From assembly GCA_965198005.1 (NCBI GenBank), contig CBDAOI010000003.1, positions 992,001 through 1,056,000 of the forward strand: a stretch of 64,000 nucleotides of DNA, in the 5' to 3' direction. This stretch comes from Spirochaetia bacterium (lineage in GTDB: Bacteria; Spirochaetota; Spirochaetia; SZUA-6; Bin103). The notes below the pieces were generated by a model, which did no database searches, was not told where the DNA came from, and was given only the letters and a program-made list of their open reading frames with translations. Shown here in pieces: positions 1 through 64,000 of the stretch. A program made the position numbers and the translations under genes. Every line of letters starts with the position of its first letter. Within the stretch, counting starts at the first letter, position 1.

Positions 1-85
1 CGCGCTCCATGGCCGTTTCGATTTCATGGCCGAAGAGCTGGCGGCGCAACTGCCTGGGCGTCCCGTTATCGAACAGGATGCGCAT
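1..85 (-). CDS. DUF5615-family PIN-like toxin (VapC45-like), 5' part; runs off the window edge
   Basis: Manual translation from ATG at 85: MRILFDNGTPRQLRRQLFGHEIETAMER, a typical DUF5615 N-terminus; overlaps the end of the DUF433 gene. Not in the ORF track. Confidence 0.8.
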   Translation of the reverse strand, partial: MRILFDNGTPRQLRRQLFGHEIETAMER

Positions 86-308
86 GGGTGACCTTGGCCC
101 GGAGGTCCTGCGCTACGTGCTCCAGCACCGCCTTCACCTCCGATTCCTCCACGCCCTCGAACCAGTCGATGAAGTCGTATATCGTAGCCCCCTCCGCAAG
201 ATTCTCGAAGAGGGCGTACACCGGCAAACGAGTGCCCGTGAACACCCAGTTGCCGCTCACCTTGCCGGGCACGCTCTCGACTGCCGGGCACTTCTCCCAG
301 TCCGTCAT
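66..308 (-). CDS. DUF433 domain antitoxin (VapB45-like)
   Basis: 80 aa with VESVPGKVSGNWVFTGTRLPV...LAEGATI motif typical of DUF433; ATG overlaps the hsdS stop (ATGA 305-308). Confidence 0.85.
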   Translation of the reverse strand: MTDWEKCPAVESVPGKVSGNWVFTGTRLPVYALFENLAEGATIYDFIDWFEGVEESEVKAVLEHVAQDLRAKVTHAHPVR

Positions 309-1790
309 ACGGTCACCTCACTTTCGATTGCCAACTGTTCTACCGTCTCATCCGGCTCGTAGAGGCCCTCAGCAATGCCGTCTGTCAGCGGGCCGCTCTC
401 GTCTATCTGGTCCTGGTCGTCGGCCTCGTCGGGCAGCTGAGCCGCCGCCTCGCGCACGTCCAGCTTGCCGGTCACCACGTCGGCGATGAGCCGCGTGCGG
501 TACTCCTGCACCAGTTCGATCTGACGGCGGGCGCGTGCGATGGCGGCTTCGATGTCCCAAGTGGCCTTGTCGAGGTATTCCGCGATGGCGGATTGTTCGG
601 CAACGGGCGGCAGCACCAGGCGCATGTATTTGAGTTGAGATCTGTAGATATGCATTATGGTTATCCCACGCCCCATGCACGATTTTTGATACGCGCTCTG
701 GACGCAATCGGTCGCATAGCCCGTGAAGCGTGGGTTCACGTCGATTCCTGGACGGAACAAAATCACGTCACCAGCCACAGTAGGATTCTTCATCGAGAAG
801 GTTGACTGCCGACTTACCAATTTCATCAATGGTCTCACCAGATCCGGCAAAGAGGATGTCACCATACTGCATAGGCGTGTAGTTTGAAGACCGTTCTAGG
901 CTAATGTAGGAACGGCTGCGCTCTATGTGATACTTGTGGTTCATGTAGATGTCCCCATATCGAATGCACGGAAGCCCTACATCCACTTCGTCTTCCTTTG
1001 TGCCTCCGCCACCCTTGGAGAACTTTCCTATTCGACCCAGTTGCAACACCTCCCAATGCTCCGGCACGTCGCCGAGCCACTCGACGCCGACGGGCTTGAG
1101 GGGGACGTTGGCGTCGAGGCCGCGGGTGACGGCCCGGTTGACGACAGCCTGCTTCTCCTCCTCCAGCAGCGCGATGAGCTTCCGCTTGGCGCTGACGTAG
1201 CGGCGGATGCGCCGGTCCACGTAGTCCAGGTAGCGCACGATGGCGGCCTGCTCGGCGAGGGGTGGGACCGGAAGCTGAACGGATTGTATGCCCGTGTGAG
1301 TAAGGCCGTACCTCGTCACACCATTCGCCGTCACGTGAAACTGATAGGCAACCCCGTCGGTTTGCAAAGCTCGTGCGAGATAAGCGCCCAGTATCTCTTT
1401 GGACGGCCGCAGCAAGGCCAGATGGTAGCCACAGATAAGGTCGTCGGCTGAATCCGTAACCAGGGCCGGAACCCCAATGTCGTCCCAAGCCTCGGAGTCC
1501 TTGGTGATGAGAACGTCACCTCGCTGTAGGCGGAACTTTTCGATTTCGTCCATCGACGCCGTAGCGCCCATGAAGGCCATACCCTGCTCGATATGGTCAT
1601 TTTTATACACATTGACATAGTTGCAGAGACGGACAGCGGATTCATCCTCCTTGAGGTGCTTATCTACGTTGCTGACACGCATATCGGCAACCGTCCGAAG
1701 CCGCCGCATCTCCCAATGCGCCGGCATGTCGCCGAGCCACTGTACGCCAGATGCCTTACAGGTGGGGTAGGAGCCCAATCCATTTATCAC
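305..1790 (-). CDS. hsdS: Type I restriction-modification specificity subunit HsdS, split by a +1 frameshift near 773
   Basis: ORFs 768..1790 and 305..865 give two TRD-conserved-region units (SGVQWLGDMPAHW, PPLAEQAAIVRYLD, GVEWLGDVPEHW, PPVAEQSAIAEYLD, RLIADVVTGKLDVR). Removing one base restores EESYCGGDVILFRP. Confidence 0.9.
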
Positions 1791-3391
1791 GAGAACAGAT
1801 CCCTCTCTAATTCCTGCAAGACCCCAGGCGTTTGTCTAAGTGCAGGAACCAAATGCTGCTGTGCAAACTCGATGCGACTATTGCCGAGATTGGCGATTTT
1901 GGTTAACTGCCTTATGGTTGCGAGCAATTTCTGCGAGACCTTCTTCATGTCGGCAGTAGCTACAGGGATTCCCTCAAGGAGCTGCGTTTGTTTGGCCAAG
2001 ACACTATTGACGGCCGTTACTCTTCCATTATTTGACAGAAAGGTCTTCAAAACATCAGGATCGTAGAGATAATTCTCCAATTCTCTCCTCCGAAGCACTC
2101 GTAGCCCGGTTGCAATTTTCTGCTGGCGAGCATTATCTGTCATCTCGTCACGGTCTATGACCCGCGAAATGGTTGCGCCCTTTGATACGGCCTGCAAGAC
2201 AGCGATCAAGGGTCCGCTTCTTACCACTTCAGCGGTCCCTCCATGCGACACGAAGAGCGTGTCTGGGCGGGCTTCAGCAAACAGGTCGTTGTAACACGCG
2301 GCATCAAAGCCTTTGTCAGCCTTGGAGTGGGCGCCCTCACAGACTACGATGTATTCTGGAGTTATCAGGTCAGCCAAGTCGTCCAAGGCAACTTCGTAAG
2401 CCCTGTGCCAGAAAGCTCTGCTTGGCACGCTGGGGCGGATTTTCACGTCCTGGTCTAGGTCATGTTCTGAGAAGTCAATGAAAGCCACATCGTCCTGTTG
2501 TCGCATCAGTTCATATGCCTTTCGCACGAACCCGATGGAATGAGTGGCGATCCACAATTGCGATTCTGGGGGCGTCATGTCCAGCATGACTTCCAATAGC
2601 CTGCCATGAAGGGCTGTGGCGGTGTGGGCCTCTGGTTCATCAATGCAGTAAATGGCATCTCGGTACTCAGAACGTTTGACAAACATATCCAACAACAAGT
2701 CGAATGCCGCCTTTTCTCCAGCAGACAAGTTCTTGTAATGAAAGTCGGAGGCCGTTCCTTTGGAGAATCGAAATACGCCCGTCGTCTGTATACCTCCAAA
2801 ATCCTGTAGGGCGAGAGGTGGATCTGCAAACAGTTTCGCCATGGAGTCTTGAAGCTCTCGTAAACACTCTTTTCGGTATTGTTCAAACGTAGTTGTACCG
2901 GGCTCATCTCCATCAAGGTCTGCCATGCGCCTCCAACTCAGACGGCTATAGTTCTCGGAAACTGCTCGATCTGGGTCGATGATGCGCGCGAAACGGGGCT
3001 TTTCTACGGAAGGTGCCACGCGCCCCAGCGTCTCCAACTGGAAATCCGCTTCATTCCTATAGGCGGTTCTTATGCAGAATACGCTAGACCACTGATCAGG
3101 CGCTGGCTTCTTGCCGTAAAAGGCAATATCGATTTTGCTAGCCACTTCACTAATGGACCTCAGTGCGGCTTCGGAGGATGAATCCTTCTGGTAGTAGTCG
3201 GCGAATTGGCCTTCAAGTCGATAGTTGTGCCGTTCCGCCTGCGACTTAGCCAAGAACGCATCGAACACAGATGATTTGCCACAGCCGTTTGGGCCAAGCA
3301 AGACCACTAGGCGCGTGGACTCAGGGATGTTTGTCAGGGTCAAGCTGGCAAATCTCTTGTAGTTGTTCAGCCGAACACGGTGGATTCTCAT
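1787..3391 (-). CDS. ABC-type (AAA_15/AAA_21-like) ATPase fused to a C-terminal TOPRIM-like domain (OLD/PARIS-like architecture)
   Basis: Walker A GPNGCGKS, signature LSAGEK, Walker B CIDEPEAH, H-loop IATHS; C-terminal VVCEG...D, VIDRD (DxD) and RRELENYL. Visibly more A/T-rich than hsdM; overlaps both neighbours. Confidence 0.8.
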   Translation of the reverse strand: MRIHRVRLNNYKRFASLTLTNIPESTRLVVLLGPNGCGKSSVFDAFLAKSQAERHNYRLEGQFADYYQKDSSSEAALRSISEVASKIDIAFYGKKPAPDQWSSVFCIRTAYRNEADFQLETLGRVAPSVEKPRFARIIDPDRAVSENYSRLSWRRMADLDGDEPGTTTFEQYRKECLRELQDSMAKLFADPPLALQDFGGIQTTGVFRFSKGTASDFHYKNLSAGEKAAFDLLLDMFVKRSEYRDAIYCIDEPEAHTATALHGRLLEVMLDMTPPESQLWIATHSIGFVRKAYELMRQQDDVAFIDFSEHDLDQDVKIRPSVPSRAFWHRAYEVALDDLADLITPEYIVVCEGAHSKADKGFDAACYNDLFAEARPDTLFVSHGGTAEVVRSGPLIAVLQAVSKGATISRVIDRDEMTDNARQQKIATGLRVLRRRELENYLYDPDVLKTFLSNNGRVTAVNSVLAKQTQLLEGIPVATADMKKVSQKLLATIRQLTKIANLGNSRIEFAQQHLVPALRQTPGVLQELERDLFS

Positions 3392-5523
3392 AAAGGTACT
3401 CCGCTGCCGGTTAGGCTCACTATCTCCGCCAACAGCCCCTCCGTCTCCCGCTCCAGCGTCAGTATGTCAGCCCGTATATCCTCCAGGGGGCGTAGGGGCT
3501 GAGGCTTGTAGAAGTGGCGGGTGAAGCTGATCTCGTAGCCAACCTTCACGCTGTCCGTCACGTGCCAGGCGTCTGGGGCGTAGGGCAGAACCTCGCGGCG
3601 CAGGAATGCTTCGATGCCGCCTTCCTCCATCAGAGGCACCTGCTCCGTGTCGCGCAGGTCGGTATCCGGCTCGTACTCGACGACGGCCGGCTTGCCGTCG
3701 ATGGTGGCGGCGAACAGGCCCTGCAATGGGTTGGGTTCCGTACCGGACTTGTGGGTCTTCTTGATGACGGGTTCGGCTGCCTCGTCCCGCACAGCAAATG
3801 ACGTCTGAAGGAGCTTGTTTCGCTTGGCTGTCAACTTGACGTGATGCTCGGAAATGTCTGTCTCTACGGCAGCCATGAAGCGATTGAAGTCGAGGTGATT
3901 CCCAGCGCCTGATGCGTCTGCCATCCGGTCGACGACGTTTGCAATCGGTTCTTCTTGGACTTCCTGGCATGCGGCCCGGAACCGGGCGCGTTGTTCCGGC
4001 GACAGATCGACGGCGAGGCGCAACGGACGCTCCACGGTGACCTTGCAGTAGCCGAAGGCCTCGTTGGGGAATATCTTCGACTGCTCCGTCTCCTCGAAGG
4101 CCAGGAAGGCGTCGCAGATGCGACGGATGTCCTCGTCGGACAGTTCGCAGTTCTTGCTGCCCAGGTTCTTGCGCAGCGGCCGGGACCACTGCGTGGCGTC
4201 GATGAGCTGAATCCGGCCCCGGCGGTGCGCCGGCTTGCGGTTGCTGAGTACCCAGATGTAGGTGGCGATGCCGGTGTTGTAGAACATGTTGAGCGGCAGC
4301 GCGACGATGGCTTCCAGCCAGTCGTTCTCGATGATCCAGCGGCGTATGTTGCTCTCGCCCTGCCCGGCGTCGCCAGTGAAGAGGGAGCTGCCGTTGTGGA
4401 CCTCGGCGATGCGGCTGCCCATCGGCGTGTCCCGCTTCATCTTGCTCAGCATGTTGGCAAGGAACATCATCTGGCCGTCGCTGGAGCGGGTGATGAGGGA
4501 GTAGTCCGAGTTGCCGCCGTGTTCCACGACGAAGCGCGGGTCCGTGATGTCGGACTTGCCGCCCATCCGCTCCAGGTCGGTCTTCCAGCTCTTGCCGTAG
4601 GGCGGATTGGAGAGCATGAAGTCGAACTCGCGGGCTGCGAAGGCGTCGGCGGAGAGGGTGGAGCCGAACTGCATGTTGTCGGCCTCGACGCCCTCGCCCT
4701 TCAGGATGAGGTCGGCCTTGCTGATGGCGTAGGTCTCGGCGTTGACTTCCTGGCCGTACAGGTGAACAGATACCTCTTTGCCACGCTCGGCGGCCAGCTG
4801 CGCCAGCGTCTCTTCCGCGACCGTCAGCATCCCGCCCGTGCCGCAGGCGCCGTCGTAGACCAGGTAGGTGCCGGACCTGACCTCGTTGGCCACGGGCAGG
4901 AAGACGAGGCGGGCCATGAGCTGCACCACATCACGCGGGGTGAAGTGCTCCCCGGCCTCCTCGTTGTTCTCCTCGTTGAAGCGGCGTATGAGCTCTTCGA
5001 AGACCGTGCCCATGCCGTGGTTGTCCAGGCCGTCGAGACGCACGGAGCCGTCTCCGTTAAGGATGGGCTTGGGGCTGAGGTTGATCGAGCTGTCCAGGAA
5101 CTTCTCCAGCAGGAAGCCGAGCACGTCCGCATCCACCAGCGTGGGAATCTGGTTGCGGAACTTGAACTTCGCCAGGACCTCTTCGACGTTGGGAGAGAAG
5201 CCGTCGAGGTATGCCTCGAAGTCTGCTCGCAACTGCTGTTGCCGCCCGCGGGATGTAAGGTCGCGGAGCCGGAAGGGGGAGGTGTTGTAGAAGGCCTCAC
5301 CGGAGGCTTGGCGCAGTGCCCGGTCCTGGTTCGTTATGCCGGCGTCGTCCAACTGGACCTTCATGCGGAGAACCGCGTCCTTGGTCGGTTCCAGAACTGC
5401 GTCGAGGCGGCGAATGACCGTCATGGGCAGGATGACGTCGCGGTACTTGCCGCGGACGTAGACATCGCGCAGAACGTCGTCCGCGATGCCCCAGATGAAG
5501 CTGCTGATGTTCAGAGCGCTCAC
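3388..5523 (-). CDS. hsdM: Type I restriction-modification N6-adenine methyltransferase HsdM
   Basis: 711 aa; FIWGIADDVLRD N-terminus, EAGEHFTPRDVV, motif I YDGACGTGGML, motif IV SNPPY, FYNTGIATYIW. Confidence 0.95.
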   Translation of the reverse strand: MSALNISSFIWGIADDVLRDVYVRGKYRDVILPMTVIRRLDAVLEPTKDAVLRMKVQLDDAGITNQDRALRQASGEAFYNTSPFRLRDLTSRGRQQQLRADFEAYLDGFSPNVEEVLAKFKFRNQIPTLVDADVLGFLLEKFLDSSINLSPKPILNGDGSVRLDGLDNHGMGTVFEELIRRFNEENNEEAGEHFTPRDVVQLMARLVFLPVANEVRSGTYLVYDGACGTGGMLTVAEETLAQLAAERGKEVSVHLYGQEVNAETYAISKADLILKGEGVEADNMQFGSTLSADAFAAREFDFMLSNPPYGKSWKTDLERMGGKSDITDPRFVVEHGGNSDYSLITRSSDGQMMFLANMLSKMKRDTPMGSRIAEVHNGSSLFTGDAGQGESNIRRWIIENDWLEAIVALPLNMFYNTGIATYIWVLSNRKPAHRRGRIQLIDATQWSRPLRKNLGSKNCELSDEDIRRICDAFLAFEETEQSKIFPNEAFGYCKVTVERPLRLAVDLSPEQRARFRAACQEVQEEPIANVVDRMADASGAGNHLDFNRFMAAVETDISEHHVKLTAKRNKLLQTSFAVRDEAAEPVIKKTHKSGTEPNPLQGLFAATIDGKPAVVEYEPDTDLRDTEQVPLMEEGGIEAFLRREVLPYAPDAWHVTDSVKVGYEISFTRHFYKPQPLRPLEDIRADILTLERETEGLLAEIVSLTGSGVPL

Positions 5524-5654
5524 CGGCTTCTCCCTGCCAATGCCCGTGGCTGGCCAAGCGGAGTCGTAATGCCGGCAGACCTTCTGCGTCGGCGCAGGGT
5601 CTCTGCCCCCGTGCTTGAGCCGATGACCTTCGACTCATGTTGTTCCACGATTCG

Positions 5655-5683
5655 ACTATAGCAACGACTATCGACGATTGCAA
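5655..5683 (-). promoter_or_regulatory. Putative sigma70 promoter of the hsdM operon
   Basis: Minus strand TTGCAA (5683-5678), 17-bp spacer, TATAGT (5660-5655) preceded by TGC (extended -10). Confidence 0.6.
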
Positions 5684-6116
5684 TTGCGGCGTAGGCGCCC
5701 AAATCCTCGCATAAGGCCGCCGGGGGCCGCCGCCCGCGCCCGCTGGCCATGGAACAGGCCCGTGGACCGCCTTCGGAGTCGTGCGATGTGGTGCAGAGTC
5801 AGATTTCACTGGACGGCCGGCGACAGAAGATGCCCGGAAGCTCACAGCAGGCCATTCAGAGGCAGCTATCCCGGGCGCCGGAAGGCCAGTTCTCGGCGCT
5901 TGGTCCGGGTGCCTTCCTGGTAGCGGTAACGGTGGGGCATCTTCGCTACAGCGGGGACGAGGCGCCGCGCCGGCCCGGCGCCCACGTCGGGCGGCGGCCA
6001 TCGCCCGGAGCCGGGACCTCGGTGATTGTTCAATCCGGCAGACGCCGATCAACGGCCTGCTCCGCCCTTATGCCAACGGCGGTATAATCCGGTCGTGAAG
6101 GTCTGGGAGAACGTAG

Positions 6117-6338
6117 ATGGGACAGACTGAGTATCTCGTCATCGTAGAGAAGTACGGCCCCGGCTCGTTTGGAGCGTATGTACCGGAACTCCCGGGCATC
6201 GGCGTGGCTGGCGAAACTGAGGATGAGGTACGCGACTTGGTGGCCGCAGCGATCAGGCTGTATCTCGACGAGCTGGAGCGGGACGAGAACGCTGCCGCCG
6301 AGTCGGTAGTGGTGAACCACTACACTATTGCGGTATGA
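6117..6338 (+). CDS. HicB-like antitoxin (short form, no adjacent HicA seen)
   Basis: YLVIVEK..GSFGAYVPELPGIGVAGETEDEVRDLVAAAIRLYL matches the HicB N-terminal fold; TATAAT at 6083-6088 upstream. Confidence 0.8.
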   Translation: MGQTEYLVIVEKYGPGSFGAYVPELPGIGVAGETEDEVRDLVAAAIRLYLDELERDENAAAESVVVNHYTIAV

Positions 6339-7046
6339 CAACAGATTCGAGCGTTGTCATCAGTGTCCGGATAGCGGACCCTGGGGTCCAGGACCGCGTA
6401 GACCAGGTCGATGAGCAGATTGATCCCCACCACGCCCGTGGCGAAGAACAGGTTGATACCGGAGACCATCGGGTAGTCTCTGTTGTTGAGGGCATTCAGC
6501 AGGAGACGCCCGAGCCCCGGCAGGTTGAAGATGTTCTCCATGATGACGGCGCCCCCGACCAGGATCGGCAACTGCAGGCCGATCAGGGACACCACCGGGA
6601 TGAGGGCATTCTTGACGGCGTGTCGGACTCACCACGGCCCGTCCGTCCCTGAGGCCCGATTTCGACCAGGCGGTCCTCGATATAGTCTCGCTATGCCGGA
6701 GCACCTCCAGCATCATGGTGCGGGTCATCCGCATGGTGGCGGCCGCCGCGGCCGTTCCCAGAATCAGGCTGGGGATCAGGAACCCCCAGAGATTCCCGAG
6801 CGGATCCTCGGTGAAAGGAACCAATTCCAGCGGGGGCGTCCAGCCCCACCAGATGGCCGGGTAGATCATCACCATGATGCCGAGCCAGAAGTTGGGCGTG
6901 GCCAGGCCGATGACGGCGACCGAGCGCCCCAGGTAGTCGGCGGCGCTATCCTGGCGAATCGCCGAGTAGACGCCGACCGGCAGCGCGATCACCAGCCCGA
7001 TGACGATTGCCATGACGCCGAGCTGGATGGTTACCGGCAGTCCCAC
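6320..7046 (-). pseudogene. Dpp/Opp ABC permease (DppB-like), 5'-truncated and frameshifted
   Basis: LPVTIQLG...GLATPNFWLG...MRMTRTMMLEVLR, then frameshifted ENIFNLPGLGRLL...DPRVRY; close paralog of 38110..39078. Confidence 0.85.
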
Positions 7047-7273
7047 CTACCTGAGGGATGGCTTAGGCTGCCTCTCCCTTCCGCGTCCATACGCACCGCC
7101 CAGCAGGGAGCCGGCCAAGGCTGCCGTAGCGGCAGGATGCGGCCCAATATCGACATCGCCGGGGATGTGCTGCCTCTCAGCCCTCCTGAGAGAGGAGCTG
7201 GGAAACCCGCTCGGAAGCGGCTCCCGGCTCCTGAGCGTTATCAGACCACGCCTCTCAGCCGGGGCGAAAGCCC

Positions 7274-8735
7274 CTAGAATCCCATCGACTACTTCAGCTC
7301 CTGATCAATCCAGAGGCGGGCGAACACCCAATTCTTGAGAGCGAAACCCAACCGGAATTCACCGTTGTAACCTTTGAGCCACGGCTGGGTCGCTTCAAAC
7401 CTCGGACCTATGGGCCCCCATACGGTCCAGTGCTTCTCTATCGCGTACATATCCATCGCTATAACCAGCCTCTGCTGCTCCTCTGTGGTCGCAGCCGCGG
7501 CGTTTCAAACGGCTTCATAATCGGGTCGCACTGCGGCGTTGATCAGTGTGGGACCCGCAACGAGAGCATCACGACCCCCATAGCGTTCGGTCATCGATGC
7601 TCGTTTCGAATTCGTAGGAGTGCTTGCCCTCGTCGTTGTCGATATGAGCGTGCCCGAGTTCTGGCCAGCTCACCGGTGCCGGAGTCTGGAACGATCGTCG
7701 GAACCGTCAACGCGGCCTCTGCCCCTCTCCATCGAACCGTGAGCTGCTGAAGGACGAACGAGCCCCGTATGCCACCGATCCCCTATCAGCCCGTGGGGTG
7801 TTCGTATCTGCATAACCCTTAAAGTACGCTTGGTTAATCTCTTCGAGATTTATGGCCATCTGCATGGCTTGGCGTACCCTGATGTCATCGAAGGGCGGGT
7901 TATTCACGTTAAGACCACTAGCGGCGAGGGTCACAGTGTAAACGGGCCGCAACTCGATTTCGGGGTTGGTCCGCTCGAGGCTCTCTGCCTGGTCGATAGA
8001 CCCTATGTTGCCGAGGCCCAACCCGACGTAATCAAGCTTACCCGAGCGCAGTGCCGCCAGATAGGTTGCCGCTTCATGGCATGAGCAGGCCCCTTATCTC
8101 GTCAACATAGGGCAAGCGGTTCTCCGGGTATTTTTCGTCGGTGCCCCAGTAGTCGGGATTCTTGATAAAGGTTTTGGAGCTGCCCTCGACCACGTGCGCG
8201 TCAGCATAAAGGGTCCGGTGCCGACCAGGTTCTTCCAATCCGTCGCGTCGCCGTATTGCTTGATGACCTCGGGGGGGTAGATGAAAGCAATCCAGTCGTC
8301 GATGATAGCCGCCAGCCCATTGAGGTGTGGCTGCTTCAGTTTGAAAACCACTGTCGATTCGTCGGTGGCCGTTATCGATTCGAATGACAACGATTTGAGA
8401 GCTTGGGTAAATTGGGTAGGCTCGGTGAAGCCGCTGCCCAGACCCATCAGGCGGTGATAGTTGTACTCGATATCTTGGGCAGTCAGCTCCCGACCGTTCA
8501 TCGGCGGCTTATCATGCCAGTGAACGCCCTGGCGGACGTTGACGATAATAGTGAGTGGGTCCGGCTGCGACCAGCTTTCCGCCAGCTGCCCTGTCATGAC
8601 AAACAAAGGCGCGGAGAGACCTGCGAAGTCATATTCGGCCCTATCTATTCCCCAGTCGACCGTGCCTAGCTTCTCTAAAACACCATTGAAGAATTGATTC
8701 CCCCAGACACCAGAGAGCGTGACGTCAGGGGTCAT
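7274..8735 (-). pseudogene. Family-5 ABC solute-binding protein, fragmented
   Basis: Pieces in different frames: GQLAESWSQPD...VRQGVHWHDKPPMNGRELTA, PFDDIRVRQAMQMAIN, and C-terminal FARLWIDQELK*SMGF*; unrelated sequence interleaved at about 7550-7770. Confidence 0.85.
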
Positions 8736-9020
8736 CCGTTAGCGTAACGAACAGGTGCTCGCATTGTCAAAGGTGGCGGAAGCGAAACCAATAATCAACG
8801 GCTCTGTCGTGTAATCATCAAGAATATTGGAAGACCGAGACGTCCGAGTCATGCAACGGCCAGAGGAAGCAGGGAGTAGTGCTTTGAAACCGGCGTTATG
8901 CCGCGACCTGAACGCCGGAACAGCGCGCGGTAACGCGAACCCAAGATGCCTACACCGTGCAATGTACCGGAAGCCGGAGCGAGAAGTAAATAAGGAACCG
9001 GATTTGGACTTAGGCCGGAC

Positions 9021-9665
9021 TTAGGCCGGGACGGCGCAGAAGTGACCTTCGATTCGACGCCCGTGCACACCGCTCGCCCAGGTCCCGGCGAAGGCTCCGG
9101 ACGGCGTCACGCGCGTCACGTACAGCGCCGTGTAGCCCCCATCGAACGCTCCCTGCCGGTCCCGCTGATTGGCGAGCGACCCCAGACGCAACGTAATCGA
9201 GTCCGGCTCCGACTCCCCCTGCTGCTCCAGCACGAGCACGCCGGGCCGTAGCGGATCGCGCGCGCCGACGTCGCCGATCTCCGCGGCGCCGACCGCCGCC
9301 AGATCGATCTCCGCCCACCCGTAGAGCGGCACGCGCACGGTGTCGTCGACGGCGCCCCCCGCCCTGGTGAACCGGCGCAGCTCCGCCTCGTTGGGCGCGA
9401 GCCGGAGTGCTCCCGACGCCGACGGCGCCGCGCCGTCACTCGTCGCGCCGACCAGCGTGAGCCGGTACTCTCCCGCCGCCTGCTCCAGGGTCGCGCCGGG
9501 CTCCAGGGTGCCCGGCTGCAGGTCGCAGGCCGCGGCCACCGGCGGGGTTGCGCGCGCCTCGGCGGTCGCGCATCCGGCTACGGCGACCGCCACCGTGCAG
9601 ACGACGACTGCTAATAGCTGGGCGCGGTGGCGAAGGGTGTGAGTTGCAGTTCGTGGGTCCAGCAT
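9021..9665 (-). CDS. Hypothetical exported protein/lipoprotein
   Basis: Likely start ATG 9665; hydrophobic LLAVVVCTVAVAVAGC lipobox-like stretch, then a beta-rich domain ending FAGTWASG...GHFCA. The longer ORF call is a shadow of the SDR. Confidence 0.6.
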   Translation of the reverse strand: MLDPRTATHTLRHRAQLLAVVVCTVAVAVAGCATAEARATPPVAAACDLQPGTLEPGATLEQAAGEYRLTLVGATSDGAAPSASGALRLAPNEAELRRFTRAGGAVDDTVRVPLYGWAEIDLAAVGAAEIGDVGARDPLRPGVLVLEQQGESEPDSITLRLGSLANQRDRQGAFDGGYTALYVTRVTPSGAFAGTWASGVHGRRIEGHFCAVPA

Positions 9666-10474
9666 GACCGTTCCTGGGTGTGCAAGTAATAGAATGCATC
9701 GGCGATCGCGACCGGATCCATCACCACCTCCGGCCGCTCGCGCGCGATCGGCAGCGCCCGCGTGCCGGGTGAGTCGATCAGGCCGTCGATCACCACGTTG
9801 GCCACGTGCACGCCGTGCTCGGAGTACTCCTCGGTGAGCACCTGCGCGAGCGTGCGCATCAGCACCCTGGGGTAGTACAGCGACTGCCCGGTCAGACGCT
9901 TGCGCCCGCGCAGCGAGGCGGCGTTGTTGGTCAGCAGAAAGGAGCCGCGGCCGCGCTCCCGCATGGCCGGCAGCACCTCCTTGGCGACCAGGAACGGGCC
10001 GCGGCTGCACAGGTGCTGGGCGGTCTCGAACATCTCCAGCGGGACGTGCTCCAGCAACTCCTTGCCGGGCGGCAGCTCGCGTCCCTCCAGGTAGCCGGCA
10101 TTGTAGACCACCACCTCCGGCTCCCCGGCCGCGCGCCGGATGGTCGCGAACGCCTGCGCGATCGACTGCGCTGACACCAGGTCCAGCTCCACGATCATGC
10201 ATGCGCCGCCCTGCTGGTCGATCGCCTCCTTGAGCGCGGCCGCGTTGGCGGCGATTCGGGTGGTGAGCGCCACGAAGTAGCCCTCGGCGGCGAACTTCTG
10301 CGCCACGGCGCCACCCACGCCCCAGCGCATCCCCACCGGCAGCGCGCGGTCGTCAAGCGCCCGGCCGTGCGCCAGCCTGGTGTTGCGGCCGTCCGCCTGC
10401 CACTTGGAGGTCGCGCCGATCACGACTGCCGTCGGTCCGGCTGTGGCGGGTCCGGTGGTTGTGTCCATCAGCAT
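9611..10474 (-). CDS. SDR-family oxidoreductase
   Basis: AVVIGATS...WGVGGAVAQKFA, VVYNAG, GVHVANVVIDGLID, WTHELQLTP typical of this atypical SDR subfamily. Confidence 0.85.
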   Translation of the reverse strand: MLMDTTTGPATAGPTAVVIGATSKWQADGRNTRLAHGRALDDRALPVGMRWGVGGAVAQKFAAEGYFVALTTRIAANAAALKEAIDQQGGACMIVELDLVSAQSIAQAFATIRRAAGEPEVVVYNAGYLEGRELPPGKELLEHVPLEMFETAQHLCSRGPFLVAKEVLPAMRERGRGSFLLTNNAASLRGRKRLTGQSLYYPRVLMRTLAQVLTEEYSEHGVHVANVVIDGLIDSPGTRALPIARERPEVVMDPVAIADAFYYLHTQERSCWTHELQLTPFATAPSY

Positions 10475-10493
10475 CTCAGGGTACGCAGCCGCT

Positions 10494-11549
10494 TCAGTTG
10501 TATTCGGTGCCGCCGCGGCGGGTCAGGTACTTGCCGGACACGCTCTTCAGTATCACCCTGCCGAATTGGGGCGAGACCCGTTCCGTGGCCGGCTTCACCA
10601 CCGCGCCCTCGCGCACGTGGCTGCCGCCGAGCGCCGTAACCCCATCGGTCAGCTCCTGCAGCTTGGCCAGGCTGAACGGGCCCTCGTACAGCCGGGGAAC
10701 GATCGGGAACAGATCGCCCAGCGACTCCGTGAGCTCGGCCGGACCCAGGTAGCGCCCGCTTCCCGGATCGCCGACGTAGGCATCGAACACGGCGAACGCC
10801 GGATTGGGCTTGCCGTAGTGCAGATCCTGCACCCCGCGCCCGTACACCTCGCCCAGAACGTAGAGCGGCTGATCGCCGGCGGCAAGGCGGGTGCGGGCCG
10901 CCCCGAACGCCTCGGCATGGGCGTGCCAGGTACGCACGTACAGGTTGTTGCGGTTCACTTCGTCGTCGAGGATCAGCGCCAACCCTTTGTCCGACATCCC
11001 CTTGGAAGTGACGATCGGGCCGTGGTCCGGGTGCCATCCCAGGCAGCACCAGGTGCCGTGCAGCTTCTCCGTGATCGCCACCGGTTCTCCGGGGCGCAAC
11101 TCGTCCGGGTACTTCTTGAAGTCCTCGATGTCGTAATGCAGGGTGGCGCCGTGCACCGCCCGCACCTCGCCCTGCATCGACACGGGGATCGGCGGCTCGT
11201 ACTTGACCAGCTCCAGCAGGTCGGTGACGTCGTCGCCCGCGCGCACCTCTTGCCCGCGAATCTTGCCGTCGCGCACGGGGTACACCAACCCCTGCGAGAG
11301 GGCGCCGCGGAGCTGTACCGCCTTGACGCGGTTGTGCTTGCTGCCGGCCAGCTTGCCCTCGAGCCCGAGCTCCGCGATCAGCCAGTCGGGACAGATCGCC
11401 GCCTCGGGGACGTACGCGGCGAGGTCGCCGTTCACGAAGGAGTCCTTGCCGACGACGCAACGGAAACCGCCGATCGCCGCCAACTCAAGGCGGTCGGCGT
11501 TGGGGTGCGGCTCGATGAGCAGCGCATGTACGCGTGATTCAAACGCCAT
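10494..11549 (-). CDS. ATP-dependent RNA ligase, DRB0094 family (Rnl5-like)
   Basis: N-terminal IEPHPNADRLELA OB-like module; nucleotidyltransferase motifs I TEKLHGT, III GEVYG, IIIa FAVFD, IV REGAVVK, V LKSVS. Start taken at MAFESRV (11549). Confidence 0.9.
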   Translation of the reverse strand: MAFESRVHALLIEPHPNADRLELAAIGGFRCVVGKDSFVNGDLAAYVPEAAICPDWLIAELGLEGKLAGSKHNRVKAVQLRGALSQGLVYPVRDGKIRGQEVRAGDDVTDLLELVKYEPPIPVSMQGEVRAVHGATLHYDIEDFKKYPDELRPGEPVAITEKLHGTWCCLGWHPDHGPIVTSKGMSDKGLALILDDEVNRNNLYVRTWHAHAEAFGAARTRLAAGDQPLYVLGEVYGRGVQDLHYGKPNPAFAVFDAYVGDPGSGRYLGPAELTESLGDLFPIVPRLYEGPFSLAKLQELTDGVTALGGSHVREGAVVKPATERVSPQFGRVILKSVSGKYLTRRGGTEYN

Positions 11550-11779
11550 GGTTCCGGAGCAGGGAAGATAGTCACTCGCCCGCTGCGCGGTCAAATCAAA
11601 TGCCTTGCGGCCCTTGCGGCCTTGCACGTGGCCGCCGCGCGGCCGCCGCGCGCGCCCCGAGCGCGTTGACTGGTTGGCGGAAGTATGAGATAAGGAAGGC
11701 CGGCTTCGGGAGCAGATTGAATGGACCTCGACCCACGGTCCGGCACTGTCGGCACAATCAGATTCCGAGAGGAGTCACT

Positions 11780-12540
11780 CCGCCGCCGCCGCTCTTGCCG
11801 TCACTCCGCACACCCTGCAGCGCCTGCACGCCCTTTGCCTGTCCGCCAGCGGCGATGCCGGGCAGTTCAAACGGGTCGACAACGACATCGTTGAGCTGCG
11901 GCCCGGACAGGCCCCGGTTGTCCGGTTCCGTTGTGTCAGCGCTGACGAGACAGCGGCGGCGGTCGACGAACTTTGCCAACGCTATCGCTACGCGCTCGAC
12001 CAGGACCAGATTCCGCCGCTGATCGCCATTGTCGCATTGGTCCTGGACTTCCTCTGCATTCACCCGTTCCGGGACGGCAACGGGCGGGTGTCGCGCCTGC
12101 TTACCCTGCTGGGGTTGTACCAGCACGGCTACGAGGTCGGCCGGTATCTCAGCCTCGAACGTCTCATCGAGGAATCCCGGGAGGACTACTACGATTGTCT
12201 GCACCGCAGTTCACAGCGCTGGCACGACGGCAAGCACGAGCTGACGCCGTGGTTCAACTTCATGTTGGCGATCATTCGTCGCGGTTACGTCGAACTGGAG
12301 AGACGGGTCGGTGAGGTCAAGGCCCCGCGCGGCGCCAAGTCGGCCATGGTGCTGGCCGCGGTTCGCGCGCAGCCGGGCGAATTCCGCTTGAGCGACCTGG
12401 AACGCGCTTGTCCCGGCGTCGGCCGCGAGTGGATTCGCGCCCTGCTGGCCGATCTGCGGAGGTCCGGCGATGTTTCCTGCCGGGGCCGCGGCCCCGGCGC
12501 TCGCTGGCGGTACCTCGACAATAAGCGTAGCAACCGCTAA
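11780..12540 (+). pseudogene. Fic-domain protein with C-terminal HTH, N-terminus missing
   Basis: Canonical HPFRDGNGRVSR motif; frame is open upstream (TLQRLHALCL..GDAGQFKRVDNDIVE) but lacks a proper start and N-terminal part. Confidence 0.8.
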
Positions 12541-12869
12541 GTAAGGGTAGTAAAGAGGGTAAATCGAACAGCGGTGTAGGGAGGACGCTATCGACTACGC
12601 CTTTCGCAGCTATGCGCGACCGCGGCGCAAGCACGAGGGCGAGATCAGAGGGCCGGCGGTGGGCGTGACCGATCATATCCGGAATCTGTCCGCGGTCGTA
12701 CGGCTGATCGACGGCTGAACGCCGAAGCCGGGGCCGCGCGGCCCCTATCGAGTCCCTCGCCGTGAACTGGCCCTGTTCACCCGCCCGTAGCGGCCGACGG
12801 CACGCCCACCGCCGCCGGCAAGTCTCGGATCCAGCAAATCTCTGAGCGCGTCGCCGAACATATTCGCAC

Positions 12870-13045
12870 CGTAATCTCTGCACGATGAGATCAAATGTTC
12901 CGCCAAGATATCCGGAAGGAACGCCTATTGTTACCGCGACTGCCACTGCGACCGTAGTCGCCGCCAAGCCAACGATGGTCGAGATGCGCGCCCCGTAGAT
13001 AAGTCGGCTGAGAATATCTCTTCCCAATTGGTCCGCACCAAGCAA
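12870..13045 (-). pseudogene. DppC-like permease fragment
   Basis: LGADQLGRDILSRLIYGARISTIVGLAAT...GGTFDLIVQR only. Confidence 0.8.
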
Positions 13046-13056
13046 GTGATCTGCGG

Positions 13057-13792
13057 ATGGTGGCGCCCTTCCAGCGGTTCCCAGATAACGCCACGGCCGA
13101 ACAGTGGTTCGTTGAAACCCGCTGGCCGTCTGGTGTTCAGTGCCCCGCCTGCGCCTCGGACAACGTGCAGGCGCGACCGACGCGCAAGCCCCAGCCCTAC
13201 CGGTGCCGCTCCTGCCGCACCGACTTCTCCGCCAAGACCGGCACCCTGATGCAGGGTTCCAACCTCGGTTTCCAGACCTGGGTAATCGCGCTCTACCTGC
13301 TGACCACGGGGTTGAAGGGAACCTCCAGCATGAAGCTCCATCGAGACCTGGGCGTCACGCAGAAAACCGCGTGGCACTTGGCGCATCGCATCCGCGAGAC
13401 CTGGGCCGCGCACGCTGCCGCGTTCGACGGGCCGGTGGAACTGGACGAGGCCTACCTCGGGGGCAAGGAGGACCACGAAGCGCGAGCGGGGCCGTCCGCG
13501 CAAACAGCAATCAGGGGCCAGCGGGTCAAAGCGGGGACCCGGGCGACCGCCCAAGATCATGCCCACACCGATTCCGGCGACGCTGGATGAGTTGGCCCGC
13601 GCGATCATGCAGGGGCCACCCAAAAAGGAATGGGACTACCTCAAAGCCAAGAAGTAGCCGCGTGAATCGTCTGAACCTCTGGCGATTGGCGTCAGGTGGG
13701 TCGCGTTCGAGGATGCCTGGCAGTGGGCAGTGGTACGAAATGGCGTAATCTGCCCGTTACCCAGCTATGGGTAAGATTATATATAATCCCCC
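13057..13792 (+). mobile_element. IS1595-family element remnant: truncated transposase, small passenger ORF remnant and one terminal inverted repeat
   Basis: Zn-ribbon CPAC...YRCRSCRTDFSAKTGT, SSMKLHRDLGVTQKTAW, VELDEAYLGG, then truncated; short ...IPATLDELARAIMQGPPKKEWDYLK* (to 13657); end read on minus strand GGGGGATTATATATAATC (13792-13775). Confidence 0.85.
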
Positions 13793-13995
13793 AACACACC
13801 GTGTCGGGGGTGGACTGGTGGTACGACGGATGGTAGCGGGTGCCCTTGCCGGCGGCGGTCACGCGGAAGCCGGCGGTGCGCGCCCAGTCCACCTGCTCGC
13901 AGATCAGCGCCGGCTGATCGCCGTAAGCCAGGCATGCCCACCCGCACCGGCCGCCCCTCGGCCGCCCGCCGCTCCAGCCCGCGCGCCAGATTCAC
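13793..13995 (-). pseudogene. Homoserine-dehydrogenase-like NAD(P)-dependent oxidoreductase (SAF-domain family), remnant
   Basis: N-terminus VNLARGLERRAAEGRPVRVG joined out of frame to LAYGDQPALICEQVDWARTAGFRVTAAGKGTRYHPSYHQSTPDTV, cut at the IS end. Confidence 0.7.
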
Positions 13996-14102
13996 CGCCG
14001 CACCTCCCCGATCATCGGTAGTGGTCAGTATTGTATTGCGCATGCGCCGTGAGCGCCGACGGGATTCACCGTGTGATAAGATGTGATACAGGGGTTCACC
14101 GC

Positions 14103-14510
14103 GTGCCTGCTGAACTGGAGACGATCATCGAAGTGCTGGAGTCGGATTGCGATCGGCTCGGGCACCTGAACCACGTGAAGGCGGTCAGGATGCTGGAGCG
14201 TGCGCGCGGCCACTGGTACACCGCCAACGGCCTGCGCGACGCCGGCAGGAACTACGTCCCGGTGGTGGTCAACATCAACTACAACTATCGCCGGGAGTGT
14301 TTCCTCGGCGAGCGCCTGCGCGTCATGACGCGGGCGCAGAGGCTCGGGCGCAAGAGCTTTACGCTCGGCCACGAGGTCATCAAGCCGGACGGCGCGATTG
14401 CGCTCCAGGGAGAGGCCACGAGCGTGATCATGGACCTGGACTCGCGGGTGATCGTTACCGTACCCGAGTGCGTGGCCAGCCACGTGCCGGCGCGGGAGGC
14501 GGCGGAGTGA
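14103..14510 (+). CDS. Acyl-CoA thioesterase (4HBT/YbgC hotdog family)
   Basis: ESDCDRLGHLNHVKAVRMLERAR, VVVNINYNYRRE, RLGRKSFTL; GTG start at 14103. Confidence 0.85.
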   Translation: MPAELETIIEVLESDCDRLGHLNHVKAVRMLERARGHWYTANGLRDAGRNYVPVVVNINYNYRRECFLGERLRVMTRAQRLGRKSFTLGHEVIKPDGAIALQGEATSVIMDLDSRVIVTVPECVASHVPAREAAE

Positions 14511-16285
14511 GTCAGGCGAGTCAGGCGCCAGCCCCGGACGAGCGCGAGTACCTGGCCACGGTAGCCAGGCTGGTCGAGCAAGCCTGGCCCGCCGGTGTGC
14601 CACGCGAGGTGCGCTATCCGTTCGGCGAGATCCCGGTGACCGACCATCTGCGGCAGGCGGCGCGCGCGACACCCGACAAGGCCGGCGTCGTCTACTACGG
14701 CTATCAGCTCACCTACGCCCAGCTCGACGAGGCCAGCGACCGGTTCGCCGCCTTCCTGGAGGCGCGCGGGCTGGTACGCGGAGACCGCGTGGCGGTGCTG
14801 CTCTACAACTGTCCGCAGTACTTCATCGTGTTCTACGGCATCCTCAAGCTCGGCTGCGCGCACGTGCCGGTGAATCCGATGTTCAAGCAACACGAACTGC
14901 GCTATCAGCTCGCCGACGCCGACCCGAGAGTCCTGGTCACGATGGATCGGCTCTTTCCGCTGGTCGAGGCCGTGCGGGACGAAACCAGCCTCGAGGCGGT
15001 GGTCGTCACCAGCTTCGCCGACTACCTCCCGAGCGAGCCCAGCCTGCCGCTCCCGAAGCTGCTGCAGGAACCGCCGCGCGCCTGTCCCGGCGCCCTCGAG
15101 CTGCCGGAGCTGCTGGCCAACCACGGTCCCGACTTTACGCGCCCCGCCCTCAGCCTCGACGACCTGGCCAGCATCAACTATACCGGCGGCACCACCGGGA
15201 TGCCGAAGGGGTGCATGCACACGCAGCGCAACATGCTGCATGCCTGCACCGCGGGCAGGGTGGTGTATCTGCGCCCCGGCGCCTCGCCCCGCGACGCCCG
15301 TACCGTGTCCTACGTGCCGAGCTTCTGGATCTCCGGCCAACTCCGGCTGCTCGACACGGTCCTGACCGGATCGACGCTCATCTACTTCGCCCGCTGGGAC
15401 GCCGAAGCCGTGCTGCAGGCGATCGAGCGGTACCAGGTCACGCACCTCAGCGGACCGCTCGACACCATCGTGGAGCTGATGGAACGCCCGGACGCCGCGC
15501 GGCGCGATCTGAGCTCGCTCGAAGTCACCTCCTGCACGTCGTTCGTCAAGAAGCTCAACCTCGACTATCGGCGCCGCTGGCGCGATCTGACCGGGATTAC
15601 CTTGCACGAGGCGTCGTTCGGCATGACCGAGACCCATACGTGGGACACGTTCACCATGGGAATGCAGGCCGACGACCTGGACCTCAAGTCCACGCCCATC
15701 TTCGTGGGGCTGCCCACAGCCGGCACCCGGTACAAGATCGTCGACCGCGACCGTGGCCGGCTGGCGCCGCTCGGGGAGGAAGGGGAGATCGTGGTGTCCT
15801 CGCCATCGCTCATGAAGGGCTACTGGAGGGACCCCGAGAAGAGTGCGGAGCAGATCCGGGACGGGTGGTTTCGCACCGGCGACGTCGGCATGATCGACCG
15901 GCGGGGCTACCTCCACTACCTCGGCCGCGACAAGGAGATGCTCAAGGTCAAGGGGATGAACGTCTACCCGTTCGAGGTCGAAAGCCTGCTTGGTCATCAC
16001 CCGGCGATCGCCGGCAGTGCCGTGGTCGGCCGCGCCGATGACGAGCGCGGCGAGGTGCCGGTGGCGTTCGTGAAGCTCGCGCCCGGCTACGAGGCCACGA
16101 CGGACGAGGAGATCAGCACCTGGTGCCGCGAGAACATGGCGACCTACAAGCTGCCCGAGATCCGTATAGTGGAAGAGTTTCCGCTCACGGAGGTCGGCAA
16201 GGTGAGCAAGGTCCTCCTGCGCCGGCAGTTGCCGGGCGCCGCTGACCTGTCGGGCACGGGCAAGACCGGGCAACACCGCGAATAG
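14507..16285 (+). CDS. Long-chain acyl-CoA synthetase (AMP-binding)
   Basis: YTGGTTGMPKG, SFGMTET, GWFRTGD, GRDKEMLKVKG; GTG start overlaps the thioesterase stop. Confidence 0.93.
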   Translation: MSQASQAPAPDEREYLATVARLVEQAWPAGVPREVRYPFGEIPVTDHLRQAARATPDKAGVVYYGYQLTYAQLDEASDRFAAFLEARGLVRGDRVAVLLYNCPQYFIVFYGILKLGCAHVPVNPMFKQHELRYQLADADPRVLVTMDRLFPLVEAVRDETSLEAVVVTSFADYLPSEPSLPLPKLLQEPPRACPGALELPELLANHGPDFTRPALSLDDLASINYTGGTTGMPKGCMHTQRNMLHACTAGRVVYLRPGASPRDARTVSYVPSFWISGQLRLLDTVLTGSTLIYFARWDAEAVLQAIERYQVTHLSGPLDTIVELMERPDAARRDLSSLEVTSCTSFVKKLNLDYRRRWRDLTGITLHEASFGMTETHTWDTFTMGMQADDLDLKSTPIFVGLPTAGTRYKIVDRDRGRLAPLGEEGEIVVSSPSLMKGYWRDPEKSAEQIRDGWFRTGDVGMIDRRGYLHYLGRDKEMLKVKGMNVYPFEVESLLGHHPAIAGSAVVGRADDERGEVPVAFVKLAPGYEATTDEEISTWCRENMATYKLPEIRIVEEFPLTEVGKVSKVLLRRQLPGAADLSGTGKTGQHRE

Positions 16286-16357
16286 AGGAGAGGGCTCTGT
16301 AACTGCAAGCAATAGGGAGGCACCAAGTGTCATGTGCCTTGGAGGCAGATGAGGCTG

Positions 16358-16765
16358 TCATGCGGATTGGATCAGCTTGAGGTTGGAGATATCGGCGAAG
16401 TCGCCGTCGTGCGAGGCCAGTGGACACTTCAACAGGATAGCGGTCGCGGCAATCCATGCATCTGCGGCTTTCAGTTCCCGTCCAACGGACCTTCGCTCGG
16501 TACGCAGGTGCGCGGAGATGTGGATCAGTTCTTGAGTTACCCACACGACATCATACTGATTGAGATGTGCGGCAAGATCCGTCTTGCGTCTTTGGCCCCA
16601 GTTATCCTTGTACGCGCCGAACCATAGCTCCTCCAGCGTTTGAAACGATATGAAACTTCGACGGCCGGCGAGTCGCTTCTCGTAGTACGGTGCCCGGCTA
16701 TCCTGATTGTGGATGATCGAGACAACGCTGGTGTCCACGACTACGGGCGGTTCAGGAACCATCAA
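16358..16765 (-). CDS. PIN-domain (VapC-like) ribonuclease
   Basis: VVVDTSVVS, TLEEL, ADAWIAATA, LASHDGDF; start overlaps the upstream gene stop (ATGA). Confidence 0.9.
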   Translation of the reverse strand: MMVPEPPVVVDTSVVSIIHNQDSRAPYYEKRLAGRRSFISFQTLEELWFGAYKDNWGQRRKTDLAAHLNQYDVVWVTQELIHISAHLRTERRSVGRELKAADAWIAATAILLKCPLASHDGDFADISNLKLIQSA

Positions 16766-17613
16766 GCGTCGCGGCCTTCCCGGATAGCGCGCATGAACTC
16801 ATCGACATCGGTTGGCTCGCTCGCCCTGACCACCTTTTCAGGGTCGAAGACCTTCGGGTTGGGGTCATTCAAGAGATTGTTCAGATCAAATGGCTCCACC
16901 CACGATCGCGTCGCTCTGAGTTGCTCGACGTGAAAATCGCCCCAGTTGCCATCCGTGACGAAGTGGCCGCGACCTGTGACTTCGACGTACTGCGTCGCGA
17001 GACGTTGCATGGCTTCATCCAGTACGGCGTCGAATCGTAACCGAACGTAGTCGTCCCCGTAGTTGTGGAGTTGAGCGGTGCGCCGGTTCCAGTTGACCAT
17101 CATCAGTCGTCCCTGCAGGGTCGCGTCCACTTCCTCTGACGTAGCCCGTTCACAGACGTGCTTTATTCGAGTCAAGGTTAGGCAACCTTCGGTGTCGGGG
17201 CTTCTGAGCCGTATCAGGTCAATTTCCTCCGACAACGCATTCGGCATGGCTGTCAGTTCGTGGACGACCTTTTGAGGCAACGACGGGTCTTGCGTGCCAT
17301 TCCAGTTCAGAATGTCGTGCACGGCCTGGGCGCCGTAGTGACGCAGCTCGAGTTGGGCACCGTACGGAGGAGAGAGCTCCAGCTCAGCGACAAAGGAGCC
17401 TGGGGATGTGCGGACCAACCGCAACGCGCTTTGCTCGCATACCAGCTTTGACGGTCGGCCGCGGCGGGAGGTGCCGGCGCCCATCAGATGGCCTACCATG
17501 AGTCGCACGGCCCGCTGCACGTGGGTCAAGGTCTTCCACAGATCCTCCACCGCGAGCCCGTCTTCACCGACATGTGGCCCTTCGAATGTGATATGTAGCT
17601 GATTCTTCAGCAC
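16762..17613 (-). CDS. Hypothetical 283-aa protein coupled to the PIN gene
   Basis: GTG at 17613 after GGAGGG; LRLVRTSPGSFVAEL segment, OB-like GRLMMVNWNRRTAQLH...VEVTGRG region, acidic helical tail DVDEFMRAIREGR. Confidence 0.75.
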   Translation of the reverse strand: MLKNQLHITFEGPHVGEDGLAVEDLWKTLTHVQRAVRLMVGHLMGAGTSRRGRPSKLVCEQSALRLVRTSPGSFVAELELSPPYGAQLELRHYGAQAVHDILNWNGTQDPSLPQKVVHELTAMPNALSEEIDLIRLRSPDTEGCLTLTRIKHVCERATSEEVDATLQGRLMMVNWNRRTAQLHNYGDDYVRLRFDAVLDEAMQRLATQYVEVTGRGHFVTDGNWGDFHVEQLRATRSWVEPFDLNNLLNDPNPKVFDPEKVVRASEPTDVDEFMRAIREGRDA

Positions 17614-17768
17614 GCCCTCCCGGTCACTCGGTGCGACACTCAGATGATGGCCAGTATTGGGGGGATTATACCAGTTCAGGACGGCCATAGCCTATCGCGC
17701 ACCGTCCGCACCCATCTTCGTGGGGCTCGCAAGGAACTCCCGCGCCGGCAGTGCGCGGCGGCCGCCGC

Positions 17769-20700
17769 TTACCAGGTGTCAACGTAGGGGCGCTTCTTCC
17801 CGGACCGCGGCGGTGGCGGCGGCAGCCGCCGCATGCCGGCGGCGATCCACCAGCGCGTATCCGCGGGGTCGATGACGTCGTCGACGCCGCCGCCGGCCAC
17901 GGCGTTGACGGCCTTGGCCCGCTGGTAGGCGTCCGCGACCCGGCGCTCGAACTCCACGCGCCGCTGCTCGGGATCCTCGATCGCCGCCAGCTCCCTGCGG
18001 TAGCCGAGCTTGACCGCGCCTTCGAGGTTCATGCCCGAGAATTCGGCCGTCGGCCAGGCGACGGTGAAGAAACCGAGCAGCGAGCAGGCGCCGCACATCG
18101 CCTGCACGCCCAGCCCGTACGCCTTGCGCACGATCACGCCGAACAGCGGCGTGGTCAGGTTGGCGCCGGTGTTGAACATGCGCGCGCAGTGCCTGACCAG
18201 CGCCGTGCGCTCGTGCTCCGGCCCGACCATGATGCCGGGGCAGTCCATCAGACTCAGCACCGGGAGGTCGAAGGCGTCGCAGAGCTGCAGGAAGCGCGCG
18301 CCCTTGTCGGCGCCGTCGGAATCGATCGCCCCGGCCAGGTGATGCGGGTTGTTGGCGAGCACCCCCAGGGGGCGGCCCTCGACCCGGATGAAGGCGGTGA
18401 TGATGCCGACGCCGAACTGCTCGCGCAGCTCCAGGACCGAGCCGCGGTCGGCGATGGTCTCGATCACCTCGCGCATGTCGTACAGGCGCAGCCGGTTCTC
18501 GGGCACCACGTGACGCAAGCGGCGCTGGTCGTGGCTCTCCCAGTCATCCAGCGCGCCCTGGAAGTACGAGAGGTAGCGCTTGGCCACGTCGACGGCGCTC
18601 GCCTCGTCCTCCACCAGAATGTCGACCACGCCGTTGGGGACCTGGAACGACATGGGCCCCACCTCCTCGGGCGTATAGACCCCCAGGCCGCCGCCCTCGA
18701 TCATCGCCGGTCCGCCCATCCCGATGGTCGAATTCCGGGTCGCGATGATGACGTCGCAGCAGGCCAGCAGCGCGGTGTTGCCGGCAAAGCAGCGCCCGTT
18801 GTTGATACCGACCAGCGGCACCAGCCCGCTGAGTTGCGAGAACTGCATGAAGGTGGGGGTGTCCATGGCCACCCGTGGTCCCACGTAGTCGTCGCCGGGG
18901 CGGCCGCCGCCGCCTTCGGTGAAGACCACCACCGGAAGCCGGAAGCGCGTGGCCAGCTCGTACATTCGGTCCTGCTTGTAGTGGTTGCGGCGGCCCTGGG
19001 TGCCGGCCAGCACGGTGTAGTCGTAGGCGACGACGAGCGCGCGTGAGTGCTGGTCGGCGAATCGAGCGCCGTTGATCGACGCCGTACCGACGATCAGGCC
19101 GTCGCCCGGCGTCTTCTCGCGCAGCGCCTGGTCGTCGTTGCGCTGGTGCTGCAGCGCGACCACCAGCGGCCAGTACTCCTGAAACGAGCCGGGGTCGACG
19201 AGCTGGGCGATGTTCTCGCGCGCCATGCGGAAACCGCGCTGCCGCCGTTTGGCAACCGCTTCCGGCCGGTTTTCGTCGAGCGTGTAGGCGTGCCGGTCGA
19301 TCGTTTCCTGCAGGTCGGGACGGATCCGGTCGAGGTCGACCGATTCCTCGACGGCGCCGCTGCGTTCCCCCACCGCCGCCGGTTCGACGTAGACCAGCGG
19401 ATCTCCTTCGAGGATGACGTCACCCACGCTCACCGCGATGCGGCGCACGATGCCCGATGCCGCGGCCTGCACGAGGTGCTCCATCTTCATCGCTTCCATC
19501 ACGACCAGCTCCTGGCCCGCGTGCACGGCATCGCCCTCGGCGGCGAGCACGCTGACGACCGTGCCCTGGATGGGAGCCGGCAGCCCGACCGAGCCGTCCG
19601 GGGCGGTCAGGTGGATGGCGGCGTCGGCGGAGCGGGCGGGACCGCGGTCCGGGGCCGCCCCGGCCGCGCGGGCGTGGGCGAACACCGCCAGCGGATCGGT
19701 GCTGACGGTCTGCGCGCCGCCGGCGGGCGCCGCCCCGGCGAACGGTCGCCGCCGCCGGTCGGTTCGGGGCGCCACCAGGTCGGACAGGTGGTCGTCGACG
19801 AACCGCGTGTAGATGCGACCGGCGCGGAAGTCCGGATGGTTCACGAGGTTCTGCAGGAACGGGATGTTGGTCGCCACTCCCGCCAGACGGAACTCGCCCA
19901 GTGCTCGCGAGGTGCGCCGCACCGCGTCCGCGAAGTGGGGCGAGGTCGAGTGACCGACGACCTTGGCCAGCAGCGAGTCGAACGCCGGGTTGGTCGTATA
20001 GCCGGCGTAGCCGTAGGTGTCGGTGCGGACCCCGGGCCCGGTCGGCGGCTCGAACGCGGTGATGGTTCCCCCCCCGGGCCGCATCCGGCCGTCGGCGCTC
20101 AGGGTCTCCAGGTTCACGCGCGCCTGAATCGCGAAGCCGCGTGGAGCGGGGATCTGCTCCTGCGTGAGCCCGAGCTCCGCCAGCGACCGGCCGCCGGCGA
20201 TGCCGAGCTGCGCCTGCACCAGGTCGAGGCCGGTGACCGCCTCGGTAACCGTGTGTTCCACCTGCAGCCGGGGGTTGGCCTCAATAAAGTAGAACGCGGC
20301 AGCGTCGCCCACGTCGTCCGCGTCCACCAGAAACTCGAACGTCCCGAGGCTGCGGTAGCCGACCGCGGCTGCCACGCGCCGGGCCGCGTCAATGATGCGC
20401 GTGCGCAGCGCGCCGGGCAGGCTGGGCGCCGGAGCAATCTCGACCAGCTTCTGGTGGCGCCGCTGCGCGCTGCATTCGCGCTCGCCGACCTGCACCACCT
20501 CGGTGCCGTCACCCAGGATCTGCACCTCCACGTGGCGGGCGCGCGCGACCATCTGCTCCACGTACAGGGTCCCGTCGCCGAACGCCCCCTCCGCCTCGGA
20601 CCGGCACCGTTCGAAGGTGGCTGCGATCTGCTCCGCGCTCGACACCGCGCGGGTGCCGCGGCCGCCGCCTCCGGCCACGGCCTTGATCATCATTGCGCAG

Positions 20701-21158
20701 CCGGCGGGCAGTCCCGCGAAGAAGGCGGCCGCCTGGTCGACGCTGGTCGGGCCGTCGGTCCCGGCGAGCACCGGAACGTCGTGCGCTACCGCCGCAGCGC
20801 GCGCTCGCAGCTTGTCGCCGAACAGTTCCAGCGTCTCGACCGCCGGCCCCACGAAGCGCGGCCCGCCTTCCTCACAGGCGCGCGCGAAGGCGGCGCTCTC
20901 GGCCAGGAACCCGTAGCCGGGGTGGACCGAGTCGCAGCCGGCCGCGCGCCCCAGCCGCACGATCCCGGCGCCGTCCAGGTAGGCGGGTACGCCGCGCCCG
21001 GACAGCGGCAGCGCCTCGTCGGCCACCTGGACGTGCAGCGACGCCGCGTCGTCTTCCGAGTAGATGGCGACGGTCGCGATCCCCAGGTCGGCGGCGGCCC
21101 GCGACACGCGAACCGCGACCTCGCCGCGATTCGCGATCAGGAGTTTTTTCAGGGCCAC
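17769..21158 (-). CDS. Single-chain biotin-dependent acyl-CoA carboxylase (BC-BCCP-CT)
   Basis: KKLLIANRGEVA, HPGYGFLAES, KAVAGGGGRG, EANPRLQVEH, biotinylation motif EAMKM, CT motifs DYTVLAGTQG and GGGGRPGD; true start GTG 21158. Confidence 0.95.
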   Translation of the reverse strand: MALKKLLIANRGEVAVRVSRAAADLGIATVAIYSEDDAASLHVQVADEALPLSGRGVPAYLDGAGIVRLGRAAGCDSVHPGYGFLAESAAFARACEEGGPRFVGPAVETLELFGDKLRARAAAVAHDVPVLAGTDGPTSVDQAAAFFAGLPAGCAMMIKAVAGGGGRGTRAVSSAEQIAATFERCRSEAEGAFGDGTLYVEQMVARARHVEVQILGDGTEVVQVGERECSAQRRHQKLVEIAPAPSLPGALRTRIIDAARRVAAAVGYRSLGTFEFLVDADDVGDAAAFYFIEANPRLQVEHTVTEAVTGLDLVQAQLGIAGGRSLAELGLTQEQIPAPRGFAIQARVNLETLSADGRMRPGGGTITAFEPPTGPGVRTDTYGYAGYTTNPAFDSLLAKVVGHSTSPHFADAVRRTSRALGEFRLAGVATNIPFLQNLVNHPDFRAGRIYTRFVDDHLSDLVAPRTDRRRRPFAGAAPAGGAQTVSTDPLAVFAHARAAGAAPDRGPARSADAAIHLTAPDGSVGLPAPIQGTVVSVLAAEGDAVHAGQELVVMEAMKMEHLVQAAASGIVRRIAVSVGDVILEGDPLVYVEPAAVGERSGAVEESVDLDRIRPDLQETIDRHAYTLDENRPEAVAKRRQRGFRMARENIAQLVDPGSFQEYWPLVVALQHQRNDDQALREKTPGDGLIVGTASINGARFADQHSRALVVAYDYTVLAGTQGRRNHYKQDRMYELATRFRLPVVVFTEGGGGRPGDDYVGPRVAMDTPTFMQFSQLSGLVPLVGINNGRCFAGNTALLACCDVIIATRNSTIGMGGPAMIEGGGLGVYTPEEVGPMSFQVPNGVVDILVEDEASAVDVAKRYLSYFQGALDDWESHDQRRLRHVVPENRLRLYDMREVIETIADRGSVLELREQFGVGIITAFIRVEGRPLGVLANNPHHLAGAIDSDGADKGARFLQLCDAFDLPVLSLMDCPGIMVGPEHERTALVRHCARMFNTGANLTTPLFGVIVRKAYGLGVQAMCGACSLLGFFTVAWPTAEFSGMNLEGAVKLGYRRELAAIEDPEQRRVEFERRVADAYQRAKAVNAVAGGGVDDVIDPADTRWWIAAGMRRLPPPPPRSGKKRPYVDTW

Positions 21159-21928
21159 TACCTTCCCTTCCAGTTGGGCGCCCGTTTCTCGGCGAACGCG
21201 CGCGGTCCCTCGATGAAGTCTTCGCTGCCGCGCAACGCCTCGACACAGTCGTACCGGTGGCTCATCGACTCCTCCAGCGAGGGCGTGTCGAGGCTCCGGT
21301 ACACCACCTCCTTGGAGGCGCGGATCGACAGCGGCGCGCAGGCGCAGATCATCTGCGCCCAGCGGTTCGCCTGGCTCAGGAGCTCGGCGTCGGGCACCAC
21401 CGCGGTGACGAAGCCGAGCTCGTAGCCCTCCCCGGCGGATACGTGACGGCCGGTGAGAATCATGCCGAGGGCGCGTTTCGCGCCGATCTCGCGCGGCAGA
21501 CGCTGCAGGCCGCCGGCGAGGGCGGCCATGCCGACCGTCGCCTCCGGCAGCGCGAAGCGCGCGCTGCGCGCGGCGATGATCAGGTCGCAGGCGAGCGCGA
21601 TCTCGAAACCACCGCCCATGCACACGCCATTGACGGCGGCGATGATCGGCTTGGTCAGGTCGAACCGAGCGGTCAGCCCGCCGAATCCGCGTGGGGTGGG
21701 CACGCGCTCGCCGCCTTCAGCCTGATGGCGGAGGTCGTTCCCGGCGCAGAAGCCGCGGCCCTCGCCGGTGATGATCGCGACCCAGGCATCGTCGTTGGCG
21801 GCGAAGTCGTCGAATACGCGGCCCAGCTCCGCGTTGCCGGGCGGATGCAGCGCGTTCAGCCGCTCCGGTCGCGTGATCGTCACGGTCATGACGTGCTCGG
21901 ACAGCTCGACTCGGCAGAATTGTGTCAT
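21158..21928 (-). CDS. Enoyl-CoA hydratase/isomerase (crotonase family)
   Basis: RPERLNAL, FCAGNDL, AAVNGVCMGGGFEIALACD, FALPEATVG. Confidence 0.93.
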   Translation of the reverse strand: MTQFCRVELSEHVMTVTITRPERLNALHPPGNAELGRVFDDFAANDDAWVAIITGEGRGFCAGNDLRHQAEGGERVPTPRGFGGLTARFDLTKPIIAAVNGVCMGGGFEIALACDLIIAARSARFALPEATVGMAALAGGLQRLPREIGAKRALGMILTGRHVSAGEGYELGFVTAVVPDAELLSQANRWAQMICACAPLSIRASKEVVYRSLDTPSLEESMSHRYDCVEALRGSEDFIEGPRAFAEKRAPNWKGR

Positions 21929-22095
21929 GGCGCTCCCTCCTGGTGACCCGTGCCCCGGGTCAAGGCATCATATCCGTCTCGGACGCCCTGGGTCACATTC
22001 TCGCGCCCAGGCGCGGCCCGGCGGACCTTGACCGCCCGGAGCGGGCCGGCTTACCCTCCGGCCACTCCCGAACGGGAGCGCACAGGAGGCAGCAC

Positions 22096-23157
22096 ATGAC
22101 CACCCGCGCCGCGATCCAGACCGTTCCCAACGGACCGCTCATCATCGACGAACTACCGCTACCCGAACCCGGGCTCGACCAGGTGGCGGTCAAGCTGTTC
22201 TCCAGCGGCGTCTGCCACTCGCAGCTCCACGGCATGAAGGACGCCACCGCCCGGCGACCGCTGCTGTTGGGCCACGAGGGCACCGGCGTCGTCATCCAGG
22301 CCGGCGCGGAGGTCAGCCACGTCAAGGAAGGGGACCACGTGATCGTCACCTGGGTCACCCGGACCGCGCAGCCGACACCGCCGGCCGACATGGCGCCGCC
22401 GGTCGCCGTCGAGTATCAGGGTGAGCCGGCGTTCTACTGGAACGTGCATACGTGGAGCGAGCACGTCGTGGCCGCGGCCGAGCTCGTGGTCGGGATAGCG
22501 CAGGATGCGCCGACCGACGTAAGCTGCATCGTCGGCTGCGCGGTGCTCACCGGCGCCGGCGCCGTGATGCGCACCGCCCAGGTGCGGCCGGGCGACTCGG
22601 TGGCGGTGTTCGGGGTCGGCGGCGTAGGTCTGTCGGCCCTGCGCATGGCGGCACTCCTGGAAGCATATCCGATCATCGCCGTGGACCTGCGCGACGACAA
22701 GCTGGAATTCGCCCGCCGGTTCGGAGCGACCCACGTGGTGAACGCGGCCCAGGGAGATCCGGTCGCGGCGATCAGGGACCTCACCGGCGGGGGCGTCGAC
22801 TACGCCTTCGACGCGATCGGGGTGCGGGCGACGACCGAACAGATTCTCGATGCGACCCGTCCCGGCTGGTCGGGGGCGGACAGCCACGGCGGCATGGCCG
22901 TGCTGATCGGCATTCCACCGGCCGAGATGACCCTCGACCCGCGCAAGATCATGTTTCACCAGCGCCGTTACCGGGGCAGCCACGGCGCGACCATTCCCGA
23001 GCGCGACTTCCCGATGTATCTGCGCCTGCACGCCGAGGGCAAGTTTCCGCTGGACAAGCTGGTGACCGACCGCTACCGCCTGGACCAGATCAACGAAGCC
23101 TGCGCCGCGCTGCGCGCCGGCGACATCATGGGCCGCGCCATCATCGAGTACGATTAG
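22096..23157 (+). CDS. Zinc-binding alcohol dehydrogenase (MDR family)
   Basis: GVCHSQLH, LGHEGTG, FGVGGVG; ATG at 22096 after AGGAGG. Confidence 0.92.
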   Translation: MTTRAAIQTVPNGPLIIDELPLPEPGLDQVAVKLFSSGVCHSQLHGMKDATARRPLLLGHEGTGVVIQAGAEVSHVKEGDHVIVTWVTRTAQPTPPADMAPPVAVEYQGEPAFYWNVHTWSEHVVAAAELVVGIAQDAPTDVSCIVGCAVLTGAGAVMRTAQVRPGDSVAVFGVGGVGLSALRMAALLEAYPIIAVDLRDDKLEFARRFGATHVVNAAQGDPVAAIRDLTGGGVDYAFDAIGVRATTEQILDATRPGWSGADSHGGMAVLIGIPPAEMTLDPRKIMFHQRRYRGSHGATIPERDFPMYLRLHAEGKFPLDKLVTDRYRLDQINEACAALRAGDIMGRAIIEYD

Positions 23158-23233
23158 TCGGACCTGTCTCCATGGGTGCCAAGACTATTCTCTGTACATT
23201 CCGTAGAACCACCATCCGAACCTGGACCAATTC

Positions 23234-23861
23234 ATGATAGAAGATACGTCGGACGAGTATATTGAAGATCCACTGAACGGTGATGACGAGATTGCCGGCA
23301 CGATACGCTACGCTATCTCGAGTTACGGAGCTGATATGCCTGTTGATGGAGTAATCAGCAGGCTTGATCGGAATGACATTTTTATCCCGCAGTTCCAACG
23401 AAACTTCGTATGGAATCAAGCTCAGGCATCCCGGTTCATTGAGTCTTTGCTTCTAGGCCTTCCCGTGCCTGGGATATTTCTGTTCAAGGAACCCGAGACG
23501 AGGCGTCTGATGGTCATCGATGGACAACAGAGACTGCTGACGTTGAAGTCTTTTCACGACGGAATAATCCGTGATAGAGCATTTGCATTGGTCGGTGTAT
23601 CGAAGGATTTCGCGGGTAAGACATACAAGACATTGGCTGATGAAGAGCGTCGAGAACTTGATGATTCGATACTGCACGCAACAATCTTCCAGCAAGATCG
23701 TCCGAGCGATGATCGTAGTTCGATCTACTCCGTGTTTGAGCGGTTGAATACTGGAGGGACCTCTCTACAGCCTCAAGAGATTCGTTCCTGTGTGTATAGA
23801 GGAGCGTTCAACGATCTGCTGTCGGAGCTAGCTAACAATTCTCACTGGAGAAAGCTCTACT
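23234..23861 (+). pseudogene. DUF262 (GmrSD N-terminal, ParB/Srx-like) protein, truncated
   Basis: IPQFQRNFVW, FIESLLLGLPVP, VIDGQQRL, FERLNTGG; A/T-richer than flanks; ends abruptly near 23861. Confidence 0.85.
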
Positions 23862-24973
23862 TTGGCGGGGCTGTTTGCCGACGCGGGTTACCGGACCGGC
23901 TACATCGGCAAGTGGCACTCGGCAGCTCCGGCGTGGGGGCAGTGCCGGAGTCCGAGCGCTACGGTTACCGGGACTGGCTGGCGTCCAACCTGCTGGAGCT
24001 CACCTCCGACGCCTACGCCACCACGATGTACGACGAGCGCGGCGCCGCGGCCCGGTTGCCGGGCTACCGGGTCGACGCCGTTGCGGATGCGGCGATCCGT
24101 TGCCTCGACCGGCAGGCGCGGCAGCGGCAGCCGTTCTTCCTGTTCACGTCGTTCCTCGAACCGCACATGCAGAACAGCCGGGACGACTACCCGGCGCCCA
24201 CCGGTTACGAGGAGGCCTGCACCGGCGTCTGGGTACCGCCCGATCTGGCCGCCCTCGGCGGCTCGAGCCACCGGCACCTGGCCGGCTACTACGGCATGGT
24301 GAAGCGCCTCGACGAGGCGCTGGGCCGGGTGCTCGACGCGTTGCGCAGCCTCGATCTGCTGCAGTCCACCGTGGTGCTGTTCACCAGCGACCACGGTTGC
24401 CATTTCAAGACGCGCAACGACGAATACAAGCGCTCATGCCACGAGAGCTCGATCCGCCTGCCCACCGTCCTGATCGGCCCCGGGCTCGACGGCGGCGGCC
24501 GGGTGCGGCAGCTCACCAGCCTGATCGACCTGCCGCGCACGCTGCTGGACGCGGCCGGCCTCACGCCGCCGCCGGCGATGCGCGGTCGGTCGGTCCTGCC
24601 GCTGCTTACCGATCCGGCGGCGCGGAAGACCTGGCCCGACGACCTGTTCGTTCAGGTCAGCGAGAGCCAAGTGGGGCGGGCGCTGCGGACCGCTCGCTGG
24701 AAGTACGGCGTGTTCGCTCCCGGCGCGGATGGCAACACGCAACCGTCCGCCGCCAGCTACCAGGAGCAGTACCTCTATGACCTGCGCGCCGACCGCTACG
24801 AGTTGGTCAACCTCGCCGGCAGCCGCGCGCACGACAGCGTAGCGGCGCGCCTGCGGCGGCGGTTGCTCCGTCACTTGGCCGCGGTGGAGGGCAGTGAGCC
24901 GACCATCGTGCCCGCAGCCAGTCGGCACGTCCCCCTCGTCACCATCACCAACGACGAGTTGGCCGGCCTCTAA
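23862..24973 (+). pseudogene. Sulfatase, N-terminally truncated with an early frameshift
   Basis: LAGLFADAGYRTGYIGKWH (shifted frame), then PFFLFTSFLEPH, VLFTSDHG, KRSCHESSIRLP, LYDLRADRYELVNLA. Confidence 0.85.
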
Positions 24974-25197
24974 CGCATGCCTATCAGGGTAACTACCGCA
25001 GCACGGACGCGTCGGCGCGGCGGTGGCGGAACTGAAGGAGGCGGCGGCGGCGCGGCCAAGCCGACGGCCTCTGGGCTCGACCCGTTCGCACGGTTGGGTG
25101 GCGTCTAGTACTGCGAACGGAACCGGAACTTGCGGAACTGTTCCGTCACTACGCCGAGAGCGGCGGCTACCCCGAACCGATGCTCCGGGACATGGAC

Positions 25198-25460
25198 CGC
25201 GGCTTCTATCTGCGAACCCTCTGGGATTCGATTCTCTACAAGGACATCGTGCGACGCCGCCGCATCCGCTCGGTGGCGGGCATCGAAGACCTGGCCGGGT
25301 ACCTCCTGGCCAATGTCGCCCGCGAGTACTCTCTCAATCGGCTGACCACGGTCACTCGCTGCAAGAGTGTGCATACGGTGGCCAAGTACATCGGCTACCT
25401 GGAAGAGGCGTTCCTGTTCTTCTCGCTCCCGCGCTTCTCCTTCAAGGCACGGGAGAAGGA
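25198..25460 (+). pseudogene. Fragment of an AAA_14/DUF4143 ATPase
   Basis: YLRTLWDSILYKDIVRRRRIR...SVHTVAKYIGYLEEAFL is the central wHTH region of this family. Confidence 0.7.
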
Positions 25461-25512
25461 TCACGATGATCGGCGCCAGTGCGATCCAGCGCACGTTGAT
25501 CCGTTGATCTAC

Positions 25513-25585
25513 CTTTTCGTCGTGACCCCAGTAGTCGGGATTCTTGACCCAGGTCAGAGAGCTGCCCTCGCCCCAGTCGGTCAAC
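25513..25585 (-). pseudogene. Micro-fragment of a family-5 SBP
   Basis: TDWGEGSSLTWVKNPDYWGHDEK, paralogous to the 40230-40300 and 47790-47860 regions. Confidence 0.7.
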
Positions 25586-25662
25586 GCCAGGCCAGGTGGC
25601 GGCCGCCACGTTGCTTGGCCAGTTCCGTTGCTCGCCGGGTTCCGTTCTACTATGCTGCGGTG

Positions 25663-28458
25663 ATGCAGACCGTGGCGTTGACGTCTCGTCCGTTTCTCGC
25701 CAGCGCCGCCGCCAAACGCCGCTTCGTAGGCGTCGCGCTGCTGCTCGTCATCCTCGTGCCGTTCGCGGCGCTGAACCGGCTCCCCAAGCTGGATACGGTC
25801 CGCGAGGACCTCCGCGCCGCGCTCGCCCCCACCGCTCAGTGTTTTCAAGGGTTCTGCATCAAGGACCCTGGCCGGGCGAGCGAACGGAGTGGTTTCTTCG
25901 ACCGTTGGTGGCGATTCTCCGTGACCTACCTGCAGCTGGTTGCCATCGGGATGTTGTTTGCGTTTGCGGCCGCCGCCATTGCCGAGGCGTTCCTCGTCTC
26001 CGACGTGTCCGTGCGTGCAGGCCTCGCTACCTCCGCCGCTGGATCCGGGCGTTGGCAGCGCATCCTGAAGGGCATCGGTCTCGGCCCCGTGCTCAACCTC
26101 TGTTCGGCATGCATCGCTCCGGTGTCCAGCACGCTTCGGCGCGGCGGCATGGGAGTCGAGGGCGCGCTCGCTCTGGTGCACGGATCGGCCACACTCAATG
26201 TGCCGTCACTGCTGATGATCGCCGTAGTCTTCACCCCCCTCCTCGGTGCGAGTCGGCTCACTCTTGGGCTGGTCGCGGCGTTCTCGCTGGGGCCCCTGGT
26301 CGCCTGGGCGACGCGCCGGCGTGGCGCGAGCCTCGACGACCGCGCCAGCACCGAGGTCGTGTGCGAGGTACCGGTAGCGGTAGAGGAGCTTGCGACCTGG
26401 TCGGAGGTGCTGCGGACCGGCGGCGCGGAATGGCTGCGCTCGTGCGCGCGACTGGTGCGGCGCATGTTACCGCTCATGATCGTGGCCGGCTTCGCCAGCG
26501 GCGCGGCCATCCAGGCGTTGCAGCCCGAGACCGTTACCTCCTATCTCGGCGAAAGCCTGCTGGGGGTCGTCATCGCCTCGACGCTCGGCGTTCTGATCAA
26601 CGTGCCGTTGCTGTTCGAGATCCCGCTGGTCGCGCTGCTGCTGATCCTCGGCGCGGGCACGGCTCCGGCCGCAGCCCTGCTGTTCGCCGCCGCCGCCGGG
26701 GGGCCGGTTACCTTCCTCACGCTTTCCAAGGCACTCGGTCGTCGCGGCGTCGCCGTCTACGCGGGCGGCACCTGGGCTATCGCCGTACTCGGCGGTGGCG
26801 CGGTGCTGCTGTTGGGGGCGCTGCTTGGGCCCGAGCGGGCGGCGCTGCGACTCGACGGTGGGCGAGCAACGGACGGCGCCAGCCACCTTCGCGTCGTGCC
26901 CAACTCCATCGTGCTGGCCACGTGCGCCAGCGAGCCGGCGCTCTGCCCCGACCAGAGCGGACTTCGTTGGCCGCACACGCCTACCATCCATGGGCACTCC
27001 GTGACCAGTGCCGGCGGCGCCGTCGGCGACTTCGACCGCGACGGTTGGCAAGACCTGTTCGTGCCGTCGGGCGGCACCACGCCCGACCGGCTGTACATGA
27101 ACAACGGCGACGGCACGTTCACCGATCGCGCCGCCGAGGCCGGAATTGCGGCCCGACATCACGGCTACGGCGCGGCCGTGGGCGACGTGGACAGCGACGG
27201 CTGGCTCGATATCTTCGTCATCAGCTATGGCACCGTGGACCAGCGCTTCACCATGCCCGGCAACCACCGCCTCTACCGCAACAACGGCGACGGGACGTTT
27301 ACCGACATCGCCGCCCGGGCGGGGGTGGCTACCACCAGCCTTAAGCAGCCGACCGGCACCGGGGCCAGCTTTGGCGACTACGACCTCGACGGCGACCTGG
27401 ACCTGGCCGTGGCCTCGTGGTTCTACGGCGAGGGGGGCAACGCGCTGTTCCGCAACAACGGCGACGGGACGTTCGAGAACGTGACGTCACTGCTGCCATT
27501 CAGCGGGAACAGCGCCCCTCAGGGGTATACGCCGCTGTTCGCCGACATGGATGGCGACCGCTATCCCGAGCTGCTGTGGGCCGCCGACTACTTCACCAGC
27601 CGCTACCTCCGCAACGATGGTGGTGGCGGCTTCACCGACATTACCGCGCAATCCCGGACCGGGCTGGACGCCAACGGCATGGGTGCAGCGGCAGCGGATC
27701 TCGACAACGACGGCAGGCTCGACTGGTTCGTCACCTCGGTGAGCACGCGGTTTGCGATCGGGAAAGCGCCGGGTACCGGGAACTTCCTGTATCGCAACCA
27801 GGGCGACCATCTCTACGAGTCGGTCGGCGACCGCGCGGGGGTCGAGGAGGGCGGCTGGGGATGGGGTGCCGTTGCGGTGGATCTGGACCACGACGGCTGG
27901 CTCGACCTCGTGCAGACCAACGGCTGGGAGGGGCACAACGGCCGGGACGATCCCGAGTGGGCGTCCGAGACGACCAGAGTGTTCCTCAACCTCACCGCCG
28001 TTGCGTCTGAGCTGACCTTCGCCGACGTCGCCGAACAAGCGGGCCTCGTCCACCGCGGGCAGGGCCGGGGACTTGTCCATCTCGACTATGACAATGACGG
28101 CGACCAGGACCTGGTCATCTTCAACAACCGGGAACTACCCACGTTGGTGCGCAACGAGCTCGACCCGGGTACGGACGGCAGCGGCCGCTGGCTGCGCGTG
28201 TTTCTGGATACGGCGGCGCGTGCGGATCTGGCGCCCGACGGCTTCGGCAGCCTGGTTGTGGTGCGCGCCGGCGATCTTCGTCAGGTGCGCTACGTCGGCG
28301 CAGCGGCCGGCTACCTCGGTCCGTCCGAGCTGTCGGCCCACTTCGGTCTCGGCGCCGCGCCGGTGGTGGACGAGCTGCAGGTGCACTGGGCCGACGGCAG
28401 CACCTCCACCTACCACCAGGTGCCCACCAACCGCACCCTCACCATCGCGGCGCGATAG
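25663..28458 (+). CDS. ArsP/DUF318-like permease fused to FG-GAP repeats and an ASPIC/UnbV (CRTAC1-like) domain
   Basis: Multi-TM N-terminal half with NLCSACIAP and two repeated permease halves; C-terminal GDFDRDGWQDL, GDVDSDGWLDI, GDYDLDGDLDL, DLDNDGRLD repeats; ends AHFGLG...VHWADG. Start ATG 25663. Confidence 0.85.
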   Translation: MQTVALTSRPFLASAAAKRRFVGVALLLVILVPFAALNRLPKLDTVREDLRAALAPTAQCFQGFCIKDPGRASERSGFFDRWWRFSVTYLQLVAIGMLFAFAAAAIAEAFLVSDVSVRAGLATSAAGSGRWQRILKGIGLGPVLNLCSACIAPVSSTLRRGGMGVEGALALVHGSATLNVPSLLMIAVVFTPLLGASRLTLGLVAAFSLGPLVAWATRRRGASLDDRASTEVVCEVPVAVEELATWSEVLRTGGAEWLRSCARLVRRMLPLMIVAGFASGAAIQALQPETVTSYLGESLLGVVIASTLGVLINVPLLFEIPLVALLLILGAGTAPAAALLFAAAAGGPVTFLTLSKALGRRGVAVYAGGTWAIAVLGGGAVLLLGALLGPERAALRLDGGRATDGASHLRVVPNSIVLATCASEPALCPDQSGLRWPHTPTIHGHSVTSAGGAVGDFDRDGWQDLFVPSGGTTPDRLYMNNGDGTFTDRAAEAGIAARHHGYGAAVGDVDSDGWLDIFVISYGTVDQRFTMPGNHRLYRNNGDGTFTDIAARAGVATTSLKQPTGTGASFGDYDLDGDLDLAVASWFYGEGGNALFRNNGDGTFENVTSLLPFSGNSAPQGYTPLFADMDGDRYPELLWAADYFTSRYLRNDGGGGFTDITAQSRTGLDANGMGAAAADLDNDGRLDWFVTSVSTRFAIGKAPGTGNFLYRNQGDHLYESVGDRAGVEEGGWGWGAVAVDLDHDGWLDLVQTNGWEGHNGRDDPEWASETTRVFLNLTAVASELTFADVAEQAGLVHRGQGRGLVHLDYDNDGDQDLVIFNNRELPTLVRNELDPGTDGSGRWLRVFLDTAARADLAPDGFGSLVVVRAGDLRQVRYVGAAAGYLGPSELSAHFGLGAAPVVDELQVHWADGSTSTYHQVPTNRTLTIAAR

Positions 28459-28521
28459 CTAACGCCCGGTCGCACCGTGGTAACGGTGACACCTCGGTCG
28501 CTTAGGCGCGTAGCCGCGAGC

Positions 28522-28550
28522 TTGACCGGTCGCATGCAGATTCTTACAAT
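28522..28550 (+). promoter_or_regulatory. Putative sigma70 promoter (near-leaderless) for the PIN-UPF0175 pair
   Basis: TTGACC (28522-27), 17 bp, TACAAT (28545-50); GTG start 8 nt later. Confidence 0.6.
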
Positions 28551-28558
28551 AGAATACA

Positions 28559-29029
28559 GTGAAGATCGTCATGGATGCGGACTGCCTCATCAAGCTGACC
28601 AAGGCCGACTTGAAAGAACAGGTGTGCGCCGGGTGGAGCATTACGATTCCAGAGTTGGTGAGACGCGAAACGGTCGAGCGGGCGCCCCAGCTTCCCGACG
28701 CGGTACGCATCCGCGAGAACGTCGAGAAGAGGCGTATCACGGTACAAGACGTTGCAGGCCCGCAGGCTGACGGAGAAAATGCGGCACTGTTCCTGTTCCG
28801 GGAAGGCGGCTTCGACCTGATTGCGAGTGACGATGCGCGGTTCATCCGCCGACTGCGCGGACTTGGTGTGCCGTTCGCGGTCCCGGCGGTAATCGCGGTG
28901 TTGCTCTGCCGTGACGGCGCGCTGACGGCAGATCAAGCGCGGGAGGCTCTCGAAGCCTTGCGTCCCCATATCAGCGCCGACCAGTATGCCGCTGCACAGC
29001 TCTTGGTTTCGGGAGGCGTGGTGAGGTGA
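28559..29029 (+). CDS. PIN-like domain protein
   Basis: IVMDADCLIKL, ADGENAAL, IASDDARF; DUF3368-like PIN pattern. Confidence 0.75.
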   Translation: MKIVMDADCLIKLTKADLKEQVCAGWSITIPELVRRETVERAPQLPDAVRIRENVEKRRITVQDVAGPQADGENAALFLFREGGFDLIASDDARFIRRLRGLGVPFAVPAVIAVLLCRDGALTADQAREALEALRPHISADQYAAAQLLVSGGVVR

Positions 29030-29328
29030 TCACGAAATCGTTGCGGTTGTCGGACTCCCTGGTGAGCGCGGTACGGGAAATCGGACGTGCCGAGCAGATC
29101 GAGGAATCGGCGGCGATGCGCAAGCTCCTGCGCATGGGCTACGGGCTCTATCTAGCCGAGCAGTACCGGGCGGGACGACGCACGCTGCGTGACGTGGCGG
29201 ACCGCCTGGACCTGTCGCTGAGCGAGACGCTCGACACGCTGCAGCGTCTCGGCATCACCGGCAACACCGGCGCCGATGATACGCTCGCATCCTTCCGTTC
29301 CACGTCGAAGCCAACTGGCCGTCAGTGA
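29026..29328 (+). CDS. UPF0175-like antitoxin (RHH-like N-terminus plus HTH)
   Basis: KSLRLSDSL...AAMRKLL...YRAGRRTLRDVADRLDLSLSETLDTLQRLGI; GTGA overlap with the PIN gene. Confidence 0.75.
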   Translation: MITKSLRLSDSLVSAVREIGRAEQIEESAAMRKLLRMGYGLYLAEQYRAGRRTLRDVADRLDLSLSETLDTLQRLGITGNTGADDTLASFRSTSKPTGRQ

Positions 29329-29349
29329 GGCACGTAGGCTCAGCGCAAT

Positions 29350-29440
29350 TCGTGGCCGGCTTCGCCAGCGGCGCCGCCATCCAGGCCTTGCAGCCGGAGA
29401 CCGTTACGGCCTACCTCGGCGAAAGCCTGCTGGGGGTCGT
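29350..29440 (+). repeat. 91-bp diverged copy of 26480-26570 (permease part of the ArsP-CRTAC1 gene)
   Basis: Direct alignment shows 6 mismatches in 91 bp, five of them synonymous. Confidence 0.9.
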
Positions 29441-30312
29441 TTCGCCGGCTCGCGGCCGAGGCGGCCCGCACCACCCCGCAGCCGCGGGTCGAGCAGGTCC
29501 CGCACCGCGTCGCCGAACATGTTCAGGCTGTAGACCAGCACGGTCAGGAAGATTCCCGGCCAGAACGCCAGCCACGGCGCCTGCTCCATGTACTCACGCC
29601 CCTCGCGGCTCAGCAGACCGCCCCAGCTCGGAATGTCCACCGGCAGACCGAAGCCGAGAAAGCTCAGCGACGCCTCGCTGATGATCACCCCACCGATGCT
29701 GATACTGAAGACGATGATTACCGGAGCGACGATGTTGGGCACGACGTGCCGAATGAGTGTCTTCCACCTCGATGAGCCAATCGCCTCGGCCGCCTGAAAA
29801 TAGACATTCTCCTTGATGGCGATGACGGCGCTTCTGACCACCCTGGAGTCGCCGATGCCGCCGCTTACCCCCAAGACCACGATGGTCTGTGCCAGACCTT
29901 GCCCCGCGATAGACATGATGGTCAACAGGATCAGCAGTCCCGGTATGGATACCCAGGCATCGACGAATCGCTGCACCGCCAAGTCCAACTTGCCGCCAAG
30001 AAATCCGGACGTGCCGCCGACCAGCAGGGCGACCACGACGTTGAGGGCGGTTGCAGCCAGACCAACGGTCAGCGAGACACGAGCGCCGTAGATCAGGCGG
30101 GTCAGCAGGTCTCGTCCGACATGATCGGTGCCGAGCAGAAAGCGAGCCGAGGGGCCGGCGAGCCGGTCGGCCAGGCTCATCTCCCGATATCCATAGGGAG
30201 CCAGGACATCCGCAAAGATAGCCGCGACAATGAACAGTACGATGATGATTCCACAGGCGGTCCCCAAGGGCTTCTCTTTCCACAGCCTGACGAAGGACAA
30301 GGACCAACGCAA
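29404..30312 (-). CDS. DppC-like ABC permease (both ends at junctions)
   Basis: KEKPLG, LGTDHVGRDLL, RHVVPNIVAP, EASLSFLG, NMFGDAVRDLLDPRLRG; its 5' end abuts an SBP signal-peptide fragment MTYIVSITRAFAVALVLV (30349-30296). Confidence 0.85.
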   Translation of the reverse strand: MRWSLSFVRLWKEKPLGTACGIIIVLFIVAAIFADVLAPYGYREMSLADRLAGPSARFLLGTDHVGRDLLTRLIYGARVSLTVGLAATALNVVVALLVGGTSGFLGGKLDLAVQRFVDAWVSIPGLLILLTIMSIAGQGLAQTIVVLGVSGGIGDSRVVRSAVIAIKENVYFQAAEAIGSSRWKTLIRHVVPNIVAPVIIVFSISIGGVIISEASLSFLGFGLPVDIPSWGGLLSREGREYMEQAPWLAFWPGIFLTVLVYSLNMFGDAVRDLLDPRLRGGAGRLGREPAKRPPAGFRRGRP

Positions 30313-30876
30313 CCGCGAAGGCCCTTGTAATGCTTACGATATAGGTCATGGTATTCTCCCTTTCTTGAGCTATTTGGGGAGCTTGACAGGACGGTGGCTC
30401 GGCCATCGGACCAGCCGGTGCCGCGGCTAGCGCGCATCTGTCGTCGACAACTGTGGTCGGGCACAGATGTGTCGGTTGTCTGTATAGAGGCGCCGGCAAC
30501 GCCGGCTGGTGTGCACCGGTGGAGTTTGCGGCCGACGCGGTCGGCCGTTGGACGCACAGATGCGTGGCGGCTGTGCGCCACACGCATCAATGGTGCCGCG
30601 GTCAGCACCGGCGCCGCGAGGTCGGCTGCTGCGCGGCTAGCGGTAGTCGGTAGTCGGTAGTCGGCGGCTGGGCTGCATGCTGTCAGTGCCCATTCGCGGA
30701 CGAATGTACGCGGCCGCCCAAATCCGTGTCAAGCGCGACCCAACGCGCTCGTCACGCTACGTCACCGCCAACCGACCACTGCGCTGACTGTCATCATGCC
30801 GCTTCATCCTCATCCGTCGAACCTCAGGCAAGGCAAGCCCGCTATAGGCGCGGCCACCCTGTCAACGACTCGGAGG

Positions 30877-31150
30877 TCAGCGAACGCCAGAGGGCTTACG
30901 CACCGCGTAGGGGCGCTGCGCACGCATGCGACGGGTTACCTTCCGTCCGCGGGGCGCTTCTTTGAGCCTACCGGTCTGCTTGAGGTGCCGCAGGATGCGT
31001 CCGACGGTGGAGGTCGAGGTGCTGTGCCCCTCCTGGCGCACCAGCCACGCCAGCTTGTCCTTGCCCCAGCGTGGGTACTGCCGGCGCAGCTGCAGGACCG
31101 CTTCCACCAGTTGGGCTGACCAAGCGGGCCTGCACACCCGGTTCGGCCGC
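30877..31150 (-). mobile_element. IS481-like transposase fragment
   Basis: VEAVLQLRRQYPRWGKDKLAWLVRQEGHSTSTSTVGRILRHLK...RPYAVRKP HTH region; no catalytic core present. Confidence 0.7.
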
Positions 31151-31169
31151 GAGGAGCGATCCCCCCTTG

Positions 31170-31340
31170 TCCCGAATTCAAGAGGACCCGAGAATCGATC
31201 CGCGCATGAAGCAGGTCTTCGGCGCCTTCCCCGCGCCGGTGAATCCGGGCGATGCAACGAGCCGGGAGCAGCTTGTCGAGGAGGCCAACTCCGAGGAAGC
31301 CGCCGCGATGCGTCAACGGTGGGATGCCTTCCTGGAGCGG
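31170..31340 (+). pseudogene. Possible N-terminal fragment of an alpha/beta hydrolase (esterase)
   Basis: SRIQEDPRIDPRMKQVFGAFP...SREQLVEEANSEEA resembles N-termini I recall for esterases; no catalytic part present. Confidence 0.35.
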
Positions 31341-31402
31341 ACAATATCCACAAGCAATCTCACCCCTCCCCCGGACCCCCTCCCCATTTACCGCCGCCTC
31401 CG

Positions 31403-33474
31403 TTACACTCCTTCTGCACTGCTTGGGTGGGTCAAAAACCGACCGGCGTTTTGGCTCACTTTCCGACCGGCGCGCGCAGCCGGGTTTGTTGTGACCACCT
31501 CGACCCAACCGATCAGCTTAGCGGAATAGCCGCCGTTCTCGGGGACGAGGCCGCGGTGGCTCAGTTCACGCTGGATCATAGGCTCGATGGTGCCATGCAG
31601 GAGTTCGCGGCGATGTTCCAGGGAGAGGATAGCCGGGCCGGGGTGCCGGATCAGCAGCTCGATGCCCAGACGCTCCAGCTTCGGGACACGTCTGCCTTCC
31701 GCTGTGACGGCAAGCGACTGCACGAAGGAGCGCTGCTCTCCGTCCTTGCCCTCGGCGCGGATCAGCCACCAGGAGGCGACTGCCGGACCTTCGTCGCCAG
31801 CCACCGCGACCCCGAGCATTTCTGCATCAAGGGCCTGCCAGCGCTGCAGCGCTGCGGACATGAGCGGATGGTCGAGTCCCATGAGCTCGATCCCCTCTTG
31901 TTCGCGAGAAAGTTCCCGGTCGGTAGTGAAGCGGAGCTCCGAGTTCTCAGCCTCGGGCAGGATGGTGAAGACCCTTTCATCGAGCCGCTTCACCCGGCGG
32001 CCCTGTTCCGACAGCGCAGCCCGCAGGAATCGGACGACGCGGTCGAATCCGGCGGCTACGTTGGCGAATGGCTGGTAGTCTTCTAGGGAGAAGCCGTCGA
32101 GATCCTGGAACAACTCGAACACCACTTTGCGTGCCTCAGTGGCATTCGCCATCGCCGAATCGAGTTCCTGCTCCGTGCGCCGCAGCTCGGGGTCGGAAAG
32201 TGCCTCGCGATAGAGGGTGTCGTAGGTCAGACGCTCCGAGAGTTGTCCGAGTACCTGCGTTCGCAAATCTTCGGCGACATTGCCCTGCTCGTCGACCTTG
32301 CCAAGCGTACGCGCAATTTCCTTGAGCTTGTCCATGAGCAGCAGGAAGATTCTGCCCTCGATGGTGTCCGATAGTACAAGGTTGTAGACTTGCGCGGTGT
32401 GTTGCTGGCCGTAGCGGTGGATCCGTCCGATGCGCTGCTCCACGTCCATCGGGTTCCAAGGAAGATCGAAGTTGAACAGCACGCGGGCAACTTGAAGGTT
32501 GATGCCTTCCCGTCCAGCGGCGGTGCATACGAGCGCTCGCGGTCCGTCGGGGTTCTTGAAGCGGCGTTCGGCTGCAAGCTTTGCACCGTGGTCGCCGCCA
32601 CGGAGCACGACCACGCCCTGTCCGGGATACGCGCGCTCGATTTCACTCCCGATCAGATCCACCGTGCCGAGATACGTAGCGAAGATGACGACCCTTTCCC
32701 TGAGATTCTGCTCCCACAGGGCGCCAAGACCGCGTAGCAGTTTCTCCACCTTCGTCTCTCGGGTTTGGGGAAAGCGTTGCAGCAGTTCGCGAATCCGCTG
32801 CCGCTCCTCCGGCAGCGCCAAGCTGACCGCCATGGTAGCTGCGTCTTCACCTGCTGCTGCAGCCTCTCTCCAGAACCGGAATCCGACGCCATTGCAAGCT
32901 CGTCTTCGTCCATGCGCTTGAGTAGACGGACCCTTTGCGTGGCCAGGATTGCGTCGACCTGGCCCTGGGAAACCGGATCGTCTCTGGCGATGCCATGCTC
33001 GTCGTGAATGAGATCCCGGGCTTGGTCGTGGAGCTGGTTGCGCGCGTCGATGTCGAGTTGCTGGTCCTTGATGATCGCCTCGTGCAGCGTGAGCATCAGC
33101 AACCGACGGCGCAGTGTGCGGCGCACTGCGGCGAAACTGGAGGCGGCGATCTTCTGGAAGATGGTCATCACGAAACCGAGGGCTCGCCCCTGATTGCCCT
33201 GTCGCTTCGCCAGGGCGAAGCCCTCCTCCAGGTACTCGCGCAGCGCCAGATAGAAGGCGCCCTCCTCCTTCGTCATGGTGAACGACTCGGTGTGCACTCC
33301 CCGGCGCGCGAACAGCGGCGACCCATCAGGCTTGCTGGCGTCGGCCTTGGTGCGGCGGAACACGACCGCATTGAGGCGATGTCGTTGGGCGACCATGTCT
33401 GCCGCGGTAGCGAAGAGTGTCGGGTTCAACAGCTGCATCAGCATCCAGAACCGAAAGTGATCGCCCTGGTGGGG
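31403..33474 (-). pseudogene. SNF2/RapA-like (DrmD-like) helicase, C-terminal two thirds, frameshifted near 32865
   Basis: PHQGDHFRFW, VFRRTK, RVVIFATY, CTAAGREGINLQ, FDLPWNPMDVEQRIGRIHRYGQ (motif VI). Confidence 0.9.
31428..31478 (+). mobile_element. Terminal end of an IS21-family element (different from the one at 33.8-36.3 kb)
   Basis: Two repeats with 24-bp period, TGGGTCAAAAACCGACCGGCG (31428-48) and TGGCTCACTTTCCGACCGGCG (31452-72), ending in ...GCGCA (31478). Confidence 0.65.
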
Positions 33475-33717
33475 CCGACCGGAAATCGAACGCCTTCGCC
33501 AAGCACGATCGGCTTATCGCCAGCATCGACACCCTGAAGCGCCGCGCCCGCGTACGCCGTCTCCTTGACGCGCCGCGCTGGGACCTCGTCGTCTTCGATG
33601 AGGCGCATCACCTCACGGCTCACCGAACGGGGCGCAAGGTGCGCAAGACGGAGAACTACAAGCTGGCCGAGGCACTGAAGGACCACACGCGCGATCTGGT
33701 CCTGCTGTCGGCGACGC
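33475..33717 (+). pseudogene. Inverted internal block of the same helicase (motifs II-III)
   Basis: Plus strand reads RKSNAFAKHDRLIASIDTLK...VVFDEAHHL...LVLLSAT, which should directly precede PHQG on the minus strand. Confidence 0.85.
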
Positions 33718-33855
33718 TCGTGCCCGCTCCTGTCCGAGCGGTGCCGCGCGACCGGCGAGCGGCTCTTGGACCTCCGGAGCGCCGCGACGCGCCCCGGCAA
33801 CGGCCCATCCCCCCCGCGCACGCGGCGACTGACGGTTGTCCGGCTTTCGTGGCCC

Positions 33856-34617
33856 CTAGCCCAGCCGCTCGGCTGAGTCACGGTCGGCACGTTGGGCATA
33901 CAGCTTGCGGACGGATTCTCCTTCGAGGTTGATGCGGTGGGCGCCGTGCACGATGCGATCACAGATCGCGTCGGCGATGGTGGGCTCGCCGATTACCTCA
34001 TGCCAGGACGACACCGGCAACTGCGACACCATCAGGGTCGAGGCTCGACCGTGGCGATCTTCGAGCATCTCCAGCAGTGCCAGACGCGCCAGTCCGTCCA
34101 GCGGCTCCAGCGCGAAGTCATCGATGACCACCAATGCCTGCTTCTTGATCTTCTCCAGCTCCCGGACGTAGCTGCCGTCAGCCTTGGCCAGGCGGAGTTC
34201 TCCGAACAGCCGCGCGGCCGCGTAGTAGCCGACCCGGAAGCCGCGCAGACACGCTTGGTGGCCCAGCGCGGAGGCCAGATAGCTCTTCCCGGAACCGCAT
34301 TTGCCGGTGATGATGAGGTCCTGGTGGTGCTGCACCCAGCGGCAGTCGGCCAGCCGCAGCAGTTGGTTCTTGTCCAGGTTGCGGCTCAGCGCGAAGTCCA
34401 CCTCCTCGATGGCGGCCAGGTAGCGAAAGTGGGCCGCCTTCAGCAGCCGCTGCAGGCGCCGCGCATGTCGGTCGTCCCACTCGGCATCCACCAGGTGGGC
34501 CAGCAGCTCGTCGGCGGTCCACTGGGCTGAGCTCTCCAGGGTGGTGCGCAGCGCTCGTGCCATGCCGTGCAGGCGCATCTGGTCGAGCTTGTGCAGGGTG
34601 GCTTGGTTATTGGTCAT
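33856..34617 (-). CDS. istB: IS21-family helper ATPase IstB
   Basis: ITGKCGSGKSYLASALG, VVIDDFAL, IADAICDRIVHGAHRINLEGESVRK. Confidence 0.95.
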   Translation of the reverse strand: MTNNQATLHKLDQMRLHGMARALRTTLESSAQWTADELLAHLVDAEWDDRHARRLQRLLKAAHFRYLAAIEEVDFALSRNLDKNQLLRLADCRWVQHHQDLIITGKCGSGKSYLASALGHQACLRGFRVGYYAAARLFGELRLAKADGSYVRELEKIKKQALVVIDDFALEPLDGLARLALLEMLEDRHGRASTLMVSQLPVSSWHEVIGEPTIADAICDRIVHGAHRINLEGESVRKLYAQRADRDSAERLG

Positions 34618-34627
34618 CGTCGGTACC

Positions 34628-36183
34628 TCAGTTGTAGTAGTGGCTGCCGCGCACGTTGTCATGGCGGGGGAAGTTCAGCTGCGGTTGGTCGTGCTCCTCC
34701 TCCAGGCCCAGCTTCAGCATGTTCTGAATCCGGCGGTAGGAGCACAGCCCGTAGGAGAGCGCCCGCTGGCAGGCCCGATCGAGGCGCGGTGCGCCATAGC
34801 TCTTCTCCAGGTTCAGGATGCCCAGGCAGGCACGAACCCCTGGGGCGGGTACTTGGCGTCCTTGAGCACCTTTGCGATCACGGCCTCCACGTTGCGGCCC
34901 AGCGCCCGCCCCCAGCGCAGAAATCGTTCCGGGCTCCACTCGGCATACCACCGGTGCTGCGGCGGCATGTGGTCGGGCAGCGTGGTGTAGCCACCCGCAC
35001 GACGATCGCGCTGGTACTCGACCAAGCGCACGTTGTCGTAGTGGATCGAGACGGTGCGCTCGTCGTAGAGCAGCTTGACCTTGGTGCGCGGATCGCGGGT
35101 GCGCAGGTGCCAGGGCACGCTGTAGTAGTGCCGGTCTTCGCGCAGCTCCACGTGATAGTTGAACTGGACCGTCACTTCCCGGATCTGCTGCAGCGGGAAG
35201 TGGTGCCGAGGCAACGGCTTCAGGGTGTGCCGCTCGATCTGCTCGAACAGCTCGCGCCGTGAGTAGGGCAGGCGCTGAAAGCGGCGCGCGTTGTGCTGCT
35301 CCAGCAGCGGCCTGATCGCCGCGTTGAGTTCATCGAGGGAGTGGAAGGTGCGGTCCCGCAACGGCGCGTAGATGCGCTGATAGATCAGCCGTACGGCGTT
35401 CTCGACCAGCGCCTTGTCCCGGGCCCGCCGGACGCGGGCGGGCATGATGACTACCCCGTAGTGCTGGGCGAAGGCGTCGAACTGGGGGTTGATGCCCGGT
35501 TCGTAGGGGTCTGAGCGACTGACCGCGCTGCGCAGGTTGTCCGGGATGATCACCTCGGTGCCGCCGCCGTAGTAGTGCAGCGCCCGCTCGTTGGAGCGGG
35601 CCCAGTCCTCGCCTTGTTGCGTGGCGCTGGCCTCCACATAGGTCAGTTCGCTGGCCGCGAGGATTGCCACGAACGTTTCCACCGGCTGCCCCGCGCCGCT
35701 GTCTGGGTCCACGATGGCCAGCTTGTCGCCGGCGTAGTCGACGAACAGCTTCTCCCCGGCCTTGTGGTCGATGTGCATGCCCACCTCGGTGCCCTTGCGC
35801 CAGAGGTGGAAATGATGGCAGAACTGGCTGCTCTGGTAGCCGTCAGGGTGCGCGCGCTGGTACTCCTCCCAGAGCAACTGCAGCGTTACTCCCTTGCGCC
35901 GCAGCTCCTTGACCATCGTCGGAAACCGTTCGGCCAGTCGCTCATAGCGCGCGTTCGTCTCCGGGGCGCGCGTGCCCTCCAATACGGTCAGCAGCTTGCT
36001 GTCGGGCAGCTCCTGCGCCTGCTCCCAGCTCAGTCCGCTGCCGCGGAACCACTCCAGGTACTTCGCCACCACCGTGCGCGAGACCTTCAGCGCTCGTCCA
36101 ATCGCTCGCTCACTGAGCTCGGTGGTCACCCCGTAGCGGATGACCTCTTTGATCTTCTCCACGCGAATCCTCCTGCGTGCCAT
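34628..36183 (-). CDS. istA: IS21-family transposase IstA (1-bp frameshift near 34833)
   Basis: HKAGEKLFVDYAG, IIPDNLRSAV, PARVRRARDKALVENAV, HYYSVP; C-terminus ...HDNVRGSHYYN continues in the next frame; ATG 36183 with AGGAGG. Confidence 0.93.
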
Positions 36184-36454
36184 GCGACTCCCTCCTATAA
36201 GGTTTTGGGGGGAGCGTAGCGGAGGGTCGGCCGACCCCGTCCGGAAATCAGCCTCCAAGTGGCTTTTTTCCGCCGGACGGGTGGCTTTTTATTTCCGGAC
36301 GGCTGGCTCTCTCAAAACGGAATCAGTGGCTTTTTTGCACCGGAATCTGCACCTTCATCGCGCGCCCCACCGCAGCGGGCGAGGCGGGTGCGGTAGGGGC
36401 GGCGGCAGAGGCGGGTGCGGCGGTGGACGGTTTCCAATTGGATAAGGTGTCTTC

Positions 36455-36502
36455 GTGAGAGCCTATATCATCAGGCGGCTATTGCTGATCCTGCCCACGC
36501 TG
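36455..36502 (+). pseudogene. dppB N-terminal micro-fragment
   Basis: Translates VRAYIIRRLLLILPTL, matching starts of 38110..39078 and 46597..47550. Confidence 0.7.
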
Positions 36503-36518
36503 GAAGCTGCCGCGGCAG

Positions 36519-36764
36519 TCAGGCCGCCACGTGTTCCCACTGGATAACCTCGACCACGGTGTGCTTCCGGCGGGCCTCGGCGACGATGGTCTCCAGGCGC
36601 GCCGCCACGGCATCTTCGATCCAGGCCTCGCCGCACTGCGAGCAGACCCGTGCCGGAACTCCGCGGACGACGACGACTCCGGTCTTCAGATCCACGGCAA
36701 AGACCGTCGTGCCCGGTTCCTGCGGCCCCCCGCACAGGGCACATCTGCCCTCGTTCGACTTCAT
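36519..36764 (-). CDS. YgiT-type zinc-finger protein (MqsA N-terminal-like antitoxin)
   Basis: CALCGG...VVVRGVPARVCSQCGEAWI; ATG 36764 overlaps the upstream stop. Confidence 0.85.
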   Translation of the reverse strand: MKSNEGRCALCGGPQEPGTTVFAVDLKTGVVVVRGVPARVCSQCGEAWIEDAVAARLETIVAEARRKHTVVEVIQWEHVAA

Positions 36765-37091
36765 TAAGTCCTCCTTCGCGTCTTGTAGTCCGCCTCGAAA
36801 TGCTCCAGATCCGGCCGGTAGGCGGTGATCACGTAGCCGATGCCCGCTTCTACACCGACGGCCGCGACAACGTGGAGGGGTTGCTCTCCCATGTGCAACA
36901 AGAGGCAGCTTGGAAGCGGCCTGTCCGTAAGGTACGGCTCGATCACCTGTCCCTTCAAGATAGCGCCTACCTACGACCTCTTCGCGGGAAATGCTCCGCT
37001 CCAGCATCCGTTCCAGGGCGTGAAGCTGCCATCGGATCCTCCCCAGCGCCACAGCATCGCGCAGAGCCGCGAGGTCGAACTCATGCGCCAT
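36764..37091 (-). CDS. DUF4258 domain protein (putative toxin), frameshifted near 36965
   Basis: WQLHALERMLERSISREEV, then shifted GQVIEPYLTDRPLPSCLLL...PLHVVAA...VITAYRPD. Confidence 0.85.
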
Positions 37092-37165
37092 CGAGTGCCT
37101 CATTCAGACTGCGGCTACCGGTGACGGGGCTCATTCCGTCACCTCCGCCAGCATGGTCGACTCGC

Positions 37166-38059
37166 CTAATAAGCCGATCTGGCCTCTTGCGCACCCAGAC
37201 GCCCCGCACCACCCCTCAGCCGCGGGTCGAGCAGGTCGCGCACCGCGTCGCCGAACATGTTCAAACAGTAAACGACAATGGTCAGGCAAACACCAGGCCA
37301 GATCGCCAGCCAGGGGGCCACCTCCATGTATTTGCGCCCTTCCCTGCTGAGCATACCTCCCCAGCTGGGAATCTGGACCGGCAGTCCGTATCCGAGGAAG
37401 CTAAGGGCGGCCTCGGAAATAATCACCCCCCCGATGTTGATGCTGAAGATGATGATGACACTCGCCATAATATTGGGCAGCACATGGCGCAACAGGATTT
37501 GGGTCGTGGGGGTGCCAACCGCCCTGGCTGCCAGGAAATAGTCATTGTCTTTAACACCGATAACGGCGCTTCTGACTATTCTCGAAGCGGCAATGCCTCC
37601 GAGGATCCCCAGGACCACGATGATCTGCGGCAAACCCCGCCCCACGATGGACATGACGGTTAACAAGATGAGCAGTCCCGGGAAGGCCATCCAGGCATCG
37701 ACAAACCGCTGCACCACCAGGTCCAGTTTGCCGCCAATAAACCCTGAAATGCCGCCTATCAGGACAGCAACGACGACAATGAGCATAGTCGCTGACAGAC
37801 CGACGACCAACGAAAGCCGAGCCCCGACGATAAGGCGGCTCAATAGGTCTCGCCCCAACTGGTCGGTCCCCAGGAGATACCGGGCTGATGGGCCAGTCAG
37901 CTTGTCTGCCAAGTGTCGCTCACTATATACGTAGGGTGATAGAACGTCTCCAAAGATAGCGACAATGATCAAGATCAAGATGATCATCCCGCTGATAGCA
38001 CCTAGTGGCTTCTCCTTGACCATCCTGATAAAGAAATCGGCCACCCTGCTACCTCTCAT
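37166..38059 (-). CDS. Dpp/Opp ABC permease DppC-like
   Basis: Intact BPD_transp_1 pattern (LGTDQLGRDLL, EAA-like DYFLAARAVG, EAALSFLG). Ancestral start is probably 38117 (see findings). Confidence 0.93.
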   Translation of the reverse strand: MRGSRVADFFIRMVKEKPLGAISGMIILILIIVAIFGDVLSPYVYSERHLADKLTGPSARYLLGTDQLGRDLLSRLIVGARLSLVVGLSATMLIVVVAVLIGGISGFIGGKLDLVVQRFVDAWMAFPGLLILLTVMSIVGRGLPQIIVVLGILGGIAASRIVRSAVIGVKDNDYFLAARAVGTPTTQILLRHVLPNIMASVIIIFSINIGGVIISEAALSFLGYGLPVQIPSWGGMLSREGRKYMEVAPWLAIWPGVCLTIVVYCLNMFGDAVRDLLDPRLRGGAGRLGAQEARSAY

Positions 38060-38084
38060 TGGCTCGATCTCTCATTGGCTCGAT
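38053..38084. repeat. 16-bp tandem duplication CTCTCATTGGCTCGAT x2
   Basis: Exact copies at 38053-38068 and 38069-38084. Confidence 0.95.
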
Positions 38085-38109
38085 TGCTGGTGATGGCATC
38101 CCGGTGGCG

Positions 38110-39078
38110 TCACTCATATCGGACCCTGGGGTCTAGGTACGGATAAATCAGATCGATAAGCAGATTGGCGCCTACAACCATGGTGGCGAAAACCAGATTC
38201 ACTCCAGAGACCACCGGGTAGTCTCGTTCCTCGAGTGCACTCACCATAAGACGACCTAACCCCGGCAGAACGAAAATTTGCTCCAAGATAACCGAGCCAC
38301 CTATCAGGAGGGGGAGCTGCAGGCCTACGAGCGTGACTACCGGGATGAGGGCATTCTTGACGGCGTGTCGGATCACCACAGCCCGCTCCCTGAGCCCCTT
38401 GGACCAGGCGGTCCTGATATAGTCCTGCCGGAGCACCTCCAGCATCATGGTGCGGGTCATGCGCATTGTGCTTGCAGCCAGGGCCGTCCCCAGAATCAGG
38501 CTGGGAATGAGGAACATTCCGAGATTCCCCAGCGGGTCTTCCGTGAAAGGAATCAGCACCATCGACGGCGACCATCCCCACCAGATCGCCGGGAAAATCA
38601 TGACCATGGTTCCCAGCCAGAAGTTGGGCGTTGCCATGCCGATGATGGCGGCAGAGCGCCCTACGTAGTCGGCGGCTGTATCCTGGCGGATCGCCGAGTA
38701 GATGCCCACCGGCAGCGCAATCAGGAGCCCGATCACGATTGCCATGAGGCCAAGCTCGATGGTCACCGGCAATCTTTCAAGTATCTGATCCTCTACCGAA
38801 AAGGTGCCAAACAGCGATTCGCCGAGGGTGCCGCGGAAAAAAATGCCACTCATCCAGCGTCCATACTGCACCCACACAGGCACGTCCAATCCAAGTGCAC
38901 GCATGAGAGCTTCACGGTCTATCTCGAGTGTAGAACCAGGGGCCTGGGCTTCCATCCGAGCTTCTATTATGTCTATTACGTTGCCCGGAAGGAACCGGAC
39001 CAAGAGAAAAACGAAGATGGTCAGCAAGAACAAGGTGGGGATTATGAGCAATAACCGCCTGACCACATAGGCTCTCAT
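38110..39078 (-). CDS. Dpp/Opp ABC permease DppB-like
   Basis: MRAYVVRRLL..., QDYIRTAWSKGL, RHAVKNALIP, DPRVRY; 322 aa, intact. Confidence 0.95.
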   Translation of the reverse strand: MRAYVVRRLLLIIPTLFLLTIFVFLLVRFLPGNVIDIIEARMEAQAPGSTLEIDREALMRALGLDVPVWVQYGRWMSGIFFRGTLGESLFGTFSVEDQILERLPVTIELGLMAIVIGLLIALPVGIYSAIRQDTAADYVGRSAAIIGMATPNFWLGTMVMIFPAIWWGWSPSMVLIPFTEDPLGNLGMFLIPSLILGTALAASTMRMTRTMMLEVLRQDYIRTAWSKGLRERAVVIRHAVKNALIPVVTLVGLQLPLLIGGSVILEQIFVLPGLGRLMVSALEERDYPVVSGVNLVFATMVVGANLLIDLIYPYLDPRVRYE

Positions 39079-39171
39079 GCGCTACACCTCATTATCGCGA
39101 TTCCCACGTTATGCTTTCATCATTGCCACCCGTCTTTTGTCATCACGAGCCGCGATTCTGCTCAATAAGTT

Positions 39172-39206
39172 AGGGAGCTGGGAAGCCTGTGCCTCCGCAG
39201 CTCCCT
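39172..39206. terminator. Stem-loop between SBP and dppB (mRNA-stabilising or terminator-like)
   Basis: AGGGAGCTG (39172-80) / CAGCTCCCT (39198-206) inverted repeat followed by TTT. Confidence 0.5.
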
Positions 39207-39239
39207 TTTCCATGAGATCAGCTACAAAGGGTCAAACGC

Positions 39240-41048
39240 CTAATAGCCCATGGCTTTCTTCAGTTCACTATCAATCCAGAGGCGGGAGAAGACCACCATG
39301 TTTTGCATTCCTCCAAAGCCGCCTTCGCCGTTATAGCTGATCACCCACGGCCAGTGAACGCTAAAGGCTGGCGCCAAAGGCCCCCAGATCGACCAGAACT
39401 GCTCTATTATGCGCCAGTCCATCTGTCTAAACAGCGCCTTCTGTTCCTCGATGGTGGCAGCCACCTGGGCGGCGTCATACAGGGCGTCATATTCCGGGTC
39501 CGAGACTCCAGTGTTCCCGGGATTGCCGCTCCAAAAAAGATGCATATTGATGCTTGGATCAGCCTTGATGCCCAGGACCTGAGGCCCAATCTCCCAGTCT
39601 CCAGCACGTCTTCTAGCGTTAGATTCTGCCATGCTAGGTGTCTCTATGTCCACGGCAACACCAATGTCACGCCAGTACTCTGCGACTAATTCTGCCCAGC
39701 TCACCTCAATCTGCGGGAAGTGCATGTACGTGGTCTTGAATCTCATGCCGTCGGCGCCACGGGGAAGCCCAGCCTCATCAAGCAACCTCTCTGCCCCTGC
39801 CGGGTCATACCTGTGGTATCGCTTGATCTCTTCCGGCCACTCTTCAAATGGGACGTGATAGCCCTTGAATTCCAGGGCGACTATGCCCCGAGGAATCGTA
39901 TCTGCAGCACCCTTGTAGAAGGCATCGTTCATTGTTTCGAGGTCCAGGGCCATCTGCATCGCCTGGCGCACCCTGATGTCGTCCCAGGGCGGCTTGTTGG
40001 TGTTCATGGCAAAGCTAGCATTCGACCGTTCTGACCACGTGTGGAATACGAGCTCGGGGTTGGTCCGCTTGAGGCGATCTGCCGTTTCTATTTCGTTCAA
40101 TTGAGTGGCGCCCGGCCAACCTATGAAATCGATCTTAGCCGTGCGCAGCCCGGCCAGAAATGTGGCCTCTTCAGGGATAACAAGTCCCACTATCTCGTCA
40201 ATATAGGGCAGGCGGTTCTCCGGGTATTTTTCGTCGTAGCCCCAGTAGTTGGGATTCTTGGTCCAGGTTATAGAGCTGCCCTTGGTGAAGTCAGTTATCG
40301 TATAGGGCCCGGTGCCGACAATATTCCTCCAATCCTGCATGTCCCCGTATTGCTCGATTACCTCGGGCGGCTGTATAACAGCATTCCAATCGTCCAAAAT
40401 AAGATTCAGCGCGCGGAGATTTCGCTCCTTCAGCTTCATCACAACCGTATACTTGTCGGTGGCCTCTACCGATTCGAACGGCAAAGCTATGAGGCGACCT
40501 CCCCCTGGGGAAGGGTCGGCTTCACTGAACTGGGTCCCGGTCAATTTATTTCCCAACAGGCGGTGAAAGTTATATTCTACATCGTCGGCCGTCAGCTCGC
40601 GCCCGTTCATCGGTGCCTTATCATGCCAGTGAACGCCTTTACGGATGTGGAAGACATAGGTTGTGTCGTCGGGCTGTTCCCAGCTTTCAGCCAGCGCCCC
40701 GGTCAGGGCGTATAGAGGCGCTATGTAGCCGGTGAGAAAGGGATATGTGTCCCTATCTATTGCCCAGTCCACCATGGCCAGTTTCTCTACAACGCCACTG
40801 GTCATGCCTAACGCTCGGAAGCCAAACCAGACATCACCAGGCTCGAGGTTGAATTTGATGGCCTGGGTCAATGTCCCGCCATACTCTGGCGCGGTCACCA
40901 CGTTGCCGGTGGTGGGGTCGGTCACATACTTCTTGTCGGCGGCCGCTGCCGCCCCCTCTTCATCTGCGCCACCCGCCCAGAGGCCGGTTGCCGTCAGCAC
41001 CAGGACCAACGCAATCGCGAAGGTCATTCTAAACAGGATTTTCATCAT
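39240..41048 (-). CDS. Family-5 ABC solute-binding protein (DppA/OppA-like)
   Basis: Signal peptide, APEYGGTL, GALAESWE, VGTGPY, DIRVRQAMQMALD; 602 aa, intact. Confidence 0.95.
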   Translation of the reverse strand: MMKILFRMTFAIALVLVLTATGLWAGGADEEGAAAAADKKYVTDPTTGNVVTAPEYGGTLTQAIKFNLEPGDVWFGFRALGMTSGVVEKLAMVDWAIDRDTYPFLTGYIAPLYALTGALAESWEQPDDTTYVFHIRKGVHWHDKAPMNGRELTADDVEYNFHRLLGNKLTGTQFSEADPSPGGGRLIALPFESVEATDKYTVVMKLKERNLRALNLILDDWNAVIQPPEVIEQYGDMQDWRNIVGTGPYTITDFTKGSSITWTKNPNYWGYDEKYPENRLPYIDEIVGLVIPEEATFLAGLRTAKIDFIGWPGATQLNEIETADRLKRTNPELVFHTWSERSNASFAMNTNKPPWDDIRVRQAMQMALDLETMNDAFYKGAADTIPRGIVALEFKGYHVPFEEWPEEIKRYHRYDPAGAERLLDEAGLPRGADGMRFKTTYMHFPQIEVSWAELVAEYWRDIGVAVDIETPSMAESNARRRAGDWEIGPQVLGIKADPSINMHLFWSGNPGNTGVSDPEYDALYDAAQVAATIEEQKALFRQMDWRIIEQFWSIWGPLAPAFSVHWPWVISYNGEGGFGGMQNMVVFSRLWIDSELKKAMGY

Positions 41049-41545
41049 CGTTTCTTCCTTGAATGTTATTTCGAGAGTATTGCGTAGCGGATTGCCGCTC
41101 CCTGGCTACTCATACTTCTTGTCGGCGGCCGCCCGCATCTGCGCCACCCGCCCAGAGGCCGGGCGCGCCCGCGCAACGCGGACGGCCAGTCTTGAATGTT
41201 ATTTGAGTCGGATTGCCGCTCCCTGGCTATTCGGGCCCGCAACCGCGGGCGCGCCCGCCAACGCGGACGGCCAGTCTGAGTAATGGCTGAAGCGCGCGGC
41301 GTGTGACTCAACGGGTTCACCCCGGCCTCACGCCGCGCGCGCGTGCGGCTCTTTGAGTATCATTCTGCACCCCCTTCAATCCCCGAACTCCCTATGGTCA
41401 CAGGCTCGTCTGACCATGTCAAGCGCAGACTCCGGCCGTCCGGCCCGAGCGCGTCGAAGCCAGCATGCATGGTACCGGCTGGATTGTGTCTCATGTGATT
41501 GCCCTGCGTCAAGCCGATGGACCACCGCAGGCCAAGCGCAGGAAC

Positions 41546-42880
41546 TCACGGCATGCCGCGCGCGAGGCGCTCCAGGAGATAGGCGGGCAGATTCACGATC
41601 CGCACGCCGTCAGCGCTGGTTTCCGCGTAGGGCGCCAGGCTCGCGATGTATCCGCGGCGCTGGCCGTGGGAGCGCAGATAGGCAACCAGGCCGCGCATGT
41701 GGCGAAGGTTCACCGTGAGGCTCGCCTTGCACTCGACCGGGACCGTGGTCGTGCCGGTCTTGACGATGAAGTCGATCTCCGACCCCGCCGGCGAGCGTTT
41801 CCAGCCGGCCAGCGGCTGCCCGTCGCGCGCCAGCTCGATCGCGGTCTGGTTTTCGATGATCGCGCCGAGCGGAGTGCGCGCGGCCGGCGCGATCGTGTGA
41901 ACCGCGCTGATGGCCGGCACGGCCGACTCGCGCAGCTCGCGGAGCACACCGGTGTCGAACAGGTAGCGCTTGGGCAGGTAGGCATGACTGGCGTGGGCAC
42001 TCGATCCCTTTTGATCGGAGCGCAGGATCAGGTGCCAGCTCTCCAGGCGCGCGAACACCTCGTTGATCTTTGCGTTCACGCGGCTGCCCGGCGCCGGCAC
42101 CACCGAGGTGTTCTTGGACACGCCGCCCACGAAATTGGCGACGCTGCGCAGGCACGAGGTGGCGATATCGACGCTCTCCTCCCCGAACAGGCGTATGAAG
42201 TCCTGCTCGTAGTCGGCGACGATCTGGCGCCGCATGAGGGCGTGATCCTCGCCCGTCGCGTAGGCCAGCACTACGGCCGGCAGCCCGCCGATTGCGAGAA
42301 ACTCGTCGAACCGGGCGAGCAGATGGTCGTGCCGCTGGTTGCTGATCTGCGTGTTACCACTGAGAACCTCGTCAGCGAGGTGGCCTTGCCCGACCGCCCG
42401 CAGGAACTCGGAAAAGGAAAACGGGCCCAGGACCAGGCGGCGAACGCGGCCCACCGGGTAGCGGGTGTGCGGGCGGAACAGGCGCCTGAGCGTCGAGCCG
42501 GACAGGATTACCGTGGCGCGCGGCCATTCTTCCTTCATGAAGCGCACGAACCCGCCGAGCTTGCGGCTCTCCTGGGCTTCGTCGATGAACAGGATCCGAT
42601 CGGCGTGCGGGCGAAACCCGTGGCGGTCGAGCAGCAGGTCCTGGAACGCGCCAAAGTCGCGGCAATCGTCGAATGCCGCACGTTCCAGCGAGTCCCGCTC
42701 CAGGTTGATCTCGACGGTTGGCTTGGCCGAGCCGGCCAGTACGTGCTCCACGAGCGTCGTTTTCCCCACTTGGCGGGCGCCTTCCAGGAGGAGGACCGGC
42801 TTGTGCGGCAGTGGATCCGCGATGAACCGTTCGAGATCGCGCTCCCTGTGGCGTTCAGTGTACGGGATACCCATATTCAT
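41546..42880 (-). CDS. AAA_14 ATPase with DUF4143 C-terminal nuclease-like domain
   Basis: LEGARQVGKT, LFIDEAQ, GGLPAVV, KRYLFDTG, EIDFIV..VPVECKA. Confidence 0.9.
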   Translation of the reverse strand: MNMGIPYTERHRERDLERFIADPLPHKPVLLLEGARQVGKTTLVEHVLAGSAKPTVEINLERDSLERAAFDDCRDFGAFQDLLLDRHGFRPHADRILFIDEAQESRKLGGFVRFMKEEWPRATVILSGSTLRRLFRPHTRYPVGRVRRLVLGPFSFSEFLRAVGQGHLADEVLSGNTQISNQRHDHLLARFDEFLAIGGLPAVVLAYATGEDHALMRRQIVADYEQDFIRLFGEESVDIATSCLRSVANFVGGVSKNTSVVPAPGSRVNAKINEVFARLESWHLILRSDQKGSSAHASHAYLPKRYLFDTGVLRELRESAVPAISAVHTIAPAARTPLGAIIENQTAIELARDGQPLAGWKRSPAGSEIDFIVKTGTTTVPVECKASLTVNLRHMRGLVAYLRSHGQRRGYIASLAPYAETSADGVRIVNLPAYLLERLARGMP

Positions 42881-42944
42881 ACGCTACTATGGTATAGAAT
42901 ATCGGCGATGGCGCCCCACGGTGCAGCGGCAGTTGATCGCTACG

Positions 42945-43045
42945 TCAGACCCGGCCGACGCTGCCGCGCAGGCGGGGGTCGAGCAGGTCGCGCAGCGCGT
43001 CGCCGAACATGTTTACGCTGTACACGACAATCGTCAGGCAGAGAC
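42945..43045 (-). pseudogene. dppC 3'-end fragment
   Basis: LTIVVYSVNMFGDALRDLLDPRLRGSVGRV*. Confidence 0.8.
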
Positions 43046-43090
43046 CGGGCCACAGAGCGAGCCGTGGAGCTATCTCCTGCGGCCTGCTTG

Positions 43091-43125
43091 TTGAAATGAC
43101 CATGTGATGTCCATATGATAGTCAT
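43091..43125 (+). promoter_or_regulatory. Leaderless sigma70 promoter with inverted-repeat operator for phd-vapC
   Basis: TTGAAA (43091-96), 17 bp, TATGAT (43114-19), ATG at 43126; ATGACCAT / ATAGTCAT imperfect inverted repeat overlaps it. Confidence 0.7.
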
Positions 43126-43368
43126 ATGCATTTCGTCACTATTGCCAAGCTCAAGGCAACACTGAGCGCCGAGTTGCGGCGAGTCCGCGCGGGGGAGCCG
43201 GTCACGGTTCTCGATCGTACTACGCCGGTAGCGCTCCTCGCGCCGGTTCCGGAAGCCGTCCGCGTGATTCGGGCAGCGAAAGCGCCCTATGCCTACCGGA
43301 CACTGACGCCGCTGATGGCGCGCGATCCGTTGCCGTATCTGGACGAGGAACGTAGCGAAGCTTGGTAG
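43126..43368 (+). CDS. Phd/YefM-family antitoxin
   Basis: VTIAKLKATLSAELRRVRAGEPVTVLDRTTPVALLAP. Confidence 0.9.
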   Translation: MHFVTIAKLKATLSAELRRVRAGEPVTVLDRTTPVALLAPVPEAVRVIRAAKAPYAYRTLTPLMARDPLPYLDEERSEAW

Positions 43369-43775
43369 CATACCTGGACTCCTCGGTTTTGCTGCGTCAT
43401 ATCCTGCTCGGTGAGGAACCGATCAGGCATGCACTGGCGTTCCCACGGGTGGTGTCGAGCGAGCTGATCGAGATCGAGTGCCGGCGGGTGCTGCATCGCT
43501 GCCGCCTCGCCGGCGAACTCGACGACGAGACCCTGGCGGTGGCGCGCGAACGTCTGGATGCCGTCCTGGCCGCGATCGATCTCCTGGAGATGTCGACGCA
43601 GATCAAACAGCGGGCGATGGACCCGTTTCCCGTACACGTGCGCACTCTCGATGCGCTGCACATCGCGACAGCGCTCGTGCTGGGCGAGGATGTCGGTGGG
43701 ATCGCGCTGTTCTCGCACGACATGGGTATGAATCGCTGCGCCAGATGCCTCGGGTTCACGGCAGCCTTGGCGTAA
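43362..43775 (+). CDS. VapC-family PIN toxin
   Basis: AYLDSSVLLR, SSELIEIE, RTLDALHIATA. Confidence 0.9.
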   Translation: MVAYLDSSVLLRHILLGEEPIRHALAFPRVVSSELIEIECRRVLHRCRLAGELDDETLAVARERLDAVLAAIDLLEMSTQIKQRAMDPFPVHVRTLDALHIATALVLGEDVGGIALFSHDMGMNRCARCLGFTAALA

Positions 43776-43984
43776 TGCCTCGTCTGCATGAGCGCCATGA
43801 TGTTGGGCAGCACGTGCCGTGTCGCGTCCGCCGGGGCCACCGATGATGGCCACCGACCGGGCCACGGCGACGGCGGCCGAGCCGCGCTATCGACGAAGGT
43901 GTCCGCGACGGACAGTCGCGGTCAGAGGCGGCCGACGCTGCCGCGCAGGCGGGGGTCGAGGGAGAGCCCCCCGAAGGTTGACGA

Positions 43985-44386
43985 CTACGGCGTTGGTGAC
44001 AGAATCACCGACCCGACGCGACCGATGTCGGCAAAGTGGCCGTCGGTGGTGAGAACGGTGGCGCCCTCGCGCGCCGCGAGGGCCGCAATCCAGATATCGT
44101 TCGTGGGAATCGGCGTTCCGTGACGGCGCAACTCGACTACGATGTCGGCGTAGTGCGACGCGGCTTCGTCATCCACGTTCAGGATGGCAGCCACCGATTC
44201 CTCAAGGAACTGTCGGAGCCGCTCTTCGTTTTCGCCACGGCGTGTGCCGAGGCGGAACCCCACCCTGAGTTCGCCCAGGACGATGGCCGGCACCAACACC
44301 GACCGGGCCCGGGTCACGGTTCGCACTGCCTCCGGCATTCCTCGCCTGAAGTGGCTGTACCCGGAGGTGTCCAGACAGATGCGCAT
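43985..44386 (-). CDS. VapC-family PIN toxin
   Basis: ICLDTSGYS, IVLGELR, PIPTNDIWIAALA, LTTDGHF. Confidence 0.92.
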   Translation of the reverse strand: MRICLDTSGYSHFRRGMPEAVRTVTRARSVLVPAIVLGELRVGFRLGTRRGENEERLRQFLEESVAAILNVDDEAASHYADIVVELRRHGTPIPTNDIWIAALAAREGATVLTTDGHFADIGRVGSVILSPTP

Positions 44387-44637
44387 CAGCGCCAGAGTTC
44401 CTCGTCGACCTGTTGGAACATCCCGGTGTTGGCCTCGAATTCCTGCAGGTCCGCCTCACTCCAGTCGCCTGCATGGCGGCCCAGCCCGTTGTCATACGAT
44501 GCATCAGGAGTGACTCGGAGCGCGCGGCGCAGCAGATCGATCACGGTCGCGTTCAGGGATCCGCCGCGGCGCGTCTTCTCCGCCATCAGGGCCTCCGAGA
44601 CTTCGGCCGGAACATTGCGAACGGTGAGGTGTGTCAT
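44386..44637 (-). CDS. FitA-like ribbon-helix-helix antitoxin
   Basis: LTVRNVPAEVSEAL...SLNATVIDLLRRAL...AGDWSE; upstream minus-strand TTGACG (44697-92), 18 bp, TAATGT (44673-68). Confidence 0.88.
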   Translation of the reverse strand: MTHLTVRNVPAEVSEALMAEKTRRGGSLNATVIDLLRRALRVTPDASYDNGLGRHAGDWSEADLQEFEANTGMFQQVDEELWR

Positions 44638-44887
44638 GCGTGTACCCTTTTCCTGCGTTCACTGACTACATTACTTGAATGCACCGGCATGCGTCAATCA
44701 AGGAAATGTAAGTCCCTCTGTCTCTCGGGAGGTGTTCAGCGTCGCGGAGGAGTCCGATAGCCGGATCGTGTGTTGCCTGGGGGGCGGCTGGGAGTCGAGA
44801 CTCCTTGCAGGCGACGCTGCTGCCGGCCCGTTTCGGTCGTTTCGGCCGGATCCCATCCCTGGCTGGTTCGTGGTATTCTGATGCAAC

Positions 44888-45409
44888 GTGTCGTCTCCCC
44901 GCCAGCAGCGTTGGGGTCAGGGGTACCCCGAACTGAAGCCACTTCTGGACCTGTACCTGGCCAGGGTGCGCGACCGACTCGGGGACCGCTTGTCGGCGGT
45001 AGCCCTCTATGGCTCCGTTGCCCGCGGACAGGCGCAGGCGGCGAGCGACGTGGATCTGTTCGTGGTCCATCGCGGCCCGCGTGCTGCCGTGTTCGAGGTA
45101 TTCCTGCACGTCGCGCTGCAGTTGCGGGAACATCCGCTGGTAGGTGAGTTGCAGGCGCGCAAGGTCCCGACCGAGCCGTACGCGGTGTTCCGTACCGAGA
45201 CGGAGCTGGCCGATACCCCCTGGCTCCTGCTGGACATCTGCGACCACGGCATCATTCTGTTCGATCCGCGCCACGTGTTGGCGCGCAAGCTGGCGAGCCT
45301 AAAGCTGCGGCTGCGCGAACTTGGCTCGCGCCGCGTAGAGCTGGCCGACGGTTCGTGGTATTGGGATCTGAAGCCCGATATGCGCCCCGGCGAGGTCATT
45401 GCTCTGTAG
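44888..45409 (+). CDS. Minimal nucleotidyltransferase (MNT) domain protein
   Basis: ALYGSVARG....SDVDLFVV; C-terminal WYWDLKPD tail. Confidence 0.9.
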   Translation: MSSPRQQRWGQGYPELKPLLDLYLARVRDRLGDRLSAVALYGSVARGQAQAASDVDLFVVHRGPRAAVFEVFLHVALQLREHPLVGELQARKVPTEPYAVFRTETELADTPWLLLDICDHGIILFDPRHVLARKLASLKLRLRELGSRRVELADGSWYWDLKPDMRPGEVIAL

Positions 45410-45426
45410 CGACGCAGCGGTTGCCA

Positions 45427-45897
45427 ATGGACAACGGGGAGCGCGGCCGCAGGCTGATGGCGATGGCCGCCGAGTATCTACAGGATATGGACACAGCCAC
45501 CGGCCGCAAGTCGTGGAACGCGGTGGTTCGCCGGGCGCAGGAAGTGGTCGAACTGGCATTGAAGGGCGTGCTCAGCTACCTGGGGGTGGACTTTCCGAAA
45601 GTGCACGACCCGGCCGCGGTGTTCATCGCTACCTTGTCCGCGCGGGGCATGGCGTTGAGCGCGACGGAGGCGGAGGACGTCACCAACGTCTCGGCTACAC
45701 TGGCGCGCAAGCGGGCGCCAGCGTTCTATTTCGAGCAGGTCGAAGATGAGTCGACGGCCGAGGAGGAGGCGGCCAATGCGCATCGCATCCACCGGATCTG
45801 CATGCGGCTTGTCGCCGCCATCGAGTCGGAACTCCCGGAACCGAATGAGCGCCCCCCCGAGCGAACGGCAGCCGAGGGAGAGCCCCCCGAAGGTTGA
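45427..45897 (+). CDS. HEPN domain protein (MNT-HEPN pair)
   Basis: VVRRAQEVVELALKG, FPKVHD, RAPAFY; ATG 45427. Confidence 0.88.
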   Translation: MDNGERGRRLMAMAAEYLQDMDTATGRKSWNAVVRRAQEVVELALKGVLSYLGVDFPKVHDPAAVFIATLSARGMALSATEAEDVTNVSATLARKRAPAFYFEQVEDESTAEEEAANAHRIHRICMRLVAAIESELPEPNERPPERTAAEGEPPEG

Positions 45898-46029
45898 CAA
45901 AGATCAACGAGATCGTGCACGGCCGCCTGCTGCGCAGGTATGCGGGCGGTCGCATGGGCCAACCCGATGAGGTCGCCGCCGCGGCGCTGGGCTGACGGAG
46001 CGACCGGCCATGGCCGCCGACAGTGGCGG

Positions 46030-46597
46030 TCAGAGGCGGCCGACGCTGCCGCGCAGGCGGGGGTCGAGCAGGTCGCGCAGCGCGTCGCCGAACATGTTGA
46101 TGCTGTAGACCACGATGGTCAGGCACAGGCCCGGCCAGATCGCCAGCCGCGGCGCCATCTCCATGTACTGGCGCCCTTCCCGGCTGCAGCAGCCCCTGCC
46201 CAGCTATCGACATGATGGTCAGCAACAGCAGCAGGCCCGGGAACGACATCCAGGCATCGACGAATCTCTGCACCAGCAGATCCAGTTTGCCGCCGATGAA
46301 CCCCGCGGTGCCGCCGATCAGCACCGCAACCACCACGTGCAGGGTGGTCGCCGCCAGGCCGACGAACAGCGAGATGCGGGCCCCGTAGATGAGGCGGCTC
46401 AGGAAGTCGCGTCCGAGCTGGTCGGTGCCCAGGGGATACACACTCGATGGGCCGGTCAGCCGATCTGCCAGCTGCATTTGATTCGGATCATGCCCCGCCA
46501 GGGACTCGGCGAAGATGCTGACCAGGACCAACAACAGCAGGACAACGCCTCCGAACGCCCCCAGGGGCTGCTCCTTTATCAGTCTCTTGAGCAGCAT
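46030..46597 (-). pseudogene. DppC-like permease with internal deletion and frameshift
   Basis: ...SIAGQGLLQ jumps to GRQYMEMAPRLAIWPG...DLLDPRLRGSVGRL*; the EAA region is missing. Confidence 0.85.
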
Positions 46598-47550
46598 TAG
46601 GCGTAACGGACCCGGGGATCCAGATAGGCGTAGATGAGGTCGACCATGAGATTGATTCCCATGACCGCGGCCGCGAACGTCAGGTTTATGCCGGAGACCA
46701 CCGGGTAGTCTCGGTCACGGAGGGCATCGAGCATGAGACGACCCAGCCCCGGCAGGCCGAAGATGTTCTCCATGATCACCGAGCCGCCGATCAGGATCGG
46801 CATCTGCAGACCGATCAGGGTGACCACCGGGATCAGGGCGTTCTTGATGGCGTGTCTGACGATGACGACCCGCTCCTGCAGACCCTTGGACCAGGCGGTC
46901 CTGATGTAGTCCTGCCTGAGCACCTCCAGCATCATGGTGCGCGTCATCCTCATGGTGGCTGCAGCAAGATAGGTCCCCAGAATCAGACTGGGAATGATGA
47001 ACACGGCCATGCTGCCCAGCGGGTCTGCGCGGAACGGAACGAGCGTCAACGGTGGCGACCAGGCCCACCAGATGGCAGGAAAAGTCACTATCAAGGTTGC
47101 CAGCCAGAAGTTGGGCGTTGCCAGGCCGATGATGGCGACCGACCGCCCGACGTAGTCGGCGGCCGTATTGCGGCGCATCGCCGAGTAGATGCCGACCGGC
47201 AGCCCGATCAGCAGACCGATCAGGATCGCCATCACTCCCAGCTGGACGGTTGCCGGCAATCTGCCGAGTATCTTTTCCTCCACGCTCCAGCCTCCCAGCA
47301 GGGTTTCGCCCATGGTGCCTTCAAACAACATGCCGCCTACCCAGCGTCCATACTGCACATGAACCGGCTGGTCCAGGCCCAGCATCTTCTCAACGGCTTC
47401 CCGGTCAATCTGGACTAAGTTATTCATGCGGCCTTCCATGACATCGATCACATCGCCCGGAATGAAGCGCACCGACAGGAATACCAGTATCGACAGCAGC
47501 AAGAAGGTGGGTATCAGGAGCAGAATGCGGCGGATGATATACGCTCTCAT
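46597..47550 (-). CDS. DppB-like ABC permease
   Basis: MRAYIIRRILL...QDYIRTAWSKGL...DPRVRYA, intact. Confidence 0.93.
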   Translation of the reverse strand: MRAYIIRRILLLIPTFLLLSILVFLSVRFIPGDVIDVMEGRMNNLVQIDREAVEKMLGLDQPVHVQYGRWVGGMLFEGTMGETLLGGWSVEEKILGRLPATVQLGVMAILIGLLIGLPVGIYSAMRRNTAADYVGRSVAIIGLATPNFWLATLIVTFPAIWWAWSPPLTLVPFRADPLGSMAVFIIPSLILGTYLAAATMRMTRTMMLEVLRQDYIRTAWSKGLQERVVIVRHAIKNALIPVVTLIGLQMPILIGGSVIMENIFGLPGLGRLMLDALRDRDYPVVSGINLTFAAAVMGINLMVDLIYAYLDPRVRYA

Positions 47551-47598
47551 GGAGTCGCGCAGCGACTCCCGTTTCAATCGCCCGCAGGGGCGATTGAT

Positions 47599-48593
47599 TC
47601 AGAATCCCATCTCCCGCTTCAGATCCTTGCAGGTATGGGGTCCCGAACCCCCACAGTTCAATGCAAACCAGTGCCGAGAGTCCCCAGCATATCGATCTTA
47701 CCCGAGCGCAGGGCCGCGAGCCGCGCCGCCGGATCTAGCATGACCAGGGAGTTGATCTCATCGACGTAGGGCAAGCGGTTCTGCGGGAACTTCTCGTCGA
47801 AGCCCCAGTAGTCGGGATTCTTGGTCCAGGTCAGAGAGCTGCCTTCGACCACGTCCGTCAGCTCCATGGGCCCAGTGCCAACCAGATTCCTCCAATCCTT
47901 CATGTCGCCGTGTTGCTTGATGACCTCCGGAGGGTAGATATAAGAAATCCAGCCGTCGATGATTCTAGCCAGGCCAGTAAGGTCTCTCTCCTTCAGCTTG
48001 AAAACAACCGTCCCTTGGTCGGTGGCTGTCACGGATTCCGTCTCGGGCAGGGCATAACCGGCGTGCGGCGAGGCTTCGCTGAAGCCGCTGCCGATCCCCA
48101 AGAGGCGATGATAGTTGAACTCAATATCCTCGGCAGTTAATTCTCTCCCATTCATTGGTGCCTTGTCGTGCCAGTGAACGCCCTGGCGGATATGGAAGAT
48201 GATCGTTGTGGGGTCGGGCGTTTCCCAGCTTTCAGCCAGGTGGCCTTTAAAGACAGATAGAGGTTGGGCAGAGGTCCTCCAGTCAAATACGTCCCTATCT
48301 ACTCCCCAGTCCCCGATGCCTAGCTTCTCATTAACCAAGAAAGTCATGTGAGAGCCCGAAAAGCCTCCATCGTACCAGGCATCAGCACTCTTTGGCTCGA
48401 ACGTAGTGCCAAAGGTCAAAGTCCCGCCGTACTCCGGCGCGGTTACCATCTTGCCGGTGGCTGGGTCGAGCACCATCTCCTTCTCCACCGCCGCGGCCGG
48501 CTCCTCCTCTGCAGCAGCCGCCCAGAGGCCGGTTGCGGCCAAGCTGAGCACGAGCACAAACACCAAGGTGTGTGCACCTCTTGAAAGATTCAT
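47599..48593 (-). pseudogene. Family-5 SBP with large internal deletion
   Basis: N-terminal half intact to LAALRSGKIDML, then joins almost directly to the C-terminal KDLKREMGF*. Confidence 0.88.
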
Positions 48594-49175
48594 ATTGATC
48601 TCTCCTCTATTGTCCGATTATGAGAGTTCTGCCGTGGCGAGTTGCCGCTCCCTGCCACTCTCGCGCCCGCAACGCGGGCGGCCAGACAGCGACGGCAATC
48701 TCCAATCGTCAGGCGCGTCGTTAAGCGCGCGGCGTGCGCCTCATGCACTCAGGGGCTCAGGCCGCGCGCCTGGTGTGGTTCTTGGCGTACCAGCTTGCAC
48801 CTCCTTCTTGCGCAGATTTTTCGATTTCGATGCGATGCATACGGCCACGCGCCAGGCGCAGGGTGTCGCCTGGACCGCCTGGCCCGGTAGTTGACGGAGT
48901 GAGGCCGAAGGCGCGGGCGTGCGCCGGAGCACACGCAGGTGCGGCCTGCGCCGCCCGGTCGGCCGGAGCGGTTAGCTAGCTAGTTCTCGGGTGAGTGAAA
49001 GTTGGGGGGGGGGGGGGTAGAACGGTAGACGCACCGGCCGCTTTGCGGCTAACCGGTGGCTGCGCGGAGGTGTGTGGCCATGCAGCATTCGCATCGGTCG
49101 CGATTCCAAGGCCCTCATCATAGGCGACGTCGCAACAGCCGTCAAGCGTGCGTGTCGTCTTTTCGTAGCCGTCGG

Positions 49176-50459
49176 TCACGACGCTGCCAGAACCAATACC
49201 CAGTCCTGCAGAATCGGGGTGTCGGGAACGAGCCATTCGCCGTCGGCGGTCGGAGTTACGTCACCGAGCGGGAATTCTCTCCCGGCTATCGGGTCCAGGT
49301 AGCAGGCGCGGTACCTGACCTGCGGTTCGAGCCGGCGGACGAGGGGCCCCCTGACGCCTTTCAGCCAGGTTCTCATCACCTTGGTGGAGCGCGGGAAGTA
49401 GAACACGCGCAGCTCGCCGGGAATGCCGGCGGCATACGGTCTGAACCACAGTTCGTCGGTCGCCGCCGGGAAGATCCATTCCGGGTGCGGCTCGAACCGC
49501 CACCACGGGTAACGCTCCAGTAGCTGCTTGCCGAGCCCCACCTGCTTCGAGCCGGGGAAGCCGGCCGCTTTCTGCCAGGAGGTGTCGCCCCAGGTAGAGC
49601 CGGGCGGAGAGGCGCCGAACGGCGCATCTGGGCGGTTGAACTGCCACATGCCGTCGTCTTCCTCATGGTCCTGCTGGATCATGAAGAAGTCGAAGATCGG
49701 CTCCAGTTCTCCGGCCACCGGGAAGATCCAGGCGCCGTTGTCGGGGATGGCGCCGGGATGGACCGTCAGCAGCCGCTGATAGGGATCGATCTGCTTGACG
49801 TAGCGCGCGGTGTCGTTCAGCGTTGTTTTCTGCTCCTGGCGGGCCTGCTCCTTGTCGTCCGCCAGATACCACGGCATGTTGCCTTCGCCGCAGAGCGTCC
49901 AGACGACGGGGTAGCCGCCGTAGCGGGCGATCAGGTAGCGCCAGAACCCGGCGGCGAAGTGGATCACGTTGAACCCCTTGGCCTTGCGGTCCTGCGCCAA
50001 CCACTTGAACTCGTCCGGCCAGCGCAACCGGCTGCTCATGGCGTGCCACCAATCGTCCGCCAGCCAGAGCAACGGGGTGCCGTCGGCGTGCTGCAGGTAG
50101 CGTCCGTTGGGGGCAACCTCAAGCGCGCCGCGGCGGAGCAGCAGGTTGTCACCGTCGTAGGGGACGATTGCCTGGGCGTCGATCATCCCGCCGCCGGCCG
50201 CGAGCGCCGCATCGCTCCCCCTGGTCACCTCGAGCCTGAACCGGTGCCGTCCCGGCACCCTCGGCGCAAACCTGAGCTTCCACTGCGTCCCGCCGGCCCA
50301 GAAGCAGGGAACCCGGCGGCGGCCGCCACCGGGCTCGTCCACCATGGCGTCCACTTCAAGCTCATTGAAGGGGTCCCGGTGGGCTCCGGTGGCGGCGAAC
50401 GCAATCTCCGTGACTACGTTGGTTACCGCCTCGTACGTATCAGGGCCGTCAGTAGCCAA
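49176..50459 (-). CDS. DUF5060 + DUF4038 (apiosidase/GH140-like) protein, apparently internally deleted
   Basis: RDPFNELEVDA...PCFWAGGTQWKLRFAP; NGRYLQHADGTPLLWLADDWW; FWRYLIARYG..VVWTLCGE; C-terminal QDWVLVL. Confidence 0.75.
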   Translation of the reverse strand: MATDGPDTYEAVTNVVTEIAFAATGAHRDPFNELEVDAMVDEPGGGRRRVPCFWAGGTQWKLRFAPRVPGRHRFRLEVTRGSDAALAAGGGMIDAQAIVPYDGDNLLLRRGALEVAPNGRYLQHADGTPLLWLADDWWHAMSSRLRWPDEFKWLAQDRKAKGFNVIHFAAGFWRYLIARYGGYPVVWTLCGEGNMPWYLADDKEQARQEQKTTLNDTARYVKQIDPYQRLLTVHPGAIPDNGAWIFPVAGELEPIFDFFMIQQDHEEDDGMWQFNRPDAPFGASPPGSTWGDTSWQKAAGFPGSKQVGLGKQLLERYPWWRFEPHPEWIFPAATDELWFRPYAAGIPGELRVFYFPRSTKVMRTWLKGVRGPLVRRLEPQVRYRACYLDPIAGREFPLGDVTPTADGEWLVPDTPILQDWVLVLAAS

Positions 50460-52218
50460 GCTTCTGCTTCAGCTCCTGGTCGATCCACAGCCGGGCGATC
50501 ATGGGCGTGTAGTTGGCGCGCGCGCCATTGATCTCGCCGTAGTAGTTCCGTACCCACGGCCAGTACGCGTTTATGAGATAGGGAATCGGGAAGGGGATGT
50601 ACGGCAGCGCCTCATGCTTGTAGATGCCCAACTCTTGAATGATCGCGGTGCGCTCGGCCGCGTCCCGCGAGGCCACCGCTTTGTGGTACTGGTCTTCGTA
50701 CCAACTCCCGTCCACGCTCTCACCGTAGTCCCACTCGGCATAGTTCTTGACCCAGCTGAACTCGATCAGACTCGGGTCGCCGACGCCGCCGCCGCCGCCG
50801 TGATAGATGTAGTACAGCGAGTCGTCATACTCGTGTCCGTGCAGCCGGGCCAGCAGGCCGACCAGCTCGACCGGTATGATCTCGACTTCGACGCCGATGT
50901 CGGCCCACATCGCCTTCACCATCGCCAGCGTATCCTGATGCTCGACGTTGCCCGCTTCCGAGTAGAGCTTCATCGCAAAGCCGTCGGAGTAGCCGGCCTC
51001 GGCCAGCATCTGCTGCGCCTTTTCGGGGTCGTACGTATACAGCTCCTGGATCGTCGGCGAGAGCTGTTCCAGGGGCGTGAACGGGGGTGTGCCGGGCTTG
51101 TACGGGTAGGCGAATACCTCGGCCGCGCCGTAGATCGACGAGGCGATCGATTCCAGGTCGAGCCCGATCATCAGCGCGCGCCGTACGTTCAGGTCGCCGA
51201 ACGGTTCCTGGGTCATCTTCATGCCCAGCGCCCCGCCCAGCGTGGTCAGATACCGCTGCTGGATCAGCTCGGGCGAGGTCTTGGTCAGCGTTGCGGAGTA
51301 CCTGAGCGGAATGTACTGGTGCCAGTCGAGCTTGCCGGTGCGCAGCAGAGCCAGTTGGGTCGACTCGTCGGGAATGACCGGAAAGATCAGCTCGTCGATG
51401 AACGGCATCTGGTACTCCTGGCCGTCGACGGTCGTGGTTCCCCAGTAGTCGGGGTTGCGCGCGTAGGTGGCCTGGGAGCCGGCGGCGTAGTCGGTGAGGA
51501 TGAACGGCCCGGTGCCGGATTGGTTCTGCCAGATGGTATGATCGGTATCCAGCAGTTCCGGCGCGTACATCTGCGCCAGGAAGCCGTAGCCGAAGTCCTG
51601 CGCCCAGCCGGGCGTGAAGGCGTTCATCTCAACCACCAGGGTGTGGGTGTCGGCGGCGACGAAGGCGTCGATGTAGTCGTAGGTGGGGCTGCCCCAGCCG
51701 TCCTCGCGGGCGATGCCGACGTTGCGGGTCAGGCTGCGGGCGGCGTCGGCCGCGGTAAACTCGCGCGGCTCGAAGCCGATGTTGGCGTTGCCGGTCCACA
51801 TCACTCCCCGGCGGATGGCGAAGCTCAGGGTCAGGGGCTCGGCCCAGGTCCAGCTTTCGGCGAGCTGGCCGGTCAGGTACTCCTCGGGCGTGTGCCACAT
51901 CGAGCCGGTAAATTCGTACTCGCCGGTGCCGCGCGGGCCGTAGGTTTCGATGTCGCCGATGAACAGTCTCTCCATGTAGGGAGCGCCCCACACGCGCGTG
52001 ACGTAGCCGACACGCATGCCGTCCCAGTTCCCCGGCGGTCCCTCGCCGCCCCAGTCGAACTTCATGGTGAGGGTTCCCCCATACCGGGGTCCGGCCGGTC
52101 CCGCCATCTCGTCGGCGGCTGCGGCGCTGCCGCTCTCGTCGCCGCCGGCGGCAAACGCGGGAGTTGCTGCCAACACGCACGCCTGGATCACCATCCGGAT
52201 CAAAGACCTGGTCTGCAT
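50449..52218 (-). CDS. Family-5 ABC solute-binding protein
   Basis: PRYGGTL, GQLAESW, GTGPF, DLNVRRALMIGLD, ARLWIDQELKQKLGY; 589 aa, intact. Confidence 0.93.
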   Translation of the reverse strand: MQTRSLIRMVIQACVLAATPAFAAGGDESGSAAAADEMAGPAGPRYGGTLTMKFDWGGEGPPGNWDGMRVGYVTRVWGAPYMERLFIGDIETYGPRGTGEYEFTGSMWHTPEEYLTGQLAESWTWAEPLTLSFAIRRGVMWTGNANIGFEPREFTAADAARSLTRNVGIAREDGWGSPTYDYIDAFVAADTHTLVVEMNAFTPGWAQDFGYGFLAQMYAPELLDTDHTIWQNQSGTGPFILTDYAAGSQATYARNPDYWGTTTVDGQEYQMPFIDELIFPVIPDESTQLALLRTGKLDWHQYIPLRYSATLTKTSPELIQQRYLTTLGGALGMKMTQEPFGDLNVRRALMIGLDLESIASSIYGAAEVFAYPYKPGTPPFTPLEQLSPTIQELYTYDPEKAQQMLAEAGYSDGFAMKLYSEAGNVEHQDTLAMVKAMWADIGVEVEIIPVELVGLLARLHGHEYDDSLYYIYHGGGGGVGDPSLIEFSWVKNYAEWDYGESVDGSWYEDQYHKAVASRDAAERTAIIQELGIYKHEALPYIPFPIPYLINAYWPWVRNYYGEINGARANYTPMIARLWIDQELKQKLGY

Positions 52219-52632
52219 CCAATACGTGGCACCGTGCGGTGCCGGTGTGTTGCTTCAGCCCGTCCGGGCTTCAGTGCGGCAGAAGATGCGGCGTGCGCCG
52301 GCGAACTACGCGTTGGCGGACAAAGGGCTGCCCGACGCTGCTGCGGGTGCTGCGGCTCGGTCAGGCGTCGGAGGCGCCGGGATGCGTAGCAGGCGCGGTC
52401 GCTGCCGCCGTGCTCTCCTGCGGCCGTTCAAGCACCATATCCGAATACCGGCCGGCGGTCAAGCTGATCAACCGAGCAATCGCTACCGTGGGCAACCCTG
52501 GGCGGCTTTCCCTACCGGATGACGTAGTGCGGCGACGGGCCGACTAAACCGAGGGGGCTACCCAGCCATGGCGACGACGTAGTAGGCGTAGCCCCGTTTG
52601 GCGCGCCGTGCTCGTAGCGGCAGCAGCGCGGG

Positions 52633-53130
52633 CTACGGAAGGATGGCCTCCATGACCGGCAGCATGACCGGGATCAGCACCGCCGCCGCTGCCATTACCG
52701 CTACAATCCACCGGGTCTGTACCACAATCTCCTTGTGGACGACGGTGATCTCGTTGCGGAGACGCGCTTCTACGCCGGCGATCTCAGTTCGTACGCCGGC
52801 GATCTCAGTTCGTACGCCGGCGATCTCGTTGCTGAGTCGCGCCTCTACGCCGACGACCTCCTGACGTACGTCGGCGATCTCCTTGCCCAACCCGCCCCGT
52901 ACGTCGGCGATCTCCACACGTAATCCGGAGATCTCCTTGCGCGTCCGCTGTTCCGATTCCGCGACGTGACGGAGAAACCGTTCCTCCAGCAGTTGGAACA
53001 AATGCTCTTTCTGGACCTCGCGCCGCTCTTCCTGGTCATCTTCGAACTGGCGCAGCATCTCCACCAGGGACGCGGTCGCAACGTCCCCCAGGCGCTCCTG
53101 CAGTGGGCGTGGCACCGAAAGCACAGCCAT
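52633..53130 (-). CDS. LA_3696/DUF1640-like coiled-coil protein with C-terminal TM helix
   Basis: VPRPLQERLGDVATASLVEML N-terminus, EIAxVRx heptads, QTRWIVAVMAAAAVLIP anchor. Confidence 0.7.
   Translation of the reverse strand: MAVLSVPRPLQERLGDVATASLVEMLRQFEDDQEERREVQKEHLFQLLEERFLRHVAESEQRTRKEISGLRVEIADVRGGLGKEIADVRQEVVGVEARLSNEIAGVRTEIAGVRTEIAGVEARLRNEITVVHKEIVVQTRWIVAVMAAAAVLIPVMLPVMEAILP
52771..52827. repeat. 21-bp coding tandem repeat TACGCCGGCGATCTCAGTTCG (2.7 copies; encodes EIAGVRT)
   Basis: Copies at 52771, 52792 and a partial one at 52813. Confidence 0.95.
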
Positions 53131-53300
53131 GGCTCGCGTCGATCCTACCCCGAGCGTCGGTCAGCGTCCACTGCGTCCGGCGCCTCCGGTGCGGCTGATG
53201 GGAGCATCGAGACGTTCTGGTCTTCCAGGATAGCGCTCCGGATAGTCTCCCGTCGGATCGTACTGCCAGTACTCCCGCTCCGCGCCCTCCGCCATGGTCG

Positions 53301-53969
53301 TCAGGCGCCCGCCGGGTTGAGGGTGGCGGTGGCGAACACGACGTGGAACGGTTTGCAGTAGATCACCACGCTGGCGTAAGCCGTGAGATCGGTGTCGGCC
53401 GGGATCTCGTAGTTCTGGTCGCCGACGTTGCCCTTGAGCGAGCCCAGGTCGAGGTAGTCGCCGAGGTCGTGGCGATTCGTGGGCTGGGGCGCGGCGGCCA
53501 GCAGGACGTGCAGGTCGGGGCCGTTGGTGGCATTGAACTCCTCGAAGCGCAGCACGTGGCCGATGCCGGGGATATCGTACAGCTTGGCCGTGCCGCTGCC
53601 CTTGTGGAACCGGTCGGCGTCCTGAAACTCGCCGCTGGCCAGCAGTTGCGGCGCGCCGGGCATCGGCTCGACCATCTGCTGGTCGGGCATCGCCGCCGCG
53701 AACCGCTCCACGTCCTTGCGGATGCGCTCCCGCACCCGTTCGGGCAACTCTTCCATCGCGTCCGGGGTGGGGAGGGCGTCCATGATATCGCGCTCCATGG
53801 CGTCCATCTCCGCCGCCGACATGCGTTTCATCTCCGCCGCTCTCGGCACCTCGACCGGAAACGCCTCGCTCACCGTCCGATTGATGAACAGCGGCGATGC
53901 CAGGTACCACCCCACGACCACCACAACCGCGGCCGCAACCGCTCCAACTACCAGTCCACGCCGATTCAT
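53301..53969 (-). CDS. DM13 domain membrane-anchored protein
   Basis: WYLASPLFINRTVSE, GEFQDADRFHKGSG, NGPDLHVLL, LGSLKGNVGDQNY, VIYCKPFHVVFATA. Confidence 0.9.
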   Translation of the reverse strand: MNRRGLVVGAVAAAVVVVVGWYLASPLFINRTVSEAFPVEVPRAAEMKRMSAAEMDAMERDIMDALPTPDAMEELPERVRERIRKDVERFAAAMPDQQMVEPMPGAPQLLASGEFQDADRFHKGSGTAKLYDIPGIGHVLRFEEFNATNGPDLHVLLAAAPQPTNRHDLGDYLDLGSLKGNVGDQNYEIPADTDLTAYASVVIYCKPFHVVFATATLNPAGA

Positions 53970-54079
53970 GGGTGCAGTGTACTCTACTCGCGGCCAGGGA
54001 GTCCGCCGCCGGTGGGCGCCCCGGCCGCCGCCTGCGCCTGCCCGTGCCATGTCACCGGCACGCACCCGAAGGAGGTTGC

Positions 54080-54775
54080 CGGCTCGGGCAGGTGGGCATC
54101 CCGCTCCTGCAGTACAACTGGGTGATCGGGGCGGGCGCCGGGTTCTCCAACTGGCGCACCTCGGAAACCACGCCGGGGCGCGGCGGCGCGCTGCTGTCGA
54201 GCTTCGACTACGAGCAGGTCAGGATGCGCCGCTCACCGCGTTCGGGCGGATCGGGGAACGGGAGATGTGGGACAACCTGGCCTATTTCCTGCGGGCGGTG
54301 ATCCCGGTGGCGGAAGCGGTCGGCGTGCGCATGGTGGTGCATCCGGCGGATCCGCAGGTGCCCAGCCTGGCCGGCATCGCGCGCATCCTGCGCAGCTCGG
54401 CCGACTACGACCGGCTGTTCGACCTGGTGCCGAGCGCCCACAACGCGATGGTGTTCTGTCTGGGCTGTTTCGCGCAGATGCTCGACAGCGACGGCGTCTA
54501 CGACGCGATTCGCCACTTCGGCGGGTGCGGCCGGATCGGCTACGTCCACTTCCGTAACGTGACCGGGACGCTCGAGCGGTTCACCGAGGTGTATCCCGAC
54601 GAAGGCAAGCTCGACATGGCCGCGGTGATGCGCATCTTCGACCAGCTCGGGTACGACGGCCACGTCATCCCCGACCACACGCCGCACGGGACCGGCGATT
54701 CGGCCATGGGCCACCGGGGGTTCGCGTTCGAGATCGGCTACATGAGGGGCCTCATGCAGGCGGTGGCGTCGCATG
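54080..54775 (+). pseudogene. Mannonate dehydratase (UxuA-like), N-truncated and frameshifted
   Basis: GIPLLQYNW...GRGGA, then MWDNLAYFLRAVIPVAE..VHPADP, YVHFRNV, IPDHTP, AFEIGYMRGL. Confidence 0.85.
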
Positions 54776-55993
54776 AACCAGACATGATGGCGACCGAGCA
54801 GCGCGCCTATACCGAGATGGACCGCGAGAACATCATGCGGGCGCTGGGCCTCGACCAGCCGCTGCACGTCCAGTACCTGCGCTGGATCGGCGACCTGGTG
54901 CTGCGCGGCGATCTGGGCACCTCCCTGTGGTCGAGCGAAAAGTGTCGGCCGAAATCATGCGCCGGATCCCGGTAACCGTGGAGCTGGTGCTGCTCGCGAC
55001 CATCCTGACCACCCTGGTGGCGATCCCGATCGGGGTGTACTCGGCGATCCGGCAGGATACGCTCGGCGACCATTGCGCGCGGGTCGCCGCCACCCGCCCT
55101 GCGCACCGGCAAGGCCGACGCCATGTTCTCGGTGCCGTGGGAATCGCGCGCCAGCCTGGAACGCACCAGTCCCGATCTCAACCAGTGGGAGTTCGACAAC
55201 TGGGGCAGCTTCATGATCGGGATGCGCAACGATACGGCGCCGTACGACGACCTCCGCGTGCGGCAGGCGCTGGCTGCGGCGATCGACATGCGGACCATCA
55301 TCGACAACGTGTTCGGCGGCAGCGGCGTCATGCTCAACCAGCCGTTCCCGGCGGTCTGGCCGGAGACCTTCTACACGCCGCTCGACCAGTTGAACGCGGA
55401 CACCCAGCGGGCCTACTCCTACGACCCGGACTGGGCGCGTGAGCTGCTGGCCGAGGCGGGGTATCCGGACGGCTTCGAGACCGAGATCATCCTCCCGCCC
55501 TCGGGCCGCGCGGTGGACCTGTTCTCGCTGATCGCGAGCTACTGGGCGGAAATCGGCGTTACGCTGGAGCTCCAGCCGACCGACGAGGCGACCATCCGCA
55601 ACCTCGAACGGACGCGGGGGCACACGCACATGATCTCCTACGAGGGCAGCTCGCCCCATCCGGGCGAGGCGATCTGGGCCAGTTGGGGCCGGCGTGATCC
55701 GGCTCACCCGGGCCCTGGCCGCGGACAACATCAACGTCAACTGCATCTGCCCCGGGGTGGTGTACGGCGCGACGTGGGAATGGCTGGCGGCAAAGAAGAT
55801 GCAGTACGATCCCGCGACCGCGGGCATGGACCCGAAGGACTACTTCGACCGCTACGTCGGCTCCGCCGGGCCGCTCCAACGCCCGCAGGACCCCGAGGAC
55901 GTGGGCAACGCCGTGGTGTTCCTGGCCTCGGAAGCGGCCCGCAACATCACCGGCCAGGCGCTGAACGTCAACGGCGGCCGGCTCATGCTGTAG
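54776..55993 (+). pseudogene. Concatenated fragments: dppB (about 54776-55075), SBP (about 55090-55690), SDR C-terminus (about 55695-55993)
   Basis: LGLDQPLHVQYLRW / IPVTVELV; DLRVRQALAAAID..YDPDWARELLAEAGY; NINVNCICPG...ITGQALNVNGG. Confidence 0.8.
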
Positions 55994-56016
55994 GCACGCC
56001 GGCGAAGTGCGACTGA

Positions 56017-56045
56017 TTGACGACCTTCAGGTGGGGCGATATACT
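56017..56045 (+). promoter_or_regulatory. Putative sigma70 promoter
   Basis: TTGACG (56017-22), 17 bp, TATACT (56040-45). Confidence 0.65.
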
Positions 56046-56092
56046 CGATACCGTATCGGTTTCGGACGCGATGATCCTGACGGAGAACCACA

Positions 56093-56629
56093 ATGGCAGA
56101 CAAATACTTCGACGACTTCGTAAACAAGCAGTTGGAGCTAGCCAACACTAGTCCGTCAATCGACTGGACTGCGATGCGTGATGACTGGCTGAAACATCTG
56201 GATGAATTCTATGATTCGGTCAGGCAGTTTCTCGGAGACTACATCGATAAAGACAAAATACGTGTTAAGTGTACCCCAAAGCAGATCAGTGAAGAACACA
56301 TTGGTAGTTCTGAAGCGCAATCACTTGAGGTGCAGATTGGACCCGCAAGAATCGGCTTCGATCCCGTCGGCACAAATCTGATTGGGGCCAGAGGTCGTGT
56401 CGACATGCATGGACCGTATGGTTCGGTTAAATTTGTCTTCGTGCCGAAACAGAACCCCCAGAATCGAATATCCATCCAAGATGCGCCGCTCGAAGAACAC
56501 AGACGCGTGGATATGTCTGGTGAAGAATGGGCGTGGAAAATCTCGACACCGCCTCCAAGCATACGATACATCGAGCTTGAAGAGGAATCATTCCTTTCGG
56601 CGATTATGGAAGTCGCTAGTGCCTCGTAG
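56093..56629 (+). CDS. Hypothetical protein (A/T-rich), followed by an overlapping truncated second ORF
   Basis: 178 aa IDWTAMRDDWLKHLDEFY...EEHIG...PVGTNLIGARGRVDM; own promoter and GGAG RBS; next ORF VPRRFTRIGFSGKHLEL starts at 56619 and is cut near 56695. Confidence 0.75.
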   Translation: MADKYFDDFVNKQLELANTSPSIDWTAMRDDWLKHLDEFYDSVRQFLGDYIDKDKIRVKCTPKQISEEHIGSSEAQSLEVQIGPARIGFDPVGTNLIGARGRVDMHGPYGSVKFVFVPKQNPQNRISIQDAPLEEHRRVDMSGEEWAWKISTPPPSIRYIELEEESFLSAIMEVASAS

Positions 56630-56699
56630 GTTCACACGGATAGGGTTCTCTGGCAAACATCTCGAACTCGTAGATATCGACCGCTACTATAGAGGGCAG

Positions 56700-57320
56700 G
56701 TGGGCATACATCATCACGTCTCTGAACGGCGTATTGCCCAGGGAGTACTGGGAGGATGATTCGATCAACAAGGAAGACTGGCACAACCACATGGGCTCGG
56801 GACCGTTCTGGCCCACGGACGTCGTAGAAGGCAGTCACGTAACCTACGACAAGAACCCGAACTACTGGCAGACCGATCCGTTCCATCCCGAAAACCGCGT
56901 ATCCCGATGAGGCCGAAAAGCTCCTCGATGAAGCAGGCTACGCGCGCGGCGACGACGGCATTCGGTTCGAGACCAGCATCATTGCGGACCCCCAAGCCTC
57001 GGAGCATTACGAAGCATTCCTGGGTTACCTGGAGGATGTCGGCATTCGCGTCAATTCCGACATGATGCCGGATGGCTATACCGGCATCGGCGCACATGAT
57101 CACGGCGGTACCGGCGTCGGCGTGATGGCGGTCATGGTGTGGAACGCACCGTGGCGTCCGTACTACGCCTACGGCAGGGTCGACGGTACTCCGGAATCCG
57201 ACCAGCTGAAGGAGATCTGGGAAGCCGTCAACCTGACCATGGATCCTGACGAGCACGCCCGGCTGTGGCAGGATCTTCACCTGTTCTGGATGCGGCAGTT
57301 GTGGTTCGGACCGGAAGCGA
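56700..57320 (+). pseudogene. Family-5 SBP C-terminal fragments
   Basis: YDKNPNYWQTDP, AEKLLDEAGYARGDDGIRFET, TMDPDEHARLWQDLH. Confidence 0.7.
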
Positions 57321-57747
57321 CTTGCGAACGATGTGCTCACGCATCATCATCTCCTCTTTGGACGGGACGGCGAACTGGCCGCCCCGTGAAACAGCGGCGT
57401 CCATCGCGGAAAGAGCGCACGCAGTCGAGTATCGTGCTCTTGGCGTCCCCTTCCTACGTCGATGACAGGTGGATCATGGTCAGTATAACTGATGACACAC
57501 GGGTCGTCTACATGACCTACCATGACGCCATGACATTGATGTCTTCGGATTACACCCATTGCGCACGGGGGGGCGTGTGTGACAGATGATTGGTATTCAT
57601 CGCGGCGGCACCGGCGCCGACCGCCGGCACCTCCTGCAGCCGGACGCGGAGGTAATTGGCGTTAAGCGACCTGCCCGATCCGCGGCTGAGACGTGGAGGC
57701 GGCGGTCTCGGTGCCTGCCGATACCGGCACTCGACCGGCGGGACGAG

Positions 57748-58500
57748 TCAGGCGCGGCGCGGGTGAACCTTGGCCACGGCGAGCAGCGACTCCACGCAGC
57801 CCCGCAGCGACTCGTCGAACGGGCGGAAGCGTACGCCGTCAGCACCGTGGCCAAGCTGGAGGTCACGACCACTCGGCCCACGGTCTCGAACCGGGCGATG
57901 CTGGCGATGGTGTGATCGCAGACCATGCGCACGCGTCGCAGCGCGTCAAGGTGTCAGCGCGTCGGGGTAGTACGTCCGGTGCGCGCGGCCTCGACCGCGT
58001 CCGTCACCTCGGCGCGCTTGGCGCTGCTCTCGGCTGCGTTGCGACCGCAGATCTGGCCACCGTCGATCACGATGTCCTGGCCGGTCACGAAGCTGGCGTC
58101 GTCGCTGGCCAGGTAGAGTGCGCCCTTGGCGATGTCGTCGGGGAAGCCGGAGCGGGTCAGGGCGACCCGGCGCTTCAGGACCTCGGCCAGGGCCGCCAGA
58201 CTGCGCTCGGTGGCCGCGGCATCGAGGCCGCCGCCCCAGAAGATCGGCGTCGCGATCGCGGCGAGATGCTGTTGACCCGGATGTTGCACGGGCCCAGCTC
58301 CACCGCCGCCACGCGCGTGGCCGCCACCACCGCCGCCTTGGCCGCGCTGTAGAGGATGGACCCGTGGCCGACGCGGTGGGCGGCGACGCTGGCGTTGTTG
58401 ACGATCGAGCCGCCGCCCCCGCGTTTCATGTGCGGGACGGTGTGCTTGATCGCCAGCAGCACGCTGTTGAACAGCAGCTCCGACGTTTCGGCTTCCGCGG
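57748..58500 (-). pseudogene. Collapsed near-identical copy of the epimerase/SDR locus at 62577-64000
   Basis: 57748-57838 matches 62577-62668, 57839-57932 matches 63245-63338, 57933-58235 matches about 63699-64000; further SDR pieces (GGGSIVNNAS, YSAAK) continue to 58500. Confidence 0.88.
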
Positions 58501-58653
58501 CTTCCGCAGCAACCAGGAGGTTGCGGCCAAGTACTTCAGGGATGAAGCCGCCCCGGACTTGAGCACGGCTTGCAACGACCATCCTTCGTTGTTCGAGCGT
58601 TGGCGACACCACGGGCGTGTTCCGGACCGAGTGCCGGCCAGACCGATCCGCTG

Positions 58654-60906
58654 TTATGCCTCCACACGCCTCTCGGGTATCGTGGACGCCGGAAGGGCCT
58701 CTGTTTCGTCGAATCGCTTGCGAACGTCAGCAGCAACCTCGAGCATTTCGGCAGGCGCGCGCACCGTCTCGCCGTCACGCTGACGCAGGGCAATGGCTAG
58801 CGGTGCTACACTCGCGGTCTTCTGCGGATCGCTCCGTAGGACCTCGACGATCTCGCGCTCCGGAACGCCGGCGCTGACCAGCACGGCCACAGCCTCAATC
58901 AGCTCGGGTATCATCGTTTCGTTCTCAGGAGTAAAAGCGGCATACAACGAGCAAAACGCGTCAACGGCTGCCGTGCGCCTCCCTTGTGACAATATCGCAC
59001 ACATCCGGACGTACCGCGCTTTCCAGTCGAAAGATATACGGATGTCCTGGTCGACGGCCTGGCGCCGGCTCTCGAGTTGGTTTGCTGTCAGCAGAGCTTC
59101 GGCGGCGCGGTCAATCCTGACCTGCGTCATGCCCTTGTGAAACAGAGCCGTGGCAATTTGCACCCGCAACTCCGGCGTATCGCTTGATCCGAAACGATCG
59201 ACGATAGCATTACTGGTCTCGATCGACGTACTTGCGTCCCCCATCAATGCGTGAGAGGTACTCTTGTTGTTCATGGCCCGAGCCACCAATACGCGCGGCT
59301 CCGGATCGGCGCTGTGCCCGTAGTGCCTCATCACCGCTTCAGCGGCTGCAATCGCCTCAGGATGGCGGCCAAGCTTGCCCAACGAGGCGCTCTTCTGTAG
59401 TAGTGCACCTGCGACATGCACTTGAATGGCCGCCTCCTTGCAGGCACCAAAGCGCTCCACCACCTCTTCGGATGTCCTGATTGCAGCTTCGGGATTGCCG
59501 AGTCGATCTTGCATCGCGGCCTTATATGCTAACGATTGCGCGGCCCACGCCTGTAGCTCAGCCTCGTCACTCTCCCGGTAGCGCTGTTCGACGTTCTCGA
59601 AGGTCGTAATCGCCGCCGCAAACCAGCCAAGCTCCGCTTGCTCGACTCCCTTGTTGATCAATGTCCGAGCAACTCTGCTCTGGAAATCAAGTGCCTCCAG
59701 TTCCAGCGTGCCGAATAACTTGAGGATTTCCCTTTCGGTATAGAAGACCGCCATGAAGCGCACCAGATTCTGTACAACGGCCGCTTGGTCACGTTCTCGG
59801 CGCAATTGGTAGTAAATGCAGTATAGGGGTTCCGTCACTCTGTACAGCCGCTTCCTGCCACTCCCGTCCCAGATCACCGCGCCACGCTCGACGAGGCGCC
59901 CGAGCATGGTCGACACGGTACGTACGTCCATCCGCGCGCGCCCGGCGATCTCCCCCGTGCTCGACGACTGCCAGAGGTCAGCGATGGCCAGAAAAACGCG
60001 GCATTCGGTTTTGGGGAGAGCTTCCTGGTAGCCACGGAAGGTATCCGTGAGATCGTCGATCAGTTGCACCAACTCTTCCATCAACTGGCGCAGGGTACGA
60101 TGGCGCGCGAATCCGGCGACAATGACCACGAAACGGGGCGAGCCTCCGGTCAGAATTTCAAGCGCCCTCTGCTGGCGTTCGCTCGGCGCCTCACCGCTGA
60201 AGACCTTCCACAGGAGACCGCACTGCGCGGCATCCAACGGTGCGAGAGAGATGATTCTGAACAGTTCGAAAAACGGTTGCCGGGCGTCGTCCAGCCCCTC
60301 GAAGCGGCTGGTCGCGGTGGCGACCAGGATGATCTGCGGCTCCGTCTGCAGCGTCTTGCGCAGCTTCCAACCGAAATCCTCGTCCACGTTCGCGCACATC
60401 GCTTGCAGGTTTTCCACCATGAGGACGAGGCGTCTTCCAAGAGTGTCGGCCGCCTCCAGGACTGCGACTCTGGCACGTTCGTCGAGCTCTCGCTCGCGCC
60501 AACGGGTAGTGAGGTCGGCCCGCGTCTCCCGCAGGTTACGCGCGAGTTCTGAGTCCTGCTCGTCGACTGCCAGGGCCAGATAAAAAAGAACCTCCAGCCA
60601 GAAATCCGCGGCGCTGAACACCTCGTCGCTCTCCTCCATGAAGCGGACCGGCAGCAGGCGCGATGCAAGCTCTGAGTCGGCGCGCAGTTCGGCGGCGACG
60701 CGGGCCAGGAGCATGGTCTTCCCCCTGCCCCTGGGGGCGACGATCAGTGTGTGCTGGCAGGAGTCGGCATCGATGTTCTCGCGGAGAATCTCGAGCCCGG
60801 TGGCGAGTTCATGCTCTCTAACGACGAACTGCTCCCTTATCTCTTCGTCAGACTGGAGCATTCCGGGATTGCGCTTGCGAATGGTCGGCCCCTGCGATGC
60901 GCTCAT
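58654..60906 (-). CDS. STAND-like NTPase with winged-HTH and TPR repeats
   Basis: True start MSASQ (60906); Walker A APRGRGKT, Walker B LMVENL, LTGGSPR, wHTH STGEIAGRARMDVRTVSTMLGRLVERG, repeated VAxALxxK TPR helices. Confidence 0.85.
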   Translation of the reverse strand: MSASQGPTIRKRNPGMLQSDEEIREQFVVREHELATGLEILRENIDADSCQHTLIVAPRGRGKTMLLARVAAELRADSELASRLLPVRFMEESDEVFSAADFWLEVLFYLALAVDEQDSELARNLRETRADLTTRWRERELDERARVAVLEAADTLGRRLVLMVENLQAMCANVDEDFGWKLRKTLQTEPQIILVATATSRFEGLDDARQPFFELFRIISLAPLDAAQCGLLWKVFSGEAPSERQQRALEILTGGSPRFVVIVAGFARHRTLRQLMEELVQLIDDLTDTFRGYQEALPKTECRVFLAIADLWQSSSTGEIAGRARMDVRTVSTMLGRLVERGAVIWDGSGRKRLYRVTEPLYCIYYQLRRERDQAAVVQNLVRFMAVFYTEREILKLFGTLELEALDFQSRVARTLINKGVEQAELGWFAAAITTFENVEQRYRESDEAELQAWAAQSLAYKAAMQDRLGNPEAAIRTSEEVVERFGACKEAAIQVHVAGALLQKSASLGKLGRHPEAIAAAEAVMRHYGHSADPEPRVLVARAMNNKSTSHALMGDASTSIETSNAIVDRFGSSDTPELRVQIATALFHKGMTQVRIDRAAEALLTANQLESRRQAVDQDIRISFDWKARYVRMCAILSQGRRTAAVDAFCSLYAAFTPENETMIPELIEAVAVLVSAGVPEREIVEVLRSDPQKTASVAPLAIALRQRDGETVRAPAEMLEVAADVRKRFDETEALPASTIPERRVEA

Positions 60907-62152
60907 AGAACCGGCCCCCCCGCGGCACCCCGCGAGCGGTTGGCAATAGGAACGTGGTGATTGCGGAAGCGCGCCGCCCACCAGTCCTTCAGCAGGTGCA
61001 ACCGGAAGCGATAGGTACCGTCGCGTACTTCGAGATAGCCGTCGTGTTCCAGTACGTCCAGGACCTCGGTAATGCGGCCGTGTGCGTCGGACATCACACG
61101 CGAGTAGAGCGCGCCGAGACGGGTGCGGGTGCCAGGCGTGAACGCTCCTTGCGTGGCGGCCTCCGCAAGTATCTCCATGGCGATGGAGCGGCTTCCCTCG
61201 TCGAGTCCGTCTCGGAGCCGGGTCTCGTAGTGGGCGAGGTCGTTCTGGCCGGAGGGGCCGAGCAGCCCGGTGCGGTAGACCCTGTCGACGTCGGCCACGG
61301 TCACGCGGTCGCGGTTCTCCATCACGGAAGAATCGCGCAACCTTGCGAAGAACGACTGTACGTGATGCGGGATACCGATTCCGAGCGCATCGTATACCGC
61401 CGCGGCGACGCCATCCTCTACCGACAGTGAGGCGCTGTTCGCGAGCTGGTCGAAACAAGCCACACTCGCTTCGCGATTCCACGGGCCCAGACGAAAGGGC
61501 TCAAGGTAGTTGATACGATCAGGGATTCCGAGCCGCTGCACCAGCGGCATGAGTCCGATGCTGCCGGACACGATGAGGGTCGGGGAGTCACCGCCAAGAC
61601 GCTGAAACACGCCGCGCAGCCAGCTCAGGAACGCCTCGACCCGGGTAGCGCCATCCTCCGCGCGCAGCATCCGCTTGAGAAAGATCGGGAGTTCGTCGAT
61701 CACCAGAAGAACCCGCCTGTCGTGTTCCGCGCAGCTTTGGAGCAGCCGCTCGCCGTGGTCTCGCCAGTTTCCGGGGTCCAATCCAGCACGGATCTTCAAG
61801 CGAAAGCCGCTCACGCCGATCTCCTCGACGACTCCGAATGCGCGTGCGCTACACTCGCGATACCGCCGAGTCGCGACACGACTGGACGAACCGGGTAGGC
61901 AGCCCGCGCGATGTCGGCGATCACGTCCTCAGGGCAGGTCGCGTCCTCGACATCGGTGAAGAGCGTGACCCATCCGCCGGACCGCGTGAGCCGTCGGCCG
62001 AGTTCCCGCGTGATGCTGGTCTTGCCCATGCGCCGCTGGCCGGTCAGCAGCACGTGGTTGCCGTCGCGTACCCGTCTTTCCAGAATGCGAAGCTCAGGTG
62101 TGCGGTCGAAGAAGTCGTCGCCGCTGACCCAGCCGCCGGTCGCCGATCTCAT
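60903..62152 (-). CDS. ATP-binding protein (archaeal-ATPase/STAND-like) with C-terminal wHTH; frameshift near 61845
   Basis: VSGDDFFDRTPEL, Walker A TGQRRMGKTS, Walker B LVIDELP, IVSGSIG, GIPHHVQ, LDVLEHDGYL..YRFRLHLLKDWW; ATGA overlap with the next gene. Confidence 0.85.
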
Positions 62153-62182
62153 GTAGAAGCCCCCGTTCGAGTGAGTTGCCGA

Positions 62183-62232
62183 ACAATACACATACAACCC
62201 GAATGGTGTCAACGGAAATGTTGACACCATTC
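62183..62232 (-). promoter_or_regulatory. Promoter with perfect 13-bp inverted repeat operator
   Basis: GAATGGTGTCAAC (62201-13) GGAAAT GTTGACACCATTC (62220-32); minus-strand TTGACA (62212-07), 18 bp, TATTGT (62188-83). Confidence 0.75.
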
Positions 62233-62310
62233 TCGTTGACGTGGTCGCGAATGACGCACGGAGCGCGGTACCGGCACGAGACCGCGCATGGCGCGCAGGT
62301 ATGGCGCCCC

Positions 62311-62382
62311 CAGTATGGACGCTGGATATCAGGCGTCGTTCAAGGTGACCTCGGGGAGTCCCTGATCACCGGCTTAGCGGTC
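62311..62382 (+). pseudogene. dppB micro-fragment
   Basis: QYGRWISGVVQGDLGESLITGLAV. Confidence 0.6.
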
Positions 62383-62576
62383 GCCGACACTCCTCGGCGA
62401 GCTCCTCTGGCGGATAGTCGACCGCGGATACACCTGCGTCACCGAGCAGAGCGATGAATTCCTCTGCGTGCATCGCGGCCAGTCTTGCGGCTTGAACCAG
62501 GGTCAGGTGGCGCAATCCATTCGCAGCTCCGTGTGTGCCCGCGAAGCACCCACGAGGTGGTCATGGCACGCCGCTA

Positions 62577-63632
62577 TCAGGCGCGGCGCGGGTGAACCTT
62601 GGCCACGGCGAGCAGCGACTCCACGCAGTCCCGCAGCGACTCGTCGAACGGGCGGAAGCGTACGCCGGTCACCGCGCGGATGCGGTCGTTGCGCAGGTCG
62701 CAGCGGGCCCAGATCGCCCGCAGCTCCGCCTCCCGCGCCTTGATTTCCGCGGGGTGCCGGTCGTCGAGCACCGGTTCGGCGAGCCCGAGTTCGGGCAGCA
62801 GGTCGCGTATGCGGCGGCTGATCGCCTCGACGTTGTGGCACTCCGCCGACCACGCGAGGTAGCGTTCGCCGCTGCGTACCTGCAGGCTCTCGAGCAGGCG
62901 GACGTGGCACTCGGCGTCGTCGCGCACGTCGACCGGCATCCACGGCCGATAGGATCCGCTCTGCGGATACTTGCCGAGCAGCATCAGCTCGACGTGGTGC
63001 TGCCACGGCCCCATGTCCTTCTGGTGCGCGGACTGGATCGGCCCCATGTTGTCGGAGGGCAGGCACGCGATCGCCTCCCAGCGGCCGCTACGCGCCGCGG
63101 CCTGCGCGAAGGAGCGCTCGGCGATCAGCTTGCCCATCGCGTAGCCGTGCCGCCCCGGATCATCCCAGTCCGGGTGGGTCTCGTTGGGATAGCGGTCCTC
63201 GTAGAGCACCGGCCGGCGCGCCCGCTCCTCGGGAGCCGCCTCGGTCAGCACCGTGGCCAGGCTGGAGGTCACGACCACCCGGCCCACGGTCTCGGATCGG
63301 TCGATGCTGGCGATGGTGTGATCGCAGACCATGCGCACGTAGTCCAGGTCGTGGTACCGGCTGACGTGCGACACGTGGCACACGCCGTGGCAGCCGGCGA
63401 ACGGTTGGTCGAAGCAGCCGGGGCGGTCCAGGTCGGCGCTGTGGATGGTGAGCCTGCCGGAGGCATGGCCCGGCAGCCGGCGCAGGAACGCGGTGCGCTC
63501 GTCGTCTTCGGCGTCGCGCACGCAGGCGCGCACGCGGTATCCCTTGTCCAGCAGGCGGCGCACCACCCAGCCGCCGATGAATCCGGCGCTGCCGGTCACG
63601 GCAACGGTTCCACCCCTCGGTATCGCACTCAT
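62577..63632 (-). CDS. NAD-dependent epimerase/dehydratase (dihydroflavonol-reductase-like extended SDR)
   Basis: VAVTGSAGFIGG, RVVVTSS, YAMGK (YxxxK). Confidence 0.9.
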   Translation of the reverse strand: MSAIPRGGTVAVTGSAGFIGGWVVRRLLDKGYRVRACVRDAEDDERTAFLRRLPGHASGRLTIHSADLDRPGCFDQPFAGCHGVCHVSHVSRYHDLDYVRMVCDHTIASIDRSETVGRVVVTSSLATVLTEAAPEERARRPVLYEDRYPNETHPDWDDPGRHGYAMGKLIAERSFAQAAARSGRWEAIACLPSDNMGPIQSAHQKDMGPWQHHVELMLLGKYPQSGSYRPWMPVDVRDDAECHVRLLESLQVRSGERYLAWSAECHNVEAISRRIRDLLPELGLAEPVLDDRHPAEIKAREAELRAIWARCDLRNDRIRAVTGVRFRPFDESLRDCVESLLAVAKVHPRRA

Positions 63633-63719
63633 GCGGGTAGTGATAGCACGCGCGGCGGCGGCCGTCCAGCGGTCGCCAGCGCGCCCAGCGCGTCCAGCGC
63701 GTCGCAGCGCGTCAAGGTG

Positions 63720-64000
63720 TCAGGGCGTCGGGGTAGTACGTCCAGTACGCGCGGCCTCGACCGCGTCCGTCACCTCGGCGCGCTTGGCGCTGCTCTCGGC
63801 TGCGTTGCGGCCGCAGATCTGGCCGCCGTCGATCACGATGTCCTGACCGGTCACGAAGCCGGCGTCGTCGCTCGCCAGGTAGAGCGCGCCCTTGGCGATG
63901 TCGTCGGGGAAGCCCGAGCGGGTCAGGGCGACGCGGCGTTCCAGGACCTCGGCCAGGGCCGCCAGACTGCGCTCGGTGGCCGCGGCATCAAGGCCGCCGC
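63720..64000 (-). CDS. SDR-family oxidoreductase, 3' part; runs off the window edge
   Basis: RSGFPDDIAKGALYLASDDAGFVTGQDIVIDGG. Confidence 0.85.
   Translation of the reverse strand, partial: GGLDAAATERSLAALAEVLERRVALTRSGFPDDIAKGALYLASDDAGFVTGQDIVIDGGQICGRNAAESSAKRAEVTDAVEAARTGRTTPTP

Follow-up and report, generated by a model that had tools for sequence, protein, structure and literature searches.

The 64,000-nucleotide stretch of DNA analyzed here (the window) carries near one end a type I restriction-modification (R-M) locus in which a third gene, X, lies between hsdM and hsdS; all features described below are on the minus strand. hsdM (3388-5523) encodes the type I methyltransferase subunit of 711 aa (Pfam HsdM_N, 3.7e-22, and N6_Mtase, 5e-54; PADLOC MTase_I, 1.3e-253) and is 89% identical to hsdM of the related locus L002. 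X (1787-3391) encodes 534 aa and, based on its translation, Pfam, PADLOC, conservation, and a fold search, joins an ABC-type ATPase and a DUF4435/OLD-type TOPRIM domain in one chain that resembles the fused PARIS protein AriAB. The start codon of X overlaps the stop codon of hsdM in an ATGA at 3388-3391 (ATG, 3391-3389; TGA, 3390-3388), and the start codon of hsdS overlaps the stop codon of X in a GTGA at 1787-1790 (GTG, 1790-1788; TGA, 1789-1787). These 4-nt overlaps on both flanks, from which the original prediction argued for a real operon, are confirmed, and the coupling recurs in relatives: according to the ORF coordinates, a 4-nt overlap likewise joins the end of X to the start of hsdS in L002 and L004, and in L011 X and hsdS either adjoin or overlap each other. 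X is probably co-transcribed and co-translated with the methyltransferase gene. About 130 nt upstream of hsdM lies a sigma-70-like promoter match (TTGCAA-17-TATAGT, with TG before the -10 hexamer; 5655-5683). The match that had been called a good promoter is thus present; however, because 6.6 kb contain three such matches versus 2.3 in shuffled sequence, it is an argument from position only, and a promoter before hsdM is plausible by position and has no statistical weight. As had also been noted, X is A/T-richer than hsdM, with a G+C content of 51.5% versus 63.1% (0.515 versus 0.631) and 0.65 in the window beyond position 9000.

hsdS is frameshifted in the window, with the break at about 771-800. 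Its first three quarters (768-1790) run for 340 codons to a stop and match PADLOC Specificity_I (7.5e-68; profile positions 6-317 of 448) and Pfam Methylase_S; its last quarter (305-865) is in another frame and matches Specificity_I at profile positions 324-443 of 448 (2.6e-27). No hsdR was found within the window, in which only 304 bases remain downstream of hsdS. In L002, L004, L005, L011, and L014, hsdR follows hsdS within about 0.02-1.3 kb, and the hsdR gene of the window may likewise lie beyond its edge. Because hsdS is frameshifted and hsdR is unseen in the window, the R-M system that X would guard may no longer function here; the frameshifts at the locus may also be assembly errors. We rejected the idea that X substitutes for HsdR, since hsdR is retained in relatives whose hsdM is of the same family. 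The neighboring peptide-transporter genes of the window are in pieces.

The ATPase part of X has the complete ABC motif set, and its residues are strongly conserved among 45 full-length sequences with 29-65% identity to X. In the Walker A motif GPNGCGKS (residues 33-40; 3272-3295), G33, P34, G36, G38, K39, and S40 are invariant, as are L222, G225, E226, and K227 of the ABC signature LSAGEK (residues 222-227; 2711-2728) and H284 of the H-loop; Walker B (residues 247-252; 2636-2653) ends in D251-E252, of which the aspartate never varies and the glutamate is found in at least 90% of the sequences. The TOPRIM core (residues 346-445; 2057-2356), delimited by conservation and a beta-alpha model, contains E352-G353, D363, D413-x-D415, and E439, of which E352, D363, and D413 are invariant and at least 90% of the sequences retain G353, D415, and E439. 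Consequently, the ABC motifs and the TOPRIM EG and DxD residues named in the original prediction are all in place. By comparison, the C-terminal helical region (residues 446-534; 1790-2056) is poorly conserved, with a mean column identity of 0.41 versus 0.58-0.74 in the catalytic parts, and residues 48-104 are also variable (0.33). Judging from this pattern, the two variable surfaces could serve in trigger sensing.

The profile searches place X next to AriAB. Among the PADLOC models, AriAB (PDLC02981) gives the top match to X (E 2.5e-29, 100.5 bits), although the coverage is partial, with residues 217-463 aligning to profile positions 305-543 of 694; it is the sole model, among those listed, with a best match that spans the ATPase C-lobe into the TOPRIM core, and it also recognizes every one of the 45 full-length relatives (best, 1.6e-38). 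In the N-terminal 300 residues, Pfam finds AAA_21 (45.8 bits; cut-off, 27), AAA_15 (44.7 bits; cut-off, 32.1), and SMC_N. Of 39 C-terminal domains, 19 match DUF4435 (PF14491), the AriB family, with E values no higher than 10 (best, 8.4e-8), while the domain of the window's own X reaches 12.7 bits (E 0.1), which is below the cut-off of 27; RloB (PF13707) is matched by one of the 39 (E 0.0022). Other defense models reach the ATPase part only: AbiLi of PADLOC matches this part at E 6.2e-13, the PADLOC GajA models match residues 1-59, and the OLD, GajA, and retron Eco8 effector models of PADLOC and NCBIfam together are limited to the first 43-59 residues. The NCBIfam search gave weak N-terminal matches only, far below the cut-offs, as in the case of antiphage_MADS3 (MAD3 ATPase; 22.6 bits versus a cut-off of 420, residues 3-46 only). 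No PrrC model is among the Pfam, PADLOC, and NCBIfam matches listed for X. Membership in MADS, Gabija, Septu/PtuA, the retron effectors, or class 2 OLD was rejected because the models match the P-loop end only or the partner genes are absent.

Structure-based searches add the OLD family. A search of the PDB with the whole X sequence returned P-loop matches only, and a profile of the C-terminal domain retrieved no PARIS, OLD, or GajA chain from the PDB, the best match being alpha-parvin (E 0.011), which we take as chance. The predicted model of full-length X (pLDDT 83.7) has 9lpa_B, 8sm3_A, and 6p74 as its best full-length fold matches, and the matches that cover both domains are a retron Eco8 effector, GajA, and Thermus OLD. 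The model of the C-terminal domain (pLDDT 90.2) has a beta-alpha pattern, and its seven best fold matches are five OLD C-terminal regions, with 6njw and 6nk8 among the OLD structures, and two chains of about 305 residues, the size of AriB, from PARIS complexes, 8v46_D at rank 6 (E 0.010, probability 0.82) and 8ux9_A at rank 7 (E 0.014, probability 0.92); none of these C-terminal matches reaches E 0.001, and the TM-scores are 0.32-0.45. A complex prediction for two copies of the C-terminal domain scored 0.00 versus a mark of 0.42, which says nothing either way. Altogether, Pfam, PADLOC, conservation, and the fold matches uphold the predicted architecture of a single chain that carries an ABC-type ATPase ahead of a TOPRIM nuclease, with AAA_21 above its cut-off, DUF4435 detected in relatives, and OLD regions as the top C-terminal fold matches.

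To place X among its relatives, we used a census of 53 related loci, a set that excludes the 2.3-kb fragment L052 and the 16 distant and partial matches L055-L070. Genes in the loci were called with a codon-position G+C filter, and loci with few ORFs were re-checked by tblastn using methyltransferase, Res, and Hsd queries from other loci. A methyltransferase gene lies directly upstream of X on the same strand in 21 of the 53 loci; five of these genes encode type I HsdM, 12 a type III-like Mod, and four (in L021, L025, L028, and L044) an Eco57I/TaqI_C-type methyltransferase. Looser or remnant R-M links are found at six further loci, and 26 loci have no R-M link, including L001, the nearest relative (sister) of the window's X. 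These 26 copies adjoin toxin-antitoxin genes, transposases, CBASS, or housekeeping genes. The start of X overlaps the stop of an upstream long ORF by 4 nt in 13 loci, and in 11 of the 13 this ORF represents all or part of a methyltransferase gene. By comparison, only two unrelated methyltransferase-like stretches occur in 899,565 bases of flanking DNA. The enrichment of homologs in hsd operons implied by the original prediction is therefore real as an R-M link and wider than hsd, with type I loci contributing five of the 21 cases, but about half of the family (26 of 53) lies outside it.

In the tree, which omits the nine disrupted copies (L008, L011, L014, L018, L030, L035, L043, L047, and L050), the type III-linked copies form a clade of their own (11 rows, support 99), as do the Eco57I-linked copies (four rows, support 100); nearly all members of the type III-linked clade belong to a single phylum, and the clade may reflect a single event. 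In the window's own clade, 16 of 23 rows have no R-M link, and in L013 and L049, X lies within the operon and away from the methyltransferase gene. The relatives of X come from at least eight phyla, and X is lower in G+C than the DNA on either side in all 52 loci compared (mean difference, -0.092). Nine of the 53 related copies are disrupted, in L011, L014, and L030 by insertions that cut X. While a search of a phage collection gave no match to X, a plasmid collection gave one, and a full-length homolog is present on a Zymomonas mobilis plasmid. In the reading that we favor (see below), X is a horizontally mobile, low-G+C cassette that settled behind an R-M methyltransferase gene in this lineage. 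The same R-M operons also hold other cassettes (Fic, MNT-HepT, Schlafen/AlbA_2, a DUF4143 ATPase, KAP, and SIR2), and therefore embedding alone does not show a functional tie.

The reading that we favor, with a probability of roughly 55% for the whole including the mechanism, is that X is a compact, one-chain defense ATPase-nuclease of the PARIS (AriAB) type that acts as a back-up module behind the R-M methyltransferase. Based on its motifs, the SMC/Rad50-like ABC ATPase is a putative sensor and switch, and the DUF4435/OLD-type, metal-binding TOPRIM domain is a putative effector nuclease. Starting from the anatomy, family, conserved catalytic residues, and recurrent methyltransferase coupling observed for X, we infer its trigger, target, oligomeric state, and abortive outcome as follows. 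In an uninfected cell, the ATPase part would keep the nuclease part inactive. Upon infection, a phage product, most plausibly an anti-restriction protein, such as a DNA mimic, that targets the complex containing the methyltransferase, would bind to the variable surface of the ATPase. An ATP-dependent rearrangement would next free or pair the TOPRIM domains, and the nuclease would then cut host nucleic acid, which could be tRNA by analogy to AriB or DNA by analogy to OLD and GajA. Growth would halt before the phage finishes its cycle.

The relatives without an R-M link suggest a different reading, in which X has no functional R-M tie and works on its own as an OLD/Gabija-like nuclease with some other trigger, for example DNA ends, nucleotide pools, or a different phage protein, and the R-M operons are tolerated landing sites and vehicles; we consider this possible but doubtful. 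It fits that 26 of the 53 relatives lie elsewhere, that X is lower in G+C than its flanks throughout, often adjoins transposases, and has been interrupted by insertions in L011, L014, and L030, that the same operons also host unrelated cassettes (MNT-HepT, Fic, Schlafen/AlbA_2, DUF4143, and KAP-SIR2, and also TgvAB in Vibrio cholerae; PMC12409362), and that the full-length fold matches are GajA, OLD, and retron Eco8 effectors. However, the position of X is far from random: in three R-M classes and on several separate branches, X directly follows a methyltransferase gene of the same orientation, frequently sharing 4 nt with it, and about 900 kb of flanks hold only two unrelated methyltransferase-like stretches. 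Moreover, the GajA models of PADLOC stop at residue 59, and no GajB/UvrD-type helicase gene adjoins X in the window. It is highly improbable that X is a decaying remnant, out of use in this genome together with a frameshifted hsdS and a possibly absent hsdR. The two frames of hsdS, the broken peptide-transporter neighbors, and the nine disrupted copies among the 53 are in line with decay; yet X itself is complete and retains all invariant residues, the frameshifts are possibly assembly errors, and hsdR possibly lies just past the window edge, given its location in L002, L004, L005, L011, and L014.

A closer tie than the one we favor would be a latency as described for PrrC, in which the methyltransferase-containing complex (HsdM2S, Mod, or Eco57I-like) binds and silences X and a phage inhibitor that disables the complex unleashes the nuclease, so that X reads the state of the enzyme rather than a phage protein. 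In 21 of the 53 loci, X lies directly behind the methyltransferase gene instead of the R gene, which argues for such a mechanism, as does the overlap of its start with the stop of a methylase gene or piece in 11 loci, which would favor equimolar co-synthesis. The pairing of separate clades with separate methyltransferase classes is as expected under co-evolution, and PrrC held by its type Ic enzyme is a precedent (PMC12707154). Nevertheless, we regard this latency, the PrrC logic of the original prediction, as unlikely: 26 relatives, among them the sister L001, and most rows of the window's clade (16 of 23) have no R-M link, a single family would need to bind methyltransferases of three unrelated architectures, X does not adjoin the methyltransferase gene in L013 and L049, and PARIS, the closest characterized relative, senses a phage protein directly (PMC11464382). 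In its general form, with each clade of X as the dedicated tripwire of HsdM, Mod, or an Eco57I/PglX-like enzyme, co-made with it via overlapping codons and silenced by binding, any inhibitor that seizes the methyltransferase would release the nuclease without being recognized itself; we give this version a similarly low probability, and if true, it would amount to a general PrrC-type guard built from PARIS parts.

If the back-up or guard function that we favor for X is correct, these operons are natural, minimal two-layer immune units that combine restriction with a one-gene suicide switch on the same mRNA. The three parallel versions (type I, type III, and Eco57I-like) make it testable whether PARIS-type sensors read the inhibitor or the state of the enzyme, and the family bears on how a fused form is activated when the nuclease cannot leave the ATPase. 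The Zymomonas mobilis plasmid homolog provides a cultivable handle. The family also marks heavy traffic of defense genes in the uncultured Poribacteria, Dehalococcoidia, Caldilineaceae, Poriferihabitaceae, and others. If the R-M link is only positional, X is an ordinary new member of the ATPase-TOPRIM defense nucleases.

Several elements of this picture were known beforehand, namely fused AriAB, RloAB in a type I locus, PARIS in BREX, and the idea of an "R-M guardian." Based on its sequence, X is a compact one-chain relative of fused AriAB, and its fusion of ATPase and TOPRIM is not a new idea but belongs with the fused AriAB form that is already in print (PMC9122126, PMC11464382) and makes up two of 11 PARIS clades (PMC11464382). 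Like AriAB, X combines in one chain an ABC ATPase of the AAA_15/AAA_21 type at the N terminus and a TOPRIM domain of the DUF4435 type at the C terminus, although its own DUF4435 score is below the Pfam cut-off; in its family the acidic TOPRIM residues are conserved while the sensor surfaces vary. These acidic residues follow the pattern of AriB (E26, D30, D88, E90, and E122), with 61 residues from E352 to D413 versus 62 from E26 to D88 (PMC11464382). In contrast, X has 534 residues, about 160 fewer than the 694-position AriAB model, to which it aligns in part only, and the PARIS coiled-coil scaffold and the AriB dimer surfaces may therefore be missing; X is also coupled to R-M methyltransferase genes, whereas AriAB is carried in phage-satellite hotspots. 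In PARIS, AriA senses the phage protein Ocr directly and tRNA-Lys is cleaved (PMC11464382). Because the nuclease of single-chain X cannot leave as AriB does, the activation step must differ; we found no biochemically characterized fused AriAB in the available portions of the PARIS literature (PMC9122126, PMC11464382).

Among one-chain proteins, OLD, GajA, and the retron Eco8 effector share with X the ABC ATPase and TOPRIM layout and are its best full-length fold matches, but in the window no UvrD/PcrA, GajB helicase, or reverse-transcriptase gene adjoins X, and hsdM and hsdS do. The PrrC nuclease has a HEPN-like fold. The effector of X is of the TOPRIM type rather than an anticodon-nuclease domain, and its ATPase also belongs to another clade; the likeness lies in the embedding of the gene within an hsd operon. 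PrrC, encoded in the EcoprrI type Ic locus, is an ATPase-nuclease that has been interpreted as a guard that fires when restriction is inhibited (PMC12707154). PARIS itself is embedded in the BREX island of Salmonella Typhimurium, where the methyltransferase PglX is an Ocr target; in this one study, the embedded PARIS did not respond to Ocr and no activity was found (bioRxiv 2024.04.12.589231). PglX resembles in its domains the Eco57I/TaqI_C-type methyltransferases upstream of X in the four loci listed above; however, BREX PARIS consists of two genes, ariA and ariB, and lies in BREX rather than in a type I operon. RloAB of Campylobacter jejuni and AbiL of Lactococcus likewise combine an ABC-type ATPase with a TOPRIM/OLD-type nuclease, and RloAB lies, as X does, within a type I locus, for which a possible synergy has been suggested (PMC10802264); both are two-gene systems with an RloB-type TOPRIM, while X is one chain, RloB matches one of 39 C-terminal domains, and AbiLi matches the ATPase part only. 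The original proposal of a guard with PARIS/OLD chemistry in an R-M operon is thus borne out in its domains and its R-M link, but the guard concept for ATPase-TOPRIM proteins in R-M or BREX loci had already been voiced (PMC10802264, bioRxiv 2024.04.12.589231, PMC12707154). Altogether, X is most likely a suicide module that backs up restriction against phages; such modules are known, and the form found here is compact and shows an unusual linkage to a methylase.

Pfam recognised only the ATPase (AAA_21, AAA_15 and SMC_N; residues 1-300) in X, the 534-codon gene, and its protein, encoded between hsdM and hsdS at 1787-3391 on the minus strand. In alignments of 30 and of 45 homologues, the latter with 29-65% identity to X, the ABC-ATPase motif set is complete, as originally predicted, with no or almost no variation (Walker A, G33-S40; signature, L222-K227; Walker B, D251-E252; H284). 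The second half is also conserved (C351-E352-G353, D363, D413-R-D415 and E437-x-E439-x-Y441), including the EG (E352-G353) and DxD (D413-R-D415) residues attributed at the outset to a TOPRIM domain. By far the best PADLOC model for X was that of AriAB, the fused single-gene form of the PARIS ABC ATPase AriA and TOPRIM nuclease AriB (E 2.5e-29). Among the matches listed, no other model had a best match that starts in the ATPase C-lobe and extends into the second half, as this one does (residues 217-463); X is ∼160 residues shorter than the profile and the alignment is partial. The same model matched all 45 relatives (best, 1.6e-38), and DUF4435, the Pfam family of AriB, matched 19 of 39 C-terminal domains (best, 8.4e-8), while the C-terminal domain of X itself scored 12.7 bits against a cut-off of 27.

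The original prediction proposed a fold check on both domains, which returned ATPase-TOPRIM proteins. An AlphaFold model of full-length X (pLDDT 83.7) matches, across both domains, the retron Eco8 effector, GajA and Thermus OLD. Residues 319-534, modelled alone (pLDDT 90.2), form a four-stranded beta-alpha core followed by helices. The best seven PDB fold matches of this model were five C-terminal regions of class 2 OLD proteins (E 0.004-0.009; probability 0.96-0.99) and two PARIS-complex chains of ∼305 residues (E 0.010 and 0.014); none reached E 0.001, and TM-scores were low (0.32-0.45). A sequence profile of the C-terminal domain searched against the PDB found neither the OLD regions nor the PARIS chains. 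On the family matches, conserved residues and fold matches taken together, X is a divergent, compact single-chain ABC-ATPase/TOPRIM protein that is nearest to fused PARIS.

All genes of the operon are on the minus strand. hsdM (3388-5523; 711 aa) matches HsdM_N and N6_Mtase in Pfam and the type I methyltransferase model in PADLOC (1.3e-253). Reading and translating this strand confirmed the 4-nt overlaps on both sides of X: the hsdM stop TGA overlaps the X start ATG, and the X stop TGA overlaps the GTG that starts the hsdS frame. As anticipated, X is A/T-richer than hsdM (51.5% versus 63.1% G+C; rest of the window, 65%). The "good promoter" reported before hsdM is present as a promoter-like match ∼130 nt upstream (TTGCAA-17-TATAGT); however, such matches are equally common in shuffled sequence (three found versus 2.3 expected). 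hsdS is split over two frames (305-1790, minus strand), with the break at ∼771-800: the first part (340 codons) opens at the overlapping GTG and ends at the stop at 768-770, and the final quarter lies in a different frame at 305-865. Both pieces match a single PADLOC specificity-subunit model of 448 positions, the first at 6-317 and the second at 324-443, and hsdS is either a pseudogene or the product of an assembly indel error. The broken hsdS makes it possible, for this gene, that the locus is decaying in this genome; X itself, however, is intact. hsdR was not found in the 64-kb window by tblastn with two HsdR proteins from related loci or by Pfam on large ORFs. Where relatives carry an hsdM of this family, one or two small genes separate hsdS from the hsdR that follows, and hsdR may therefore sit just past position 1 of the window. 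Below hsdS, a DUF433 gene (69-308, minus strand) precedes a further small gene, of which the window edge leaves only the opening codons (1-308 for the two, minus strand); possibly, they are a toxin-antitoxin pair between hsdS and the unseen hsdR.

Several other features of the window deserve mention. The peptide ABC transporter genes adjoining the operon are in pieces (6363-8735, minus strand), namely two SBP_bac_5 stretches (8097-8735 and 7710-8021) and an incomplete permease (6363-7046). This fragmentation points to gene decay in the area or to indel errors being common. At ∼5 kb from the operon, an ORF at 10497-11627 (minus strand) matches Pfam RNA_ligase and the OB-fold domain PHA02142; RNA ligases repair cleaved tRNA in the conflict between T4 and PrrC. 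A 579-codon ORF at 23234-24970 (plus strand) contains both a GmrSD_N (DUF262) match and sulfatase matches, and is either an unusual fusion or a pair of merged genes. Pfam also identified a PIN-domain gene (16361-16765, minus strand), an IS1595-type zinc-ribbon ORF (13057-13587, plus strand) and an IstB/IS21 helper gene (33859-34662, minus strand).

A word-indexed search for relatives of X, in which 8000 candidates were scored, gave at least 3256 proteins with E values no higher than 0.001; 113 of the 120 listed are 525-565 aa. Searching 1.84 billion cluster representatives with a profile of the C-terminal domain gave 1061 matches at E up to 0.001, 246 of them at 1e-30 or better. Among the best 150 of the 1061, 82 are at least 480 aa long with the match at the C-terminal end, and the other 68 are shorter (141-417 aa; within P0125-P0273 of the listed homologous proteins) and may be gene fragments, stand-alone domains or a split, two-gene form. 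A scan of GTDB (one genome per species) with two conserved peptides, biased toward proteins retaining both motifs, identified 70 loci. The records are mostly metagenome-assembled genomes of Dehalococcoidia, Poribacteria, Caldilineaceae, Poriferihabitaceae, Acidimicrobiales and others; such lineages are typical of marine sponge microbiomes. Phage records gave no match to X. The one cultured case (L071) is plasmid pZMOB01 of Zymomonas mobilis ATCC 10988 (NC_017180.1, 13115-14713), where the homologue is stand-alone, full-length, 38% identical to X and annotated "AAA family ATPase". It lies between partition and toxin-antitoxin genes, and a type I hsdR is elsewhere on pZMOB01.

The census covered 53 loci, L001-L054 except the fragment L052, each with a substantial match; L055-L070, which are 16 distant and partial matches, were excluded. 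Neighbours were annotated by Pfam and by tblastn with methyltransferase, Res (type III restriction subunit) and Hsd proteins from the loci themselves. A methyltransferase gene is directly upstream of X in 21 of the 53 loci. In five, this is hsdM on the same strand within 450 nt, and hsdS and hsdR continue in all five (L002, L004, L005, L011, L014). In 12, it encodes an N6_N4_Mtase, type III-like Mod methyltransferase (L026, L027, L029, L031, L032, L034, L036-L039, L046, L047), with a ResIII-domain gene in the cluster of 11 and none on the short contig of L029; in four, it encodes a large Eco57I-type enzyme (L021, L025, L028, L044; TaqI_C in L021 and L028). Three more loci are hsd clusters in which X is not directly behind hsdM. 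Among them, L013 (1870-15751) has 10.6 kb between hsdM and hsdS, occupied by genes for an AHJR-like nuclease, a KAP NTPase, X and a 1187-aa SIR2-DUF4020 protein, and is a defence island within a type I operon; the others are ordered hsdM-hsdS-X-Fic-DUF4143-hsdR (L049) and Fic-X-hsdS (L009). X follows a short methyltransferase-gene remnant in L006 and L041 and an EcoRII-type endonuclease gene in L048. The remaining 26 loci lack a restriction-modification (R-M) link and adjoin PIN or other toxin-antitoxin, Fic, MNT-HepT, Schlafen/AlbA_2, CBASS, transposase, integrase, conjugation or housekeeping genes. As an internal control, 899,565 flank bases contained only two methyltransferase-like stretches unrelated to the X operon.

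The coupling is tight. A 4-nt overlap between the start of X and the stop of a long upstream ORF occurs in 13 loci; in 11 of them, that ORF is all or part of a methyltransferase gene. The other type I cases have gaps of 12-16 nt, and two Eco57I-like cases have gaps of 1 and 5 nt. The G+C content of X is below that of its flanks in 52 of 52 loci, and insertions or frameshifts interrupt X in 9 of the 53. Insertions of 1.5-2.5 kb split X in L011 (8649-11709), L014 (6229-10305; the insertion carries a methyltransferase-like stretch) and L030 (7103-10191). In L005 (7002-8981), hsdM is apparently broken by an in-frame stop, with two same-frame ORFs and a continuous tblastn alignment. An MNT (Polbeta) and HepT toxin-antitoxin pair is directly downstream of X in L026, L030, L033 and L047; in L026 and L047, it separates X from the type III res gene. 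Fic/DOC genes are directly upstream of X in L008, L009 and L040, upstream of mod in L047 and downstream of X in L049.

In a maximum-likelihood tree built from 45 intact proteins (quick search; SH-aLRT support only), a clade of 11 (support 99) unites the type III-linked copies, with L026 placed elsewhere, and a clade of four (support 100) unites the Eco57I-linked copies. X falls within a 23-member clade (support 99), where seven type I-linked copies are interleaved with 16 unlinked ones, and L001, its sister (support 97), lacks an R-M link. The tree requires 10 changes of context label versus 22.2 in shuffles. Relatives share these labels by descent, and almost every member of the type III clade belongs to one phylum. 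Because of this, the tree indicates that independent captures are few: at least two by type III, one by Eco57I-like and several by type I systems.

PARIS is the closest characterised system. AriA is reported to be a hexameric scaffold that keeps monomers of AriB inactive until it is bound by Ocr, a DNA mimic of T7; AriB, once released, dimerises and cuts tRNA-Lys, and it requires the acidic residues E26, D30, D88, E90 and E122 (PMC11464382, PMC10802264). X shares the ATPase motifs and a matching acidic set with like spacing, and it is least conserved at residues 48-104, inside the ATPase insert, and in the C-terminal helices, as would be expected of surfaces that meet changing phage proteins. 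Because of these similarities, we favour that X works as a PARIS-like switch in a single chain, in which a phage protein would act as the trigger and the nuclease output would stop growth by cutting tRNA or DNA. Whereas AriB is released from AriA, the fused nuclease of X cannot be; therefore, activation would have to proceed by rearranging or pairing inside an oligomer. The placement of X right behind methyltransferase genes suggests that the trigger may be an inhibitor of methyltransferase-containing complexes. This mechanism as a whole is argued from homology.

The same placement can be read in two other ways. If X were held latent by binding the methyltransferase, as in PrrC, then the tight gene coupling and the pattern of clades by methyltransferase class would follow; the many unlinked copies fit poorly, and we consider this unlikely. 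Alternatively, the link may be purely positional with R-M operons as landing sites, in line with the mobility of X and the other cassettes that occupy the same operons. We regard this as doubtful rather than implausible, as it leaves unexplained the constant place of X directly after the methyltransferase gene.

The original prediction of a guard or backup module of a type I R-M system is right in kind, but the idea is already in print. Fused AriAB has been described (PMC9122126, PMC11464382) and ariAB genes make up 2 of 11 PARIS clades (PMC11464382); Deep et al. describe the RloAB ATPase-TOPRIM pair within a Campylobacter type I locus and take its placement as support for synergy between PARIS-like and R-M systems (PMC10802264); and a PARIS pair is embedded in a Salmonella BREX island, with no activity found there (bioRxiv 2024.04.12.589231). 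As TgvAB illustrates, other defence genes also lie within type I operons (PMC12409362). In a limited literature search, neither this compact family of 534 aa nor its coupling to methyltransferase genes of three classes was described. X is a new compact, methyltransferase-coupled form within a known class, and the finding would be weightier if the coupling proved mechanistic.
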